NCBI GenBank assembly: GCA_963817915.1
Contig: CAWFQL010000012.1
Coordinates: forward strand, 160,001 to 224,000
DNA length: 64,000 bases
Source: an uncultured candidate division Zixibacteria bacterium
Lineage (GTDB): Bacteria > Zixibacteria > MSB-5A5 > UBA10806
Reading direction: 5' to 3'
Made by a program: the position numbers and the translations under genes. Below, piece by piece: positions 1 through 64,000 of this stretch. Below the pieces are notes generated by a model. It was not told the origin of the DNA, made no database searches, and worked only from the letters and a program-made list of their open reading frames with translations. Positions within the stretch are counted from its first letter, which is position 1; every line of letters starts with the position of its first letter.

Positions 1-1
1 T

Positions 2-430
2 GTTTCCCCCGCCAGGATTTCCATGATTTCCGGGGCAAGAAATAATGCCGAATTATTTGCCCAGAATGAAATAACCGAACTTGGAATCGATTTACAAATC
101 TGTACTGACGATGGAAGTAAAGGCACAAAAGGAACCGCAGTGGATCTATTAGGAAAAAAGCTATCCGAAATGAAGTATAATCATGTTTATTCCTGCGGGC
201 CTTCCGCCATGCTGCAGAAAATAGATCAACTTCTGATAAATAAGAATCTTCAAGGCTTTTTCTCGCTTGAAGCATTGATGCCATGCGGTTATGGCATATG
301 CAGCGGATGCGCGATAAAGACCATTCCATCACCGGATTGCGGCCCGACTGACGACAAGAGAGACTATCATCTAAAACGAGTCTGCTACGATGGTCCTGTT
401 TTCAAATCAGGGGAGGTGATGTGGGAATGA
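2..430 (+). CDS. pyrK: Dihydroorotate dehydrogenase electron transfer subunit (5'-truncated by window edge)
   Basis: Frame is open to the window start. Contains YSCGPSAM, the 2Fe-2S motif MPCGYGICSGC and RVCYDGPVF, and lies directly upstream of pyrD. Confidence 0.9.
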   Translation, partial: VSPARISMISGARNNAELFAQNEITELGIDLQICTDDGSKGTKGTAVDLLGKKLSEMKYNHVYSCGPSAMLQKIDQLLINKNLQGFFSLEALMPCGYGICSGCAIKTIPSPDCGPTDDKRDYHLKRVCYDGPVFKSGEVMWE

Positions 431-1344
431 ACATCAATCTTGAGGTCGAGATTTCCGGACTAAAATTCAAAAATCCAATTCTGACTGCGTCCGGATGTTT
501 TTCATACGGGGAAGAGGCAGCCGAATTATATGATCTATCTTTGCTCGGCGGAATCATCACCAAATCAATAACTCTTTTGCCCCGTGAGGGTCACCCGCCG
601 CCTAAAGTATGTGAAACAGATGCAGGGATGCTTAACGCTATAGGATTATCTAATGTCGGCGTAGAAAAACTTATCTCAGATAAGCTGCCATTCTTAATGA
701 AATTCGATACTGTCAGAATAGTCAGCATCGCTGGTTCCACAATAGATGAATATGCCAGGTTGGCTGAGATTCTCTCCGCGCAAAAAACGGTAGACGCGTT
801 GGAGGTAAATATCTCATGTCCCAATGTAGATGAGGGCGGCCTGGAATTTGGGGCATTTAGCGGCCCCGCAGGCAAAGTCATTAATGAAGTAAAGAAACAT
901 TTCAAAAGACCTGTAATAGCCAAGCTCTCGCCTAATGTCACCAATATCGTCGAAATTGCCGAAAGCGTGGCTGATAATGGCGCTGATGCGGTGTCCTTGA
1001 TAAATACGCTCGTCGGAGCTTCAATTGATATTAATAAAAGAAAATTCAAGCTCTCGAATACTTTCGGAGGCTTATCGGGTCCTGCCATCCGGCCGGTCGC
1101 GATTGCGATGGTATATAAAGTATCAAAAGCCGTAAAAATTCCGATAATCGGAATTGGAGGAGTAACGACTTCTTCTGATGCCATCGAATTTCTTTTGGCG
1201 GGCGCTAAGGCTGTTCAGGTCGGGACCGCTTGTTTTATCGAGCCCAATGCTCCGTTGAATATTATTGAGGGAATTACAAACTACCTTCAATCTCAGGGAG
1301 AAAACAACATCAATAATATTATTGGTACTGTTGGCAAATCATGA
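421..1344 (+). CDS. pyrD: Dihydroorotate dehydrogenase, family 1B catalytic subunit
   Basis: Motifs NPILTASG, GMLNAIGL, EVNISCPNV, KLSPNVT and GGLSGPAIRP. Start could be GTG 421 or ATG 427. Confidence 0.95.
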   Translation: MGMNINLEVEISGLKFKNPILTASGCFSYGEEAAELYDLSLLGGIITKSITLLPREGHPPPKVCETDAGMLNAIGLSNVGVEKLISDKLPFLMKFDTVRIVSIAGSTIDEYARLAEILSAQKTVDALEVNISCPNVDEGGLEFGAFSGPAGKVINEVKKHFKRPVIAKLSPNVTNIVEIAESVADNGADAVSLINTLVGASIDINKRKFKLSNTFGGLSGPAIRPVAIAMVYKVSKAVKIPIIGIGGVTTSSDAIEFLLAGAKAVQVGTACFIEPNAPLNIIEGITNYLQSQGENNINNIIGTVGKS

Positions 1345-2183
1345 ATTTTGTAGAAAAGCTGTTGAACGCCGCCAGAAGCAATAAAAGCTGGCTATGTATC
1401 GGACTCGACCCCGATATTTCCAAAATACCGCAAAAATTCGGCAATTCCATCGAATCAATCCTCAAATTCAATAAGGCAATAATCGAGGCTGCTTCGGACA
1501 AAGTTTGCGCCTTTAAACCTAACTCGGCATTCTATGAATCTCATGGTGCCGAGGGATGGAATATTCTTGCGGAAACCATAAAGGCGGTTCCTTCCCATAT
1601 CCCTGTTATTCTCGATTTTAAAAGGGGCGATATCGGTAATACATCCAAAATGTATGCCATAGCTGCATTTGAGAAATTGGGCGCCGATGCGGTGACTGTC
1701 AGCCCATATCTCGGCGGTGATTCGATACAGCCATTTCTTGATTTTGCCGACAAAGGCGTTTTTGTCTTATGCTTGACATCGAATCCGTCTTCAGCAGACA
1801 TTCAGAAGAAAGTGATTGATTCCAATTCTTCATCCCATTTGGCAATTTATGAATATATCGCCGAACTCTCTCTCCAATGGAATAAAAACAAAAATATCGG
1901 ATTGGTTGTCGGCGCTTCATCGACCCAAGAGCTCAAAAATATTCGTGACAGAATCGGCCCGACTATTCCTATCTTGATTCCCGGCGTGGGAGCTCAGGGC
2001 GGTGACTTGGAAAAATCGATTATCGCTGGCTCCAATGAAAAAGGGGAGATGGCGATTATCAATGTCTCGCGGGCGATTATCTATCCCGGAACCGATGGCG
2101 ATCCTGTCGAGAAAATAGAATCTCAGGCAGAATTTTATCGGAAGAAGATTCAAGAGGGAATCGAAAATAAGCTTCACAAATAA
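1341..2183 (+). CDS. pyrF: Orotidine-5'-phosphate decarboxylase
   Basis: Motifs LCIGLDP, FKPNSAFYE, DFKRGDIGNT and LIPGVGAQGG; ATGA overlap with pyrD. Confidence 0.95.
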   Translation: MNFVEKLLNAARSNKSWLCIGLDPDISKIPQKFGNSIESILKFNKAIIEAASDKVCAFKPNSAFYESHGAEGWNILAETIKAVPSHIPVILDFKRGDIGNTSKMYAIAAFEKLGADAVTVSPYLGGDSIQPFLDFADKGVFVLCLTSNPSSADIQKKVIDSNSSSHLAIYEYIAELSLQWNKNKNIGLVVGASSTQELKNIRDRIGPTIPILIPGVGAQGGDLEKSIIAGSNEKGEMAIINVSRAIIYPGTDGDPVEKIESQAEFYRKKIQEGIENKLHK

Positions 2184-2194
2184 TTCTAAACAAC

Positions 2195-2223
2195 TTGCCA
2201 TTCGCTAATTTCCATAATATAGT
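2195..2223 (+). promoter_or_regulatory. Sigma70-type promoter, likely giving a leaderless mRNA
   Basis: TTGCCA-17 nt-TATAGT, then 6 nt to ATG 2230 with no Shine-Dalgarno. Confidence 0.55.
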
Positions 2224-2229
2224 AATTTT

Positions 2230-2652
2230 ATGAAGAAATACCTCATCCTCGCAATATTAGCCATCATGGCCTGCGGAGGCAAACCCGGCCCCAAAGAAGT
2301 TGTCTTTGATTTCATCGACGGCGTCTTGTTATCGGATTCGCTGAAAATAACTAACGATCTTGATGTTATCTCATTTACGAAATACCTGATGACTAAGATG
2401 ACCCCTGAAGATTCTACCAAAGTATTGGCAGAAAAGCCGGTCGAAATCATCCAATCTCTTCTTGGCGATGGCGAAACCCGTGCAAGATGGAAAAGGCTCC
2501 AAATAATCGTCAATAAAGAGACAATTGAAAAGGATACCGCCCAGGTCGAAGTTTCATTTATCGATAAGACTATCGGTCATCAGCTTTACTCGAAAATGCT
2601 CCTGGCTAAACAGCTGGACGGAAGCTGGCGAATTTTCTATTTTGTCAGATAA
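2230..2652 (+). CDS. Hypothetical lipoprotein
   Basis: MKK, hydrophobic stretch and lipobox (IMAC); 140 aa. Confidence 0.75.
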   Translation: MKKYLILAILAIMACGGKPGPKEVVFDFIDGVLLSDSLKITNDLDVISFTKYLMTKMTPEDSTKVLAEKPVEIIQSLLGDGETRARWKRLQIIVNKETIEKDTAQVEVSFIDKTIGHQLYSKMLLAKQLDGSWRIFYFVR

Positions 2653-2724
2653 ATAATTGTTATTCAATTTCGATTCGCATACCCCCGGATATTTACAATC
2701 TTAAGTATTGCCCCTAAAAAGCTC

Positions 2725-2753
2725 TTGACAGCTCCCGCATTAAGCCTTACCAT
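2725..2753 (+). promoter_or_regulatory. Sigma70-type promoter
   Basis: TTGACA-17 nt-TACCAT, about 315 nt upstream of the 1094-aa gene. Confidence 0.6.
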
Positions 2754-3069
2754 AGCAATGACTTCAACGGTCGGTTGGCCTTGTGAAAATTGGGCCTGCA
2801 ATTATTAGTAAGGCAAATTTTATAATTCACAAGACGGCTGATAGAAATTGTCCAAAATAATCAAAATTGTCTTCGCTAAGTATCTTAGGACGGAAGAGAA
2901 TCTTACAAATCGTAACGAACTGCATCACCGAATTAATGGGATTGAGCAAGTTAATCTGCAATAAAACAATATTAATATCAATTTGGAGGTGAAACATTCT
3001 GACAAAAGCATCGCACCGATTAAATGGTTTTTAGGATTAAGACTAAATACTACTCGGAGGATATGAACA

Positions 3070-6000
3070 ATGAAAAAAATGCTGATGTTTGTCATTATTA
3101 TATTGATGGTTGTCCCCTGCTTGTTAGAGGCAGACGAAATCAATGGGCAGAAATCAAATGAGGGAAATACCCCAGGTATTTTGTCCTCCAATGCCCCAAA
3201 AGATGCTCAAAATATTACGTTAGGCGGCGGCCCCGATGCTTTTGGATACATTTGGAAGGATTCGAACGACCCCGGCGGCCCCGTATTTAATTGGGTCGAT
3301 ATCACCACCGTCGGAACAGAAATCACCCCCTGGCCGAACGGCACAGTCGACGATGGCTATACAAATCCAATTCCCATGGGAATGACATTTAATTTCTATG
3401 GGATTGATTACACCGACATTACAGTCTCCACCAATGGGTGGGTATCATTTCTGGCTCAGACCAATTCCTATCTAACTAATGTTTCTATACCAGCCTCTGC
3501 AAATCCAAATGGCCTCCTGGCTGTTGAATGGGACGATTTGGACGGTGGAACGGTAGGCCATTGCTATTATTACTATGATTCGGCGCAGAACCAATTTATC
3601 GTTTCATGGGTAAATTGGCCGTATTACCCGGATCCTCTTAACCCCCATGATTTTCAGGTAATCTTAAATGGCGCTGACAATTCCGTCATTTATCAATATG
3701 GTACCGGGACGTTCCGCGCGTTTTCGACTGTAGGAATTGAAAATGAAACTGGTATTATTGGTCTGCAGGTTGCCTATAATCAGGCTTACCTTACAAATAA
3801 TCTTGCGATCAAATTATTGGTCCCACCGGTATACGCCCATGATACCGCTCCCTTGCGCTTTACTGGATTACCTCAGGCAGGCTCAGTTGGTGTGCCGATC
3901 AACCCTGAAGCCTACTTCATTAATCTTGGCTCCAATGCTGAAAATAACGTCCCGGTTCGATTAGTAATTACTCCCGGAACATATAATTCCGTTCAGAATA
4001 TCCCGACTTTGGCTTCCGGGGATTCCACTATCGTGACATTTTCCACTTTTACTCCGACAACCAGCGGAATTTATACGCTGACCGCAATTTCCGAATTGCC
4101 TGGAGATGCCGATAGGACCAACGATACCATACGCGCCTCTATCATCATTTACGATACGATAATGGATTTCGAATCCAATTCTGGCGGTTTTCCTGGTACC
4201 GGAGATTGGCAGTGGGGTACTCCCACATCGGGACCGAATGCCGCATTTTCCGGAGTCAATTGCTGGGGAACAAATTTATCCGGCAATTATTCTGCGGGAA
4301 TAAGCACTTTGGAATTCAGTCTAGTCCTTGGTGCTTCAAGCCCGGCGATATCATTCGCTCAATGGTACGATACTGAAAATCTATTTGATGGCTGCAATTT
4401 CTCAATTTCGACCGATCTTGGCGGCACCTGGACAGTAGTATCGCCGATTGGTGGATATGTCGATACAAGTCGTACCGCAAATCCGCTATTCCCAGATTCG
4501 ATTTTCACAGGACACGGCCATACTTCTTGGGAAATTAAGACATTCCCGCTTACAGCCTACGCCGGGCAGACCGTTATGGCTAAATTGGCCTTGGGGGCGG
4601 ATCCTACAGTGTTCTATTCTGGCTGGTACGTTGATGATCTAGGATTAATTGATTGTCAATTTACCTTCCCCAATATTGCAGTTTCACCATCAAATTTGCA
4701 GGGAGCCGCGCTTCCCGGCAATTCAACAATTGTTCCTTTGACTATCTCGAATACTGGTCCTGGCCCGCTTCATTTTAATGCCAGAGCCGCGCAAGATATA
4801 ATTCAACCGCTCTCACCAATCTTTGGATCTGATGGAAATCGCACTTTAGCCTCGCGTCAGGAACCGATAGGCTATCGAACCACAAGCGACAAAGAGGGTG
4901 CCAAGAATAACGCTGAACCATATTATCCTCCGGTGTTAACCGGCTTTGGCGGTCCGGATGCATTTGGATATTATTGGATTGATTCTGATGAACCTCAAGG
5001 GCCGGTATATGGCTGGGTCGATATTTCGACGAATGGTACTGTAATCAATCCCTGGCCGCATGGCACCACGGATGATGGCTATTCAGACCCGATTCCGATG
5101 GGTGGCACATTTAACTTCTATGGAATCGATTATACCGATATTGTAATTTCCACCAACGGCTGGATTTCATTCCTGCCACAGACTTCTGCTGGTTTTTCCA
5201 ACGCCATGATCCCCAATTCCTCAAACCCCAATGCCATTATCGCGGTTGAATGGGACGATCTCTCTGGCAGAACCACGGGGAATTGCTATTACTACTTTGA
5301 TGCGGGCACAAATGAATTCATCGTCTCATGGAATGATTGGGAATACTACGCTTCACCTTACGATCCCCGTAGTTTCCAGGTAATATTAGATATGTCCACC
5401 GGCAGTATACGCTGTCAGTATGGTCTCGCGTCCTACCATACCTCTTCAACAGTCGGAATTGAAAACGATTCAGGGACCGACGGCCTTCAGGTCGCCTATA
5501 ATCAAGCTTATCTTCATGGCGAAATGGCGATTCTTTATACGGCCCCGGTTCAATGGCTTTCAATTGACCCGACATCGGGTTCAATCCCAAGCGGCGGAAG
5601 TCCGGTAACAATCAACGTTACCATGGATGCCTTGAATCTTGCTCAAGGCACTTATACCGGCCGGATAGTAATGGGTAGCAACGATCCGGACAGCGTAACA
5701 TTTGATATCCCCGTGACATTTATTGTAGGAGAAGGTGGACCGCCGCCTGCTCCAGCATTATTGGCTCCCGCCAATGGTTCATCGGTCACCACGGCTACAG
5801 TCCAATTTGACTGGGCTGACGCTCCGACGGCCACAAGATATGTTGTCGAAGTGGCCACCGATGATCTTTTCAATGGCGTCGTCGCGCATGATTCTGCTTT
5901 GACCGCATCTAATTACCAATTTGATTTCCCGACCCTGGGAACATATTTCTGGAGAGTAACTGCGGCCAACGATCAGGGATTCTCGCCGCGAACTGCAGTC

Positions 6001-6354
6001 TGGTCGTTTATTAGAACAACAGGAGGAACGTGCCAGTATGTAGTCGGAGATGCCAACGGCAGCAACACCTTTAACGGCCTTGATGTCACCTATAGTGTGA
6101 ATTACTTCAAGGGTGGAGCTCCCCCGCCGTATTCCTGCGAATGCACTCCCGGCAATACCTGGTTTGTCACAGGCGACGTTAACGGTTCGTGTTCATTCAA
6201 TGGGCTGGATGTTACCTACATGGTCAACTACTTTAAGGGCGGTCCTGCTATTCAGCCTTGTCCCAATTGCCCGCCCGCGCGCGATATCGCTCCCAATCCC
6301 GGGGAAAATATTTCTTCTCACGGGGATGCAAAAATTGGGGGTTCGTCGGAATAG
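3070..6354 (+). CDS. Large secreted multidomain protein: duplicated ~200-aa GGPDAFGY (NIDO-like) domain, Ig/CARDB-like and FN3-like domains, C-terminal Cys-rich dockerin-like module
   Basis: GGAGG RBS and signal peptide. Internal repeat GGPDAFGY..DDGY..PIPMG.TFNFYGIDYTDI..STNGW occurs twice. C-terminus has twin GD(A/V)NGS..FNGLDVTY.VNYFKGG repeats. Confidence 0.85.
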   Translation: MKKMLMFVIIILMVVPCLLEADEINGQKSNEGNTPGILSSNAPKDAQNITLGGGPDAFGYIWKDSNDPGGPVFNWVDITTVGTEITPWPNGTVDDGYTNPIPMGMTFNFYGIDYTDITVSTNGWVSFLAQTNSYLTNVSIPASANPNGLLAVEWDDLDGGTVGHCYYYYDSAQNQFIVSWVNWPYYPDPLNPHDFQVILNGADNSVIYQYGTGTFRAFSTVGIENETGIIGLQVAYNQAYLTNNLAIKLLVPPVYAHDTAPLRFTGLPQAGSVGVPINPEAYFINLGSNAENNVPVRLVITPGTYNSVQNIPTLASGDSTIVTFSTFTPTTSGIYTLTAISELPGDADRTNDTIRASIIIYDTIMDFESNSGGFPGTGDWQWGTPTSGPNAAFSGVNCWGTNLSGNYSAGISTLEFSLVLGASSPAISFAQWYDTENLFDGCNFSISTDLGGTWTVVSPIGGYVDTSRTANPLFPDSIFTGHGHTSWEIKTFPLTAYAGQTVMAKLALGADPTVFYSGWYVDDLGLIDCQFTFPNIAVSPSNLQGAALPGNSTIVPLTISNTGPGPLHFNARAAQDIIQPLSPIFGSDGNRTLASRQEPIGYRTTSDKEGAKNNAEPYYPPVLTGFGGPDAFGYYWIDSDEPQGPVYGWVDISTNGTVINPWPHGTTDDGYSDPIPMGGTFNFYGIDYTDIVISTNGWISFLPQTSAGFSNAMIPNSSNPNAIIAVEWDDLSGRTTGNCYYYFDAGTNEFIVSWNDWEYYASPYDPRSFQVILDMSTGSIRCQYGLASYHTSSTVGIENDSGTDGLQVAYNQAYLHGEMAILYTAPVQWLSIDPTSGSIPSGGSPVTINVTMDALNLAQGTYTGRIVMGSNDPDSVTFDIPVTFIVGEGGPPPAPALLAPANGSSVTTATVQFDWADAPTATRYVVEVATDDLFNGVVAHDSALTASNYQFDFPTLGTYFWRVTAANDQGFSPRTAVWSFIRTTGGTCQYVVGDANGSNTFNGLDVTYSVNYFKGGAPPPYSCECTPGNTWFVTGDVNGSCSFNGLDVTYMVNYFKGGPAIQPCPNCPPARDIAPNPGENISSHGDAKIGGSSE

Positions 6355-6396
6355 ACGCTGTGTAGATAATTCAAGGGGAAATATGCTTTTCAAGAT

Positions 6397-6433
6397 TCGG
6401 GCTCTTCTTAGGATGAAGGGCCCGATTCTTTTT
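6397..6433 (+). terminator. Rho-independent terminator
   Basis: TCGGGCTCTTC/GAAGGGCCCGA stem followed by TTCTTTTT. Confidence 0.75.
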
Positions 6434-6452
6434 GGCGGCCATATCCAATTGC

Positions 6453-6480
6453 TTGACATTAAATGCCAATATGATATATT
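6453..6480 (+). promoter_or_regulatory. Sigma70-type promoter for the selenoprotein gene
   Basis: TTGACA-16 nt-TATATT with extended -10 TG, immediately after the terminator. Confidence 0.5.
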
Positions 6481-6675
6481 TGTATATAGTAGAGCTTGTA
6501 GACGTTGCTGGCTCAATGTACTGTCAAACACTTCTTTTTTTGAATGACTTAACATGACTGGAACGATTTGCTCGAAAATCCCCTCCGCTCAAATCCAGTT
6601 GCTTCATTTAATCGAATGTTTAATAATTGGTAGAATTAGGATAAATCCACAATGGCGCGTCAGGAAGGTACAATT

Positions 6676-8061
6676 ATGAGAAGATTTACAGCGTTGTTAT
6701 TTTTTCTACTGTTTGGTCCAATTTTGATTGGGAATAGCCTGGCTACTCAGCGCATAGTTGTTGCCGAATTATTCACAAATACCGGGTGAAGCTATTGCCC
6801 AGATGCTGATCAGGAATTGGATCAGATAGCAAATGCCCGTCCGAATGATCTCGCCGTAATACGCTACCACGTCAACTGGCCAAGCCCTACAGACCCATAC
6901 TATCAATTTAATATCAGCGAGAATATGGCTAGAAATAACTACTACTCGAACATTTACACTCCGTATATTTATTTCGATGGCAACATAGTGGGAGGATCTT
7001 ATAGTAGCTGGGCCAGTCAAATAAATTCTGAAAGCCAGGTAGCCTCTCCTCTCGATATACAGTTATCGGGGAGCTTGAATTATAATACCAGGCTGGGGAC
7101 TATCGATGTCATGATCATCGCCACTTCAGCTATTAGCTATACCAGCCTGAAGATGCGGCTCGCAATTACCGAATCCAATATTCGCTGGCAAGCCCCCAAC
7201 GGAACATTAAATCATCATCAAACTTTCCGCGATATGGTGCCAAGCACTTCCGGCCAGGCTTTCACTATTGCTCAGGGTGACACCGCTATATTCCATGAAC
7301 CGATTAATCTCAGATCGCCCATGGTACTTTCAAATTGCAGCATTGTAGTGTTCGTGCAATCGGATAACGGCAGCCGGAGAATCCTCCAGGGAGCCAAAAT
7401 CGCGGTGCCGTCATTACAGCGCGTTTATGAGTTGTCGCCATTTTCTCTGGTTGCGCCGCGGAATGATTCAACGCTTTCCACTTGTTATCCTATCTGCACA
7501 TGGCGGCGAAGCAGCGATCCTGATTCGGGGTACGCGATCAACTACGAAGTCCAGATCAGCCTCGACCCTGAGTTCACTAATCCGATTGTTTCGGATCCGC
7601 CATTATCAGATTCGACATGGACTTGTCCATACTGCCTGATGAATGATACGCTCTTTTATTGGCGTGTACGAGCCTTCAACGGCCACGCGCCGGATAAATA
7701 CAGCACTCAGACATATCAATTTCGAATCCATGAAGTCTCATGCCAGTATGTCGCGGGCGATGTCAATGGGAATGGCGTCGCTAATGGTCTCGATGTCACA
7801 TACATGGTAAATTATTTGCGTGGGGGAGTAGCCCCACCAGATACATGCGAGTGCGGAACTAATCCAAATTTTTTGGTGTCATCGGATGCGAATGGCAGTT
7901 GTAGTGTGAATGGCCTCGATGTCACCTATATGGTAAATTTCTACAGGGGAGGCGGCGCACCGATATCATTCTGCACCGATTGCCCGTCCGGTGGCAGATC
8001 GTCCCTACTTTCAACTAAAAGAGAAATCTCTCACCAGCCAGTAAAGCCAAAGATAGAGTAG
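6676..8061 (+). CDS. Secreted Omp28/thioredoxin-like protein with UxxC motif (probable selenoprotein), FN3-like domain and Cys-rich dockerin tail; 461 aa with read-through
   Basis: AGGAAGG RBS, then ATG 6676 and signal peptide MRRFTALLFFLLFGPILIGNSLA, then TQRIVVAELFTNTG-TGA(6787-6789)-SYCP, in frame with track ORF 6817..8061. Confidence 0.85.
6790..6830 (+). promoter_or_regulatory. Putative bacterial SECIS element
   Basis: Directly after the in-frame TGA. Lower stem GCTAT(6791-6795)/ATAGC(6826-6830), upper stem CTGATC(6806-6811)/GATCAG(6820-6825), loop AGGAATTG starting 22 nt after the UGA with G at loop position 2. Confidence 0.7.
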
Positions 8062-8086
8062 CGATTTCGAGACAATTCAAATAATT

Positions 8087-8121
8087 AGCCGGCGGAAATA
8101 CATTCTGCCGGCTTTCTATTT
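8087..8121 (+). terminator. Rho-independent terminator
   Basis: AGCCGGCGGAA/TTCTGCCGGCT stem with T-rich tail, between convergent genes. Confidence 0.7.
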
Positions 8122-8162
8122 GGGCCAATTATCGGACAAATATAAAATGCTTCTAAAATTAT

Positions 8163-8661
8163 CTAATGCTCTGATTCTTCCGATTCATGCTTCTCATCCG
8201 GTAATGCCAGCGAATCTGATTTCAAAAGCGATTCCTGAACCGGTTTTACTCCCGCGCCATATGTATATACCATCTCTCCGCCAAGGTAGCCGCCAACACT
8301 CACTACGCCAGCCGCGACTACACTTATCCCAAATGCCAACCATCCAAAGCTGCTATAAATCTTCTTGCCAAAGCTCAAACGGAAAATTAGCGAGACAATG
8401 ACAACACTTAAATAAATATACCCCATCGTCTCGTGAGTATCTAAAATTTCTCCTGCGGCTTTCGGCAGCTTTACGGCATCCTCAGTCAAAAGTCCGCTTA
8501 TTACGGCCGCCGCGGCTCCAAGGACTGCAAATACCGTCAAAATGGTACCTGTCAAAATAAATGATTCCTTCTCTGGTAATTATCCCGATAAAATCGCAGG
8601 CAACGATTACGAATATCAATGCTATCGGGAAATGAATAATCATCGGATGAATATTAGGCAT
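8163..8661 (-). CDS. DUF2231-like membrane protein with an apparent +1 frameshift near 8572
   Basis: AGGAG RBS and ATG 8661 give MPNIHPMIIHFPIAL. Removing one base near 8572 joins this to ...SGLLTE..HETMG..GYLGGEMVYTYGAGV. The span is 499 nt (3n+1). Confidence 0.75.
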
Positions 8662-8895
8662 GATTATCTCCTATAATAATTTTTGGCTTGTTGAAATATT
8701 TGGTCTATCTGCAGTTTTGTCATTGCGGATAAAATATAGCACATGTTTAGGATTTTGTTCAACCGCTGATTATTACCAAATCTACGAATTCGGGGCGCAG
8801 CTTTATCGTTTGGCCAATGTGAGCTCTTTTTCTTGAATTGTGTCTCTATTCATGCTAATGAAATATCCAACCAATTTTATTTTAAAGGAGATTTG

Positions 8896-9279
8896 ATGAA
8901 AAAGATTGTAAGCACCGAAAAAGCACCAAAAGCAATAGGACCTTACAGCCAGGCCGTGATTGAACCGAAAACCGGACTTATTTACACTGCGGGACAAATT
9001 GCATTGGATCCGACAACCGGTGAAATAGTTGGCAATGACATTCAGACTCAGGCAAAACAGGTATTCAATAATCTGCAAGCAGTACTAAAGGCTGCCGGGA
9101 GCGGATTTGATAATGTCCTTAAGACTACAGTTTTTCTAAAAGATATGAACGATTTCGCTAAGGTAAATGAGGTTTATTCCGAATACTTTAATAGGGATTT
9201 TCCCGCAAGGTCCGCAGTCGAAGTTTCCAGACTGCCCAAAAACGCGTTGATAGAAATAGAGTTGGTCGCACACATTTAG
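8896..9279 (+). CDS. ridA: RidA/YjgF/UK114 family enamine/imine deaminase
   Basis: AAGGAG RBS before ATG 8896. Motifs [18 protein letters not shown] and [13 protein letters not shown]...IEIE. Confidence 0.93.
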
Positions 9280-9400
9280 AGCAAAAACAAAGCAAACTGC
9301 CTTAATATTAGTTGACATGTCGGGTATCAAATTATAATTAGGGGTTCAAAGCCATGGACTTTATGGCTTTCAAGGAGGGGACAGCTTCGTCTCTGCAAGA

Positions 9401-10291
9401 GTGACTGAAAAAGGCATCATTGTTTTTACCAACAAGTTAATCGTAATAGTCGGCATTATTCTATTATGTCCGACTTTTAATTTATATGCGGCACCCGGTG
9501 AGACAGCGCTGGATTTTCTCAATATTCCTGTAGGAGCCCACACAGCCGCCTTGGGGCAGGCCAACTATGCGGGCATAATCGGGCCCGAAGCCATTTTCGC
9601 CAATCCATCGCTACTCGGCAGTAGAACCGGTGGATTCGCATCTCATCAAGAGCTTTTCATGGATACCCGTTCCGAGGCCGCATCGGTCGCCCTGAGAGTC
9701 TCGCCAAGATATTCATTAGGGTTTGGAATTAATATGTTTGAACCGGGGAATATCGTAGGATATTCTGCCAACGATATCAAAACCGGCAATATCGCCGCAG
9801 GCGATTACATGGGCAGATTGGCTTTTGTCATCAATGGCAAAATAACCTATGGCGCTTCAATATCATATTATCATCAGAAGCTTGCGGATATTAGCGGAAG
9901 CGGTTTAGGATTTGGATTCGGGGCCACCTACGAAAATAATACCGGTCGATTCGCCCTCTCTTTCGATAACTTCGGAGCCAATTTCGGAATCGGGAATTCC
10001 AAGGCTCCCTTGCCGAGCCGCCTGGCCCTATCAACCTGGATTCCTCTCTGGAAAAATAACGTCAATATTAATGCCGATTTAATTTATAATCGTGCTTTCG
10101 GGTGGAAAATCGCGGGTGGAGTGGAATACAGAATAGTCAATGGTTTCAGCCTCCGAGCAGGCAGCAACAATGCCGATCCATTGTCGCTGGGATTTAATCT
10201 GGGCATTCGGGAAATATCATTTGATTATTCATATATTCCGTTGGGGACATTCGGGGACCGGCATATTTTCAGCGTATCAATTTTTCGATAA
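9401..10291 (+). CDS. PorV/PorQ-family outer-membrane beta-barrel (T9SS-like accessory protein)
   Basis: Signal peptide, FLNIPVGAHTAALGQA..FANPSLL, and C-terminal FDYSYIPLGTFGDRHIFSVSI. Confidence 0.75.
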   Translation: MTEKGIIVFTNKLIVIVGIILLCPTFNLYAAPGETALDFLNIPVGAHTAALGQANYAGIIGPEAIFANPSLLGSRTGGFASHQELFMDTRSEAASVALRVSPRYSLGFGINMFEPGNIVGYSANDIKTGNIAAGDYMGRLAFVINGKITYGASISYYHQKLADISGSGLGFGFGATYENNTGRFALSFDNFGANFGIGNSKAPLPSRLALSTWIPLWKNNVNINADLIYNRAFGWKIAGGVEYRIVNGFSLRAGSNNADPLSLGFNLGIREISFDYSYIPLGTFGDRHIFSVSIFR

Positions 10292-10359
10292 TTGTTGACA
10301 CTAATGTCAAATTAATATAGTTAATATTGCTAATAAACGTAACTTTACGGGGAGGTTTC

Positions 10360-10905
10360 ATGAAAAAAGCTCTACCTTTGATATTGGTTTTGGTCATTGC
10401 CAGTAGCGCGATGGCGATTACTGATCTGTCGCTTGGCGTCTACGGCGGCCTAAATAGCCCAATTGTTCAGCAAGATACAAAGTCCGGTACCGGCTTTGGT
10501 CTAAAGGGCACATTCGCCCCTACTCCGATGATTGCCGCGTCAGTATTTTTCGAATCACGCAAATACGGTAGCCCTGAAAAAACAATCAGAGGCATTACGA
10601 TGAAAACTGATGGTGGCAAAGTATCGGTTTTCGGATTGGAAGCTCAAATCGGCAGTGTGGGTGGAGCTATGGGGCCGCACTTTTATTGGGCTGTCGGAGT
10701 CGGCAGCTACAAATGGAAACGAGACGGTTACAGCGACCTCTCCAAAGTGGCCTATCATTTGGGGCCCGGTCTGGAGATCAACCTGCCGATGCATATCGGA
10801 ATTGAAGCTAAAGGAAAATTTGAAATAGTGCCTACCGGAGGTGGAGGTTCACGCAAGAATTTCCTCATCTTCGTTGGCGCAAATTATCACATCGGCTTGA
10901 TGTAG
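10360..10905 (+). CDS. Small outer-membrane beta-barrel protein
   Basis: GGAGG RBS, signal peptide, amphipathic strands and terminal FVGANYHI. Confidence 0.75.
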   Translation: MKKALPLILVLVIASSAMAITDLSLGVYGGLNSPIVQQDTKSGTGFGLKGTFAPTPMIAASVFFESRKYGSPEKTIRGITMKTDGGKVSVFGLEAQIGSVGGAMGPHFYWAVGVGSYKWKRDGYSDLSKVAYHLGPGLEINLPMHIGIEAKGKFEIVPTGGGGSRKNFLIFVGANYHIGLM

Positions 10906-10915
10906 GAGCGTTAAT

Positions 10916-11437
10916 ATGAAAAAAACACTAATCACCATAAGCGCCCTGATCATTCCCGTATTGATCGCGGGCTGTATTGCAACGGGAACCGTAGTTCTTG
11001 TGTACGATGTCGACTCCTTCGTATCGACCGATAACAGTGTCAACAAAGTTCATATAGACCTTAACTCGAATTCGGATTATACCAAGAACAAAGACAAGGT
11101 AAAATCGGTCGATGCTATTTCAGTCGTAGGTTGGCTGATTAATAATACCAGCACCGCAGATTCCGCTGAAATCTGGATGTCAGATGACAGCACTTACACA
11201 ACTCCGGCTCAAGTCAGAGCCAATGCCATCCAGATATTTGCTTCACCAAGTGTCCCTGCCAACGATTCTCTGATGATCGATTGGGCCGAAGGCATGTCGC
11301 ATATCAGGAATTTTGCGGCCATCGAATCAGAAGTTAATGGCGATGGAAATTTCTGGGTATATGGCATCGCTGCCCGTACACCATTCAATATGGGAGTGCG
11401 GGCCAGCCTTATAATTACGATTACTGCCGGATTGTAA
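10916..11437 (+). CDS. Hypothetical lipoprotein
   Basis: AGGAG RBS and IAGC lipobox; 10 nt after the beta-barrel gene. Confidence 0.75.
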   Translation: MKKTLITISALIIPVLIAGCIATGTVVLVYDVDSFVSTDNSVNKVHIDLNSNSDYTKNKDKVKSVDAISVVGWLINNTSTADSAEIWMSDDSTYTTPAQVRANAIQIFASPSVPANDSLMIDWAEGMSHIRNFAAIESEVNGDGNFWVYGIAARTPFNMGVRASLIITITAGL

Positions 11438-11470
11438 AATCTAAGCGCTTTTTCAGAAACGATATCATAT

Positions 11471-11502
11471 GCGGGAGTAGATCATTTCTACTCCCGCTTT
11501 TT
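11471..11502 (+). terminator. Rho-independent terminator
   Basis: Perfect 11-bp stem GCGGGAGTAGA/TCTACTCCCGC followed by TTTTT. Confidence 0.85.
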
Positions 11503-11518
11503 GTATTAAAATAGCTTA

Positions 11519-12637
11519 TTAAAAAACCTGGCCAAAATTAAAAAATATTCGCATCCCCTCTCCGCTGAATCCGGTATCCAAACGAACAAGAAAATTGGCT
11601 GTGCTATAGCGAAGACCGACTCCCCAATTGCTATGCCAATTCGAAAAATTGAAATGAGAGAGGTTAGGCCAGACCCGTCCGGCATCGACAAATAGCACGC
11701 CGCCGAGTCGTTTGTAGAGATGAGCCCGATATTCAATTGATGTTAATGCCATGGCTTTATCAAGGAACCTATCGGCTTTATATCCTCTTGCTGTCCAGCC
11801 ATCACCGATTTTGCTTAGTTCCTGGTATGGCGTGTCGCCGTTAATATCCTGAATCCATAATCTTAATGCGACAACGTGATTTTTCGAAAAAATCCTATTA
11901 TATGAATTTGCCTCGATCCTGATTTTTGAAAAATCATTATTGTCGGAAAATGCCTTAATCGCTTTTTCAAATCGAGATTCGATCTTCATCCCCGATGATG
12001 GATCAAGCCAATTATCGCGGTTATCATATTTGATCATTATCGACGCCGCGATAATATCGGTTTCGCCCGTGCCAGGGGTGTCATTCGAGATCGTATTCCA
12101 GGATTGATCATAACCATAAACGCTGTGATGAGAAAACCGCAGTCCGATTTCGCCTACGAGCTTTTCTGTGAATCCGCGACTCAGAGCAAATTGAATTCTC
12201 GTCAATTCGCGGGGAAACTGATTCTTGTTGTCTTTGGTGTTATTGCCAATGCCGAAATAATTGCTTTTTAGAAATTTATCAAATTCTATTTTAAAATCTA
12301 AAGCCCATTTAAATCGTTTTCGATGACGAAATTCGAAATCGGGAATAGAAAATGCCAGGGCATACCACTGCTCGCCCTTTGTGCTCCCGAATAATATGAT
12401 ATCGTAGGATTCATTTTTCTTATGGATATTTTTCAATACTCCTTTGGCGCCAAATCCGAAACCGATATCTGAATCAAACATCGCGATCGGCAAGGCGCTC
12501 ATCGAAAACTGTTTTGGCAAAGAGATCTGGCTATTGGTGCCCTCTTGGCTAGATGTTCTTAAAAGCGGGAAAAAGCAGACTATAAATATCAGCGAAAGCT
12601 GTATTTTACGGAAATTATCTTTATCCTTTTCGCCCAT
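11519..12637 (-). CDS. Omp85/BamA-TamA-family barrel protein without POTRA domains
   Basis: YDNRDNWLDPSSG, ARGYKADRF (VRGY-like loop), FVDAGRVW, GVGLRY and terminal FNFGQVF. Confidence 0.8.
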   Translation of the reverse strand: MGEKDKDNFRKIQLSLIFIVCFFPLLRTSSQEGTNSQISLPKQFSMSALPIAMFDSDIGFGFGAKGVLKNIHKKNESYDIILFGSTKGEQWYALAFSIPDFEFRHRKRFKWALDFKIEFDKFLKSNYFGIGNNTKDNKNQFPRELTRIQFALSRGFTEKLVGEIGLRFSHHSVYGYDQSWNTISNDTPGTGETDIIAASIMIKYDNRDNWLDPSSGMKIESRFEKAIKAFSDNNDFSKIRIEANSYNRIFSKNHVVALRLWIQDINGDTPYQELSKIGDGWTARGYKADRFLDKAMALTSIEYRAHLYKRLGGVLFVDAGRVWPNLSHFNFSNWHSNWGVGLRYSTANFLVRLDTGFSGEGMRIFFNFGQVF

Positions 12638-12647
12638 TCCGCGCGAA

Positions 12648-14030
12648 TTATACCATCTTATTCAAATTTCCGTAGGCTTTTTTTGCCGAATGGGTCAAAT
12701 CGAATAAGCCGGGTATCAGCCTCAAAAATCTTAGCCGCTTGAATGGTGAGACTGCCGGCTTAATCCTTAAAGCCCGGCCCAACGATGACGCCTTACGATA
12801 TAGTTGACTGAATGAATCATAGAATTCCTTCGTTCCGAGCTTAGTTGGCAGTATGCTGTGGGCCAAATCATAAAGCCTGGTATCGTCATACATTAATTTA
12901 TCCTTCATCTTCTCGTGGAATTCAGTGCCCGGAAATGGAGTCAAAATCGTAAATTCATGATAATATATTTTCATCTTGTCCATATATCTGAGAATTTCTT
13001 CGAAATCTTTTTTGGTGTATTCAGGCCTGATTATAAATGCTCCCAACGGATCGACATTGTTTTCATGCAAGATATCGATAGCTCTGTTGTTATTCTCTAC
13101 AGTGCTTTTTTTGTTGAGGCTTTTCAAGTCTTCATTATTAGATGATTCCAGTCCCAGGAATACTTTTTTCAGGCCGATTTCAGCCCATTTTTCCACAAGG
13201 TCCGGATGACGGTTTATCTCATCTACTCGGCTTAAAATATAATACTTCTTATTGATATTTCGGGATTTTATAAGGCTATAAATATCGAGAGTATGTTGAT
13301 AATCGAAAAATAGATTATCATCACCCGCGTAAATATATTCCTCCTTTATTTGAGAAAGCTCTTCAACTACGAGCTTCGGCGATCTTTTGAGATATCGCCT
13401 TTTAGTCAGAACGGGGCAGGGGCAGAAATTGCACTGATAAGAACATCCGGCCGAAGTTATGATTAATGCAGTCGGACGCCAGACCAAATGAAAATATCGA
13501 TGACGATTATGCGATGTTAGGTCCCTACGCGGCATTGGCAGGTGATCCAAGTTGGTTACCGGCGACTTAATAGATGTATAATGAAGCTTGCCATCACTTC
13601 TAATCGCCAAACCTTCAATATCTTCCATAGATATATTTTGTTCGAAATTATTGACTGCCTGTGCAAATGAATCTGGCCGATGGCCAATTACGATAATATC
13701 AATATAAGGTTTATTGAAATCTGACGGCATCAAGGTGGCGTGAACTCCACCGACTACAGTCATTGCGAGCGGATTAATCTCCTTCACTTTCCTTAGAACA
13801 GTAAGCATGCGATGAACATGTATAACTGATCCAGATATTCCGACAACATCCGGCATATAATCCTCTATGACTCGTTCCCAGTTATTCTCCAACTTCATAT
13901 CGAGAATCTTTACATCGTGATTTGGAATGGCCCCGGCAAGGTATTCCAATCCCAATGGCTCTATATTGATCAGCTTTTTGGGGATAACACTCAATCGATC
14001 GGCGTCGGGGTATATCAAAAGTACTCTCAT
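12648..14030 (-). CDS. B12-binding radical SAM enzyme (class B methyltransferase-like)
   Basis: EPLGLEYLA and VVGGVHATL cobalamin-binding domain; CSYQCNFC cluster motif; ILTPFPGT. Confidence 0.88.
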   Translation of the reverse strand: MRVLLIYPDADRLSVIPKKLINIEPLGLEYLAGAIPNHDVKILDMKLENNWERVIEDYMPDVVGISGSVIHVHRMLTVLRKVKEINPLAMTVVGGVHATLMPSDFNKPYIDIIVIGHRPDSFAQAVNNFEQNISMEDIEGLAIRSDGKLHYTSIKSPVTNLDHLPMPRRDLTSHNRHRYFHLVWRPTALIITSAGCSYQCNFCPCPVLTKRRYLKRSPKLVVEELSQIKEEYIYAGDDNLFFDYQHTLDIYSLIKSRNINKKYYILSRVDEINRHPDLVEKWAEIGLKKVFLGLESSNNEDLKSLNKKSTVENNNRAIDILHENNVDPLGAFIIRPEYTKKDFEEILRYMDKMKIYYHEFTILTPFPGTEFHEKMKDKLMYDDTRLYDLAHSILPTKLGTKEFYDSFSQLYRKASSLGRALRIKPAVSPFKRLRFLRLIPGLFDLTHSAKKAYGNLNKMV

Positions 14031-14113
14031 ATGTTTTCCTTTTTATCGAGGGGCGCCGCTTTCAGCGCGACGCCCCCGTCCCCCTGATTCCACTCCTGTT
14101 GGAGTGTAAAAGT

Positions 14114-16285
14114 TTACCTTAGCAGGCTCATCTTCTTGGTTTGCGTATAATCATCAGCCAGCAATCTGTAAAAATAGATTCCGCTCGAAACATCCTCGCC
14201 ACGCATATTATGGCCATCCCAGATTATATTCTTTTCACCGGGATTCTGGTACTCATCGACAAGCACCCTGATTTCCTGACCAAGAATATCATAGATAGTC
14301 AATCTGACATTGGCGCCTTGCGGCAGACTATAAGATATATTGGTTTCAGGGTTAAATGGATTGGGATAATTCTGATTCAGTTGAAACTGTTCGGGCTGTT
14401 CGATATTGTCACCGGCTATAAGATGACGACCATTTTGATGTCTGATCGCATACATGAGTTTGTCGGCAAGATAAATCAACTGTTCGGCTGAGAAAGCCGT
14501 GATATGCCTGGCCCTTTTTTCTAATCGAACATGCAATTTGAATAGTTCGAGTCCGGCCAGAGCTGAATGATTGTGGCCATCCTCCAATCTCTCGCGAACA
14601 TGATAAAGAGTCCGCTGGAGGAATTCGGCTGTATTGCGCCTGCTGATAGTGCCATTTTCTCTGAATAGCGCAACGACATCGGATAATTGATCAGCTCCAG
14701 TCGCGGGGTCAGCATATGACGCCAGATCGAGCACCCTGCCTTCCGCGTAATAAGCTACGGGAGAATGAGCAACTATAAAATCCTTTGTCACATTATAGAT
14801 AAAGTAGTCTGTGGGCGTAAGGTTCATTACCTCGAAGCCTGGAATCTGCGAAAAGAATGGCACTACGGCATCGGGCACTGTCACCGAAATTATCGCTGAA
14901 GGGTCCAATTGGTGCCCGTTGATTTTGATCGATGAATAATCTACCCGCGAACCGGGAGGATTAGACGAATTGTACACATAAGACAAATTGGAGACATGCA
15001 GGAAAAAGTCTTCGACATAAGGCAGGTTATAAACTGAAAATTCCAGCCCCGCCATCAGAGACGCTCCGGTTGTCTGGAACGTTACCAATTTCAGGCCCAG
15101 TCCCGTTTGCTGATCGAATCCATACGGAACTGCCTGGAAAATATCCGAACCCTTTACCGCCCCCTCATAAATTGTCTGCGAAATAAATCCCTGTGGCTGT
15201 ATGGCGATATCTGTACCGGTGAGATTGCGGAACGCGTCGGACAGCATGTTGCCCATGGCATTATCGCGGCATAAACCTTCAGTCAATTGCTTTTTTAATT
15301 CGGTTGATGCCCGCGCGACTACATCGGTATATACCGGCCCAAAACGAGGATCGGCTTCGACACCCGCGGCGAGATTGCTTATCATTCCGGCAAGTGTCGG
15401 CTCCGCCGGCACTGTGGCATCTACAGATAGCAGCTCATAACTGTGACTTTGAACAACACCGTTATCGGTGATAATTTTGAGCTTGCCGATATACCTGCCA
15501 AATTCGCCCGCCTGTACAACCAACGTATTGCCTATTTGAATAGGGGTCGGAATCAATGTGTGAGTATGGCCGCCTATAATGACATCTATACCGGAAATCG
15601 TCGCTGCCGCCATTTGATCATAATCGACTCCCATATGCGAAACCAGAAATACCATATCGCAGCCTAATCCATTTCGAAGCGAATCAACCCAACCTTGTGC
15701 CACCGCAAGCGGAGGTGTCACAACGACTGGTGACGGATTCGATATCTGGTTGGTCAAATCGGTCATCAATCCGAAAATTCCGATCCTGAGTCCGCCGATT
15801 TCCTTTATAGTATAAGGTTGGACAAAATATCCAAGTTGCGGTTCGCCCGTGATATCGAGATTGGCGCAAAGCACCGGAAATCCCTGGGATGGAAAACCGG
15901 CCTGGTTCAATACATATTCCAATGTTTGCGGATAGAGATCGAATTCATGGTTGCCTAATTCCAGAGCGTCATAATTGAGCGCTTTCATGATTTCCAATTC
16001 TGCAATTCCCAAATACTCTTGAAACATGAAATCCCCGACAAATAGATCGCCGCTATGAAATAGCATAACATTGGGCTCCGTCATCCGATTCATGCCGACC
16101 AGTGTGGCAATCCGAGCCATCCCGCCCCAGGTCCAATCGCCATTTGAGTCCTTGGGACCGTACGATAATAAATGTGAATGGGTATCATTGACATGGAGGA
16201 TCGTCAAGGTGTCCACCTGTCCCAGTGCCAGCGAGAACATCCCCAAAATCGCGGCGATAACGAAAACCAGTCTTAATCTTTTCAT
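14114..16285 (-). CDS. Secreted 5'-nucleotidase/metallophosphatase with C-terminal T9SS-type (FlgD Ig-like) sorting domain
   Basis: Motifs LHVNDTHSH, GDLF, LGNHEFD, SHMG and GGHTH; C-terminal LNQNYPNPFNPET...SSGIYFYRL...KKMSLLR. Confidence 0.9.
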   Translation of the reverse strand: MKRLRLVFVIAAILGMFSLALGQVDTLTILHVNDTHSHLLSYGPKDSNGDWTWGGMARIATLVGMNRMTEPNVMLFHSGDLFVGDFMFQEYLGIAELEIMKALNYDALELGNHEFDLYPQTLEYVLNQAGFPSQGFPVLCANLDITGEPQLGYFVQPYTIKEIGGLRIGIFGLMTDLTNQISNPSPVVVTPPLAVAQGWVDSLRNGLGCDMVFLVSHMGVDYDQMAAATISGIDVIIGGHTHTLIPTPIQIGNTLVVQAGEFGRYIGKLKIITDNGVVQSHSYELLSVDATVPAEPTLAGMISNLAAGVEADPRFGPVYTDVVARASTELKKQLTEGLCRDNAMGNMLSDAFRNLTGTDIAIQPQGFISQTIYEGAVKGSDIFQAVPYGFDQQTGLGLKLVTFQTTGASLMAGLEFSVYNLPYVEDFFLHVSNLSYVYNSSNPPGSRVDYSSIKINGHQLDPSAIISVTVPDAVVPFFSQIPGFEVMNLTPTDYFIYNVTKDFIVAHSPVAYYAEGRVLDLASYADPATGADQLSDVVALFRENGTISRRNTAEFLQRTLYHVRERLEDGHNHSALAGLELFKLHVRLEKRARHITAFSAEQLIYLADKLMYAIRHQNGRHLIAGDNIEQPEQFQLNQNYPNPFNPETNISYSLPQGANVRLTIYDILGQEIRVLVDEYQNPGEKNIIWDGHNMRGEDVSSGIYFYRLLADDYTQTKKMSLLR

Positions 16286-16338
16286 CTTTGCTCTCCTTTC
16301 AAGAGAACTGAGGTTTAAGGTTCACAATTCTAATGCAA

Positions 16339-16354
16339 AGCAAGAGATATGCCA
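16339..16354 (-). promoter_or_regulatory. Sigma54 (-24/-12) promoter
   Basis: Minus strand reads TGGCATATCTCTTGCT, with exact GG-N10-GC spacing, about 54 nt upstream of the nucleotidase ATG. Confidence 0.65.
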
Positions 16355-16635
16355 TCGACAATAATGCGACTCTATATTCGATTATTTCACTGAAAGACTT
16401 GATCTTAGATTGTCAGAAAAGCAATCCAATGATGTCAGCGTGGTGATTACTTCATTACCCTAATAAATAGAAAACGCAATTTTCGATGTCAATGAAATAT
16501 TAATAACTGGAATCCAGATAATTGATTAGAGCGAATAACTCTGATGGTTACCTCGTCCTTCGGATAGATACTATATACTCTTAAAGATAATATTCTGATA
16601 TTTGGAATTGGATCAAATTGGATTCTTGTCTATAT

Positions 16636-16998
16636 TTATTTACCTATAATCATTTTTATTGAGATCAAAAGCAGGGCAATCCCGAATATCCGCTCCAATA
16701 TGACATTAGAAACATTCGTGGCGAGTCTGGCTCCGAAGAGGCTGCCGACAAAAAATCCCAGGCAGATCAAAGCGGCGATTTTTAGATCAACATACCCTTG
16801 TCTATAATAAGTCCAGGCCGCCAAAAATCCTATCGGCGGCACCAGTAATGCCAGTGTCGTCCCTTGTGCCTGATGTTGTGTCATTCCGAAAATAAAGATC
16901 AGCGCCGGTACGATTATAACCCCTCCGCCAATTCCGATTAGCCCGCTCAGCGCGCCAGCGATTAATCCCAATAAAATGTAAAATAAGAAATTATCCAT
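16636..16998 (-). CDS. TauE/SafE (sulfite exporter) family membrane protein, single-repeat form
   Basis: GLIAGALSGLIGIGGGVIIVPAL and AQGTTLA; GGAGGAG RBS. Confidence 0.85.
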   Translation of the reverse strand: MDNFLFYILLGLIAGALSGLIGIGGGVIIVPALIFIFGMTQHQAQGTTLALLVPPIGFLAAWTYYRQGYVDLKIAALICLGFFVGSLFGARLATNVSNVILERIFGIALLLISIKMIIGK

Positions 16999-17202
16999 AA
17001 TATCTCCTCCAAAGGTCTTATACTACTTCGAATAGTATTAATTCCACTGAAAAATCGCCTCCATAATAATATCAAGAATACCAATTCGAAGTTCCGGCAA
17101 AGTTCCCGTTACGGGCTGTAATTTTCGCTTGACTTAATATATCCCAAATTGCATGTTAGCGCTCAGGTTTTGGGTATTAGATGAGGGAATGAATCGGGGA
17201 AA

Positions 17203-18785
17203 ATGCTGAATAAAATAGGCTTCTACATAGCTCTGATAATCATATTACCTCTGCTTATATGGTTAGCCTATGAACGGCCGCATCCCGGATCCCAATCTTA
17301 CCCGCCCTACGATCTTACAGCCATCTCAAATCCTATAGATACAATTGGTTCAATAACATTGAATTGGCATATCCTTGCCGGTGATTCTGTTAATGCCCCA
17401 TCATTCCCCGATTATAAAATTTATCGTTCGGATTCTCAAAATGGCCCATTTAATGAAATTGGGATAGTGCCGCATTCTGCTCCTTACGCGACAATTCTTA
17501 CTCGTCAATTCATGGATACTACAGTTGCCGTTGGTTCGTCATATTATTATAAAGTAAATTGCTCAATCGACGGTAGTCCCGTTGAATCGAATATCGCCGG
17601 ACCGGTTTCATATTCGAAACCAACTCAAGCGATGGCAGGTGTTCGAGGGGAGACTATTATATTCCCCCCAACACAGCTTCGCGCGTTTGACTCCCCCAAT
17701 GATGAAGGTCATTCGATTACTCTCGAATGGAAAATTTCACCCAACGACACTCCCAAAAGCTTAAAATTCAGGGGCTATGACATATATAGAGCGGCCAATC
17801 CTGACGGCCCATTCGAGATTATAAGCGATGCCACGGGCGGCGAAACTGACCCCGGACGCCATATGAAAATTTTGAATGACGGTAATAATGTCGGCGATGG
17901 CGTGAACTATTATTATTATGTAGCGGCCAAATGGAATGGCCAGATCGCAAAATCGAATATAGCGGGTCCGGCTCAAGTCCAGCGCCCAATGGTTCCATAC
18001 CGGTCGAGCGGTATCATTGATTCTTTTGGGCATACTGATAGGGACAATATTATTCTATATCAATCAGGCGAAATCGGGCAAAGAGCTATTCATTCGCAAA
18101 ATCGCCGGTCTGGAAGCTGTCGATGAGGCAGTCGGAAGAGCCACCGAGATGGGCAAAAAGGTATTCTATATTCCCGGCACTCAGGATATGGATAATGTCC
18201 AGACAATTGCCGGATTGACCATACTTTCCCGTGTGGCAAAATTAACCGCCGAATATGAAACCAAGGTTAGATGTCCCTGTATCTCGTTCGCTGGTCATGA
18301 TCACTGCGCGCGAGGTGGTTAAGGAATCTTATCTCAATGCCGGCAGACCGGACTATTACAGCGATGACATGGTTTATTACCTGACGGACGACCAATTTGG
18401 GTATGCCGCCGCTATCGATGGTCTTGTTATTCGTCAGAAGCCGGCCACCATCTTTTATCAGGGCGCATTTTACGCGGAATCACTTATTCTCGCGGAAACC
18501 GGCAACTCAATTGGCGCGATTCAAATCGCGGGCACTGCCATGCCTGCCCAATTACCGTTTTTTGTAGCGGCCTGCGATTATACTCTTATAGGTGAAGAGC
18601 TATTCGCTGCATCGGCATATCTTTCCCGCGAACCGAAGCTCCTTGGCTCTCTCAAGGGTCAGGACATCGGCGGGAAATTAGTGTTTTTGACATTGGCGAT
18701 TATTTTCATGGTTATCGCTACAATTGGCGCCATCAACAGCTCCAATATTGTGGCCACTGTATCACGAATCTTTAATGTGAATTAG
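17203..18785 (+). CDS. Subunit A1: two FN3 domains + TM + DUF6754-like domain; broken by two +1 frameshifts (~17974 and ~18265)
   Basis: Three track ORFs join into one ~526-aa protein colinear with paralog 21180..22439 (QWFH, AVDEA.GRATEMG, FYAESLILAETG, GEEL.AASAYLS). Confidence 0.8.
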
Positions 18786-18798
18786 GCAGGGTAGTTTT

Positions 18799-19461
18799 TT
18801 GAGACGAGAAATTCCTCTTATCCTCACCGCGGTCATCGGCCTGACATACTTTATCCAATTTTTCGTGCCTCATAGACCGATGGGCTTCTTGTCCAATATG
18901 TTTACCGACTGGGTCATGATTATAGCAGCTTGCGCCATCTGGCTGGGAGCATTGAATCTTCTAAAAGTCTCATTAGACAAAATATATAAGAAAGATCACG
19001 ATTGGTTCTTTGCCGTAGTTACCATTATCTCATTTCTATTGATAATTATCGTGGGCTTCTTCTTCTCAGGCGGACGGAGATTCCAGGATCCCGGCACCAG
19101 ATTTGACTGGCTCTACATTAATATATACACACCTTTGATGGCTACTATGTTCGCCATGCTGGCGTTCTTTGTGGCCTCGGCATCATATCGAGCTTTCAGA
19201 GCCCGCAACGCTCAGGCAACTGTACTGCTTATAGCGGCATTCATAGTCATGCTCGGCAGAACACCATTCGGAGATTGGTTCAGTTATCGTATACTTTTCC
19301 TGCCTGCCGGTTGGGGAATAGGTGATCTTTCGAATATCATTATGAATTATTTCAATGTTGCCGGACAGAGGGCAATTATGATCGGTATTGCGCTTGGAAC
19401 TGTATCAACCTCGCTTCGCATAATTCTCGGTATCGAACGAACCTATCTGGGGAGCGATTGA
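18799..19461 (+). CDS. Subunit B1: uncharacterised polytopic membrane protein
   Basis: TTG start. ATMFAMLAFFVASASYRAFRARN and IILGIERTYLG are shared with 22474..23124. Confidence 0.85.
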   Translation: MRREIPLILTAVIGLTYFIQFFVPHRPMGFLSNMFTDWVMIIAACAIWLGALNLLKVSLDKIYKKDHDWFFAVVTIISFLLIIIVGFFFSGGRRFQDPGTRFDWLYINIYTPLMATMFAMLAFFVASASYRAFRARNAQATVLLIAAFIVMLGRTPFGDWFSYRILFLPAGWGIGDLSNIIMNYFNVAGQRAIMIGIALGTVSTSLRIILGIERTYLGSD

Positions 19462-19462
19462 T

Positions 19463-20362
19463 ATGCAAAGCCTTTTCAAAATGCTCCTCGCTCTCGATAG
19501 AAGAATCATATTCATAGTTATCTTCCTCGCATTGTCCATTCCTATATTCTTGCATATGAAAATAGATATCGATGTTACCCGCGAGGTTGTCTCCTTCTAC
19601 AACGCCATCGAGCATCTTCCCGCTGGATCCAGGATATTGGTTTCATGCGACTATGACCCAGGCTCCGAGCCGGAGCTTCAGCCAATGGCCGAGGCCGGAT
19701 TCAGATACTTCGTAAGCAATCACTTAAAATTCGTAATTATCGGACTCTGGCCGCAAGGCTCGATGCAGGCTAATAAGGCACTTGTTACGGTCAATGAAAT
19801 AAAGAGCGGATTTACGGTTGAAAATGGCGATACTCTCTATTTTGGACGAGACCTGATTGTCGTGGGAGCCGATACCGCCCGCTACGGAAGGGATTTCATT
19901 AATCTCGGTTATCAATCCGGCAATGAATTGGTTATACAGAGATTGGGATCATCCATAAGAGAGACATTCCCCAATGACGCTAAATTCGGACGCCCTATTG
20001 ATACTTATCCACTTATGAGCAGCATCAACAAGCTTGCAGACTTCGATTTTATTTTCAATTTATCAGCCGGATATCCGGGTACTGTCGAATGGGTTCAATT
20101 TGCTGTTGATAGATTCCATGTCGCCTGCGGAGCGGGAAATACTGCGGTTCAAGCGCCCCAGGTTTATCCATATCTCGATAGCGGTCAGCTAACGGGTCTC
20201 ATGGGCGGCATGAAGGGCGGCGCCGAATTTGAAAAGCTTGTCAATTTCAAGGCCAAGGCTACTATGTCAATGGTCAGCCAGACGGCCGCGCATATATTCG
20301 TGATTCTATTTATCATAATTGGCAACATGGCTTACTTCGTAACTCGCGGCAAGAAGGCTTAA
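19463..20362 (+). CDS. Subunit C1: uncharacterised membrane-anchored protein
   Basis: N- and C-terminal TM segments around a soluble domain. YDP..ELQPMA and GLMGGMKGGAEFE are shared with 23124..23957. Confidence 0.85.
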   Translation: MQSLFKMLLALDRRIIFIVIFLALSIPIFLHMKIDIDVTREVVSFYNAIEHLPAGSRILVSCDYDPGSEPELQPMAEAGFRYFVSNHLKFVIIGLWPQGSMQANKALVTVNEIKSGFTVENGDTLYFGRDLIVVGADTARYGRDFINLGYQSGNELVIQRLGSSIRETFPNDAKFGRPIDTYPLMSSINKLADFDFIFNLSAGYPGTVEWVQFAVDRFHVACGAGNTAVQAPQVYPYLDSGQLTGLMGGMKGGAEFEKLVNFKAKATMSMVSQTAAHIFVILFIIIGNMAYFVTRGKKA

Positions 20363-20378
20363 GAAGGGTAATTTACTA

Positions 20379-21110
20379 ATGGGTTTCTGGGATACATTCG
20401 GAATTTGGGCTGCCGCCATTTTGACATTGGGGATAATATCATTCCTTTATAAAGACAATCCGTTTTATAAATTATGCGAGGCTATTTTCGTTGGTATATC
20501 CGCCGGATATTATTTTGTTTCTCTGTATTACCAAAACCTGCTCCCCAAGCTTTTCGATAATCTCGGCGTGACCAAATTATTCGGCTTCTCCAATGACAAC
20601 GGCGCGCTGCAAAATGTTTTCGCTGGTCAATGGGATTCAAGAATCTGGTATATTTTCGCGGGCGTATTGGGTGTGATGATGCTATTGCGTCTCGTCCCCA
20701 AAATTGGATGGATTTCTCGTTGGCCGCTGGCATTGATTGTCGGATCGACCGCGGGCCTTTATATGGTCACTTATTTCCAGTCCAACTTCTTAAGCCAGTT
20801 GCAGGTGACTGTAGTCCCGCTGATTAATTTTGGAAAAATCCACGCCCTTAATGGAGCATCAAATGCTGAAGACTTCTTCGGTGCATATCTTGGAAATATC
20901 GTCTTAGTAATAGGCACATTGACAGGTCTTGTTTATTTCTATTTCTCCAAAGAGCATAAGGGAGCGATGGGTGGCGCGGCCAAGATTGGAATTTATTTTT
21001 TGATGATCACCTTCGGAGCTTCCTTCGGCTATACGGTCATGTCGCGTATGTCATTGCTCATCGGCAGATTATATTTTCTATTCGGCGACTGGATGGGCAT
21101 AGTCAAATAG
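20379..21110 (+). CDS. Subunit D1: uncharacterised polytopic membrane protein
   Basis: SFLYKDNPFY, ISRWP and FGASFGYTVMSRMSLLIGR are shared with 23960..24706. Confidence 0.85.
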   Translation: MGFWDTFGIWAAAILTLGIISFLYKDNPFYKLCEAIFVGISAGYYFVSLYYQNLLPKLFDNLGVTKLFGFSNDNGALQNVFAGQWDSRIWYIFAGVLGVMMLLRLVPKIGWISRWPLALIVGSTAGLYMVTYFQSNFLSQLQVTVVPLINFGKIHALNGASNAEDFFGAYLGNIVLVIGTLTGLVYFYFSKEHKGAMGGAAKIGIYFLMITFGASFGYTVMSRMSLLIGRLYFLFGDWMGIVK

Positions 21111-21179
21111 CAGTTTCCCGATTGAAATTGTGGTTTTTTATACCAATAGGAAGTTTTACAGCCGTATTACATTGAATTC

Positions 21180-22439
21180 ATGATGAAATTAATATTACGA
21201 AATGGAATTTTAGCATTAGCGATCCTTCAAATCGCGGCTGTTTCCGGAATCGCTCAGGCACAGTCACCTGAAGAACACGCACCCATATTGAAATCAGCGG
21301 TTGCCGATACCGGATTCGTATTTCATTATAGCATGCTGTCTCCTCCGCCCGGCCCGGTCACAAATATTATTGCGGAAGATTTGCCCAATGATCCCGGCAA
21401 AGCCGTGGAATTATCGTGGTCGGTAGCTCCTGGCGATGACAAGATTTATCAGGCCGTTACCGATTATGGCATTTATCGTTCCCAAAGCCCCGATAGCGGG
21501 TTTGCGCTTATATCGCGGATTCCATCGGGATCGAATGGCTTCTCCGATTCCGATACTTCGCTGGTCAACGGACAAAAATATTATTACAAAGTTGCGGCGA
21601 TATATAAATCAGATACATTAATGTCGGCAGTCGCCGGTCCCGCGATTCCCGAGCCGCAATGGTTCCATAAAAAGAGAACTGCCGTTTTTATCATGACAAT
21701 TATCTTCTGCGGTTCGGCCTTATTCCTTATCTCGCGGGCTCAAAAAGGCCGCAAAACGTATGTTCGTCCGATTGCAGGAATCAATGCGGTAGATGAGGCT
21801 ATCGGTCGTGCCACCGAGATGGGCCGTCCAATCTTGTTCGTGCCCGGTTTGGGAGCGGCTTCCGATGTCGCCACTATTGCCGCCTTCACGATTCTGGCAA
21901 GGGTCTCAAAAAAAATTGCTGAATACCAGACAAGAATAATTGTACCTAATTACGATCCGGTTGTCATGGCTATCTGCCAGGAAGTAGTCAAAGAATCTTG
22001 TTCCGCCGCCGGTAGGCCGGAATCCTATGATCAGAAAGATGTCTATTTCCTGACTCAGGATCAATTCCCCTATACAGCCGCAGTCAACGGTACCATGCTT
22101 CGTGAAAAGCCCGCCGCCAATTTCTACCTGGGTAAATTTTACGCTGAATCGTTAATACTCGCCGAGACCGGATTCGTATCAGGTTCAATTCAAATTGCCG
22201 GAACCGATGAGCTTGTGCAGATACCATTCTTCATAGCCTCATGCGATTTCACCCTGATGGGCGAGGAGCTCTATGCCGCCTCCGCTTATCTTTCACAGGA
22301 ACCCCAGCAATTGGGCACATTGAAGGCTCAGGACTGGGGCAAAGTTATCGCCATAAGTTTGATGATCGCCGGATTGATAGTATATTATTTTTCTACCACT
22401 GCGGGTGATGCCTTTTCATTATGGATTCAGGGAGGATGA
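21180..22439 (+). CDS. Subunit A2: signal peptide, one FN3 domain, TM and DUF6754-like domain
   Basis: Intact paralog of A1; RPIAGINAVDEAIGRATEMGRP and QIPFFIASCDFTLMGEELYAASAYLS. Confidence 0.85.
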   Translation: MMKLILRNGILALAILQIAAVSGIAQAQSPEEHAPILKSAVADTGFVFHYSMLSPPPGPVTNIIAEDLPNDPGKAVELSWSVAPGDDKIYQAVTDYGIYRSQSPDSGFALISRIPSGSNGFSDSDTSLVNGQKYYYKVAAIYKSDTLMSAVAGPAIPEPQWFHKKRTAVFIMTIIFCGSALFLISRAQKGRKTYVRPIAGINAVDEAIGRATEMGRPILFVPGLGAASDVATIAAFTILARVSKKIAEYQTRIIVPNYDPVVMAICQEVVKESCSAAGRPESYDQKDVYFLTQDQFPYTAAVNGTMLREKPAANFYLGKFYAESLILAETGFVSGSIQIAGTDELVQIPFFIASCDFTLMGEELYAASAYLSQEPQQLGTLKAQDWGKVIAISLMIAGLIVYYFSTTAGDAFSLWIQGG

Positions 22440-22473
22440 TTTAGCCCTTAGCCGGCTTAATCTGTAGAGAGAA

Positions 22474-23124
22474 TTGAAAAGAGAAATTCCAATAGCGATT
22501 ATTTTTGCCTGCGGCGTCTTCATGGTGATCCAATACTTTGTGCCTCACTATGTATCCGCGACAATTTATCAAAATGCGCTTAATTGGACAATTATTGTCG
22601 GCATATTTACTCTTGTTATCGGTACTGGCTCGCTGATCGGGCTTCATTATGATAAAATCGCCAGGCGAAAAGAAAAATGGCCCTATTCGATTGTTACTCT
22701 CGTAGCTCTGGCTGTCATGACAATTATCGGTCTATCATCCCCCAATGCGATACAAAACCCACAAGGCCTTTTCATGAAGATCTATTTCTACGTCTTGTCG
22801 CCGGTCCTTGCCACCATGTTTGCATTGCTGGCATTCTTCATTGCCTCGGCTTCTTATAGGGCATTCAGGGCCAGGAATCTGCTGGCCACCTTGCTTCTGT
22901 GCTCGGCTGTAATTGTAATGCTTGGCCGCATCTCTGTAGGCGATATGATTACTGGATGGCTGCCGCCGGGAGTCCGGCTTTCTGATGTTGCCACCTATAT
23001 ACTTGAATTTCCAAATACTGCGGCCAAAAGAGCCATATATATAGGAGTCGGCCTGGGAATCGCCGCCACTTCGCTAAAAATTATACTCGGTATCGAACGT
23101 ACCTGGCTGGGAGGAAGCAAATAA
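22474..23124 (+). CDS. Subunit B2: uncharacterised polytopic membrane protein
   Basis: Paralog of B1, also with a TTG start. Confidence 0.85.
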   Translation: MKREIPIAIIFACGVFMVIQYFVPHYVSATIYQNALNWTIIVGIFTLVIGTGSLIGLHYDKIARRKEKWPYSIVTLVALAVMTIIGLSSPNAIQNPQGLFMKIYFYVLSPVLATMFALLAFFIASASYRAFRARNLLATLLLCSAVIVMLGRISVGDMITGWLPPGVRLSDVATYILEFPNTAAKRAIYIGVGLGIAATSLKIILGIERTWLGGSK

Positions 23125-23957
23125 TGGCAAGTAGCTTCTGGCAAAAGGTTATGGATGTCGACCGTCGATGGATTTATCTGATAATCGGCATTGTCACATT
23201 TCTTCCAATGCTTACCGCTATCAGATTGCCGGTCAAGATTACTCCCGAAGTAGAATCAGTCTATGATCGTCTCGAATCGCTTCCGCCCAATACAGTAGTC
23301 ATGATCGCCATGGAATACGATCCCGCAACCGCCGCTGAGCTTCAGCCGATGGCCCGTGCAATCTTACGCCATTGCTTCTCGAAAAATCTACGGGTAATCT
23401 CAACTGCGCTCATGATCGACGGCGTCATTATGATAGAGCAGGATCTAAAATTGATATCAGCCGAGTATGGCAAAAAATATGGCGTCGATTATGTCTTCTT
23501 TGGCTATAAGCCCTATATGCAAATGGTAGTTTTAAATATGGGCGAGAATTTCCGCAAGCCATTCCCGAAAGACTTCTACAATAACAGCCTCGACGATCTC
23601 CCTATGATGAAAGGCTTGAATAACTATTCCAATATCGATTGCATCGTTAACGTTAACGCCACTTCCGGCGCCGATTATTGGATCAACTATGCGAGCGGAC
23701 GATATGGCGTGCCTCTCGCGCTGGGAGTCACCGCTGTCATGGCTACGGATTATTATACCTTCTTGCAATCCAAACAACTTTTTGGCTTGATGGGTGGACT
23801 CAAAGGCGCTGCCGAATACGAAATTCTAACCGGACGGCCAAAGGACGTGGCCAATCGTTCGATGACATCTGTATCGGTGGCTCATGTATTCATCGTCTTG
23901 TTTATTATTATCGGTAATATAGCCTTCTTTGCGGCGGGCGGAAGGAAGAAGGTTTAG
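23124..23957 (+). CDS. Subunit C2: uncharacterised membrane-anchored protein
   Basis: Paralog of C1; TAATG overlap with B2. Confidence 0.85.
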   Translation: MASSFWQKVMDVDRRWIYLIIGIVTFLPMLTAIRLPVKITPEVESVYDRLESLPPNTVVMIAMEYDPATAAELQPMARAILRHCFSKNLRVISTALMIDGVIMIEQDLKLISAEYGKKYGVDYVFFGYKPYMQMVVLNMGENFRKPFPKDFYNNSLDDLPMMKGLNNYSNIDCIVNVNATSGADYWINYASGRYGVPLALGVTAVMATDYYTFLQSKQLFGLMGGLKGAAEYEILTGRPKDVANRSMTSVSVAHVFIVLFIIIGNIAFFAAGGRKKV

Positions 23958-23959
23958 AT

Positions 23960-24706
23960 ATGGAGCAATTATCTATCGGCACATTGCTCTGGATGACCTT
24001 CGCGGCATTTCTCACCCTTTCGATTTTTTCGTTCCTCTGGCGCGATAACCCGTTTTACAGATTTGCCGAGCATCTGATCGTTGGTGTCTCCGCCGGATAC
24101 TGGATCGCGATTTTATACCATACATCATTGAAGGATCTCTGGCTCGATCCCTTGAGCGCGTCCATTCAAGCCTTCGGACAACCCGGGGGAGTGTTCATTG
24201 CGAAAATTGGAATTTTAGTAGCAAATCTCACCCCCGGAATTTTGGGCATAATGATGTTCAGCCGCTTTTTTGAAAAGATATCCTGGATTTCAAGATGGCC
24301 AATCGCGTTTTACCTGGGAATATCAACCGGTGTCGCCTTGCCGTTATTCCTTCAAAGTTTCGTGGCCCGTCAAATATCAGCGAATATGATCGATCCTCGC
24401 GCAATAACCAATACAATGACATCAGACCTGACCATCCTATTCACCACCGGAAATAGCACACTTTTATTCTGGCAGGGATTTGGACAGCTTTATATTGTTG
24501 TTGGATGTATCTGCGGCCTGGCATACTTCTATTTTTCCGCCGAGCACAAAGGTCTCATGGGCGGAGCCGCCAAGATCGGTATCTGGACTTTGATGATCGG
24601 CTTCGGCGCGACTTTTGGCTACACTGTGATGTCGAGGATATCTCTCCTTATCGGCCGATTTAATTTTCTGATCAATTGGGTTAATGCCCTCCGAAATCAT
24701 TTCTGA
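23960..24706 (+). CDS. Subunit D2: uncharacterised polytopic membrane protein
   Basis: Paralog of D1. Confidence 0.85.
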   Translation: MEQLSIGTLLWMTFAAFLTLSIFSFLWRDNPFYRFAEHLIVGVSAGYWIAILYHTSLKDLWLDPLSASIQAFGQPGGVFIAKIGILVANLTPGILGIMMFSRFFEKISWISRWPIAFYLGISTGVALPLFLQSFVARQISANMIDPRAITNTMTSDLTILFTTGNSTLLFWQGFGQLYIVVGCICGLAYFYFSAEHKGLMGGAAKIGIWTLMIGFGATFGYTVMSRISLLIGRFNFLINWVNALRNHF

Positions 24707-24752
24707 TAATCCGCGGGAACGATTGTTGTTCCGGAAATGTTAATTTACGGCT

Positions 24753-26567
24753 ATGAAAGCCGGTTTACTTATCATAATAATGATTCTATGCATTCTCCTG
24801 GGAATGCATAATATTGTTTTGGCCTCGGGCGCAATCTGCCTTTATGACAGCACGAACATCTATATCAACAATGATTTGAATTCCACCATTAATGTCTTCA
24901 GAACGTTTCAGATCACGAACGAATCCGGACAGAAATACGCCGACATTTCAATCCCCATAAATGATTATATCAGAGTAGGCAAGATCAAAGGGTATGCTCT
25001 GCAGAAAAATGGAGATAAGATTAATCTTACAAAAAAAGATATACAATCCCAATCTACTGCCGGAACCCAGGGAGCAGGCATAAGCAAGACCGTTACATTT
25101 TCGATAAGATCCGCCAATATCGGCGCGATTATTCATTACGAATATGAACTTAAAATTAAAAGTCTTCTGTATTTACCTCGGATAACGAGAGGATCTGCGT
25201 ATCCGACCGATAGATTTGTTGTTCGAATTGAAAATGACAAGAAAACCAATATAAAATACGATTACGCCGGGTTGACTCTTCTAAGGGAAGATCATGCAAT
25301 AAGCTTATTCGCCGAGAATCTTTCTGAACGAGCCGATGAACCATATTCCTGTCCCGACAACGTTTTCCTCCTAATTAGCTCGGATGCGTTCACCTATAAC
25401 GGCATGAAATATCCTTCTCGTTCGTGGCCGGAAGCAGGTAGATTTTTCGCGCAGCTGGCCCTGCAAGCCGAAAAACCGTTCGATGAAATAAAATCACTGG
25501 CCGATAGATTGGTTGCCAATTCCGAAAATCGCATGGATTCACTAAATGCGATTTTCAGCTTCATGTCGGATTCAATCACCTATGTGGCCCTGCAAATTGG
25601 CCGAGGCGATTTTCATCCTCAGCCCTGCGCGTCGGTCATAAATAAGCGGCTGGGGGATTGCAAAGATCAATCGACGTTATTGAGTGCGCTTTATCGCGCC
25701 GTCGGCGTCGATGCTTATCCCGCGCTTGTTTCAACGGACGATTTTCCCCAAGTCGGCAATCTAAATCCATGGCCCGGCTGGTTCAATCACGCCATAACAG
25801 CAATCAAAACAGACGATGGCGACCTGCTACTCGATCCCGGCGACCCTCGAATGGCCCTGTCAACAATTTCCCCGGCGCTTCGAAATAAATATTACCTCGT
25901 TTGCGATGGTATTTCGCAATTAAAAAAGGCTTCGGCCGGACCAATACCTGAATTCGGTATTGAATGGCAATTCAATATCTCGTTTGATTCATCCGACAGC
26001 ATTATGGCCAATTTCACAATTCGCTACACCAATGACGCCGAATTCTACTATAATAAAATCATTAGAGGAAATAGTGACGAGAAGATAAAACAAATGGTAG
26101 AATCATCATTGAAGAATGCCGGGTGGGAAGTGCTCGATTTAAAGTTGGAGCCGATAAAATATTTCCAGGATGAGCTTGGCATCACCGGTGCATTTATAAC
26201 GTTCAATAATCCCGAAAAGGCTGCGTCTAATTTTAATCTGGCCTCGCCGCTCGTGAATTATCTGCTCGCCGACATTTTTTCAAGCGCAAGAAAAAATGAC
26301 TACTGCAGGCCCGGCACAATTCGATTTCTGGAAATAATTAATGTTGAACTCTCCTCCGATGAAGTCACTGCCAATCCGTCTTACAATGATTCCTGGGAAA
26401 AGGATGAATTCCAATTTGCCGATGAAATGATCGAAAGCCAAAATCTGGATATTTATCAAAGGGAGTTTAATTTTAATGGCGGAATTATTACGCTTGATGA
26501 TTATAATTCATTTCGCGATGTCCTGATTGCCAAAAAAAACCAGAGATATGTCATTCTTAAAAAATAA
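24753..26567 (+). CDS. DUF3857 + transglutaminase-like domain secreted protein
   Basis: Signal peptide and Cys-His-Asp triad motifs GDCKDQSTLL, FNHAI and LLDP. Confidence 0.8.
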   Translation: MKAGLLIIIMILCILLGMHNIVLASGAICLYDSTNIYINNDLNSTINVFRTFQITNESGQKYADISIPINDYIRVGKIKGYALQKNGDKINLTKKDIQSQSTAGTQGAGISKTVTFSIRSANIGAIIHYEYELKIKSLLYLPRITRGSAYPTDRFVVRIENDKKTNIKYDYAGLTLLREDHAISLFAENLSERADEPYSCPDNVFLLISSDAFTYNGMKYPSRSWPEAGRFFAQLALQAEKPFDEIKSLADRLVANSENRMDSLNAIFSFMSDSITYVALQIGRGDFHPQPCASVINKRLGDCKDQSTLLSALYRAVGVDAYPALVSTDDFPQVGNLNPWPGWFNHAITAIKTDDGDLLLDPGDPRMALSTISPALRNKYYLVCDGISQLKKASAGPIPEFGIEWQFNISFDSSDSIMANFTIRYTNDAEFYYNKIIRGNSDEKIKQMVESSLKNAGWEVLDLKLEPIKYFQDELGITGAFITFNNPEKAASNFNLASPLVNYLLADIFSSARKNDYCRPGTIRFLEIINVELSSDEVTANPSYNDSWEKDEFQFADEMIESQNLDIYQREFNFNGGIITLDDYNSFRDVLIAKKNQRYVILKK

Positions 26568-28464
26568 TTTATCAGGCAAATTCCTGGTCGGCATATTCCT
26601 GGCCGCGGCTGTTTTCTCCATTTGGAATATTAGCGCTTTTCCCCAGGATGATTTCGAAGGACTCGAAGGCAAATACATAGCAATATATGATTCTACTTAT
26701 ATTTGGCCGGATGGAAGCGGCGGGTATGATTATTACAGATATTTCTTTTCCGAGGTGGAGCTGGCGGAAAAAGGGAGAAATATCTTATCTACTCCCGCCA
26801 CTCCAATTCTGGACAAAGACGATATAATTGATCTGTTTGCGTTCACCAAATCGCCAACTGGGGAATTGCTTGTTGCGGATTCCGCGGATATTGCCAGAAT
26901 CGATATGCCCAATGGGCAAAAACGATTTTTCGTAAATTTTCGTCGACCCGAGCCTGGTGCGAAACTATATCTCGAATGGACTCTTAAATCAAATCAAGCC
27001 AATATCGCGGGTCAGCGTTTTATCGGAAGAACAGTGCCCGTCGATTCCGCAACTATAGTGATTACATTTCCGGATAATTGGGTATTCAATTTTCGGGTAG
27101 CGCCTGAAATTAATTTGCCTTCTAATAAGGTCTATACCGGAGTCTCAAAGTCGACATCTCTCGTCAGCCATATATGGAGCGTTCGGAATCTTGGCTCACT
27201 GATAAAGGAAGAATTCGCGCCCCCGGTCGAACGATTGATTCCATCGATCTATTTCTCATTCAAATATGACAAGCTATGGTCGGAAGATAATATTCGAGAA
27301 ATGAATTGGAATGTTATCGCTCGTTTTTATGGCGGGGAATTCAATGATTTTATAAAAGATCATTCTATTCTCGACAATGTCGCCGACTCCATAAAATCAA
27401 TCGATACCAGCGCGATGCAAATGGCAAAATCGGGTTTTAAATGGTTAACGGAGCATTTTCGAACCATAAATCCAGAATTAAAATTCTCAAAGGATCTCGA
27501 TGAAACCCTGGAAAAGGGAAGAGCAACTCAGGCTGAAGCGGCGTCGATCCTTTTCGGGCTATTTTCAAAACTTGGTATTAATTGCAAACCATTTCTTGCT
27601 TCCTCTCGAAAAGTCGGGAATCCATTGATCGATGTTCCCGCGTTATTCTGGTTTGATCGGATTTTAATCGCATCGTATATCAATGGCGATACAATTTGGA
27701 CGGATCCCTTTTATCTCAATTTCAATTTTACTCTCATGCCATTTGAAGACCAGGGCGTTTACGCGATGGATATAGGGAAGGATGGTGGAAATTTCATTAT
27801 TACCGCCACTCCCGATTATCGTGATAATGGCATGGCTGTCCATATGAAACTCGATATCGACTCGCTCGGCGCGATAGAAGGGGCGGCCACCGAAGTGTAT
27901 TCAGGTGCCATGATAGCGGAGATTTCTTCTTATATGGCCTCGCTCGATCCCGCAGTATTAAAGACCACATGGGAAAAGAGCCTGGCAAAATCATTTCCCG
28001 GAGTCAAAATAGGCAATTTCATAACTTTGGCATCGGATTCTATCGGCCAGACCTACAGAATAGGATATTCATTTACCACTTCGCCTCTCGTTCGGCCTTA
28101 TGCAAATCGCGCCTATTTCCCGATTGATATTTTAGGGCGATGGAAGAGTTTGCCAATTCTGCCATCATTGGATCGAATTTTCCCGATTGAAATCAATCGG
28201 CCGCGATTTGAGCTTGAACGAATAACTCTCAATATCGCTCCCTCCTTCGAAATTGAGTACCTGCCCGAAAACTATTCTATGGATAATTATTTGGGGGAAT
28301 TATATTCGGTGGTGCGCCAGGATTCGCGCTCGGTAACAATTACTAAGGGGCTCGGCCTAAAAAAATCGGAATTGCCGCCTTCAGCTTACACGACCCTACA
28401 GAAATTTTTCAACAAGGCTCGCGCCGAGGCAGATAAACAGATAATACTTAAAAAGGTCGATTGA
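26527..28464 (+). CDS. DUF3857/transglutaminase-like paralog lacking the catalytic Cys and His
   Basis: Similar architecture, but GRATQAEAASIL and FDRIL occupy the positions of GDCKD and FNH. Start position uncertain. Confidence 0.7.
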   Translation: MPKKTRDMSFLKNNLSGKFLVGIFLAAAVFSIWNISAFPQDDFEGLEGKYIAIYDSTYIWPDGSGGYDYYRYFFSEVELAEKGRNILSTPATPILDKDDIIDLFAFTKSPTGELLVADSADIARIDMPNGQKRFFVNFRRPEPGAKLYLEWTLKSNQANIAGQRFIGRTVPVDSATIVITFPDNWVFNFRVAPEINLPSNKVYTGVSKSTSLVSHIWSVRNLGSLIKEEFAPPVERLIPSIYFSFKYDKLWSEDNIREMNWNVIARFYGGEFNDFIKDHSILDNVADSIKSIDTSAMQMAKSGFKWLTEHFRTINPELKFSKDLDETLEKGRATQAEAASILFGLFSKLGINCKPFLASSRKVGNPLIDVPALFWFDRILIASYINGDTIWTDPFYLNFNFTLMPFEDQGVYAMDIGKDGGNFIITATPDYRDNGMAVHMKLDIDSLGAIEGAATEVYSGAMIAEISSYMASLDPAVLKTTWEKSLAKSFPGVKIGNFITLASDSIGQTYRIGYSFTTSPLVRPYANRAYFPIDILGRWKSLPILPSLDRIFPIEINRPRFELERITLNIAPSFEIEYLPENYSMDNYLGELYSVVRQDSRSVTITKGLGLKKSELPPSAYTTLQKFFNKARAEADKQIILKKVD

Positions 28465-28466
28465 TT

Positions 28467-29291
28467 ATGCCCGAATTGCCCGAGGTAGAAACCATCGTCA
28501 ATGATTTACGGCCCGAAATCGTGGGGAAGAAAATTGTTGAGATCAATTGCATCACACCGTCGACATGGCGTAATAAAATCCCAGAAAATGATTTGATGAT
28601 CGGCTCGAAAATCGATTCTATCGGACGAAGGGGCAAAAATATACTAATTTATCTATCCAATAATTTAGTTTTAATTGTCCACCTCAAAATGACCGGCCGA
28701 CTCATATACGAACCTGAATTAGCCCCGCTGACAAAACACACTCATTTTATCGCGAAATTAGATCAAGGCTTTCTCCGCTTTAATGATGTTCGCAAATTCG
28801 GCTATATCGATCTTGTCGATGCGGATAAATTGGAATCGATAGAATATCTTAATAAGCTCGGACCAGATGCTCTAATTATCTCAAAATCGGATTTCATAAA
28901 GATAATTAAAAGTAAAAATCGAATTGTCAAATCGTTGCTGTTAGACCAGACAGTTATCGCTGGAATAGGCAATATCTATTCCGATGAAGCGCTTTTTATG
29001 GCGGGCATTAATCCTCGTGCCATCAGTTCAAAATTGAGCGCGGAAAAGGCCGGATTGCTTCATAATGCGATAATCTCAACCTTAAAAAAAGCCATCAAAT
29101 CAAGGGGATCATCTGTATCAGATTATGTCGACGGCTCAGGCAAGCCCGGTGGGTTCCAATATCATCTAAAAGTATATGGACGAGAAGGCGAACCCTGTCG
29201 CAAATGCGGCAAGCCCATAAAACGAGTCAAACTCGGCAGTCGTTCCAGCCATTATTGTTCTCATTGCCAGAAAATGAATAACCCCATTTAA
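28467..29291 (+). CDS. mutM: Formamidopyrimidine-DNA glycosylase
   Basis: N-terminal MPELPEVE, HLKMTG, GIGNIYSDE and C-terminal zinc finger. Confidence 0.96.
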   Translation: MPELPEVETIVNDLRPEIVGKKIVEINCITPSTWRNKIPENDLMIGSKIDSIGRRGKNILIYLSNNLVLIVHLKMTGRLIYEPELAPLTKHTHFIAKLDQGFLRFNDVRKFGYIDLVDADKLESIEYLNKLGPDALIISKSDFIKIIKSKNRIVKSLLLDQTVIAGIGNIYSDEALFMAGINPRAISSKLSAEKAGLLHNAIISTLKKAIKSRGSSVSDYVDGSGKPGGFQYHLKVYGREGEPCRKCGKPIKRVKLGSRSSHYCSHCQKMNNPI

Positions 29292-29323
29292 GTGCTGATT
29301 AGGTATAGGAAATTTACTCGAAT

Positions 29324-30451
29324 TTATATGGCTTTTTCGTAAATTCGATATCTTTTATATATTTTGGCGCCCATATCTGTCGCGGCTTTAGTCATGAGAG
29401 TATTCCGTTCCAGGATCCATGAGAGTTCGCCCCATGTATATCCGCATTCAAGCCCGTATTTGTATGTATCGACAAAAAATATCATATCGAGGCCGATCTT
29501 ATGGTATTTATGAACAATACCCATCGTGATCAATCTAACGCCCGATAATATTTTATTTATCTTTGTGTAATAGAGGAACTTCAACGCCCCTAATGGGAGC
29601 ATGCGGCCGTTCATTTTCTTGAATATCGGATTATAATCGGGCAGCGCTAATGAAAATCCCGCAGGCTCATCATCGACAAAAGCGAGCAAAGCCAACTTGG
29701 GCTCCAATATTTTCTTGAAATCATCGGCGGTTACCTGGAATTCCTCCGGCGTCATCGGTACGAATCCCCAATTTTTGCTCCATGCCGCGTTGTAGATTGT
29801 CCTGATTATCTCAAGCTCACGATCGAAATCGTTCATGTTAATTGAACGGGTTTTAATTCTCTGCCGAGTTCGTATTTTCTCAACTATTTTAAGTATCCTC
29901 TCCGAAGGCATATTATGCTGATCTATATAAAATGCCAACAGGTCCTCGGCTTTTTGAAGTCCCATTTTCTCGCAAAGCCCCTGATAATAAGGCGGATTGT
30001 AGGTCATCATGAATGTCGGGTATTTATCGAAACCATCGATTAAAAAACCTATCTCATCGTTGGTGGAAAAATTCATCGGCCCCCGAATGATATTCATACC
30101 CTCATTTTTTACGAATTTTTCCGCCTCCGCCATCAACGCATTAGCCACATCGAGATCATCGATACAATCCAAAAATCCGAAAAAGCCGGTCTTTTCCTCG
30201 TGAAAGCTATTGTGAAGATCATTGACAATTCCCGCTATTCTGCCGACTGCCTGGCCATCTTTATATGCCAGATAATACGTTGCTCGCGCATGCTGGAAAA
30301 ATGGGTTATGCTTTTTGTCGAAAAACTTTTTTCGTTCTGAAATCAATGGCGGGACATAATACTTTTCATTTTTGTAGAGCCTGAACGGAATCTTGATGAA
30401 TGTCATCAATTCATTGTTGTCTTTTACTTCGCGAATTTCCACAGCGGCCAT
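29324..30451 (-). CDS. GNAT-fold acyltransferase resembling bacterial ceramide synthase (bCerS)
   Basis: YVPPL, GRIAGIVN, GFFGFLDCIDD, RGPMNFSTNDEIGFLIDGF..P.FMMTYNPPYY, AWSKNWGFVP and ELSWILE. Abuts the spt-like gene. Confidence 0.7.
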   Translation of the reverse strand: MAAVEIREVKDNNELMTFIKIPFRLYKNEKYYVPPLISERKKFFDKKHNPFFQHARATYYLAYKDGQAVGRIAGIVNDLHNSFHEEKTGFFGFLDCIDDLDVANALMAEAEKFVKNEGMNIIRGPMNFSTNDEIGFLIDGFDKYPTFMMTYNPPYYQGLCEKMGLQKAEDLLAFYIDQHNMPSERILKIVEKIRTRQRIKTRSINMNDFDRELEIIRTIYNAAWSKNWGFVPMTPEEFQVTADDFKKILEPKLALLAFVDDEPAGFSLALPDYNPIFKKMNGRMLPLGALKFLYYTKINKILSGVRLITMGIVHKYHKIGLDMIFFVDTYKYGLECGYTWGELSWILERNTLMTKAATDMGAKIYKRYRIYEKAI

Positions 30452-31633
30452 CTATATGATCTCCATCTTTTTCCCGATATCATGGAATGTCTGCAAAACC
30501 TTGTCGATTTGGGCATCGGTATGCGTAGCGGTATAGCTGGTGCGGATCAACGCCTGCCCCGGCGGCACCGCCGGCGCGATTATCGGATTTGTGAATAGTC
30601 CCGCCTCGGTCAATGCTTTCCAGAAGGCGAATGTCTTCATGTCATCGCCGATGAATATTGGCACAATGGGAGTTTCCGTGGTGCCGATTTTGTACCCCAT
30701 CGCCTTGAATTCCTTATGCACGCGATGAGTAATTTCCCAGAGTCGTTTGCGCCTTTCAGGTTCTTCCCGCAATATTTTCAAGGTTGCCCTGACTGCGGCC
30801 ACAGCGGCCGGAGGCGGCGACGCTGAGAATATCAAGGCTCGCGAAAAATGCTTCACGTAGCGAATGACATCGTCATCTGCCACTATAAATCCGCCGAGCG
30901 ACGCGAATGATTTCGAAAATGTCCCCATGATAATATCGACTTTATCTTCTAGATGGAAATGCTCCGCGGTGCCGCGTCCATTCTCGCCCAGGACGCCGAT
31001 TGAATGAGCGTCATCTACCATTACCCTGGCTTTGTGTTTCTTGGCGAGATGGGTAATCTCGGGCAACTTGGCAATATCGCCTTCCATCGAAAATACGCCG
31101 TCCGTAATAATAAGCTTACCGCGGGCTCCGTCATTTCGTTCGAGCAGACGGCCAAGCTCATCCATATCATTGTGACGGTATTTCTTGAATTCGCCGAATG
31201 ACAGCCTGCAGCCATCGACTATCGACGCGTGATTTGATCTATCTCCGAAAATATAATCATCTTTTCCTGCTACAGTGGAAATCGTTCCCTGATTGGTTTG
31301 GAAGCCGGTAGAAAAGACCAATGCAGAGTGTCTTCCCATAAAATCCGCAAGTTCTTCTTCCAATTTCACATGTATATCGAGCGTGCCATTGAGAAATCTC
31401 GATCCGGTGCATCCGGAACCGTATTTATCGACCGCGGCATGAATAGCCTCTTTGACCTTCGGATGGTCTGTCAGGCCAAGATAATTATTCGAGCCGATCA
31501 TTATTACTTCCTTCCCCTCGGCAATGACAACTGTGCCGGGGGATGAGGAAATTCGCCTGAAATACGGATACAAACCTGCGGCCTGAATCTCTTTATCGGC
31601 CTGGAAATTTCTGCATTTTTCAAATAAATCCAT
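30452..31633 (-). CDS. spt: Serine palmitoyltransferase (alpha-oxoamine synthase family)
   Basis: GGAG RBS before ATG 31633. GLYPYFR, GSNNYLGLT, GCTGSRFLNGTLDIH and PLP motif GTFSKSFAS; bCerS-like neighbour. Confidence 0.72.
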   Translation of the reverse strand: MDLFEKCRNFQADKEIQAAGLYPYFRRISSSPGTVVIAEGKEVIMIGSNNYLGLTDHPKVKEAIHAAVDKYGSGCTGSRFLNGTLDIHVKLEEELADFMGRHSALVFSTGFQTNQGTISTVAGKDDYIFGDRSNHASIVDGCRLSFGEFKKYRHNDMDELGRLLERNDGARGKLIITDGVFSMEGDIAKLPEITHLAKKHKARVMVDDAHSIGVLGENGRGTAEHFHLEDKVDIIMGTFSKSFASLGGFIVADDDVIRYVKHFSRALIFSASPPPAAVAAVRATLKILREEPERRKRLWEITHRVHKEFKAMGYKIGTTETPIVPIFIGDDMKTFAFWKALTEAGLFTNPIIAPAVPPGQALIRTSYTATHTDAQIDKVLQTFHDIGKKMEII

Positions 31634-31748
31634 CTGGGATCTCCGAATAGTCATAATCAACTTGCTACACGCTGATTTTTCAGCTAATTTACCACCATAA
31701 AAATGAAATTATTCAATGAGCTACAAAATGTCAAGGAGATAAAGGCGA

Positions 31749-32732
31749 ATGGGCACAGCGCTGGTCACAGGGGCTAATGGGTTTGTAGGTTCACATATTT
31801 GTGAGGCCCTGATTGCGTCCGGGTACGAGGTAAAGGCTCTTGTCAGAAAGACTTCCGATCTCACCAATATAAAAAACCTGAATGTCAAATTGGCTTACGG
31901 TGATTTGAACCAGCCGGAAACGCTGCCCGATGCTCTTCAAGGCGTAGATTTTGTCATTAATAACGCCGGCCTTACAAAAACCCTCGACAATTCACAATTC
32001 ATCCAGGTCAATGCTATCGGCACCAGAAATATCCTGCAGGCGATTCAAAACCATGCGCCTAATATCAAACGGTTCGTGCTGATTTCATCTACGGCGGCAA
32101 GCGGCCCGTCATCATCGATGACCCCGATCACAGAAGACCATGACCCCGGCCCTCTCACATTTTACGGCAAATCGAAATTACAGGGCGAGAAAGAAGCCCT
32201 GTCATTCAATTCGATAATCCCCATTACTATTCTAAGACCATCTGCAATCTATGGCCCGCGCGATAAAGAGATGCTTTCATTCTTTAAAGCCGTCAAGGGT
32301 AAGCTGAAGCCGACATTCGGATACGGCGATAGCTATATTAACTTTACCTATGTAAAAGATCTGGCCGGGGCAGTAGTCAAATCACTTTCAGTCAATACGC
32401 CATCCGGTGAGATATTTTTCGTTACGGAGAAAAAGGCCTATTCCTACAGCCAGGCAGGTGATATAGTGGCTGAAATTTTCGGCGTTAAAGCCTATGATCT
32501 GCATATTCCTCTATGGCTGATCTCCAGCGGCGGGAAAATATCCGAGATTATTTCCAAAATAAAAAACGAGGCTTCCATATTAACTTATGACAAGGCCAAA
32601 GAATTCCGGGCCAAATATTGGCTGGTCGATTCATCCAAATTGGAAAAGCAGCTTGGATTTGTCTGCCCGACAGATTTCAAATCCGGATCAATCGAAACCA
32701 TCGAATGGTACCGCAAGCTGGGGATGCTATAA
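31749..32732 (+). CDS. NAD-dependent epimerase/dehydratase (extended SDR), candidate ceramide reductase
   Basis: TGANGFVG, NNAGLTK, YGKSK and RPSAIYGPRD; divergent from spt. Confidence 0.8.
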   Translation: MGTALVTGANGFVGSHICEALIASGYEVKALVRKTSDLTNIKNLNVKLAYGDLNQPETLPDALQGVDFVINNAGLTKTLDNSQFIQVNAIGTRNILQAIQNHAPNIKRFVLISSTAASGPSSSMTPITEDHDPGPLTFYGKSKLQGEKEALSFNSIIPITILRPSAIYGPRDKEMLSFFKAVKGKLKPTFGYGDSYINFTYVKDLAGAVVKSLSVNTPSGEIFFVTEKKAYSYSQAGDIVAEIFGVKAYDLHIPLWLISSGGKISEIISKIKNEASILTYDKAKEFRAKYWLVDSSKLEKQLGFVCPTDFKSGSIETIEWYRKLGML

Positions 32733-33877
32733 TGAATTTTGATGTCAATCGAGCCCGCTCAAATTTTACTTTCGAAGAGGGACTTATTTTTCTCGATCAC
32801 GCTGGTCATTCGCCGCTATCTAATCCTACCCGGGCCGCATATGAGAAATATTTCAATAGTTGGCAGAAAACCGCGCACCGCCATGATAGCGAATCATTCA
32901 AAATGTTCGAAGATCTGCGCGTCAAGCTTGCCTCAATGATAAATTCAGAGCCAAAACATATCGGGCTTGCCCCGCATACATCATACGGCCTTAATATCGT
33001 CGCCGCCGGGCTGAAATGGTCGAAGGGTGATAATGTGGTAATTTCCGAAAAGGAATTCCCATCGAATGTATATCCCTGGACTCGATTGCGTTCGCTGGGC
33101 GTTGATATAAATTTCGCCCGCTCCAGGAATGGATTTATCGATGAGGATGCTATTATCGATCTGGCCAATGAACGAACCCGTGTCATCAGTGTCAGCTGGG
33201 TGCAATTCAATAATGGCTATCGCGTCAACCTTGAGAAGTTGGGGAGATTCTGCTCCGAAAATGGCATCATATTCTGCGTCGATGGTATTCAGGGAATGGG
33301 CGCAGTCCCTATTGATATACTTTCTGCAAAAGTTGATCTATTTTCTGTCGGATGCCAGAAATGGATGTTTGGGCCTTGCGGCACCGGATTCTATTATTTA
33401 TCTGAACGAGCCGAGGCCGCCATAGATCCGCCATTGCAGGGATGGCTCAGCGTCGATTGGCATGCCGAATTTTCCGATCTCATGCGATACGACCTTGTAC
33501 CCAAAGTGGGGCCATCGAAATATGAGCTTGGTACTAACGCCTTCCAGGACCTCTGGGCGCTGAATGCTTCTGTTGATCTTCTGCTTTCATTTGATCGCGA
33601 TGCTATCTGGGAGCATATATGCTATCTGAATGATGCCTTGATCTCATTCGTTTCTTCAAACACCAAGTATTCCCTGATTTCCTCAACCGAACAACCGCGC
33701 CGTTCTGGAATTATCTCTTTCAAATCTGAAAACTCTAAGGGTCTTTATGATTATTTGATTTCAAAAGGATTCGCCCTGAGCCTCAGAGAGGGTGCAATTA
33801 GAGTTTCGCCTCATTTCTATAATTCGATTGAAGAAATAAATCTGCTTATTGATAGCCTTTCGGATTTTAATTCATAG
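32732..33877 (+). CDS. Class V PLP-dependent aminotransferase/lyase
   Basis: TAATG overlap gives ATG 32732. FLDHAGHSP, EFPSNVYPW, VDGIQGMG, GCQKWMFGP and IRVSPHFYN. Confidence 0.85.
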   Translation: MNFDVNRARSNFTFEEGLIFLDHAGHSPLSNPTRAAYEKYFNSWQKTAHRHDSESFKMFEDLRVKLASMINSEPKHIGLAPHTSYGLNIVAAGLKWSKGDNVVISEKEFPSNVYPWTRLRSLGVDINFARSRNGFIDEDAIIDLANERTRVISVSWVQFNNGYRVNLEKLGRFCSENGIIFCVDGIQGMGAVPIDILSAKVDLFSVGCQKWMFGPCGTGFYYLSERAEAAIDPPLQGWLSVDWHAEFSDLMRYDLVPKVGPSKYELGTNAFQDLWALNASVDLLLSFDRDAIWEHICYLNDALISFVSSNTKYSLISSTEQPRRSGIISFKSENSKGLYDYLISKGFALSLREGAIRVSPHFYNSIEEINLLIDSLSDFNS

Positions 33878-33887
33878 TATAAATCAT

Positions 33888-33953
33888 GAAGAGCCATGCC
33901 ATGGCATGGCTCTACTAAGACAACGTGTGCGGTCGGGTGGCCCCACCCGACCG
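33888..33953. repeat. Two REP-like palindromes
   Basis: AGAGCCATGCCATGGCATGGCTCT(AC), GTAG-ended on the minus strand, and CGGTCGGGTGGCCCCACCCGACCG. Confidence 0.65.
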
Positions 33954-34033
33954 AAAATAAGTCTTTTGTTAATGAGTTCGCTATGACAAATAATTTGGGA
34001 GCCCATCAGAATTTCTCCTTTTCAATCTTTCTA

Positions 34034-34062
34034 TTGACTCCGTATTAATCATTTTGTAAAAT
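34034..34062 (+). promoter_or_regulatory. Sigma70-type promoter of kdsB-pyrG-kdsA, likely leaderless
   Basis: TTGACT-17 nt-TAAAAT, 5 nt before GTG 34068. Confidence 0.55.
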
Positions 34063-34067
34063 AATCT

Positions 34068-34806
34068 GTGCCGAAGGTAATTGGAATAATTCCGTCAAGA
34101 TATCAGTCTCAACGGTTTCCGGGCAAGCCGTTAGCTATGTTGGGTGGGCTGCCTTTAATCGTTCGTGTCATGCAATCGGCCATGAAATCTCATTGTATAT
34201 CAGAGGTTTATGTCGCTACTGATGACGAACGAATCGCCGCAGACAGTCCGAAAATATGACGGCAAAGTTTTACTCACATCAAGCACTCCGCCAACCGGTA
34301 GCGATAGAATTGCCGAAGCGGCCCAAAATCTTTCCGCAGATTATATCATCAATATTCAAGGAGATGAGCCATTGATCGCAGGGTCGGTGCTGGATAAGGT
34401 TGTAGATGCCCTCAATGATCCTGCAGTAGTCATGTCAACCGCTTGCTCCGAATTTCGCAATTCTGATGACATTGACAACCCCAATATCGTCAAGGCGGTG
34501 TTGGATAAATCTGGATATGCTATGTATTTCTCGCGCAGCCGAATACCATATGTCCGTTCCGGCAATAAGGGCGAGGTTCATTTCTATCGGCATATCGGAG
34601 TCTATGGCTTTAAAAAGGAATTTCTTTTAAAATATACATCGCTCGAAAGAACACCGCTGGAAATCGCCGAAAATCTCGAACAATTACGGGCTCTCGAACA
34701 TGGATTTAAAATAAAAACAATTATTACGGAATTTGAATTCATCGGCATCGATTCCAAAGAAGACTTGATGAAAGCCGAAAAGATTCTTATTAATAGGGGA
34801 TTGTAG
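34068..34806 (+). CDS. kdsB: 3-deoxy-manno-octulosonate cytidylyltransferase, apparent +1 frameshift near 34239
   Basis: [25 protein letters not shown] in one frame; [15 protein letters not shown] and LEQLRALE in the next. Span is 739 nt (3n+1). Confidence 0.9.
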
Positions 34807-34807
34807 A

Positions 34808-36487
34808 ATGGCAACTAACGGCAAAAAGACCAAGTACATTTTCGTAACCGGCGGAGTCGTTTCATCGCTGGGCAAGGGGCTGGCAGCCGCTTCAATCGGT
34901 CTATTGCTGAAATCACGGGGCCTCAAGGTTCGCATGATGAAATGCGACCCTTATATCAATGTCGATCCCGGCACCATGAATCCCTATCAGCATGGCGAGG
35001 TTTTCGTGCTTGATGACGGTTCCGAGACCGATCTCGATTTGGGCCATTACGAACGATTCCTTGATATCGTACTGAACAAGCTTTCCAATGTCACATCCGG
35101 CCAGATATACAATGCCGTTATTCAGCGCGAACGAAAAGGTGAATATCTTGGCGCGACCGTGCAAGTAATCCCTCATATAACCAATGAGATAAAGCTCCGC
35201 ATCCGAATGTTGGCCGACAATCCTGAGCCTGCCGATGTTGTCATAGTTGAAATTGGCGGCACGGTCGGCGATATCGAATCGCTTCCATTTCTTGAGGCGA
35301 TCAGGCAGATGGCGTTAGAGGAGGATGACAACGATACCCTTTTCATTCATCTTACCTTAATTCCGTACATTGAAGGCGCGGGTGAATTAAAAACCAAACC
35401 AACTCAGCATTCGGTCAAAGCCCTTCGTGAGATTGGCATTGATGCTGCTATCCTTATATGCCGAAGCCCATTGCCGATAACCCGTGAAGCCAAAAAGAAG
35501 ATTGGGCTATTTTGCAATGTTCCGCCGGAAGCCGTAATTCAAGACCTTGATATTAAGGTAATTTACGAATTGCCGCTTGAATTTCATAAGGAGCTTCTGG
35601 ATAATCTACTTGTTCATTACCTGAAATTGCTCTGCAAAGACCTCGATATTTCAAGCTGGGCGAATATGATTAATCGAATGAAAAACCCTTCTCATAAGGT
35701 CACGATCGGAGTCTGCGGCAAATATATCGAACTCAAGGATGCTTATAAATCGATAATTGAAGCCTTCATTCATGCCGGCGGAGCCAATAGCGCGGAAGTG
35801 GAATTGAAATGGATTTCATCCGAGAAAGTTTCTGAGGATGGCCCTGAAGCTCATCTTTCCAATATCGACGGCCTCTTGATTCCCGGTGGTTTCGGCGATC
35901 GCGGTATCGAAGGCAAAATCGAGGCTGTCCGTTATGTTCGCGAAAACAATATCCCGTTTCTGGGAATATGTCTCGGCCTCCAATGCGCGGTAATCGAATA
36001 TGCTCGCAACGTTTGCGGTCTTGGTAACGCCAATTCATCGGAATTCGATTTCGAATCGCCGCATCCGGTAATTCACCTCATGGACGATCAGGTTAAGGTC
36101 ACAGACAAAGGCGGCACGATGCGGCTGGGAAGTTATCCCTGCAAAATTCAGAAAAATAGTTTGGCAAATAAACTATATGGATCGACTAATATCAATGAAC
36201 GTCACCGCCATCGCTATGAAGTCAACAACAGCTATCGCGAAGCATTGGAATCAAAAGGTATGCTATTTTCAGGTGTTTCGCCTGACGCTCGTTTAGTGGA
36301 AATCCTGGAATTGCCTTCGCATCCGTTCTTTATAGCCGGCCAATTCCACCCAGAACTAAAATCCCGTCCCATGAATCCGCATCCATTTTTCGCCGGGCTG
36401 GTCGAGTCCGCATTGAAATATAAATCCTGCAAATCCGATATTCCCCAAATTAAAGACAATTCAGCAAAAAGCAAAATATCATCATGA
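34808..36487 (+). CDS. pyrG: CTP synthase
   Basis: [46 protein letters not shown] and QFHPE. Confidence 0.98.
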
Positions 36488-36903
36488 AAATTAAAACTGC
36501 CATAATATTTATTTTAGCCGTTCTTCTATCCACAATCTTAGTAATTGGATGCGCGGAGAAAAAAAACAATTCAGCCCCCCAATATAATTTGCCATTCCCG
36601 AGCGGCAAAATGGCGAAATACTATCAGGAACGGGTCGATTCCTCTGAATTCCTATGGCTTACCGATGTTAAAGGTGCCGTCTCTGCCTTTATGAATGAAA
36701 CCATGGCAGCTGGCAAAGATATATCGATAGATGAAATTATCGTCAAATCCGAAGGCGAATTCCATGCCATTGCCGAAGTACCGCTCGACACGGTCGAATT
36801 TATTTTGACATTGGAAAGACCGAATATGCAAAAAGGCAAAAAATCAATCTGGCAGGTTACAAAAGTGGAAGGGAAGCCTTGGCAAAAAACAAAGTCAAAA
36901 TAG
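36484..36903 (+). CDS. Hypothetical lipoprotein
   Basis: VIGC lipobox; overlaps the pyrG stop (ATGA) and the kdsA start. Confidence 0.7.
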
Positions 36904-37691
36904 GCGATCAGATTGTGGGCGGCGATAAGCTGACCCTGATAGCGGGACCTTGCGCGATAGAATCTTCAGAAATCACATTCAAGACCGCCGAGACAATTGC
37001 CAGAATCCGCGACAAATTCAAAATCCCGACAATATTTAAATCGTCCTATAAAAAAGCCAATCGCCTCTCCGGCGAATCATTCTCTACTATAGGAGTTGAT
37101 GATGCTCTTTCAATTTTGCTCGATGTCAAAAAGAAATTCGGCTTTCCGATCCTTACCGATGTTCATTCGATCGAAGAGGTATTGCCTGCTTCAAAGGTTG
37201 CGGATTGCCTGCAGATTCCGGCCTTCTTGTGCCGTCAAACCGAATTAGTCCAGGCAGCGGCCAAAACTATGCTTCCGGTAAATGTTAAAAAAGGTCAATT
37301 CCTGGCACCGGAAGACATGAAGCCCATTATCGAAAAAGTCCACGCTGTCGGCAATAAGCAAGCACTTATCACCGAACGCGGCTCGAGCTTCGGCTACCGA
37401 GACTTGGTCGTGGATTTTCGCGGACTGGTCATCATGGCGGAAATCGGCTGCCCGATTGTTTTCGATTGTACGCATTCTGTACAAAAACCGGGAGGAGGTT
37501 TCAAATCTTCCAGCGGCGATCCAAGGTTCATCCTGCCGTTGGCTCGGGCTGCTGTGGCGGTCGGAGTGGATGCCATCTTTATCGAGACTCATCCCAATCC
37601 GAAAGAAGCATTTTCGGATAAAGATTGCCAGCTTCCCACAGCAGATTTGGAATCATTTATAATCAGCATCCGACAAATCAGATCAAATTAA
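36879..37691 (+). CDS. kdsA: KDO-8-phosphate synthase
   Basis: IAGPCAIES, KSSYKKANR, QIPAFLCRQT, KKGQFLAP and DCTHSVQ; TTG start. Confidence 0.96.
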   Translation: MAKNKVKIGDQIVGGDKLTLIAGPCAIESSEITFKTAETIARIRDKFKIPTIFKSSYKKANRLSGESFSTIGVDDALSILLDVKKKFGFPILTDVHSIEEVLPASKVADCLQIPAFLCRQTELVQAAAKTMLPVNVKKGQFLAPEDMKPIIEKVHAVGNKQALITERGSSFGYRDLVVDFRGLVIMAEIGCPIVFDCTHSVQKPGGGFKSSSGDPRFILPLARAAVAVGVDAIFIETHPNPKEAFSDKDCQLPTADLESFIISIRQIRSN

Positions 37692-37915
37692 GCTCTTCAA
37701 TTATAATTGTATTAAGGTCGGGTGGTATGCCGCCCACGCTTCCCGCTCAATTGCCTTTTCATAGATATGTTGACACCGCCGAATGTATAAATTAATATAC
37801 TGCGATGTTTTTTGGTGGTTTCGTAATTACTGGTCTGATCGACCTCCGACGTTTCGCATGAATCGAATTAAATATCATTTTTGCCTCATTTAACCGATAA
37901 TACTGACATAAAGAT

Positions 37916-39919
37916 ATGAATAACGAAGAAAAACCATCTCTATCCCATCGCCTTAAAACGCTGGTGATCGGCGAAGCTCGAAATCCGCAGGATCCGCGCG
38001 TATTTCACAAGCTTGCTCTTATTGCTTTTTTTGCATGGATTGGTTTGGGCGCCGATGGTTTGTCATCGTCATGCTATGGACCTGCAGAAGCATTTATTGT
38101 TCTTCAAGGTCATCCCTATCTTGCCATTTTTGTCGCCCTCGGGACAGGCTTTACTGTTTTTATAATCAGCTCTGCATATTCGCAAATTATCGAGCTTTTC
38201 CCTGCAGGTGGTGGCGGATATTTGGTCGCAAGCAAATTATTGTCGCCTACATTCGGTATGATTTCGGGCTGCGCATTGCTTGTTGATTATATGCTGACCA
38301 TTTCGCTTTCGATCGCCAGCGGAGCGGAAGCCATCTTCAGCTTTCTTCCTGTGGCATGGTATCCATACAGACTTGAATTTGCAATATTCGGCGTAATTGT
38401 CCTGATCATACTGAATCTTAGAGGCGTGAAAGAATCGGTAATGACCCTCATGCCGATTTTCATGATTTTCGTTTTGACTCATCTTTTTGCAATATTGTAC
38501 TCGCTCTTCAGTCATGTGGGTAATATCCCGGTAATAGCCCAAAATACAATTGCTGATATTAACTCCGTTTCGTCCGAAATAGGCGTATTTGGTCTTATAA
38601 TGCTGTTGCTCCGCGCTTACAGCATGGGTGCCGGAACTTATACTGGTATTGAAGCTGTCAGCAATGGCCTTCCGATTTTACGTGAGCCCAAAGTACTTAC
38701 CGGCAAACGAACCATGCATTATATGGCAATTTCCCTGGCATTTACGGTCATTGGTTTGATGCTTGCATATATATTATTCAACGTGTCACCGCAGACCGGC
38801 AAGACTCTTAATGCCGTTCTATTCGAAAATATAACTGCTAATTGGAATGGCGGACTCGGATACGCGTTTGTCCTGGTGACTCTTATTTCGGAGGCTGCGA
38901 TACTCTTCGTGGCATCGCAGACTGGCTTTATCGATGGTCCCCGCGTTCTCGCGAATATGGCCATGGATCGCTGGTTCCCGTCAAAATTCGCCAACTTGAG
39001 CGATAGGCTGGTCACTCAAAATGGCGTTCTGCTTATGGGTGGAGCGGCTTTAATTTTAATTATGCTAACCGGCGGTTCGGTCCAATTCCTCTTGGTATTA
39101 TACAGTATCAACGTATTCATAACCTTCGTCTTATCGCAAGCGGGCATGGTACGTCATTGGTGGCAAGCCCGTGCTACTCACGATAAATGGAGACGAGGTT
39201 TGTTCGTTAATGGCCTTGGCCTTATTCTAACGACATCGATTCTAATTTCAGTCTCTGTCGTAAAATTCCACGAGGGTGGATGGATAACCATATTGGTTAC
39301 AGGAAGTCTCGTTCTTATCGTGACCGCAATCAAGAGACACTACAATAGCACTTTCGTCACCCTCAAACGGCTGGATAACCTGGTTGTCGCGACTGAATCA
39401 TCAAGCCCAAGGTCTATCCCTGATATCAAACAAGATCTTCCACCCGACAAACAATACGATCCCAAAGCCATGACCGCCGTTTTAATGGTCAATGGTTTCA
39501 ATGGTCTTGGCCTGCACGCCTTATTCAGCATTATACGAACATTTAAGGGGGTTTTTAAGAATTTCGTCTTTGTACAAGTTGGTGTTATCGATGCCGGAGT
39601 ATTCAAGGGTTCGTCGGAGATTGAAAAACTGCAAACTCATATTTCCGTCGAATTGGATCGTTATGTAGAGTTTACGAAAAGGCATGGATATTACTCAGAA
39701 GGGATATCTTCGACCGGTATTGACGTCGTCGATGAAATAGAACAACTTGGCCCCAAGATACTCGAAAGATTCCCTCAGGCTATATTTTTCGGCGGTCAGA
39801 TAGTGTTCAAAGAAGATACATTTTTAACCCGATGGCTCCACAACTATGTCGTCTTTGCTGTTCAAAGAAGATTCTACCACAAAGGCTTGCCGTTTATAAT
39901 CCTGCCGATACGGGCATGA
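37916..39919 (+). CDS. APC-family permease, KimA/YdaO-like (possible K+ transporter)
   Basis: ADGLSSSCYGP, FPAGGGGY, YTGIEAVSNG and LYSINVF, plus a C-terminal cytoplasmic domain. Confidence 0.8.
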   Translation: MNNEEKPSLSHRLKTLVIGEARNPQDPRVFHKLALIAFFAWIGLGADGLSSSCYGPAEAFIVLQGHPYLAIFVALGTGFTVFIISSAYSQIIELFPAGGGGYLVASKLLSPTFGMISGCALLVDYMLTISLSIASGAEAIFSFLPVAWYPYRLEFAIFGVIVLIILNLRGVKESVMTLMPIFMIFVLTHLFAILYSLFSHVGNIPVIAQNTIADINSVSSEIGVFGLIMLLLRAYSMGAGTYTGIEAVSNGLPILREPKVLTGKRTMHYMAISLAFTVIGLMLAYILFNVSPQTGKTLNAVLFENITANWNGGLGYAFVLVTLISEAAILFVASQTGFIDGPRVLANMAMDRWFPSKFANLSDRLVTQNGVLLMGGAALILIMLTGGSVQFLLVLYSINVFITFVLSQAGMVRHWWQARATHDKWRRGLFVNGLGLILTTSILISVSVVKFHEGGWITILVTGSLVLIVTAIKRHYNSTFVTLKRLDNLVVATESSSPRSIPDIKQDLPPDKQYDPKAMTAVLMVNGFNGLGLHALFSIIRTFKGVFKNFVFVQVGVIDAGVFKGSSEIEKLQTHISVELDRYVEFTKRHGYYSEGISSTGIDVVDEIEQLGPKILERFPQAIFFGGQIVFKEDTFLTRWLHNYVVFAVQRRFYHKGLPFIILPIRA

Positions 39920-40015
39920 CATTAAAACGGATTAATAATTGAATTTAATGATTAATTGCTCTCATCAATCCTATTTGCGCTTGTCATCTCATATATTATC
40001 TCTTATCTTCATACC

Positions 40016-40041
40016 CGCAACTATAACCGGCGGTTTTCGTA
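40016..40041 (+). promoter_or_regulatory. Putative autoregulatory ECF promoter (SigW-like)
   Basis: CGCAAC-16 nt-CGTA, 18 nt before the ECF sigma ATG. Confidence 0.5.
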
Positions 40042-40059
40042 GTATGAAAAGGGAGCGAA

Positions 40060-40629
40060 ATGCCCTCCGAAAGTGAACAGGCGCTGGTCAAACTGGCGCT
40101 TACAGGGGACCAAAAGGCTTACAAGGCCCTCTTCGAAATGTACCGACAGGCGATCTTTCACATAACCGTGAAAATCGTCCGAAATCCGGAAGAGGCCAAT
40201 GATCTGGTCCAGGAAACTTTCATTAAAGCTTTCGGCTCTTTGAAAACATACGACTCGCATTACCGCTTTTCGACCTGGCTCTATAAAATCGCGGCAAATT
40301 GCTCCATAGATTTTTTGCGCAAACGAAAAATCGATTCGCTGTCACTCGACAAGCCTATCCAGACCAAAGACGGCGATGTCCAAATGGAGCTCCCCGATTA
40401 TTCATATAATCCGGAACAGGACCTGCGAAATAAAGAGCAGAGATTCGGAATCGAAGAGGCAATTGAATCGCTTCCTGAAAAATATATGGAAGTGATTGTA
40501 CTGCGTCACAAAGAAGACAAATCCTATGAAGAAATTGCCAAAATGCTGAAAGTCCCGGTTGGAACGGTAAAGGCCCGTATTTTTCGAGCGCGCGAGCTCT
40601 TGAAAAAGAAATTAAAAACATTGAGGTAA
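40060..40629 (+). CDS. ECF sigma factor (SigW/RpoE-like)
   Basis: DLVQETFIKAF, FSTWLYKIAAN, SYEEIA and GTVKARIFRAR. Confidence 0.93.
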   Translation: MPSESEQALVKLALTGDQKAYKALFEMYRQAIFHITVKIVRNPEEANDLVQETFIKAFGSLKTYDSHYRFSTWLYKIAANCSIDFLRKRKIDSLSLDKPIQTKDGDVQMELPDYSYNPEQDLRNKEQRFGIEEAIESLPEKYMEVIVLRHKEDKSYEEIAKMLKVPVGTVKARIFRARELLKKKLKTLR

Positions 40630-40639
40630 GGAGGCCGCC

Positions 40640-41707
40640 GTGAAAAAACTAACATTATTGACTATCATCATCCTGGCTATCACAGCCAGCCTGGCTTATG
40701 CCAGGAGAGAATTTACGTACGATAAAAACGATAAATTCTCTGGTAACGATACGAAACTTGTCAAGATCGACATGCCGTCAGGACAAATCGAAATCGAAAA
40801 ATCATCATCCAATGATATCGAAGTATATTACAAAAATGTCATTTTCGCTTCCGATCAGAAAGAAGCCGACGATATTCATAGTGAAGTGAAATATAAAGCC
40901 GAGACCTCAGGCGACAAGCTTACTATTACTGTCGATATGCCAAAGCATGGCCATCATGGAATGAATGTGCTCGATAGAATTTTCAGCGGAAATTGGAATG
41001 AAGACAATCAGACGTTGATCAAATTAAGAATTCCCGATGACAAAGATATCGAAATCAATTCGGCCTCTGCCGATCTGAGAGCGTCGGATATATCGATGAA
41101 TCTTGATTTCTGGTCGGCATCAAGCGATATCGATTTGGAAAATAATCGAGGTAAAATTAATTGTAATCTGGCTTCCGGTGATGTAATAATTTATGGCAAC
41201 AAAGGGTCGATATCGGTCAAGGGAGTATCATCTGATATCAGGCTCAAGGATATTGAAGGAAATATCGAAGTCAGCTCTACTTCAGGCGATGGTGAAATCG
41301 ATCGAATCAAAGGTTCGGTTGCTTTTGATTGCACTTCGGGCGATCTCAAATTTTACGATATCGACGGTGATCTTGATGTTCGTACGATTTCGGGAGATAT
41401 TTTCGTTGATAATGTTGGGGGCTCTGTTCATGCCTCATCTACTTCTGGAGATATCCGTTTGCAGGCCATGACTGCCAAAGAAGGCGATTTTGATGTCGAA
41501 TCTGTTTCGGGCGATATTTCTGCCGAGGTAAGTACGAATTTTACAGGTTCTGTTGCCGTTAATACATCGTCGGGTACAATCAGCTCCAGGCTCAACGCTG
41601 ATTTCGATAAGCATACTGATACAAAAGTTTTAGGCAGAGCAGGGGATGGCAAAGGCCGGTTGAGCGTGTCATCTGCATCCGGCGATATTACTTTGGATAA
41701 TTTTTAA
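40640..41707 (+). CDS. DUF4097 beta-strand repeat secreted protein
   Basis: GTG start after AAGGAGG, signal peptide, and repeated (T/S)SGD(I/L) motifs. Confidence 0.85.
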   Translation: MKKLTLLTIIILAITASLAYARREFTYDKNDKFSGNDTKLVKIDMPSGQIEIEKSSSNDIEVYYKNVIFASDQKEADDIHSEVKYKAETSGDKLTITVDMPKHGHHGMNVLDRIFSGNWNEDNQTLIKLRIPDDKDIEINSASADLRASDISMNLDFWSASSDIDLENNRGKINCNLASGDVIIYGNKGSISVKGVSSDIRLKDIEGNIEVSSTSGDGEIDRIKGSVAFDCTSGDLKFYDIDGDLDVRTISGDIFVDNVGGSVHASSTSGDIRLQAMTAKEGDFDVESVSGDISAEVSTNFTGSVAVNTSSGTISSRLNADFDKHTDTKVLGRAGDGKGRLSVSSASGDITLDNF

Positions 41708-41711
41708 TGAG

Positions 41712-42872
41712 ATGAAACTGCAAGCCAAAATATTACTGATTCTATTGATGACGGGAGCCGTATTTGCGGGTCCGCCTGAGCCGCCGGGTATGCCCGAATC
41801 TCCCCCTGAACCTAAGGTTGAAATTCGCATGGATTCTACCGAAAAGGTTCTCGAACGAATTGAAAAGAAAATGAAGAAGTATAATACTAATCTGGTAGAC
41901 CTCGATAGCTTGCTCAAAAATCTCGATAATAACGTTAACATAAAGAATCTTACTATCGGCGGCGATAGTATCCTCATCCTTCTCAACAACGATAGTACGT
42001 TGATTTTTCGCGATCTAAAGGATCTGCCTCCCGAGGTTGGGAATAAAGATGTTTTCCGAATCGGAAAAGATGTGACTGTCGATGAAGGGGAAGTGATAGA
42101 CGGCGATATTGTTGTAGTTCGCGGCGACGTCAGAGTCGATGGAACTGTTAATGGCGGAGTTACGGTGTTTTCGGGGAATATCTATGTGTCATCCACCGGA
42201 TATATCAAAAACGGCGCTATCGCGCTTTCCGGTAATGTCAAACAGGAGCCTGGAGCCAGAGTGGGTACTGTTCATGTCGGCATTAGAGAATCACGCGATT
42301 TGGGCACAAGCGAAAGCTCGATATATAGAATCATGGGCATTGTATTCTTGATTATCTTCATATTCTGGTGGATATTATCCGCCACTTGTTCATCGTTATT
42401 CGGCCCGAATATAAATAAGGTGGCGGAATCGGTAATTCATTTTCCAATCAAATCATATTTCAAGGGTTACCTGACATTCGTATTGGCATTCGCGGCATTT
42501 CTGGTACTAATTATTACGATTATAGGAATTCCATTAGCATTTGTGGGTTTGCCGCTGGTCATATTGGCCGGAATGATAATGTCATCGACGGCCGTCAGCA
42601 ATGTAATTGGCCAGAAAATTACTAATAGCGAAAAGTATTCATTTAGATCTTATCTTTACGGCTCGCTTATTTTAGGCGGTGCGCCGGCTATTCTTTTTCT
42701 CATACAGGCAGTCACCGGCTCGTTTGTGGCGATGGTATTTAATTGGATTTTTATCGGCATATTTATTTTGGTAATTTTGCCTATTGGACTTGGCGGCGTT
42801 TTATCCACTCGGTTCGGCACCCATCGCGATAAAAATCTCGGAACACCTGCCCAAACCGCATCACCGGCGTGA
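41712..42872 (+). CDS. Membrane protein with bactofilin/polymer-forming-like beta-helix and C-terminal TM segments
   Basis: IDGDIVVVRGDVRVDGTVNGGV repeats and the ITIIGIPLA TM region. Confidence 0.75.
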   Translation: MKLQAKILLILLMTGAVFAGPPEPPGMPESPPEPKVEIRMDSTEKVLERIEKKMKKYNTNLVDLDSLLKNLDNNVNIKNLTIGGDSILILLNNDSTLIFRDLKDLPPEVGNKDVFRIGKDVTVDEGEVIDGDIVVVRGDVRVDGTVNGGVTVFSGNIYVSSTGYIKNGAIALSGNVKQEPGARVGTVHVGIRESRDLGTSESSIYRIMGIVFLIIFIFWWILSATCSSLFGPNINKVAESVIHFPIKSYFKGYLTFVLAFAAFLVLIITIIGIPLAFVGLPLVILAGMIMSSTAVSNVIGQKITNSEKYSFRSYLYGSLILGGAPAILFLIQAVTGSFVAMVFNWIFIGIFILVILPIGLGGVLSTRFGTHRDKNLGTPAQTASPA

Positions 42873-42895
42873 AAATATCATTTATTAATTTTCTT

Positions 42896-43039
42896 GTAGG
42901 GCCTTGCTATAGCAAGGCTCTACACGCATAAACAAAAAAGGCAGGTTTTATTGGGCGCCAGTCGTCCTCGACTGCCCTCAAGGAATAAATTTTCTATTTA
43001 CTTAAATTCCCGTAGAGACGCAATATCTTGCGTCTCTAC
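42896..43039. repeat. Cluster of GTAG-type REP palindromes
   Basis: GTAGGGCCTTGCTATAGCAAGGCTCTAC (42896-42923), GTAGAGACGCAATATCTTGCGTCTCTAC (43012-43039) and a CAGTCG/CGACTG hairpin between them. Confidence 0.75.
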
Positions 43040-43049
43040 CAACGATCAT

Positions 43050-43077
43050 AAAAAAAGGCGGGCTAAACCCGCCTTTC
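43050..43077 (-). terminator. Rho-independent terminator of rpoD
   Basis: AAAGGCGGG/CCCGCCTTT stem; the upstream A-run gives a U tail on the minus strand. Confidence 0.8.
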
Positions 43078-43098
43078 AATATTATTGATATTCAATTT

Positions 43099-43953
43099 TT
43101 AATTCAAATATGCCCGCAGTGCCTTGGATCGCGATGCGTGGCGCAGTCTGCGGATCGCTTTCTCTTTGATCTGGCGAACCCTTTCGCGAGTCAGCGAGAA
43201 TCTGGCGCCGATCTCTTCCAGAGTGAGCGGCTTCTCATGATTCAAGCCAAAGTAGAGATTAATTACTTCAGCCTCCCGGGGTGTCAATGTATCCAGCGCT
43301 TTTTCGATTTCGATCCGCAATGATTCGGTCAAAAGGGATTCATCCGGCGATGGCTGCATCTCGTCTTCGAGAACATCGATAAGACTGTTATCTTCCGATG
43401 CCGAAAACGGCGCATCCAGCGACAGATGTGAATTCGAAATCTTCAAAGTATCCGATACTTCGCCTTCGGTCAATGACAACTCTTCCGCGATTTCATTTGG
43501 CGATGGTTCCCTGCCGAACTCCTGTTGAAGCGTGGAGGAAACCTTGCCAATCTTGTGAAGAGTGCCGACACGATTCAGCGGCAGCCTTACAATACGCGAT
43601 TGTTCTGCTAATGCCTGAAGTATCGCTTGTCTGATCCACCAGACTGCATAGGAAATAAACTTGAAACCGCGAGTCTCATCAAATCTCTTGGCAGCTTTTA
43701 TCAGACCGATATTACCCTCATTGATGAGGTCGGCGAGTGATAATCCCTGGTTTTGATACTGTTTTGCGACCGAAACAACGAACCGCAGGTTGGCTTTGGT
43801 TAATTTTTCAAGGGCCTTTTGATCTCCGGTCCTTATTCTTTTTGCAAGCTCAACTTCTTCAGCCGCATTAATAAGCGGGGTTTCGCCAATTTCGCGCAGA
43901 TACAGATCTAAAGATTTGTCTTCATCACGGTACCTTCTAGACGTTTTTGCCAA
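43099..43953 (-). CDS. rpoD: Short RpoD/SigA-family sigma factor (no region 1.1)
   Basis: [32 protein letters not shown] and [11 protein letters not shown] start after GGAG. Confidence 0.88.
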
Positions 43954-44044
43954 AAAATCATACTCCTTTCGGACAACTTATTTTAAATCACCCAAGTAGG
44001 GTCACCGTTTACAACCATTACTACAACTGACGGGTTCCATTTAT

Positions 44045-45601
44045 TCATTGCTCTGGACTTACCGCCACAAAGATATTGCCATTGCCTCTCTTTATATAGA
44101 ACGAAATCGGCTTTTTGATGTCCTTCATATCTTTAGCAATTTTATTGAAATCACCCGCATTGGTGACATCTTTCCCGGCGACTTTGAGGACAACATCGCC
44201 AACTCTAAGCCCGGCCTCATCGGAAGGGCTTCCCGGCTGAATTGCAGTAATTAGAGCGCCCGGGCCCGCTTCCAGATTGTAAGTCTTTGCGTTGGAATCT
44301 GTTAGGGTTTCAACATTCAAGCCAAGCCATTTCTCTACCTTTTCACCGGGAGGAATGTTTGACTGACTCTGATTAACATACTTTGCGCGATCGCCGAGCT
44401 TTACTTCAACATTCTTATTCTCGCCATTGCGCCAGATACCCAATCTTATGGTGGAACCAGGGCCCTCGTCGGCAACCAGGAATCTGAACTGCTGGGCGTT
44501 ATTGATCGGCTTGCCATCGAATGTAAGTATAACATCGCCAACTTTCAAAGACGAGTTAGCCGCGGGTGTATCTTTATCTATTTGAGCCACGATTACGCCA
44601 TCGGCTGATGGCAATCCGTTGGCGTCTTTTAATTCAGGGGTTATATCTTGCGGGAAAATACCAAGGTAGCCACGAGTAACGACACCGGAATGCATGAGCT
44701 GATCAGCTACTCCTTTGGCAAGATTAATCGGAATCGCGAAACCAATTCCGATATTCCCACCCGACGGGGTCACTATAGCGGAATTCACACCGATTACCTG
44801 ACCTTTGAGATTCAAAAGCGGTCCGCCGGAATTGCCCGGATTAATTGAGGCATCGGTCTGTATATAATTTTGATACGACGGGTTTTCATCCCCAAATGAC
44901 AATCCTTTGCGGCCCTTAGCGGATACTACTCCGACCGTGACGGTTCTATCGAGCCCGAGATTCGGGAACGGATTTCCAACCGCCATTACCCAATCTCCGA
45001 CTAATATTGAATCGGAATCGCCGAGTTGGATGGTCGGAAAATTGCCGTCGTCCTTAATTTTTAGAACCGCGATATCGGTTTCGTCATCGGAACCGACTAT
45101 TTCGGCCTTGTAGCTCTTTTGATTGGATAATGTCACCGTGACCTTATCCGCACCTTTGACTACGTGATTATTTGTCATCACAAAGCCGTCATTGGAGAAA
45201 ATGAATCCTGAGCCAAGTGATTCGGATCTTCTCATTCTGGGCTCTTGCGGATTGTTGCCTCCCTGATCGGGCGGCGGTGTACCGAAGAATCGTCTGAAAA
45301 AATCATCATCCATGAAATTATGGGCTTTATCTTCCGTGACCGATTCGGCGGAAATATTGACGACCGCGGGGGTAGCGTTTTCGGCTATATGCACAAATGG
45401 CGAATGGCCGGATGTGGACATTATATCATTGTTGGAGCCATAGGAGCCGCTTTCGGTCTCCTTTTGCAGTGTTGGCGACTGTTCCGCCTTCAGTTTGTCT
45501 GGAATCGAAAGGTTCGAGCCGATTATCATTCCCATTAAAGTAAAGATTGCGGCCAGGCCAATTATGGCTATCAAACCCTTATAGTTTCCCCATCTTCTCA
45601 T
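44045..45601 (-). CDS. degP: Do/DegP-family serine endopeptidase with two PDZ domains
   Basis: TNNHVV, DIAVLK and QTDASINPGNSGGPL. Confidence 0.9.
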   Translation of the reverse strand: MRRWGNYKGLIAIIGLAAIFTLMGMIIGSNLSIPDKLKAEQSPTLQKETESGSYGSNNDIMSTSGHSPFVHIAENATPAVVNISAESVTEDKAHNFMDDDFFRRFFGTPPPDQGGNNPQEPRMRRSESLGSGFIFSNDGFVMTNNHVVKGADKVTVTLSNQKSYKAEIVGSDDETDIAVLKIKDDGNFPTIQLGDSDSILVGDWVMAVGNPFPNLGLDRTVTVGVVSAKGRKGLSFGDENPSYQNYIQTDASINPGNSGGPLLNLKGQVIGVNSAIVTPSGGNIGIGFAIPINLAKGVADQLMHSGVVTRGYLGIFPQDITPELKDANGLPSADGVIVAQIDKDTPAANSSLKVGDVILTFDGKPINNAQQFRFLVADEGPGSTIRLGIWRNGENKNVEVKLGDRAKYVNQSQSNIPPGEKVEKWLGLNVETLTDSNAKTYNLEAGPGALITAIQPGSPSDEAGLRVGDVVLKVAGKDVTNAGDFNKIAKDMKDIKKPISFYIKRGNGNIFVAVSPEQ

Positions 45602-45940
45602 TATCTCATACCTCCAATTTGAAAGTAGCTTATCATTTTAATCATTTTTTTCATCTTGTCAACTCATTTCCTTTGTTAATACCCGTATTTTTTTGAAATG
45701 TTCCATTGCCGGACTCAAAATAGACTATTTTATTCCACAATAAATCCACATCAGGCTTAGTCGTTGACATACAATGCGTTACGTTTTGGCAAAGCCGGCT
45801 TGTCAGGCCGGAGGCAATTTTGATTATTTTATATATGGAAATACTCCATTTCTGCCATTATATATACGATAATGAGATTAGCGATTTGTAAACGAACATA
45901 AACGTTTTTAAGCTGTATTAAGAGCTACCAGGGAGATAGA

Positions 45941-47305
45941 ATGAAAAGAATTAGCATTGCTTTGATCATATTAATAGCGTCGTTCGGTGTATCAAATGCC
46001 CAGCAAAAGGGGCTGGAAATATTCGACGAATTGAAATCATTGATTATCTCGGTATCGGATTCAATGAAGCCCGCGGTTGTGCATATCGAGGTAGTCAAAA
46101 AAGAAAATACCGACCGTTACGAAACCATGGGCTCGGGGTTAATTATCGATCCATCCGGGTATATTCTCACTAATGAGCATGTGGTAGATAAAAATATCGA
46201 AATCATGGTGACACTGGAATCGAATCGCGAGTATCGCGCTGACTTAATCGGCAGCGACAAACTCACCGATTTGGCTTTGATAAAGATCAATGTCCCGCCC
46301 GAAGTCAACCTCCACGCCGCCAAGCTCGGCAATTCGGATTCCGTGCAGGTGGGCGAATGGGTGATTGCAGTCGGCAATCCCTATGGCTTTGACCGCAGCG
46401 TATCATTCGGAATTGTATCGGGCAAGGGACGGGTGCTAAATGTGCCCGCGTTGACACCTCTGCTCAATGATTTTATTCAGACCGACGCGGCAATCGCGCC
46501 GGGCTCATCCGGCGGGCCATTGGTAAATCTAAAGAGCGAAGTTATCGGTATTAATTCCCGCGGGCTTGGACAAACACAAGGATTTACTATTCCGATCAAT
46601 ATCGCGATTGAAGTTAAAAACCAGCTATTGGCATCGGGAAGAATCGACCGCGGCTGGCTGGGCGTTATCACTCAGCCCTTGAATCGAAGCTATGCCAAGT
46701 ATCTCGGCAAGCCGGACATGGAAGGCATTCTGATTGCTGATATCATAGACGATTCTCCGGCGCAAAAGGCGGGTCTCAAGATCGGCGATGTTATCCAAAA
46801 ATTCGGGAATGAGACATTGAAGGCGGAAAAAGATGACGATATCAATAAATTTACCTTGATGGTATCGCAGGCACCCGCCGGACAAGAAGATCTGTTGACG
46901 ATTTATCGCGATGGCGAAATCAAAAAGCTAAAAGTCAAAATCGGTCGTCAGCCCAAAGTCAAAGCCGATGAATTCGAGACCAAGCTCGGCTTCACCGCTA
47001 AAGAGATCACCGATGATATGTATCGCAGTTATCTTTTAGAGAGCAGGAACGGTGTCTATGTATCGTATGTCGAAGTCGGCAGCGTGGCGGGGAAGGCTGA
47101 ATTGAATGAGGGCGATATTATTTCGGCGATCGATCATAAGGAAGTCGATGATTTCGCGTCATTCAAGACTGAGATTAATAAGGTATCCAACGACAATTAT
47201 ATTTTGCTTACAGTAATTCGCGGCAAGGAAAAACGATTGGCATTATTGGACAAATCAAGCGTGCCGACCGATACCACCGAGACTATCGAAAAGACCGGCG
47301 AATAG
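45941..47305 (+). CDS. HtrA-like serine protease with PDZ domains
   Basis: TNEHVV, DLALIK and QTDAAIAPGSSGGPL; signal peptide; divergent from degP. Confidence 0.9.
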   Translation: MKRISIALIILIASFGVSNAQQKGLEIFDELKSLIISVSDSMKPAVVHIEVVKKENTDRYETMGSGLIIDPSGYILTNEHVVDKNIEIMVTLESNREYRADLIGSDKLTDLALIKINVPPEVNLHAAKLGNSDSVQVGEWVIAVGNPYGFDRSVSFGIVSGKGRVLNVPALTPLLNDFIQTDAAIAPGSSGGPLVNLKSEVIGINSRGLGQTQGFTIPINIAIEVKNQLLASGRIDRGWLGVITQPLNRSYAKYLGKPDMEGILIADIIDDSPAQKAGLKIGDVIQKFGNETLKAEKDDDINKFTLMVSQAPAGQEDLLTIYRDGEIKKLKVKIGRQPKVKADEFETKLGFTAKEITDDMYRSYLLESRNGVYVSYVEVGSVAGKAELNEGDIISAIDHKEVDDFASFKTEINKVSNDNYILLTVIRGKEKRLALLDKSSVPTDTTETIEKTGE

Positions 47306-47365
47306 GTTGATGTCCGTAATTGTGCGTGGGTTCCTGATATTATCGATGAGAATGGGAGTGGGTAA

Positions 47366-48748
47366 TTGAAAGATCGGCTAACAGAAGAGACGATTCTATT
47401 TCTTAGCATTCTAAAGTGGTTTTTTCTGGCAACAGTAGTTGGCGCGTTAGTCGGTCTCTCTACGACTATATTTTTAAAAGCTCTTAATCTCGCATTTAAA
47501 TTTTCCAGCCAATATTCGCTTTATTTTATTTTATTGCCCGTTGCTTTATTTGTGAGCGTGGTACTGATCAAGTATTTGGCCCCGGACGCTGAAGGTCACG
47601 GCACAGAAAAAGTTATTGAGGCAATTCATAAAAAATCAGGCAAAATTAAGCCGGAAGTAGTTCCGGTGAAGCTTGTCGCGACGGTTATTACGCTCGCCGG
47701 GGGAGGTTCTGTTGGCAAGGAAGGTCCTTGCGCGCAGATCGGTGCCGGGATTTCTTCATTATTTGCCGATCTATTAAAACTTAATGATGTCGATAGAAAA
47801 AAGCTTGTCATCTGCGGAATCAGCGCCGGATTCGCTTCGGTTTTCGGTACGCCTATAGCCGGTGCGATATTCGGAATTGAAGTGCTATTTATTGGCAGTA
47901 TTTTGTATGAAGTTCTATTTCCGTCATTTATAGCGGGAATAACCGCATATGAAATTTCATCATTGTTGGGGATAACTTATTTTAATCATACGATCAATTT
48001 TATACCGGTTTTTAGCGAGTCATTTTTTCTCAAAGTTATAATTGCAGGTATATTCTTCGGGATATGCTCTTTCTTGATGGTTGAGACAATGAATGTCGGC
48101 AAAAAACTTGTTAACAAAATTAAAATCTGGGATCCTTGGAAGGGAATAATAGGCGGCGTAATTTTGATACCCCTGACTTTCGCTGTTTCATCAAAATACC
48201 TTGGCCTCGGGTTGGATACAATACAAACATCTTTGGAGGGCGGCAAGGTGGTCTGGTACGCATTTCTGATGAAGATGCTGTTTACCAGCGTGACTCTTAA
48301 TTTCGGTGGTAGCGGTGGAATTGTCACGCCGCTATTTTTCATCGGAGCGACTTCAGGGGCCCTTTTCGCTCAAATAACAGGATTGCATGTTGCGACTTTC
48401 GCGGCTATCGGACTTGTCGCCGTCGTGGCTGGCGCGGCCAATACGCCAATTGCAGCCAGCATTATGGCGTTGGAATTATTCGGGCCAAAGATTGGGCCAT
48501 ACGCCGCGGTGGCCTGCGTAATAAGCTTCTTAATGACAGGTCATAGAAGCGTATATCCTTCTCAAGTACTGTCGATAAAGAAATCGCCGTCACTTAATGT
48601 AACTCTCGGCAAAGAGATGGAGTTTATCGCGGATGAATTTCAGCCGAGAGTTCATTTAATTAAAAGAGCAAAGATTTATATTAAATTCCTATGGCATGTG
48701 ACGAAGAAAATCGATCGTTCGATTAGATCCGATCATGAAAAAGAATGA
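47366..48748 (+). CDS. CLC-family chloride channel/transporter
   Basis: GSVGKEGP, FGTPIAGAIF, GGIVTPLF and AANTPIA; TTG start. Confidence 0.9.
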   Translation: MKDRLTEETILFLSILKWFFLATVVGALVGLSTTIFLKALNLAFKFSSQYSLYFILLPVALFVSVVLIKYLAPDAEGHGTEKVIEAIHKKSGKIKPEVVPVKLVATVITLAGGGSVGKEGPCAQIGAGISSLFADLLKLNDVDRKKLVICGISAGFASVFGTPIAGAIFGIEVLFIGSILYEVLFPSFIAGITAYEISSLLGITYFNHTINFIPVFSESFFLKVIIAGIFFGICSFLMVETMNVGKKLVNKIKIWDPWKGIIGGVILIPLTFAVSSKYLGLGLDTIQTSLEGGKVVWYAFLMKMLFTSVTLNFGGSGGIVTPLFFIGATSGALFAQITGLHVATFAAIGLVAVVAGAANTPIAASIMALELFGPKIGPYAAVACVISFLMTGHRSVYPSQVLSIKKSPSLNVTLGKEMEFIADEFQPRVHLIKRAKIYIKFLWHVTKKIDRSIRSDHEKE

Positions 48749-48841
48749 TAATAGAAATCCATATTAGTAGGACATTCCGATTTTATTGAAAAGATTTACA
48801 TCGTCTCTTGATAGGTTTCTGCCGACGCAGCATATTTTTGT

Positions 48842-49591
48842 TCAGTTCCTAATGTAAGTAAATCCTCCCCACGTACCCGTCCCGCCCTGACCTTTGCATG
48901 AGACACTGTGGCCATCGGTAATTGGCAATAATGTGATGAAACCAAAGCCGGTTTGGAGGGATTGAATTTTCACAGGGATATTTTCGGCGGTGAAAATCAA
49001 TTTATCATCGAGGAAGAATTGCGCGGCGTTGTTATTCCTTTCATATACAACAAGGCATTTCAAAAAATCATTCTGTTTAACGGCATAGTCTACTGGTATA
49101 ACCTCGGTAAAGGCTTGTTCAAGTGTAGTCACGCCCGGCATAAAGAGTCTTTCATATATTACCCATACCTTGTGGCCATTGGTGATAATATCGAGCACCA
49201 TTCCTGTAGCGAAATCGAGAACATTGAATGAGCCAAAACCATCGCGATGGTCATCTATGTTGCCGCCATTAATCGAGGCTCGCATGTTGCATGAGAATCC
49301 GATAATGCCATCCGTGCCGGGCTCGAAACTTGACTTAGTGAGATAAAGCTGTTTGGGGTTATCGAAAAATTGAATCTGATCATGCGAGCTTGAAAATGGA
49401 TTTATATCCATCGAAAGCTGATCGCCCTCTAATAATACTTTGGCGTTCTTGTCCTGATACATCCAGAATTTGCCATCACCCAACGGCACACCCGCGATCA
49501 TCCATTGGTCGGAATTGAGTTCGTGACCAGACGCCAATGGTATCGGTACGGCCTTAGCGTTTGCCCTTAATTTTGTTTTGTTGTCATTCAT
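48842..49591 (-). CDS. Hypothetical protein (DUF6081-like, tentative)
   Basis: AAGGA RBS; beta-rich 249-aa ORF with HDQIQFFDNPKQLY and FNVLDFATGMVLD...YERL. Family recalled from memory. Confidence 0.55.
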   Translation of the reverse strand: MNDNKTKLRANAKAVPIPLASGHELNSDQWMIAGVPLGDGKFWMYQDKNAKVLLEGDQLSMDINPFSSSHDQIQFFDNPKQLYLTKSSFEPGTDGIIGFSCNMRASINGGNIDDHRDGFGSFNVLDFATGMVLDIITNGHKVWVIYERLFMPGVTTLEQAFTEVIPVDYAVKQNDFLKCLVVYERNNNAAQFFLDDKLIFTAENIPVKIQSLQTGFGFITLLPITDGHSVSCKGQGGTGTWGGFTYIRN

Positions 49592-49710
49592 ATTATTCCT
49601 TTTGATAAGACTTCATTGGAATTTGATGCAATCCTAAAAAACATGGCGGGTAAGATATGGATGGATGAGGGGAGCGCAAGACAAAATTGGGAAAGCAGGT
49701 TAAATCAAGC

Positions 49711-49834
49711 CAGATGCCGCATCAAGTGCGGAATGACAAGAGGGTCCCATCATTCCTGCGAAAACGGGAATCTAGATTTGTAGGGGCATTTGAAAAAAAG
49801 CCTGTTAACAGGGCGTTCAGTTGAACGCCCCTAC
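49711..49834. repeat. Degenerate REP elements of two families
   Basis: GATGCCGCATCAAGTGCGGAATGAC and TCATTCCTGCGAAAACGGGAATC (GTCATTCC/dRS3-like), plus GTAGGGGC...GGGCGTTCAGTTGAACGCCCCTAC (GTAG-type). Confidence 0.65.
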
Positions 49835-49979
49835 TGGAAATTCCCATTGCCGTTAACCACTCCGCTAATTTTTGTTGACTAATCAGAGCGATATGAATTT
49901 ATTGAACGCTTGGCAATGGAATCAATGATGATTCAAATGAGCGCACTATGAAAAAATACAAAATAGCTAATTGGAATTT

Positions 49980-50513
49980 ATGAGAAGCAATAAAAATACG
50001 GCATTGAAATCACGATTGAAAAAAATCGAGCTGCTTGTTTTCGATGTCGATGGCGTTCTGACAGATAATACTGTCTATATGGGCAACGGCAATTCCGAAT
50101 TCAAACGTTTCTGCATAGCCGATGGTATGGCTGTATATATCGCGCGCAGGGCGGGGATCCCGACAGCGTTAATATCCGGTCGGCCGTCATCCGCTACTAT
50201 CGCCCGCGCAAAGGAATTGAAGATAAAAGATCTTTATCAAAAAGGCGGACCGAAGCGGATTCCATTCGAAAAGCTTTTGAAAAAATACAAACTCACCCGC
50301 GATCGGGTCGCCTATATGGGTGATGATGTAATCGATGTCCCCGTGATGAAATTGGCAGGCGTCTCCGCAACAGTTCCGCATGCGCCATCGTATGTAAAGG
50401 CTCACGCGGATATTGTCACCAAACGTGGTGCTGGATTAGGCGCGGCGAGGGAATTTGTGGATATGATTATTTTGGCGAAAGGACTTGATCCTCTTGAGCT
50501 CACTTATAAATAA
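49980..50513 (+). CDS. kdsC: KDO-8-phosphate phosphatase
   Basis: FDVDGVLTD, ISGR, YMGDDVID and GAAREFVD. Confidence 0.93.
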   Translation: MRSNKNTALKSRLKKIELLVFDVDGVLTDNTVYMGNGNSEFKRFCIADGMAVYIARRAGIPTALISGRPSSATIARAKELKIKDLYQKGGPKRIPFEKLLKKYKLTRDRVAYMGDDVIDVPVMKLAGVSATVPHAPSYVKAHADIVTKRGAGLGAAREFVDMIILAKGLDPLELTYK

Positions 50514-51456
50514 AGCTAAAGAAGTTATTTTAAAAGAAGCCGAATCGGTCAAGCTGATGGCCGATAGGCTCGATGATAATTTCGATAAGGCTATCGATCT
50601 GCTTTTGAATATCAAAGGCAAGGTAATTATTTCAGGTATCGGGAAATCGGGGCTGGTAGGTCGAAAGATTGCGGCCACATTATCGTCAACAGGCACACCG
50701 GCGTTTTTTATTCATCCATCTGAAGGTATTCATGGCGATATAGGGATGGTTCTTTCGGGTGATGTCGCCATCGTTATCAGCAAATCCGGCGATACCGATG
50801 AGATCATGCGCCTTCTGCCGATCTTTAAGAGACTCGAAGTTCCTATAATCGCCATCACGGGCGGCAACGGGTCCCCGTTGGCGGACGAAGCCGATGTAGT
50901 GCTCGACGCGTCAGTGGATTCCGAAGCCTGTTCGCTTGATCTTATCCCCATGTCATCGGCGACAGCAGCCTTGGTCATGGGGGACGCGTTAGCGGCGGTG
51001 CTCCTGGAATTGCGCGGATTTACAATCGATGATTTTTCGTTCATCCATCCCGGCGGAGTACTTGGGCGAAAGCTTATCAAAGTCAGCGACCTCATGCATA
51101 CCGGCGATGAACTCCCGATAGTTAAGCACAATGCCGGTTTCAAGGACATGGTTCTCGCCATGACTCTGAAGAAATTCGGGCTGGCATTGGTAGTAAATGA
51201 CGATGGCAAACTGAAAGGCATTTTCACCGACGGTGATTTGCGAAGAATAGTTGAATTGCAGGATAACCCGTTCAAGCTGAAGGCCGGAGAGGTCGTGCGC
51301 GGCAATCCGAAGCAGATTTCTGCCGATGAATTAGGCGCAACTGCGGTCGCGATAATGGAAGAATTCAAGATTACCAGTCTCGTAGTGCTTGATGATGACC
51401 ATCGACCAATCGGCTTGATTCATCTTCATGACCTGCTTAAAGCGAAAGTCGTATGA
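50485..51456 (+). CDS. kdsD: Arabinose-5-phosphate isomerase (KpsF/GutQ)
   Basis: GIGKSGLVGRKIAATLSSTGTP, HGDIG, HPGGVLG and a CBS pair. Confidence 0.95.
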   Translation: MILLSSLINKAKEVILKEAESVKLMADRLDDNFDKAIDLLLNIKGKVIISGIGKSGLVGRKIAATLSSTGTPAFFIHPSEGIHGDIGMVLSGDVAIVISKSGDTDEIMRLLPIFKRLEVPIIAITGGNGSPLADEADVVLDASVDSEACSLDLIPMSSATAALVMGDALAAVLLELRGFTIDDFSFIHPGGVLGRKLIKVSDLMHTGDELPIVKHNAGFKDMVLAMTLKKFGLALVVNDDGKLKGIFTDGDLRRIVELQDNPFKLKAGEVVRGNPKQISADELGATAVAIMEEFKITSLVVLDDDHRPIGLIHLHDLLKAKVV

Positions 51457-52397
51457 ATTCATCATTCAAACAGATCAAGAACGATCTCATTTTCGGGCTA
51501 ATAAAGGGGCTTATTATTCTTGTTGAGAGAATGAGACGAGACCTTGCGCTAAAATTGGCTACGATGCTGGGAGAAATCGCCGCCATTCTCGATGGCAAGG
51601 AACGCAGACTGGCAGAAGCCAATCTGAGGCGCGTATACGGATCATCATGGGATGATATCCAAATAAAGCTTGTCGCCAGAGAATGCTTCGTAATGATTTC
51701 CAAAAATATCGCCGATGTAATTCGTTCGCGTAACTGGTCGCCGCAGCAGCTGGAGAAGATGGTTGATGTCGAAGGGATCGAGAATTATGATCAAGCCAAA
51801 AGCAAAGGGAAGGGTGTTGTGGCCGTGACAGGGCACATCGGGAATTTCGAGCTATTGGCGGCCTGGTTTTCTGCTGTTAAAAAAGTGCCGGTCTCGGTGA
51901 TCGGGCGAAAATTATATGACGAACGACTTGATGATCTGGTCGTAGAACATCGAGAGAAGTGGGGCATGGAGAATATACCATCCGACGCGCCGGCCCGACG
52001 TTTTCTCGATGCCCTCAAGCAGGGACGCACGATAGGTGTCTTGATGGATTTGGATTCATCGAAAATCGCGGGATATTTCATACCATTCTTTGGTATCCCG
52101 GCAAAAACGGCGGCGGGTCCGGTTTTCATCGCGAGGAGGGCGGAAAGCCCGCTCCTTCCAGTAGCATTATACAGAACTGAGAATGATAGATTTCTTTTGA
52201 AAGTTTGGCCGATGTTCGAAGCGTCGGTTACCGACAATAAAGAAGACGATATTAAATCAGCATTATTGCGATGCAATAAGGCGATAGAGGAAATGATAAA
52301 TTACGATCCCACTCAATGGGCCTGGATTCATAATCGCTGGAAAAGCAAACCATCGAGCGCGGAAAACGTAAAAGGGATTTTGGAGGAAGTTGTTTGA
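51453..52397 (+). CDS. lpxL: Lipid A late acyltransferase (LpxL/HtrB family)
   Basis: GHIGNFE, IPFFG and PTQWAWIHNRWK; sits in the Kdo/Lpt cluster. Confidence 0.8.
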   Translation: MNSSFKQIKNDLIFGLIKGLIILVERMRRDLALKLATMLGEIAAILDGKERRLAEANLRRVYGSSWDDIQIKLVARECFVMISKNIADVIRSRNWSPQQLEKMVDVEGIENYDQAKSKGKGVVAVTGHIGNFELLAAWFSAVKKVPVSVIGRKLYDERLDDLVVEHREKWGMENIPSDAPARRFLDALKQGRTIGVLMDLDSSKIAGYFIPFFGIPAKTAAGPVFIARRAESPLLPVALYRTENDRFLLKVWPMFEASVTDNKEDDIKSALLRCNKAIEEMINYDPTQWAWIHNRWKSKPSSAENVKGILEEVV

Positions 52398-52981
52398 TCA
52401 GGATTGGCAGTGTTTCAATTTTGGCGATAATGTTAATTTCGGCAGCCTGCAGTAGAACAGACAAGGCCCCCGGGACGCCATCTTCTGCGAGGGTGCCGGA
52501 CTCGATTTTGGAAAAGGCTAAAATTATTTTGACATCCGCGGGGAAACGGCAGGCGGTAATTACGGCCGATACGCTATTTGTTTATGATAAAGAGGATTCT
52601 ACCATAGCGAAAAATGTCAAAGTTGATTTTTATAATGACAACGGCGAATATCAATCGACCCTGACATCGAAAGAGGGTCTGGTTCGTCAAAAGAAGCAGG
52701 CGTTCTCTGTCTGGGGCGATGTGGTAGTTGAAAACGATACGGCTCGGCTCGACACTCAATCATTGAATTGGGACCCTGAAAAGAATTTGATCACGACACA
52801 AGATTATGTGAAGCTCAATCGCAATGGTGATATTATCACCGGCTATGGAATGGAAGCCGACAACAGGCTTTCGGATGTCAGAATTCTGAGCAATGTATCG
52901 GGAAAGATCAAGGAAGTTCCCCAGTCAGAGCAAGCGTTGGACAGCCTCGAACGGGGGAAATCCAAGGAGGAGATTCCATGA
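52394..52981 (+). CDS. lptC: LPS export protein LptC
   Basis: Lipobox SAAC; VKVDFY, GDVVV, LNWD and ITGYGMEAD (FCB-type LptC). Confidence 0.82.
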
Positions 52982-53736
52982 GTTCCGAAAATGATTCAGG
53001 AAACAACGGGAAATCCATATTACGGTCGGAAAATCTCTTAAAAATATATAAAAAGCGCCGAGTTGTTAATGGGGTTTCGATTTCAGTCAAATCCGGCGAG
53101 ATTGTCGGTCTCCTCGGGCCAAATGGCGCTGGCAAAACCACTACCTTCTATATGGTCACCGGCCTGATTCGTCCTAATGACGGTCGAATCTTTATGGATG
53201 ATCATGACCTGACATCATTGCCGATGTATCGCCGGGCTCGTAAAGGAATCGGCTATCTTCCACAGGAAGCATCGATATTCCGCAAGCTGACAGTTGAGCA
53301 GAATATCATGGCAATTTTAGAGACGATGCCGATAAGCCGCAAAGTGCGCAAGGAGCGGTTGGAGGAGTTATTGACTGATCTCGATGTCAAGTCATTGGCC
53401 AAATCGATGGCCTATAATCTCTCGGGCGGAGAGAGAAGACGAGTCGAGATTGCCAGGGCGCTTGTGACCGAGCCCAAATTTATATTGTTGGATGAACCCT
53501 TTTCTGGGATCGATCCGATTACGGTCGAGGAAATCCAAAAGATAATTGCTCGTCTAAGGGATAAAGGTTTAGGGATACTTATCACAGACCACAATGTCCG
53601 CGAGACTCTTTCGGTTACTGATAGAGCATATATCATATTCGAAGGCGAAATACTTAAAAGCGGTACCTCTGAATACCTGGCTAATGATCCCGAGGCCCGT
53701 AAAATCTATCTCGGCGAGAAATTCAGGCTGAATTAG
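52978..53736 (+). CDS. lptB: LPS export ABC transporter ATP-binding protein
   Basis: [34 protein letters not shown] and TDHNVRETL. Confidence 0.96.
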
Positions 53737-53960
53737 CGGCTGATTGGCAGTATCACATTGATATGTAATCGTTTATAGGCGATTTCGCTCTTTCCAATGT
53801 AAAATAATTTATACTATTGTTTCGTTTTGGACTAAATTTTGCTTGCGTTTGCGGTTTTTCGTAGTATAATATTCGTAGAGTTGTCAAAGGCAATTCAAGT
53901 GCTTCCAGCGCAGAGCCGATAACTTACAATAGAAGGGAATTGCCTTTTAAGGGTAAGTCT

Positions 53961-55478
53961 ATGGCAAACATGAAGATAACACAATCGACCTCATTGAGAA
54001 CCGAGCTTTCGGTCAGGCCCGATCTGATCCAATCGCTTAAGTTATTGATGGAGCCGATCTTGAACCTGGAGCAGGTTCTCCGTCAAAATCTTGCTGAAAA
54101 TCCATTATTGGAAGAAGTCGAGGAATTGCCGGAGGAAATTACTCCTCCCGAATTCCGAGAGCCGGAAAGAAAAAATGAAGCCAATATCGAAAAAATCGAT
54201 TGGCAGGAATTTCTGGGCGAAGGCAACGAATGGGCTGGCGATGGTTATCGCGATCTATCAGAGGATAGCGACGAAGAAAGAACCAACCGAACCCAGGTAG
54301 TTGAAAAGACGCTTTACGATTATCTATTCGAGCAATTGGGCCTCACTAAGCTGCCTGACGATGAAATTGAAATAGGGTCCTATATTATTGGTAATATAAA
54401 TGATGCCGGCTTCCTGGCATGTGATGTCAAAAGCATGGCGGAAGAGCTACAGGTCGAGCAATCCAAAGTTGAAAAGGTGCTGGAAGTAATAAAGAGATTC
54501 GATCCACCGGGAATCGGTTCGCGCGATCTGCGCGAATGTCTCTTGGCCCAACTGGAAGAGCGAGGATTCAAAGACTCACTTGCCTGGATATTGGTCGAAA
54601 AATACCTCTATGACTTGGATAAAAAGAGTATCACACAGTTGGCTAAGATGACCGATTCTACTCCTGAGCGGATTCAGGCAGCGTTGGAAATGCTTAAGGG
54701 CCTTTCGCCACGACCGGCTCAAGGACAATTTGTCAAAGCGGCGGCGGCAGTCGTTCCGGATTTGATCGTGGAAAAAGTAGATGACGAATATCTTGTCTAC
54801 CATAACGACAGAAATCTCCCAAGGCTTCGTGTTAATCAGTCATATAAATCATTGATAAAGCGCGGCAATAAAACACCGGAAACCACCAAAAACTACGTGC
54901 GAGAAAAATTGGAGCAGGCAAGATGGCTGATTAACGCTATTAATCAGCGCCGCAGCACAATGATTAATGTAATGCAGGCGATTGTTGATGAGCAGAAGGA
55001 TTTTCTCGATCATGGCGAAGATCATCTCAAGCCGCTGACTATGGAGCAGATTGCCGATAAGGTGGGAATGAATGTCGCCACAATCTCCCGAGTTGCCAGC
55101 GGTAAATATGTGCAGACACCCCTGGGAGTATTTGAGATCAAATACTTTTTCAATACCGGCGTTTCCAATTCAAATGGTGAGGATCTATCAAAAAGAGTGG
55201 TAAAGAATCAAATAGAGGCTATTGTTTCCAAAGAGAATGCCGCTATGCCGTTATCCGATCAGGAGATCGCCAATATATTGAAGAAGGATGGAATCAATCT
55301 GGCGCGGCGTACGGTTACCAAGTATCGCGAGGAAATGGGGATTAAATCAGCGAGATTCCGCAAGCAGCTCGCCAAAAAGCCCCAGACGATAATTGTTCCA
55401 AGCTCCGAGACGATACCGGCCCCAATTCTGGTTCAATCAAAAGATCTATTTCAGGGAGACGGCGCTGGTGGCCAATAA
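53961..55478 (+). CDS. rpoN: RNA polymerase sigma-54 factor
   Basis: NPLLE, PPGIGSRDLRECLLAQ, TISRV, PLSDQ and RpoN box ARRTVTKYRE. Confidence 0.96.
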   Translation: MANMKITQSTSLRTELSVRPDLIQSLKLLMEPILNLEQVLRQNLAENPLLEEVEELPEEITPPEFREPERKNEANIEKIDWQEFLGEGNEWAGDGYRDLSEDSDEERTNRTQVVEKTLYDYLFEQLGLTKLPDDEIEIGSYIIGNINDAGFLACDVKSMAEELQVEQSKVEKVLEVIKRFDPPGIGSRDLRECLLAQLEERGFKDSLAWILVEKYLYDLDKKSITQLAKMTDSTPERIQAALEMLKGLSPRPAQGQFVKAAAAVVPDLIVEKVDDEYLVYHNDRNLPRLRVNQSYKSLIKRGNKTPETTKNYVREKLEQARWLINAINQRRSTMINVMQAIVDEQKDFLDHGEDHLKPLTMEQIADKVGMNVATISRVASGKYVQTPLGVFEIKYFFNTGVSNSNGEDLSKRVVKNQIEAIVSKENAAMPLSDQEIANILKKDGINLARRTVTKYREEMGIKSARFRKQLAKKPQTIIVPSSETIPAPILVQSKDLFQGDGAGGQ

Positions 55479-55491
55479 TCGATAAAAAAAC

Positions 55492-55520
55492 TTGATTATT
55501 AATTTTTGCTCTGATATAAT
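55492..55520 (+). promoter_or_regulatory. Sigma70-type promoter upstream of hpf
   Basis: TTGATT-17 nt-TATAAT with extended -10 TG. Confidence 0.6.
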
Positions 55521-55567
55521 CTTTGGGTTTTATTATGAGCGAATTGCCCAGACAAAAGCGATTGAAC

Positions 55568-55598
55568 CCGGTCATCAAATGACCGGTTTTGTATTTTT
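55568..55598 (+). terminator. Terminator-like hairpin
   Basis: CCGGTCAT-CAA-ATGACCGG followed by TTTTGTATTTTT. Confidence 0.6.
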
Positions 55599-55797
55599 GA
55601 CTGGAGGCGATGAAGCTTCAAGGACAGAAATGAGAGGATAATTGGTACAGCACAACCATTTCTTGACGAAGGGGCGCTCCAAGAGCCGGGAGGTGTCGCA
55701 AAGATTTTGATATTGCTTCGCATGTGATATTTGTTATCGGTTAATGGCATCTTTGGAGCAATCGGTCCGTCTTTAAATCATTAAAAAGGTGGTAGAT

Positions 55798-56151
55798 ATG
55801 GATATTAGAATAACCGCAAGACATTTTGAGCTTACTGATACTTTGAAAAAATACGCCGAGGAAGAAGTCAAGAGACTTGAAAAATATTACGATCATATAA
55901 TTGACGCCCAGTTGACCATGTCGGTTGAAAAATCGAGGCAGGCGGCCGAAATTCAGGTGAAGGTATACGGAACTCTCTTGACTTCTAAGGCCAAGGCTTT
56001 TGATATGTATATAGCGATCGAGCAGGTAATTTCCAAAATGGAGACCCAGATAAAGAAATACAAGGCCAAATTGAGAGACAAAAAGACAGCCCAGAAAGCA
56101 TCGTTAAAGACCAGGCCTGTTGAGAAGACCAGCGACGAGGAAATAGAATAA
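55798..56151 (+). CDS. hpf: Ribosome hibernation promoting factor
   Basis: IRITARHFELTDTLKKY and DMYIAIE..ISKMETQIKKYK. Confidence 0.92.
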   Translation: MDIRITARHFELTDTLKKYAEEEVKRLEKYYDHIIDAQLTMSVEKSRQAAEIQVKVYGTLLTSKAKAFDMYIAIEQVISKMETQIKKYKAKLRDKKTAQKASLKTRPVEKTSDEEIE

Positions 56152-56155
56152 TATT

Positions 56156-57124
56156 ATGCCGAATTTGACTATCGGAAAGCTTTTAACCGAGAGGCGCGAA
56201 TTTTTCGAGCTATTCCCATTGCTCGAAGGGGTCGGATATGATAAGGAGCTGAATAACAATCAGATTCATCGTCCGGGGCTGGCGTTGACAGGTTTCATAG
56301 AACGATTTCCTCATAAGAGGGTGCAGGTTCTCGGGCAAACCGAGATTGGATATTTGAATAGCCTTGGCGATCAAAGCCTGAGCGAACATCTCGACAATGT
56401 GTTTGCATTCGATATTCCGCTTTTTATCATCACCAAAGGACTGACTCCTCCGGAGATATTTTTGGAATACGCGCGGAAATCCGGAACAGCCGTATTGCAG
56501 ACCAATCTTTCGACAACCGAAATAATAACCCGCCTTTCGACATTTCTCGATAACATATTCGCCCCCCAGACAACTATTCATGGCACCTTTGTGGATGTCT
56601 ATGGTATCGGGTTGCTTTATACCGGAAAATCCGGCATAGGAAAATCGGAATGCGCGCTCGATCTGGTGGAGCGCGGTCATAGACTTGTAGCAGACGATGT
56701 TGTCAAGATAACGAAAAAAGCGCCTGAAGTTATTGTTGGCGGGGCAATGGAGAAACTCGGGCATCATATGGAAGTGCGAGGTATCGGGATTATCGATATC
56801 GAGAAGCTTTTCGGAATCAGGGCCATCAGGCTGCAGAAGAGAATAGAAGTTGAGGTCAGGCTGGAAGTCTGGGATTCCAGCAAGGAATATGATCGTTTGG
56901 GAATCGATGACAACAGGACATCAATATTGGGGGTTGAAATTCCGGTAGTCATAATACCAATATCGCCCGGCAAAAATATTACGGTTATCTCGGAAGTAAT
57001 AGCCATGAATCATATGCTCAAGGTCTATGGGGAAAATACCGCCCAGCGATTTATTCAGAGATTATCCGAGGAATTGGCCCGTCGCAAGACAACATTCTCC
57101 TATCTTGAAGCAGATATGGAATAA
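56156..57124 (+). CDS. hprK: HPr kinase/phosphorylase
   Basis: RPGLALTG, GKSGIGKSECALDLVERGHRLVADD and EVRGIGII. Confidence 0.96.
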   Translation: MPNLTIGKLLTERREFFELFPLLEGVGYDKELNNNQIHRPGLALTGFIERFPHKRVQVLGQTEIGYLNSLGDQSLSEHLDNVFAFDIPLFIITKGLTPPEIFLEYARKSGTAVLQTNLSTTEIITRLSTFLDNIFAPQTTIHGTFVDVYGIGLLYTGKSGIGKSECALDLVERGHRLVADDVVKITKKAPEVIVGGAMEKLGHHMEVRGIGIIDIEKLFGIRAIRLQKRIEVEVRLEVWDSSKEYDRLGIDDNRTSILGVEIPVVIIPISPGKNITVISEVIAMNHMLKVYGENTAQRFIQRLSEELARRKTTFSYLEADME

Positions 57125-57285
57125 TTTTCGCTTGCATCAAATTCGCATCAGCTTTCAAAAAGATGATCTGCCCTTAATTGAAAAACGATTTAATTTGCCG
57201 AATATAGTATAAGTAACTTGAACGGAACATTAATGATGGGTAACCGTTTCTGCAAAAAGATAGAATTTTGATCGAAGGATAAAAA

Positions 57286-59418
57286 ATGATACGATTGGTA
57301 TTCGGAATTCATAACCATCAGCCGGTGGGTAATTTTGATAATGTTTTCGAATCCGCGTATGGAAGCTGTTATCTGCCATTTTTGCAGGCAATTTCAAACC
57401 ATCCGGCGATAAAATTTTGCTTTCATACTACCGGTCCACTTTTCTACTGGATAGAAGAGCATCATCACGAATGGTTCGAACTTCTAAAGAAAATGATCAA
57501 ATCCGGCCAGGTAGAAATGATGGGTGGCGGCTTTTACGAACCGATTTTGAGTGTTATTCCCGAAGAAGATCAAATAGGTCAGATATTGAAAATGACACAT
57601 TATATAGAGCATCATTTCGGAGTGACCCCCAAAGGGATGTGGACTGCCGAGAGAATCTGGGAGCCAGGGCTTCCGACAACCATGGCGCAAGCGGGCATTC
57701 AGTATACTGTTCTCGATGATACTCATTTCAAATGGGCCGGTCTAAAAGATGACGATCTGAACGGCTATTTCATTACCGAAAACAACGGCGATCCGGTATA
57801 TGTTTTCCCAATCAGCAAGGTCATGAGATACAATATTCCCTTCAAACAACCTTCTGAGACTATTAAATATCTAAAGCAGCTCAATGATGAAAAGGGCGAT
57901 GTCCTGGTAGTCTATGCGGATGACGGCGAGAAATTCGGTGTTTGGCCATCGACATACGACACCTGCTATAATCAACGTTGGCTGGAGAAGTTTTTCCACG
58001 AATTGACTCAAAATTTAGGCTGGATAAAGCCGGTATTTTTCTCTGAGGTGATCGATGAGCTTCCGCCTGCTGGCAGGATATATTTGCCGACAGCATCGTA
58101 TGCCGAGATGGGCCAATGGTCATTGCCCGCCAATGGATTTGTTGAATACGACGAAATCGAAAAGAAGCTGAAGGAAGACAAATGGTGGGATGAGTATGGC
58201 TATCTTGTCCGTGGAGGATTCTGGCGCAATTTCCTTTCGAAATACAGCGAATCCAATAACATGCATAAGAAGATGCTGCAGTTGACATCGCTGATAAAAA
58301 AAGGCGCCGAGGAGCAAATCGGGGAAGACAAATTATCTCAGGCGATTGACCTCAAATGGCAGGCGCAATGCAACTGTCCATACTGGCACGGCGTATTCGG
58401 CGGATTATATTTGAACCATTTGCGCTATGCCACCTATTCAAGATTTATCGAAGCCGAAAAGGTGCTTGATAGCAAAAAGGACGATAATTTTCTCGAGTAT
58501 GATGTCATGGATTTTGACAAGGACGGGCAATTAGAAATAATATTGCGCAATAAGCATCTCAATCTTTATGTCGCGCCATACTACGGCGGTTCATTGTTTG
58601 AATTGGATTATAAACCAGCGTCGATAAACCTGCTCGATACAATGACTCGAAGGAAAGAAGGTTATCATTCAAAGCTTTCCCAGGCGAAAGTCGCCGATGA
58701 TAATGCCGCGGGGTCGATTCATGACCGGATTGAGGCGAAAGAGGAAGGACTCGATAAATATCTCGTATATGATTGGCACAAGAGAGTCGGCTTTTTAGAT
58801 CATTTCTTTGAATTCGGAACTACGCTCGAGCAATTTTCTCGAAATGAGTATAGCGAAAAAGGCGATTTCGTAAATCGGCCGTTTGAGGCGACCTTGAATG
58901 AGGACAAGGACAGGCTGATTGCAAGTTTGAAACGAGAAGGTCATGTTTGGGTTGGTAGTACGTGGGCGCTTGTTTATATTCAGAAAAATTATATCCTGAA
59001 AGCCAACGAATCCGGTTTCGATATTCAATATCTTATCGATAACAGATCGAATATTCATCTGAAGCAGTTGATGGGTATCGAGACTGCTTGGGCATTATTG
59101 GCCGGGAATGCTCAAGACCGTTACTATCATATCGATGGCAAAAAACTGGAACCATCGATTATGGCCTCAGCCGGGGTAATCAATTCAAATCGAATCGGCT
59201 TGCGCGATGATGCCTTTGGATATGATATCAATATCAAAATTGACAGAACACTCGACTGGTGGCGTTTCCCGATAGAGACAATAAGCCTTTCCGAAGGCGG
59301 ATTCGAGAGAAACTACCAGCAATCGACAGTTGTGCCGATCGTCTCTATTGACCTTGCTCCCGGGCAATCGTTTGAATTTAATATTTCGGTAGAAATCAAG
59401 AATCTTGCCGGGAAATAA
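57286..59418 (+). CDS. GH57 alpha-amylase/4-alpha-glucanotransferase
   Basis: HNHQP, GGGFYEPIL, WTAERIWEP, DDGEKFGVWP, QCNCPYWHGVFGG and SEGGFE. Confidence 0.92.
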   Translation: MIRLVFGIHNHQPVGNFDNVFESAYGSCYLPFLQAISNHPAIKFCFHTTGPLFYWIEEHHHEWFELLKKMIKSGQVEMMGGGFYEPILSVIPEEDQIGQILKMTHYIEHHFGVTPKGMWTAERIWEPGLPTTMAQAGIQYTVLDDTHFKWAGLKDDDLNGYFITENNGDPVYVFPISKVMRYNIPFKQPSETIKYLKQLNDEKGDVLVVYADDGEKFGVWPSTYDTCYNQRWLEKFFHELTQNLGWIKPVFFSEVIDELPPAGRIYLPTASYAEMGQWSLPANGFVEYDEIEKKLKEDKWWDEYGYLVRGGFWRNFLSKYSESNNMHKKMLQLTSLIKKGAEEQIGEDKLSQAIDLKWQAQCNCPYWHGVFGGLYLNHLRYATYSRFIEAEKVLDSKKDDNFLEYDVMDFDKDGQLEIILRNKHLNLYVAPYYGGSLFELDYKPASINLLDTMTRRKEGYHSKLSQAKVADDNAAGSIHDRIEAKEEGLDKYLVYDWHKRVGFLDHFFEFGTTLEQFSRNEYSEKGDFVNRPFEATLNEDKDRLIASLKREGHVWVGSTWALVYIQKNYILKANESGFDIQYLIDNRSNIHLKQLMGIETAWALLAGNAQDRYYHIDGKKLEPSIMASAGVINSNRIGLRDDAFGYDINIKIDRTLDWWRFPIETISLSEGGFERNYQQSTVVPIVSIDLAPGQSFEFNISVEIKNLAGK

Positions 59419-59902
59419 TCCGCGGCCATTGGCCAATAATATTATCATCGGGTATATGCTTTTTTAAATCTGCCAGCAGATTTTTATAATGGCTGCCTTT
59501 CCAGTAAAATCTCTGGCATGCCGGGCACTGTTTTATGATTTCCTGAGTTTTTCGAATGAATGGGAAAACTTGATGGGCAATTTTGGTTTTATCTACAATC
59601 ACGCAGAGTTCATTGCATCGTGAGCAACGTTCGAATAGCAGAGTAGTATCGATTTTCAACGAAAGCGAAATTATCAGGTTGTGAAGTTGGTCAAATGGGC
59701 TGTCATTTTCTACCAGCAATAATCCGTATGGATGGGTCAGTGATTCCAGATGATGATTGCGAGTGATGAGTAGCCGCTTTTCGGCAGAGGCGCGGCGCAT
59801 CAATTCGGCATCATCGATTTCGCTGTCGAAATAAGTGTCGAAACCGAGAATGCGCAAATATTTAGCCAATTTGCCGAGATTGTCATCGCAGATAAATTTC
59901 AT
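59396..59902 (-). CDS. Mut7-C RNase domain protein
   Basis: KFICDDNLGKLAKYLRILGFDT, RCSRCN and CPACQRFYWKGSH. Confidence 0.9.
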   Translation of the reverse strand: MKFICDDNLGKLAKYLRILGFDTYFDSEIDDAELMRRASAEKRLLITRNHHLESLTHPYGLLLVENDSPFDQLHNLIISLSLKIDTTLLFERCSRCNELCVIVDKTKIAHQVFPFIRKTQEIIKQCPACQRFYWKGSHYKNLLADLKKHIPDDNIIGQWPRIISRQDS

Positions 59903-59908
59903 GGTTGA

Positions 59909-59937
59909 AATCTAAGCTGGAAAATGGGGGTAGTCAA
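59909..59937 (-). promoter_or_regulatory. Sigma70-type promoter, likely leaderless
   Basis: Minus strand reads TTGACT-17 nt-TAGATT-6 nt-ATG (59902). Confidence 0.55.
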
Positions 59938-60016
59938 GAAAACCGGGGTAAATTCGGACAGTTTTTGCTTGACTAAATCGGCTATGTGGCTATTATTAGT
60001 TTCTGTTTTGGCTTAT

Positions 60017-60088
60017 GGGGGTGTAGCTCAGTGGTAGAGCATCTGCCTTTTAAGCAGGTGGCCGATGGTTCAATCCCATCCACCCTCA
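60017..60088 (+). tRNA. tRNA-Lys (UUU)
   Basis: Full cloverleaf with acceptor GGGGGTG/CACCCTC, anticodon loop CTTTTAA and T-loop TTCAATC; CCA not encoded. Confidence 0.93.
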
Positions 60089-60109
60089 TTTTAATGACAT
60101 CGATTTGAT

Positions 60110-60182
<73 letters not shown>

Positions 60183-60229
60183 TATTTTATTTGCGATAAT
60201 CCAACTCAATCTATTATAATTAGTCTACG

Positions 60230-61270
60230 ATGCATTTCATCTCATTAATGCGATTAAGATTATTAACATTATTGGCTTTTTTCTTTATCTTTGTCTCTTG
60301 TGGATCGGTAATACATACAATGCCACCTAGGCCTCTTGCCCTCCATGAATTTCGGGGCAATTTTGTAATAAGCCATGAAATGAGCGGCCTCGGGCCATTT
60401 TCTATAGGGTTAAACTTTTACTGGGGTGTTGGCAAAGATGTCAACTTGGGACTTGGAATCCAACCACCTATTGGATTATCTCACCTAACTCTTGCGAAAT
60501 ATTATAAATCAAATGAGCGCTCATCTTGGTGCGCTTTTACAAGTATAAATGGAATCTTTTTGACTTTTGACGAATCTCCAAATTTCGATTTTGGGGCAAG
60601 CCTAATTATAAGGGACGGCAGAGCATATCATTCATTTTCGTCAGGCATCTGGGTCTTTTACGATGATTATTTGCCCGAATCAATTTCAAAATTCTACTTT
60701 TCTGATTCTATGCCTGCGGTGCAATTCAGACCTAAACCACGCCCTTTCTGGGCTTATGAATTTCAATATGATAGGACAATACTGTCAATTAAGAACTATA
60801 TGGGATTTGCCAATAAGGTCATTGGCTGGGAAAGAAAGCAAATTGATCAAAACCCCGAAATCACAATTCGAAATTCTGATATTTCCTTTTTTGATAATGA
60901 TCGTTTCGGCTATTCGATTAGGTTGAATGATAGAACTAGGATATCTATTACTTCTGTAACTTCGGGAGATCTCATTTTGCCCTTTTTCCCGACCTTAGGA
61001 CTGATACGTTTACCATATTCTGATTCTCTGGAAATATGCTGGGTTCATGTATACCAACCAAATGGAAAGATTGTCCGACGTGAAAAAAATTATAATAATG
61101 ACATTTATGAATTAAATTTAGATAAAATTAAACGGGACTATATCCAAAAAAAGGATATAGTAATAGCACCCGTTCCGGAAAGATCCCGAGAAATTCTTAA
61201 ACGTATCCATTGGTACAAGCATGATTGGTCAATCGCTATTGGAACAACTGTGAAAGACAGTAAGGACTAA
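60230..61270 (+). CDS. Hypothetical lipoprotein, sole cargo of the islet
   Basis: 346-aa ORF with FVSC lipobox; visibly AT-rich. Confidence 0.7.
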   Translation: MHFISLMRLRLLTLLAFFFIFVSCGSVIHTMPPRPLALHEFRGNFVISHEMSGLGPFSIGLNFYWGVGKDVNLGLGIQPPIGLSHLTLAKYYKSNERSSWCAFTSINGIFLTFDESPNFDFGASLIIRDGRAYHSFSSGIWVFYDDYLPESISKFYFSDSMPAVQFRPKPRPFWAYEFQYDRTILSIKNYMGFANKVIGWERKQIDQNPEITIRNSDISFFDNDRFGYSIRLNDRTRISITSVTSGDLILPFFPTLGLIRLPYSDSLEICWVHVYQPNGKIVRREKNYNNDIYELNLDKIKRDYIQKKDIVIAPVPERSREILKRIHWYKHDWSIAIGTTVKDSKD

Positions 61271-61288
61271 TCCAATAATTCTATTATC

Positions 61289-61339
61289 CTCTTAATCAGC
61301 GAGTCGAAGGTTCGAGTCCTTCAAGGCGCATATTTTATT
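61289..61339 (+). repeat. attR-like duplicate of the tRNA-Lys 3' end
   Basis: CTCTTAATCAGCGAGTCGAAGGTTCGAGTCCTTCAAGGCGCATATTTTATT; no D arm or 5' acceptor strand. Confidence 0.9.
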
Positions 61340-61745
61340 ACCAGGCTGCGATGATTACGCCAGATATGATCAGGCCAACGGCATGGTAACCGACGTTGAT
61401 GCATAACAAGGTGCAGGAACGACGTTCAAAAAGATTATTGATAACTGCCGGGGCCAGAATAAAGCAAACTCCGGCAAGCACTGCGACCAGGACGCCGTCA
61501 CCAACCGTATTTTCGCCGATCCAGACCAAAATCCGGGCAATTCCATAAGCGGCGATAAAACTCCATACAAATGACCATAGAAATGACATCGGCTTGAAGT
61601 CCGCCTTCACCTGCTCCTCGGTTTTGCCGATACCTTTCATCCACTGCTTGCCGAAAAGGGCCTTGTTGAACCACAACGCCCCTAAAATCCAATAAGCCGC
61701 CGCCGAAACCAATACGCTCAAATAATTAACATGTCCCATCTGCAT
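61338..61745 (-). CDS. DUF1761-like membrane protein
   Basis: GGAGG RBS; VNYLSVLVSAAAYWILGALWF..LFGKQWM...INVGY. Confidence 0.8.
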   Translation of the reverse strand: MQMGHVNYLSVLVSAAAYWILGALWFNKALFGKQWMKGIGKTEEQVKADFKPMSFLWSFVWSFIAAYGIARILVWIGENTVGDGVLVAVLAGVCFILAPAVINNLFERRSCTLLCINVGYHAVGLIISGVIIAAW

Positions 61746-61886
61746 GACTATGCCTCCATGAAGATTGAAAGGTTTTTCAATCGCTCTATTTCAAAATGTG
61801 TGACTTTGATTTTCATTTACGGAAATGATGGGGGATGATTAGACAAAGCTCAAGATGTTTTTTGGATTTTTGACTAGTGAGGAATG

Positions 61887-63125
61887 TTATCGAAGTCGCT
61901 TAAACGCCAGACAGCAATTCCGGCCGCCGAAGCTCGAATTTACAGATAGAGCGGCTGATAATGATACCGACCTCGAAGCGCCGTTGAAGCAATTAATATC
62001 GCACAACGGGTCTCGGGGATAGCAATTGAGAGTTGGAGGCACGACTTGGCTTTTAATGGAGATTGCCACGATTGCGGCCTCAACTGCACCACATGCGCCA
62101 AGCAGATGGCCGGTCACAGACTTGGTGGAGCCGCAAAGAGGCTGTGAATCGATTGAGCCAAAGACATTCGAGATCGCGCGCGATTCGGAGAGATCATTGC
62201 TAATCGTGGCCGTGCCATGAAGATTGATATAACCAATGTTGTTGGACGTCACTCCGCTATTTTCGATTGCCTGAAAGATCGCCTTTGACAGCATGGCGGC
62301 CTCGGGATCGGGAGAGGTCGGATGATAGGCGTCGGTATTTTCCGCAAATCCTGCCAATTCGCAATAAATATTAGCATTCCTCTTGATAGCGTGTTCGAGC
62401 TCTTCAATCGCCAGGTACGCCGCCCCCTCGCCCAAAACAAATCCATCGCGATCCGCGGCAAATGGCCTGCAGGCTCCCGCCGGATCGTCATTTCTTCTAG
62501 ATAAAATTCCAGCATTGGAGAATGGCACCATCAGGTCTTTTTGAATTGGCGCTTCAGTTCCGCCAGCTAAAACAAAATCTAGTTCGCCATTTTGAATTGC
62601 TTTCAATCCCCATCCGATCGCGCTCGTTGACGATACGCTACCATGAGAAAGAGTTATTGCCGGTCCCCTGAATCCGTATTTCAGCGAAAGCGAGGCCGAT
62701 GAATTGCCGCACATTCCGTATATCAGCATCGTTGGGCCGCCGCGGCTATGATCGCCTTGTAGATATTCCGCATGTTGCTTAAGAATGATGCCGAGAGTGT
62801 TCATTGAAGAGCCGTCGATAACTCCGCATCTCTCTGGGTCAATAAAATTCGTATCAAGTCCGGAATCCGAAATCGCCAGATCGGAGGCTACCAGCGCGAA
62901 CTGCGCCGACCGATCAAGACGTCTGGCCAATTTCGGGGCAATGAACTTCGACGGATCAAAATCGCGAATCTCCGCCGCGATTTTTACAGGGGTACCATTT
63001 GGCGAAAAAGCTGAGATAGTTTTAGCTGCCGATTTGCAGGAGGTCACGTCTTCCCAAAGAGCTTTATGGCCAATACCGCATGGGGTCAGCGCACCTAATC
63101 CTGTAATAACGCAACGCCGTTTCAT
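61887..63125 (-). CDS. FabF-like beta-ketoacyl synthase with Cys-to-Ser active site
   Basis: VITGLG, DRDGFVLGEGA, YINLHGTAT, KSVTGHLLGA and NSSFGG. SHGSVSS replaces the usual xTACAS motif. Confidence 0.85.
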   Translation of the reverse strand: MKRRCVITGLGALTPCGIGHKALWEDVTSCKSAAKTISAFSPNGTPVKIAAEIRDFDPSKFIAPKLARRLDRSAQFALVASDLAISDSGLDTNFIDPERCGVIDGSSMNTLGIILKQHAEYLQGDHSRGGPTMLIYGMCGNSSASLSLKYGFRGPAITLSHGSVSSTSAIGWGLKAIQNGELDFVLAGGTEAPIQKDLMVPFSNAGILSRRNDDPAGACRPFAADRDGFVLGEGAAYLAIEELEHAIKRNANIYCELAGFAENTDAYHPTSPDPEAAMLSKAIFQAIENSGVTSNNIGYINLHGTATISNDLSESRAISNVFGSIDSQPLCGSTKSVTGHLLGACGAVEAAIVAISIKSQVVPPTLNCYPRDPLCDINCFNGASRSVSLSAALSVNSSFGGRNCCLAFKRLR

Positions 63126-64000
63126 TTATCATCACTCATTTCAGCATTAGCTGATGGCATGATTAAATTATAATTGTCATTTAATTTTCTCAGCGTAAAT
63201 TGACCATAGGCGCCGGGATCCTTCATCAAATGGGAAATAAGCTCTTTCTGCGGCTCCCCGGTGGCGAGAACATGTATTGTGTAATATCCGGTACTTTTCA
63301 GTACGATTGATCTATCGTATCCATCTCTTAATGGCGGGGCGGAAAATTCTAAGTCAGCCCAATCCCGCCTTGACGGCATATCGTAATAATCGCCATCATT
63401 TTGAGTAAGAGATTCAAGTTGATTTTTGCCATATGAATCATTTGCGAGAGCAGGCGATAATTCGGTAATGTTAATCGGCACATCCGGGGTGTAATCTGCC
63501 AATACGCTGTTTATCATCCAGAAGCCTGCAGTAGACTCCAAACGGATTTTAAGCGCATCACCCGGTATTTCGCGAATGTCGATCATTACCGCTTGATCCT
63601 TAGGCACGCTCGGACCGACCTCCCATACAAAATCGGCGTATTGCCAGGTCTGACCATTCCAGATTTGAATTACGAGCATCCCCTCTCTTACCATGATAGC
63701 CTGAAGTTTTTGGCGGGCTTCGACTGAATTATTCATCAGATCGTACCATTTATCTAATTCCGAGCCCTGCAATTTCAGCATCTCTCCCTGCATATATGCG
63801 CCCCAATTGGTGTTTTGCAGATTAAACGCCAATTTCACAAAATCGCTTTTAGCAGGTCGGGGAAAGTCGAGAGTAATGCCATCTCGAACCTCGGAAATAT
63901 TGTCAGGATTCCGTCCGAATGGGTTGCTTACCCAGAAATCCGAATCCTTTTTATAAACGAACCTGATGATATTATTTCCATTAAAATCAAAAGCCTTTGT
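63122..64000 (-). CDS. Hypothetical protein (5' end beyond window)
   Basis: Frame is open from 64000 to the stop at 63122, which overlaps the ketosynthase start (ATGA). Confidence 0.75.
   Translation of the reverse strand, partial: TKAFDFNGNNIIRFVYKKDSDFWVSNPFGRNPDNISEVRDGITLDFPRPAKSDFVKLAFNLQNTNWGAYMQGEMLKLQGSELDKWYDLMNNSVEARQKLQAIMVREGMLVIQIWNGQTWQYADFVWEVGPSVPKDQAVMIDIREIPGDALKIRLESTAGFWMINSVLADYTPDVPINITELSPALANDSYGKNQLESLTQNDGDYYDMPSRRDWADLEFSAPPLRDGYDRSIVLKSTGYYTIHVLATGEPQKELISHLMKDPGAYGQFTLRKLNDNYNLIMPSANAEMSDDK

What the first reader, a model, noticed from the sequence alone, without database searches (positions are those of the whole stretch)
6676..8061. Hidden secreted selenoprotein: Omp28/thioredoxin-like UxxC domain fused to a dockerin tail
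Seen: the ORF track starts at 6817, but an RBS-led ATG at 6676 encodes a signal peptide and ELFTNTG-[TGA 6787]-SYCP in the same frame. The TGA occupies the first Cys position of the Omp28/thioredoxin-type E.FT..(W/G)CxxCP motif. It is followed by a hairpin (CTGATC/GATCAG plus GCTAT/ATAGC; loop 22 nt downstream with G at position 2) fitting the bacterial SECIS model. TGA is a normal stop elsewhere in the window, and the other lesions here are indels, not substitutions. Inference: an exported, probably surface-docked selenium redox protein that standard annotation truncates. This domain combination may be undescribed.
Basis: partly seen in the sequence, partly recalled or inferred. Interest (0 to 1): 0.88.

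Follow-up and report, generated by a model that had tools for sequence, protein, structure and literature searches.

The report
Exported thioredoxin-like selenoprotein gene, cut short
The "stop" codon inside this gene most likely encodes selenocysteine in the active site of an exported thioredoxin-like protein with a dockerin tail; gene callers cut it short, but this kind of selenoprotein was first predicted in 2008, and this copy's RNA signal is unusually degraded.

Summary
ATG 6676 (RBS AGGAAGG) opens a 461-codon frame to 8061 with a single in-frame TGA at 6787-6789, giving ELFTNTG-U-SYCP. The public gene call starts at TTG 6817. The genome has selB-selA-selD-tRNA-Sec in one cluster. In 69 family N-termini from 28 genomes, 46 have TGA and 23 have Cys in this same column, and the sequence upstream of the TGA is conserved as protein.

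Sec copies carry a conserved hairpin with compensatory changes; Cys copies mostly lack it. An AlphaFold model (pLDDT 91) shows a thioredoxin fold with UxxC at the helix cap, then a beta-sandwich, an FN3-like domain and a dockerin. The best structural matches are P. gingivalis HBP35, a surface thiol reductase, and DUF1223 protein Atu2684.

Caveat: this copy keeps the stem (CUGAUC/GAUCAG) but its loop reads GGAA. All 35 other class-A Sec copies read GGUC. It still meets the generic bacterial SECIS model, and the protein keeps every family-invariant residue.

Novelty is low. It is a distant relative of the curated "Omp28-related selenoprotein" (NF045500, which is GOS_C of 2008), scoring 53 bits against a cut-off of 200. 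This scan has found similar genes in other genomes. Docking to a cohesin is unproven.

The parts
6453..6480 (+). sigma-70-like promoter candidate (TTGACA-16-TATATT, 11 of 12, TG extension)
   Evidence: a consensus match only. A terminator-like hairpin at 6397-6425 separates it from the upstream gene.
6662..6668 (+). ribosome-binding site AGGAAGG, 7 nt before the ATG
   Evidence: read directly
6676..8061 (+). full coding sequence: 461 codons plus TAG, read with TGA 6787 as Sec
   Evidence: orthologues align over residues 1-444
6676..6744 (+). signal peptide (residues 1-23: RR n-region, hydrophobic core, ...NSLA then TQR). There is no lipobox Cys.
   Evidence: read; the same layout is conserved in orthologues; no signal-peptide predictor was run
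6787..6789 (+). in-frame TGA, the proposed Sec codon (U38)
6787..6798 (+). U-S-Y-C redox motif at the N-cap of helix 41-54
6791..6830 (+). SECIS-like hairpin: lower stem 6791-6795/6826-6830, upper stem 6806-6811/6820-6825, loop AGGAAUUG 6812-6819
   Evidence: It is the best hit in the window to the family hairpin model (21.4 bits, E about 6e-4), but the loop deviates from the family GGUC.
6745..7041 (+). thioredoxin-like domain (residues about 24-122)
7042..7416 (+). beta-sandwich domain of the Omp28/DUF1223/HBP35 type (residues about 123-247)
7438..7731 (+). FN3-like beta domain with four Cys (residues about 255-352)
   Evidence: the same module is found in the upstream gene (G000:C12:165755-166279 matches residues 257-439)
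7747..7950 (+). dockerin-like module (residues about 358-425): two repeats, each a D-x-N-x-(N/S)-...-D loop followed by a helix
   Evidence: Pfam Dockerin_1 28.1 bits against cut-off 22.9; helices 371-381 and 413-423; weak matches to solved dockerins
7951..8058 (+). C-terminal tail, predicted disordered from residue 446
8087..8122 (+). intrinsic-terminator-like hairpin plus T-rich tail

Best explanation
The window's 6676-8061 is one gene for an exported thioredoxin-fold oxidoreductase of the Omp28/DUF1223/HBP35 superfamily. Its attacking active-site residue is selenocysteine (U38-S-Y-C41).

Proposed mechanism:
1. The ribosome reaches UGA 6787. SelB carrying Sec-tRNA(Sec) is recruited by the hairpin at 6791-6830, and Sec is inserted (inferred).
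2. The N-terminal signal peptide sends the protein through the Sec translocon (inferred from sequence).
3. The UxxC pair sits at the N-cap of helix alpha-1 of the thioredoxin fold (shown in the model). It exchanges selenenylsulfide/disulfide bonds with envelope or extracellular substrates, as shown experimentally for the Cys-Cys site of the structural relative HBP35 (inferred by analogy).
4. The FN3-like spacer and the calcium-loop dockerin-like module tether the enzyme to a partner on the cell surface (inferred; the partner is unknown).

Gene callers stop at the TGA and restart at TTG 6817, which loses the signal peptide and the active site. This copy's SECIS loop has drifted from the family consensus, so decoding here may be less efficient than in its relatives.
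For: - Sec/Cys pairing: 16 best matches in other genomes include 14 with exactly one TGA. In 69 N-termini from 28 genomes, 46 have TGA and 23 have Cys in the same column. The flanking A[ST][QE]R[IVM]VV.E..TN sequence is conserved upstream of the TGA.
- Sec and Cys forms interchange at least 10 times on the family tree.
- RNA signal in the family: Sec copies have a mean best stem of 8.2 bp and z -1.91; Cys copies have 5.5 bp and z -0.08 (relatives are not independent). In the 34-sequence class-A alignment, 94.1% of cells are paired against at most 37.6% when the partner is slid. Three pairs show compensatory changes (8 cells), and 0 of 500 shuffles reach this.
- The window hairpin keeps the stem. 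It is the top hit in 64 kb to a model built without it (21.4 bits, E about 6e-4). It meets all four generic bSECIS constraints quoted in PMC13188914.
- Machinery: selB, selA, selD (itself with a TGA) and tRNA-Sec lie at G000:C6:198041-202492, all above their cut-offs.
- TGA is a normal stop in the window.
- Fold: pLDDT is 91.3, with UxxC at residues 38-41 between strand 28-34 and helix 41-54. Foldseek finds HBP35 (5y1a, E 2.3e-14) and Atu2684 (2axo, E 5.8e-11). The family profile aligns its motif to ELFTSQGCASCPPAD of 2axo.
- HBP35 reduces insulin through C48/C51 and is surface-exposed (PMC2907840, passages read).
- Integrity: there is no other stop in 461 codons, and the protein keeps all 9 invariant and the listed near-invariant family residues.
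Against: - The window loop reads GGAA where 33 of 33 other class-A copies and two further copies read GGUC. The pair closing the loop is also broken (A.G).
- The window hairpin is among the weakest of the Sec copies: 6 bp, z -0.26, against a Sec mean of -1.91.
- The family hairpin model gives it 21.4 bits. Ten Sec copies score 38-48 bits, two further Sec copies score 22.9-27.8, and Cys-form sites score 10-34.
- The own genome's other probable Sec genes show G-U in their loops: selD GGUCC, the paralogue GGUCUU, and a Trx-like gene CGUGA.
- No other hairpin of at least 4 bp with a G-U-bearing loop lies within 140 nt.
- The window copy has a rather long terminal branch (0.71).
- The evidence comes from a single metagenome-type assembly (93.9% complete, 2.7% contamination).
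- There is no direct evidence of selenium incorporation, export or docking.
Confidence: 0.7

Rival explanations
1. Decaying copy. The gene descends from a genuine selenoprotein gene, but loss of the GGUC loop has crippled SelB recruitment. UGA 6787 then mostly terminates, leaving a 37-residue peptide, and the rest is silent or on its way to becoming a pseudogene.
For: - The loop is GGAA where 35 of 35 other class-A copies have GGUC.
- The closing pair is lost.
- The hairpin scores 21.4 bits, within the range of Cys-form sites.
- Its z-score is -0.26.
- The terminal branch is long (0.71).
- A paralogue with a canonical hairpin exists in the same genome.
Against: - There are 423 codons after the TGA without a stop or frameshift.
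- All family-invariant residues are kept.
- The loop differs at four positions while the protein stayed conserved, which argues that the altered hairpin was tolerated for some time (inference).
- The generic bSECIS constraints are still met.
- The stem is intact.
Confidence: 0.2
2. UGA 6787 is read through without selenium, for example by near-cognate Trp or Cys insertion. The product would be a low-level non-Sec protein.
For: The SECIS loop is weak. No direct evidence bears on this.
Against: The genome has a full Sec system. The column is Sec or Cys in all 69 family members examined, so a redox-active residue is required there. Trp would destroy the site.
Confidence: 0.04
3. Sequencing or assembly error: the true codon is TGC or TGT, and this is an ordinary CxxC protein.
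For: It is a single assembly of low-coverage type.
Against: The same column is TGA in 45 other family copies from independent assemblies, including 14 of the 16 best orthologue matches. The clade holding the window copy is 14 Sec to 1 Cys. The hairpin stem is retained.
Confidence: 0.03
4. The annotated 414-aa ORF from TTG 6817 is the real, cytoplasmic product, and the upstream frame is non-coding.
For: The gene caller's output.
Against: The signal peptide, the ATQRIVVAELFTNTG block and the xxC after the TGA are conserved as protein across 28 genomes. The truncated product would lack strand 1 and the active site of the thioredoxin fold. There is a good RBS at 6662-6668 but none obvious before 6817.
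Confidence: 0.03

Closest known systems
NCBIfam NF045500 'Omp28-related selenoprotein'. Table 1 of review PMC13188914 equates it with 'Hypothetical protein GOS_C' of Zhang & Gladyshev 2008 (PMC2398784).
   Same: Both have an exported Trx-like fold with a UxxC motif, Sec/Cys homologue pairs, a bacterial SECIS directly after the UGA, and unknown function. The window protein aligns to model positions 37-271.
   Different: The window protein scores 53.3 bits against a cut-off of 200. No genome of 121 sampled in this phylum reaches the cut-off. Model positions 272-375 match T9SS-type C-terminal domains in many proteins, whereas the window protein has an FN3-like domain plus a dockerin-like module.
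HBP35 of Porphyromonas gingivalis (PDB 5y1a)
   Same: It is the best structural match (Foldseek E 2.3e-14, TM on target 0.62). It has an N-terminal Trx-like domain with a CxxC motif, a beta domain and a C-terminal surface-anchoring module. The recombinant protein reduces insulin through C48/C51 and complements E. coli dsbA (PMC2907840, passages).
   Different: Sequence identity is 11%. HBP35 is a Cys-Cys protein, not Sec. It is anchored through a T9SS CTD and A-LPS. Its haem binding has not been examined for the window protein.
DUF1223 (PF06764), Atu2684 of Agrobacterium (PDB 2axo)
   Same: Pfam score is 41.4 bits against cut-off 30.7 over residues 29-228. Foldseek gives E 5.8e-11 and TM on target 0.67. 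The ELFTxxGCxxCPxAD motif aligns.
   Different: It is a Cys form with no FN3 or dockerin modules, and its function is uncharacterised.
Omp28 (PF11551; NF033782 Omp28 family outer-membrane lipoprotein)
   Same: Pfam score is 56.6 bits against cut-off 34.9 over residues 85-244.
   Different: NF033782 scores 62 bits against a cut-off of 150. The signal peptide has no lipobox Cys, so this is not a lipoprotein.
Type I dockerin of cellulosomal enzymes (PF00404)
   Same: Two tandem calcium-loop-plus-helix repeats. The Pfam score is 28.1 against cut-off 22.9.
   Different: It is a Cys-rich variant shared by dozens of proteins of this genome. It sits on a redox enzyme rather than a glycoside hydrolase. 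The cohesin partner is not identified; only weak cohesin-like modules were found.

Membership tests
Bacterial selenoprotein gene (SelB/SECIS-dependent UGA decoding) | The in-frame UGA aligns with Cys in homologues | tested here: met
   46 TGA and 23 Cys in the same column of 69 N-termini from 28 genomes
Bacterial selenoprotein gene (SelB/SECIS-dependent UGA decoding) | Protein-level conservation on both sides of the UGA | tested here: met
   The signal peptide and the ...R.VV.E..TN.. block are conserved upstream, and xxC..AD..LDQ...IRYH downstream
Bacterial selenoprotein gene (SelB/SECIS-dependent UGA decoding) | A hairpin meeting the generic bSECIS model: loop 3-9 nt, stem 4-16 bp, G in the first two loop positions, 16-37 nt from the UGA, MFE at or below -7.5 | tested here: met
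   Loop of 8 nt (AGGAAUUG), 6-bp upper stem, 22-nt spacing, MFE -10.9. The criteria were read in PMC13188914.
Bacterial selenoprotein gene (SelB/SECIS-dependent UGA decoding) | The family's own SECIS signature (GGUC apical loop closed by U-A and G.U) | tested here: not met
   The window has GGAA and an unpaired A.G. GGUC is invariant in 33 of 33 others and in 2 more copies. The model scores 21.4 bits against 38-48 for most Sec copies.
Bacterial selenoprotein gene (SelB/SECIS-dependent UGA decoding) | selA, selB, selC and selD present in the genome | tested here: met
   All four are above their cut-offs and clustered at G000:C6:198041-202492
Bacterial selenoprotein gene (SelB/SECIS-dependent UGA decoding) | Selenium is actually incorporated at the UGA | not testable with these tools
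   Needs 75Se labelling or mass spectrometry
NCBIfam NF045500 Omp28-related selenoprotein (GOS_C) | Score at or above the curated cut-off (200 bits) | tested here: not met
   53.3 bits, and 47 bits by genome search. This makes it a distant relative, not a member.
Pfam Omp28 (PF11551) / DUF1223 (PF06764) | Score at or above the gathering threshold | tested here: met
   56.6 against 34.9, and 41.4 against 30.7
NF033782 Omp28 family outer-membrane lipoprotein | Curated cut-off (150 bits) and a lipobox Cys | tested here: not met
   62 bits. There is no Cys in residues 1-37.
Thioredoxin-fold thiol-disulfide oxidoreductase | Beta-alpha-beta core with CxxC/UxxC at the N-terminus of helix 1 | tested here: met
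   Model pLDDT 91.3: strand 28-34, U38..C41, helix 41-54, strand 59-65. Structural matches are HBP35 and 2axo.
Thioredoxin-fold thiol-disulfide oxidoreductase | Catalytic disulfide reduction or oxidation | not testable with these tools
   Shown only for HBP35 (PMC2907840)
Dockerin type I (PF00404) | Pfam gathering threshold and the duplicated calcium-binding loop-helix | tested here: met
   28.1 against 22.9. The loops DVNGNGVANGLD and DANGSCSVNGLD are each followed by a helix.
Dockerin type I (PF00404) | Calcium-dependent binding to a cohesin | not testable with these tools
   Needs a binding assay. Candidate cohesin-like modules exist in the genome.

The most novel reading that the evidence does not exclude
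The bacterium and its relatives build a cohesin-dockerin surface assembly. T9SS-anchored proteins with cohesin-like modules (G000:C18:8205-10424 and 30268-32400) would act as scaffolds. The assembly would include a selenocysteine thiol oxidoreductase, making an extracellular 'redox-some'. In addition, this copy would show that the lineage's SelB can use a SECIS loop without the otherwise invariant G-U.
Probability: 0.1. Interest if true: 0.6.

Novelty: new member of a known kind. Interest (0 to 1): 0.33.

Why it matters
- Annotation. A whole clade of exported UxxC proteins is systematically truncated in public gene calls and named only 'Omp28-related outer membrane protein'. The closest named database proteins are from Zixibacteria MAGs. 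The curated selenoprotein model does not reach this clade: 0 of 121 genomes are over its cut-off. Correcting this adds one or more selenoproteins per genome.
- Biology. The family links selenium use to the cell surface in uncultured anaerobes. HBP35 offers a testable model for its function.
- SelB recognition. The family offers a natural series for studying SelB-SECIS recognition: canonical GGUC hairpins; a Sec/Cys sister pair whose loops differ as GGUC and GAUC; and this copy with GGAA.

Tried and rejected
- Reads. The look-up of sequencing runs listed 5 runs, none on record as RNA and all with small shares. Laying X1-X3 gave three short contigs covering 6589-6739, 7098-7300 and 7200-7300. 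None covers 6787, so there is no read-level check of the TGA and no statement on expression.
- Docking. Complex prediction of the dockerin-like part (residues 352-432) with the 184-aa cohesin-like protein of G000:C11:106800-107351 gave no verdict (scores 0.21 and 0.10, mark 0.34). It says nothing either way.
- Rfam. No family matched 6600-6950 at E up to 1.
- Genome scans. A naive genome-wide scan for UxxC/CxxU around in-frame TGA gave 369 candidates, almost all noise. A codon-usage filter reduced 6631 sites to 250, from which only a handful of plausible selenoprotein genes were picked by eye. This is not a complete selenoproteome.
- Alternative SECIS. No other hairpin of at least 4 bp with a G-U loop lies within 140 nt after the UGA.
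- Literature. There were 0 papers for 'Omp28' + 'selenoprotein', 0 for 'DUF1223' + 'selenocysteine' and 0 for 'Zixibacteria' + 'dockerin'. 'Zixibacteria' + 'selenoprotein' gave 2 papers; the one listed mentions the phylum only as a recovered bin.
- Extraction gaps. The regex extraction of N-termini gave no row for 6 fetched loci (L065, L072, L075, L077, L078, L090). It also missed at least three Sec copies later seen with the RNA model (L046:339-368, L047:900-929, L048:844-873), so 69 is not exhaustive. Two short rows of L050 were dropped from the tree.
- Failed call. One search failed because one item was an untranslated locus. It was repeated without that item.
- Earlier findings. The look-up by place found no earlier findings near this place.
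Full report
**What is in the sequence**

ATG 6676 is preceded by AGGAAGG (6662-6668). It opens a frame that runs to TAG 8059-8061 with a single internal stop, TGA 6787-6789. Read through, the frame gives a 461-residue protein. It begins with a typical signal peptide (MRRFTALLFFLLFGPILIGNSLA, no lipobox Cys), followed by TQRIVVAELFTNTG-U-SYCPDAD. The table-11 ORF list and the public protein for this locus (P0002, 414 aa) both start at TTG 6817, just after the motif.

GCUAU pairs with AUAGC and CUGAUC pairs with GAUCAG around an 8-nt loop, AGGAAUUG, that starts 22 nt after the UGA. On its own it is not better than shuffled sequence (z -1.05 for 71 nt; z about 0 for 57-63 nt).

TGA ends 20 of 54 long ORFs in the window, so there is no global recoding. 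The gene looks like its own transcription unit. A terminator-like hairpin lies at 6397-6425, a strong promoter-like site at 6453-6480, and another terminator-like hairpin at 8087-8113.

**Is the TGA coding?**

The genome (G000, 22 contigs, 93.9% complete) carries selB, selA, selD (itself with one TGA) and tRNA-Sec side by side at C6:198041-202492. All four are above their curated cut-offs.

A search of 41 genomes (own plus 40 relatives) with the read-through protein found matches in 36. Of the 16 best matches in other genomes, 14 contain exactly one TGA. One starts at a contig end beyond the site, and one has none.

I extracted N-termini from the fetched loci with a regular expression. This gave 69 family copies from 28 genomes: 46 with TGA and 23 with Cys in exactly the same column. 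The signal peptide and the ...R.VV.E..TN.. block before it are conserved as protein. Six fetched loci gave no row and at least three Sec copies were missed, so this count is not exhaustive.

On a maximum-likelihood tree of 67 of these rows, well-supported branches force at least 10 Sec/Cys changes. The window copy lies in a clade of 14 Sec and 1 Cys, on a rather long terminal branch of 0.71. Most predicted proteins of the family in the public collection begin just after the motif, which is the same truncation.

**The RNA signal**

Sec copies fold much better downstream of the codon than Cys copies. Mean best stem is 8.2 bp against 5.5 bp, and mean z is -1.91 against -0.08 (Mann-Whitney p about 1e-8). 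Relatives are not independent, so the p-value overstates the case.

Two hairpin types occur:
- Class A starts 18 nt after the U of UGA, with consensus GCUGAUCUG-GUCU-UAGAUCAGC. This puts GGUC at the tip, as in the E. coli and Moorella SECIS elements as I recall them.
- Class B starts at +30, with CUCGAUC-AGUU-GAUCGAG.

In the 34-sequence class-A alignment, 94.1% of cells pair, against at most 37.6% when the 3' partner is slid. Three pairs show changes on both sides (8 cells), and no shuffle of 500 reaches the observed covariation. Synonymous positions of the codons that encode the hairpin (A-D-L-V-L-D-Q) are nearly frozen in Sec copies but vary in Cys copies. The family therefore has a real SECIS.

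**The oddity of this copy**

The window keeps the six-pair stem. Its loop reads GGAA where all 33 other class-A copies read GGUC, as do two further Sec copies found later. The U-A pair that closes the loop is replaced by A.G. At the protein level, L-V-L has become Q-E-L.

A covariance model built without the window ranks 6801-6830 first in the 64-kb window (21.4 bits, E about 6e-4). Ten Sec copies score 38-48 bits and two others score 22.9-27.8. Cys-form sites score 10-34 bits.

Other probable Sec genes of the same genome also show G-U in their loops: selD has GGUCC, the Omp28-like paralogue has GGUCUU, and a Trx-like WUGAC protein has CGUGA. No alternative hairpin lies within 140 nt.

Against decay, the hairpin still satisfies every constraint of the published generic bacterial SECIS model: 3-9 nt loop, 4-16 bp stem, G in the first two loop positions (mostly G[G|U]), 16-37 nt spacing, and MFE at or below -7.5 (PMC13188914, passages read). 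The 423 codons after the TGA are intact, and the protein retains all 9 invariant and the listed near-invariant family residues. The loop differs at four positions while the protein stayed conserved, which suggests the change has been tolerated (inference).

I put about 0.7 on Sec decoding of this copy and about 0.2 on a crippled copy.

**What the protein is**

Pfam gives three hits above their thresholds:
- Omp28: 56.6 bits, residues 85-244.
- DUF1223: 41.4 bits, residues 29-228.
- Dockerin_1: 28.1 bits, residues 360-419.

An AlphaFold2 model from a 64-sequence alignment has mean pLDDT 91.3. Its layout is:
- A thioredoxin fold: strand 28-34, U38-x-x-C41 at the N-cap of helix 41-54, strand 59-65, and so on.
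- A beta-sandwich at 126-243.
- An FN3-like domain at 258-351.
- Two loop-helix repeats at 360-425.
- A disordered tail from residue 446.

Foldseek against the PDB ranks HBP35 of P. gingivalis first (5y1a, E 2.3e-14) and the DUF1223 protein Atu2684 second (2axo, E 5.8e-11), followed by FN3 pairs. The family profile aligns its motif to ELFTSQGCASCPPAD of 2axo.

HBP35 is a surface protein. Its recombinant form reduces insulin faster than E. coli thioredoxin, loses that activity in the C48S/C51S mutant, complements E. coli dsbA, and reaches the surface through its C-terminal domain (PMC2907840, passages read). By analogy, the window protein is an exported thiol-disulfide oxidoreductase whose attacking residue is Sec.

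**The tail**

The FN3-like plus dockerin-like cassette is shared with the upstream gene (3070-6354, which has MAM, NIDO and CARDB matches) and with dozens of other proteins of the genome. There are 30 Dockerin_1 matches, plus many hits to residues 354-443.

Eight orthologues in relatives align through the dockerin region and carry the TGA. Other family members end instead in T9SS-type or CarboxypepD_reg-type domains. The anchoring module is therefore interchangeable.

Cohesin matches in the genome are weak (best 26.2 bits). They include two T9SS-tailed proteins with cohesin-like modules and a small secreted cohesin-like protein next to a dockerin-tailed gene. Docking remains a hypothesis.

**Comparison with what is known**

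NCBIfam already holds 'Omp28-related selenoprotein' (NF045500). A 2026 review lists that accession as 'Hypothetical protein GOS_C', UxxC (PMC13188914, table passage). GOS_C was predicted in 2008 from 74 Sec sequences and 312 Cys homologues in ocean metagenomes. It was noted then as a Trx-like fold of unknown function (PMC2398784, passages).

The window protein scores only 53.3 bits against the 200-bit cut-off. None of 121 sampled genomes of the phylum reaches the cut-off. It is therefore a distant, unflagged relative rather than a member.

My searches found no paper on Omp28 or DUF1223 selenoproteins by those names, nor on dockerins in Zixibacteria.

After I had reached this reading, a look-up showed that this scan has reported similar hidden Omp28-like selenoproteins in at least eight other genomes, some with FN3-dockerin tails. 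Those notes agree with my reading but are not independent evidence.

**Verdict**

This is a real feature with a truncated annotation. It is a new member, with a different anchoring module, of a known kind of selenoprotein. Interest is modest. The most useful new detail is that this copy's SECIS has lost the GGUC loop that is invariant in all the other class-A copies.

Noticed in passing
window 3070-6354 (+): A 1094-aa secreted protein with a duplicated N-terminal module and InhA-like MAM, NIDO and CARDB matches. It ends in the same FN3-like plus Cys-rich dockerin-like cassette as the finding (42% identity to residues 257-439).
   Followed up: partly
G000:C12:569640-570440 (-), outside the window; locus L022: A second Omp28-like UxxC gene with an in-frame TGA (TSTT-U-PNCP), a T9SS-type C-terminal domain and a canonical hairpin (GCCGAUCUG-GUCU-UAGAUCGGU). 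Its stem carries a compensatory U-A to C-G change relative to its relatives.
   Followed up: partly
G000:C6:198041-202492 (-): selB, selA, selD and tRNA-Sec lie contiguously. selD itself has an in-frame TGA (a Sec-containing SelD), followed by a CGCUCAGGUCCUGAGCG hairpin.
   Followed up: partly
G000:C6, TGA at about 121116-121118 (-): A 394-aa signal-peptide protein with a thioredoxin-like AVW-U-GAC motif and a downstream hairpin with loop CGUGA. It is a candidate further selenoprotein.
   Followed up: no
G000:C12, TGA at about 84625-84627 (-); G000:C5:29966-29968 (+): Two DUF1573-like proteins with KPG-U-GCT. DUF1573 selenoproteins (UGC) are listed in the 2026 review table. GGUC- or GGUG-loop hairpins lie unusually far (about 40-55 nt) after the UGA.
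   Followed up: no
G000:C18:8205-10424 and C18:30268-32400 (+); G000:C11:104724-107351 (+): Two proteins combine weak cohesin-like modules, a classical dockerin and a T9SS-type C-terminal domain, which is a scaffoldin-like layout. Separately, a small secreted cohesin-like protein is encoded directly after an LVIVD-repeat protein with the Cys-rich dockerin tail.
   Followed up: partly
relatives: G013:C1:794160-798639; G023:C360:10353-13552; G034:C27:11529-16066: Tandem arrays of three to five Omp28-like genes, most with the TGA and some with Cys. The family expands locally and flips between Sec and Cys.
   Followed up: partly
L047:2122-2184 (-) versus L048:2062-2124 (-): Sister genes in two genomes of one genus differ as Cys and Sec. 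The Cys copy keeps the whole hairpin stem, but its loop reads GAUC instead of GGUC. This may be a snapshot of a recent Sec/Cys switch.
   Followed up: partly
window 8163-8661 (-): A DUF2231 membrane-protein gene appears split into overlapping ORFs (8482-8661 and 8163-8555).
   Followed up: no
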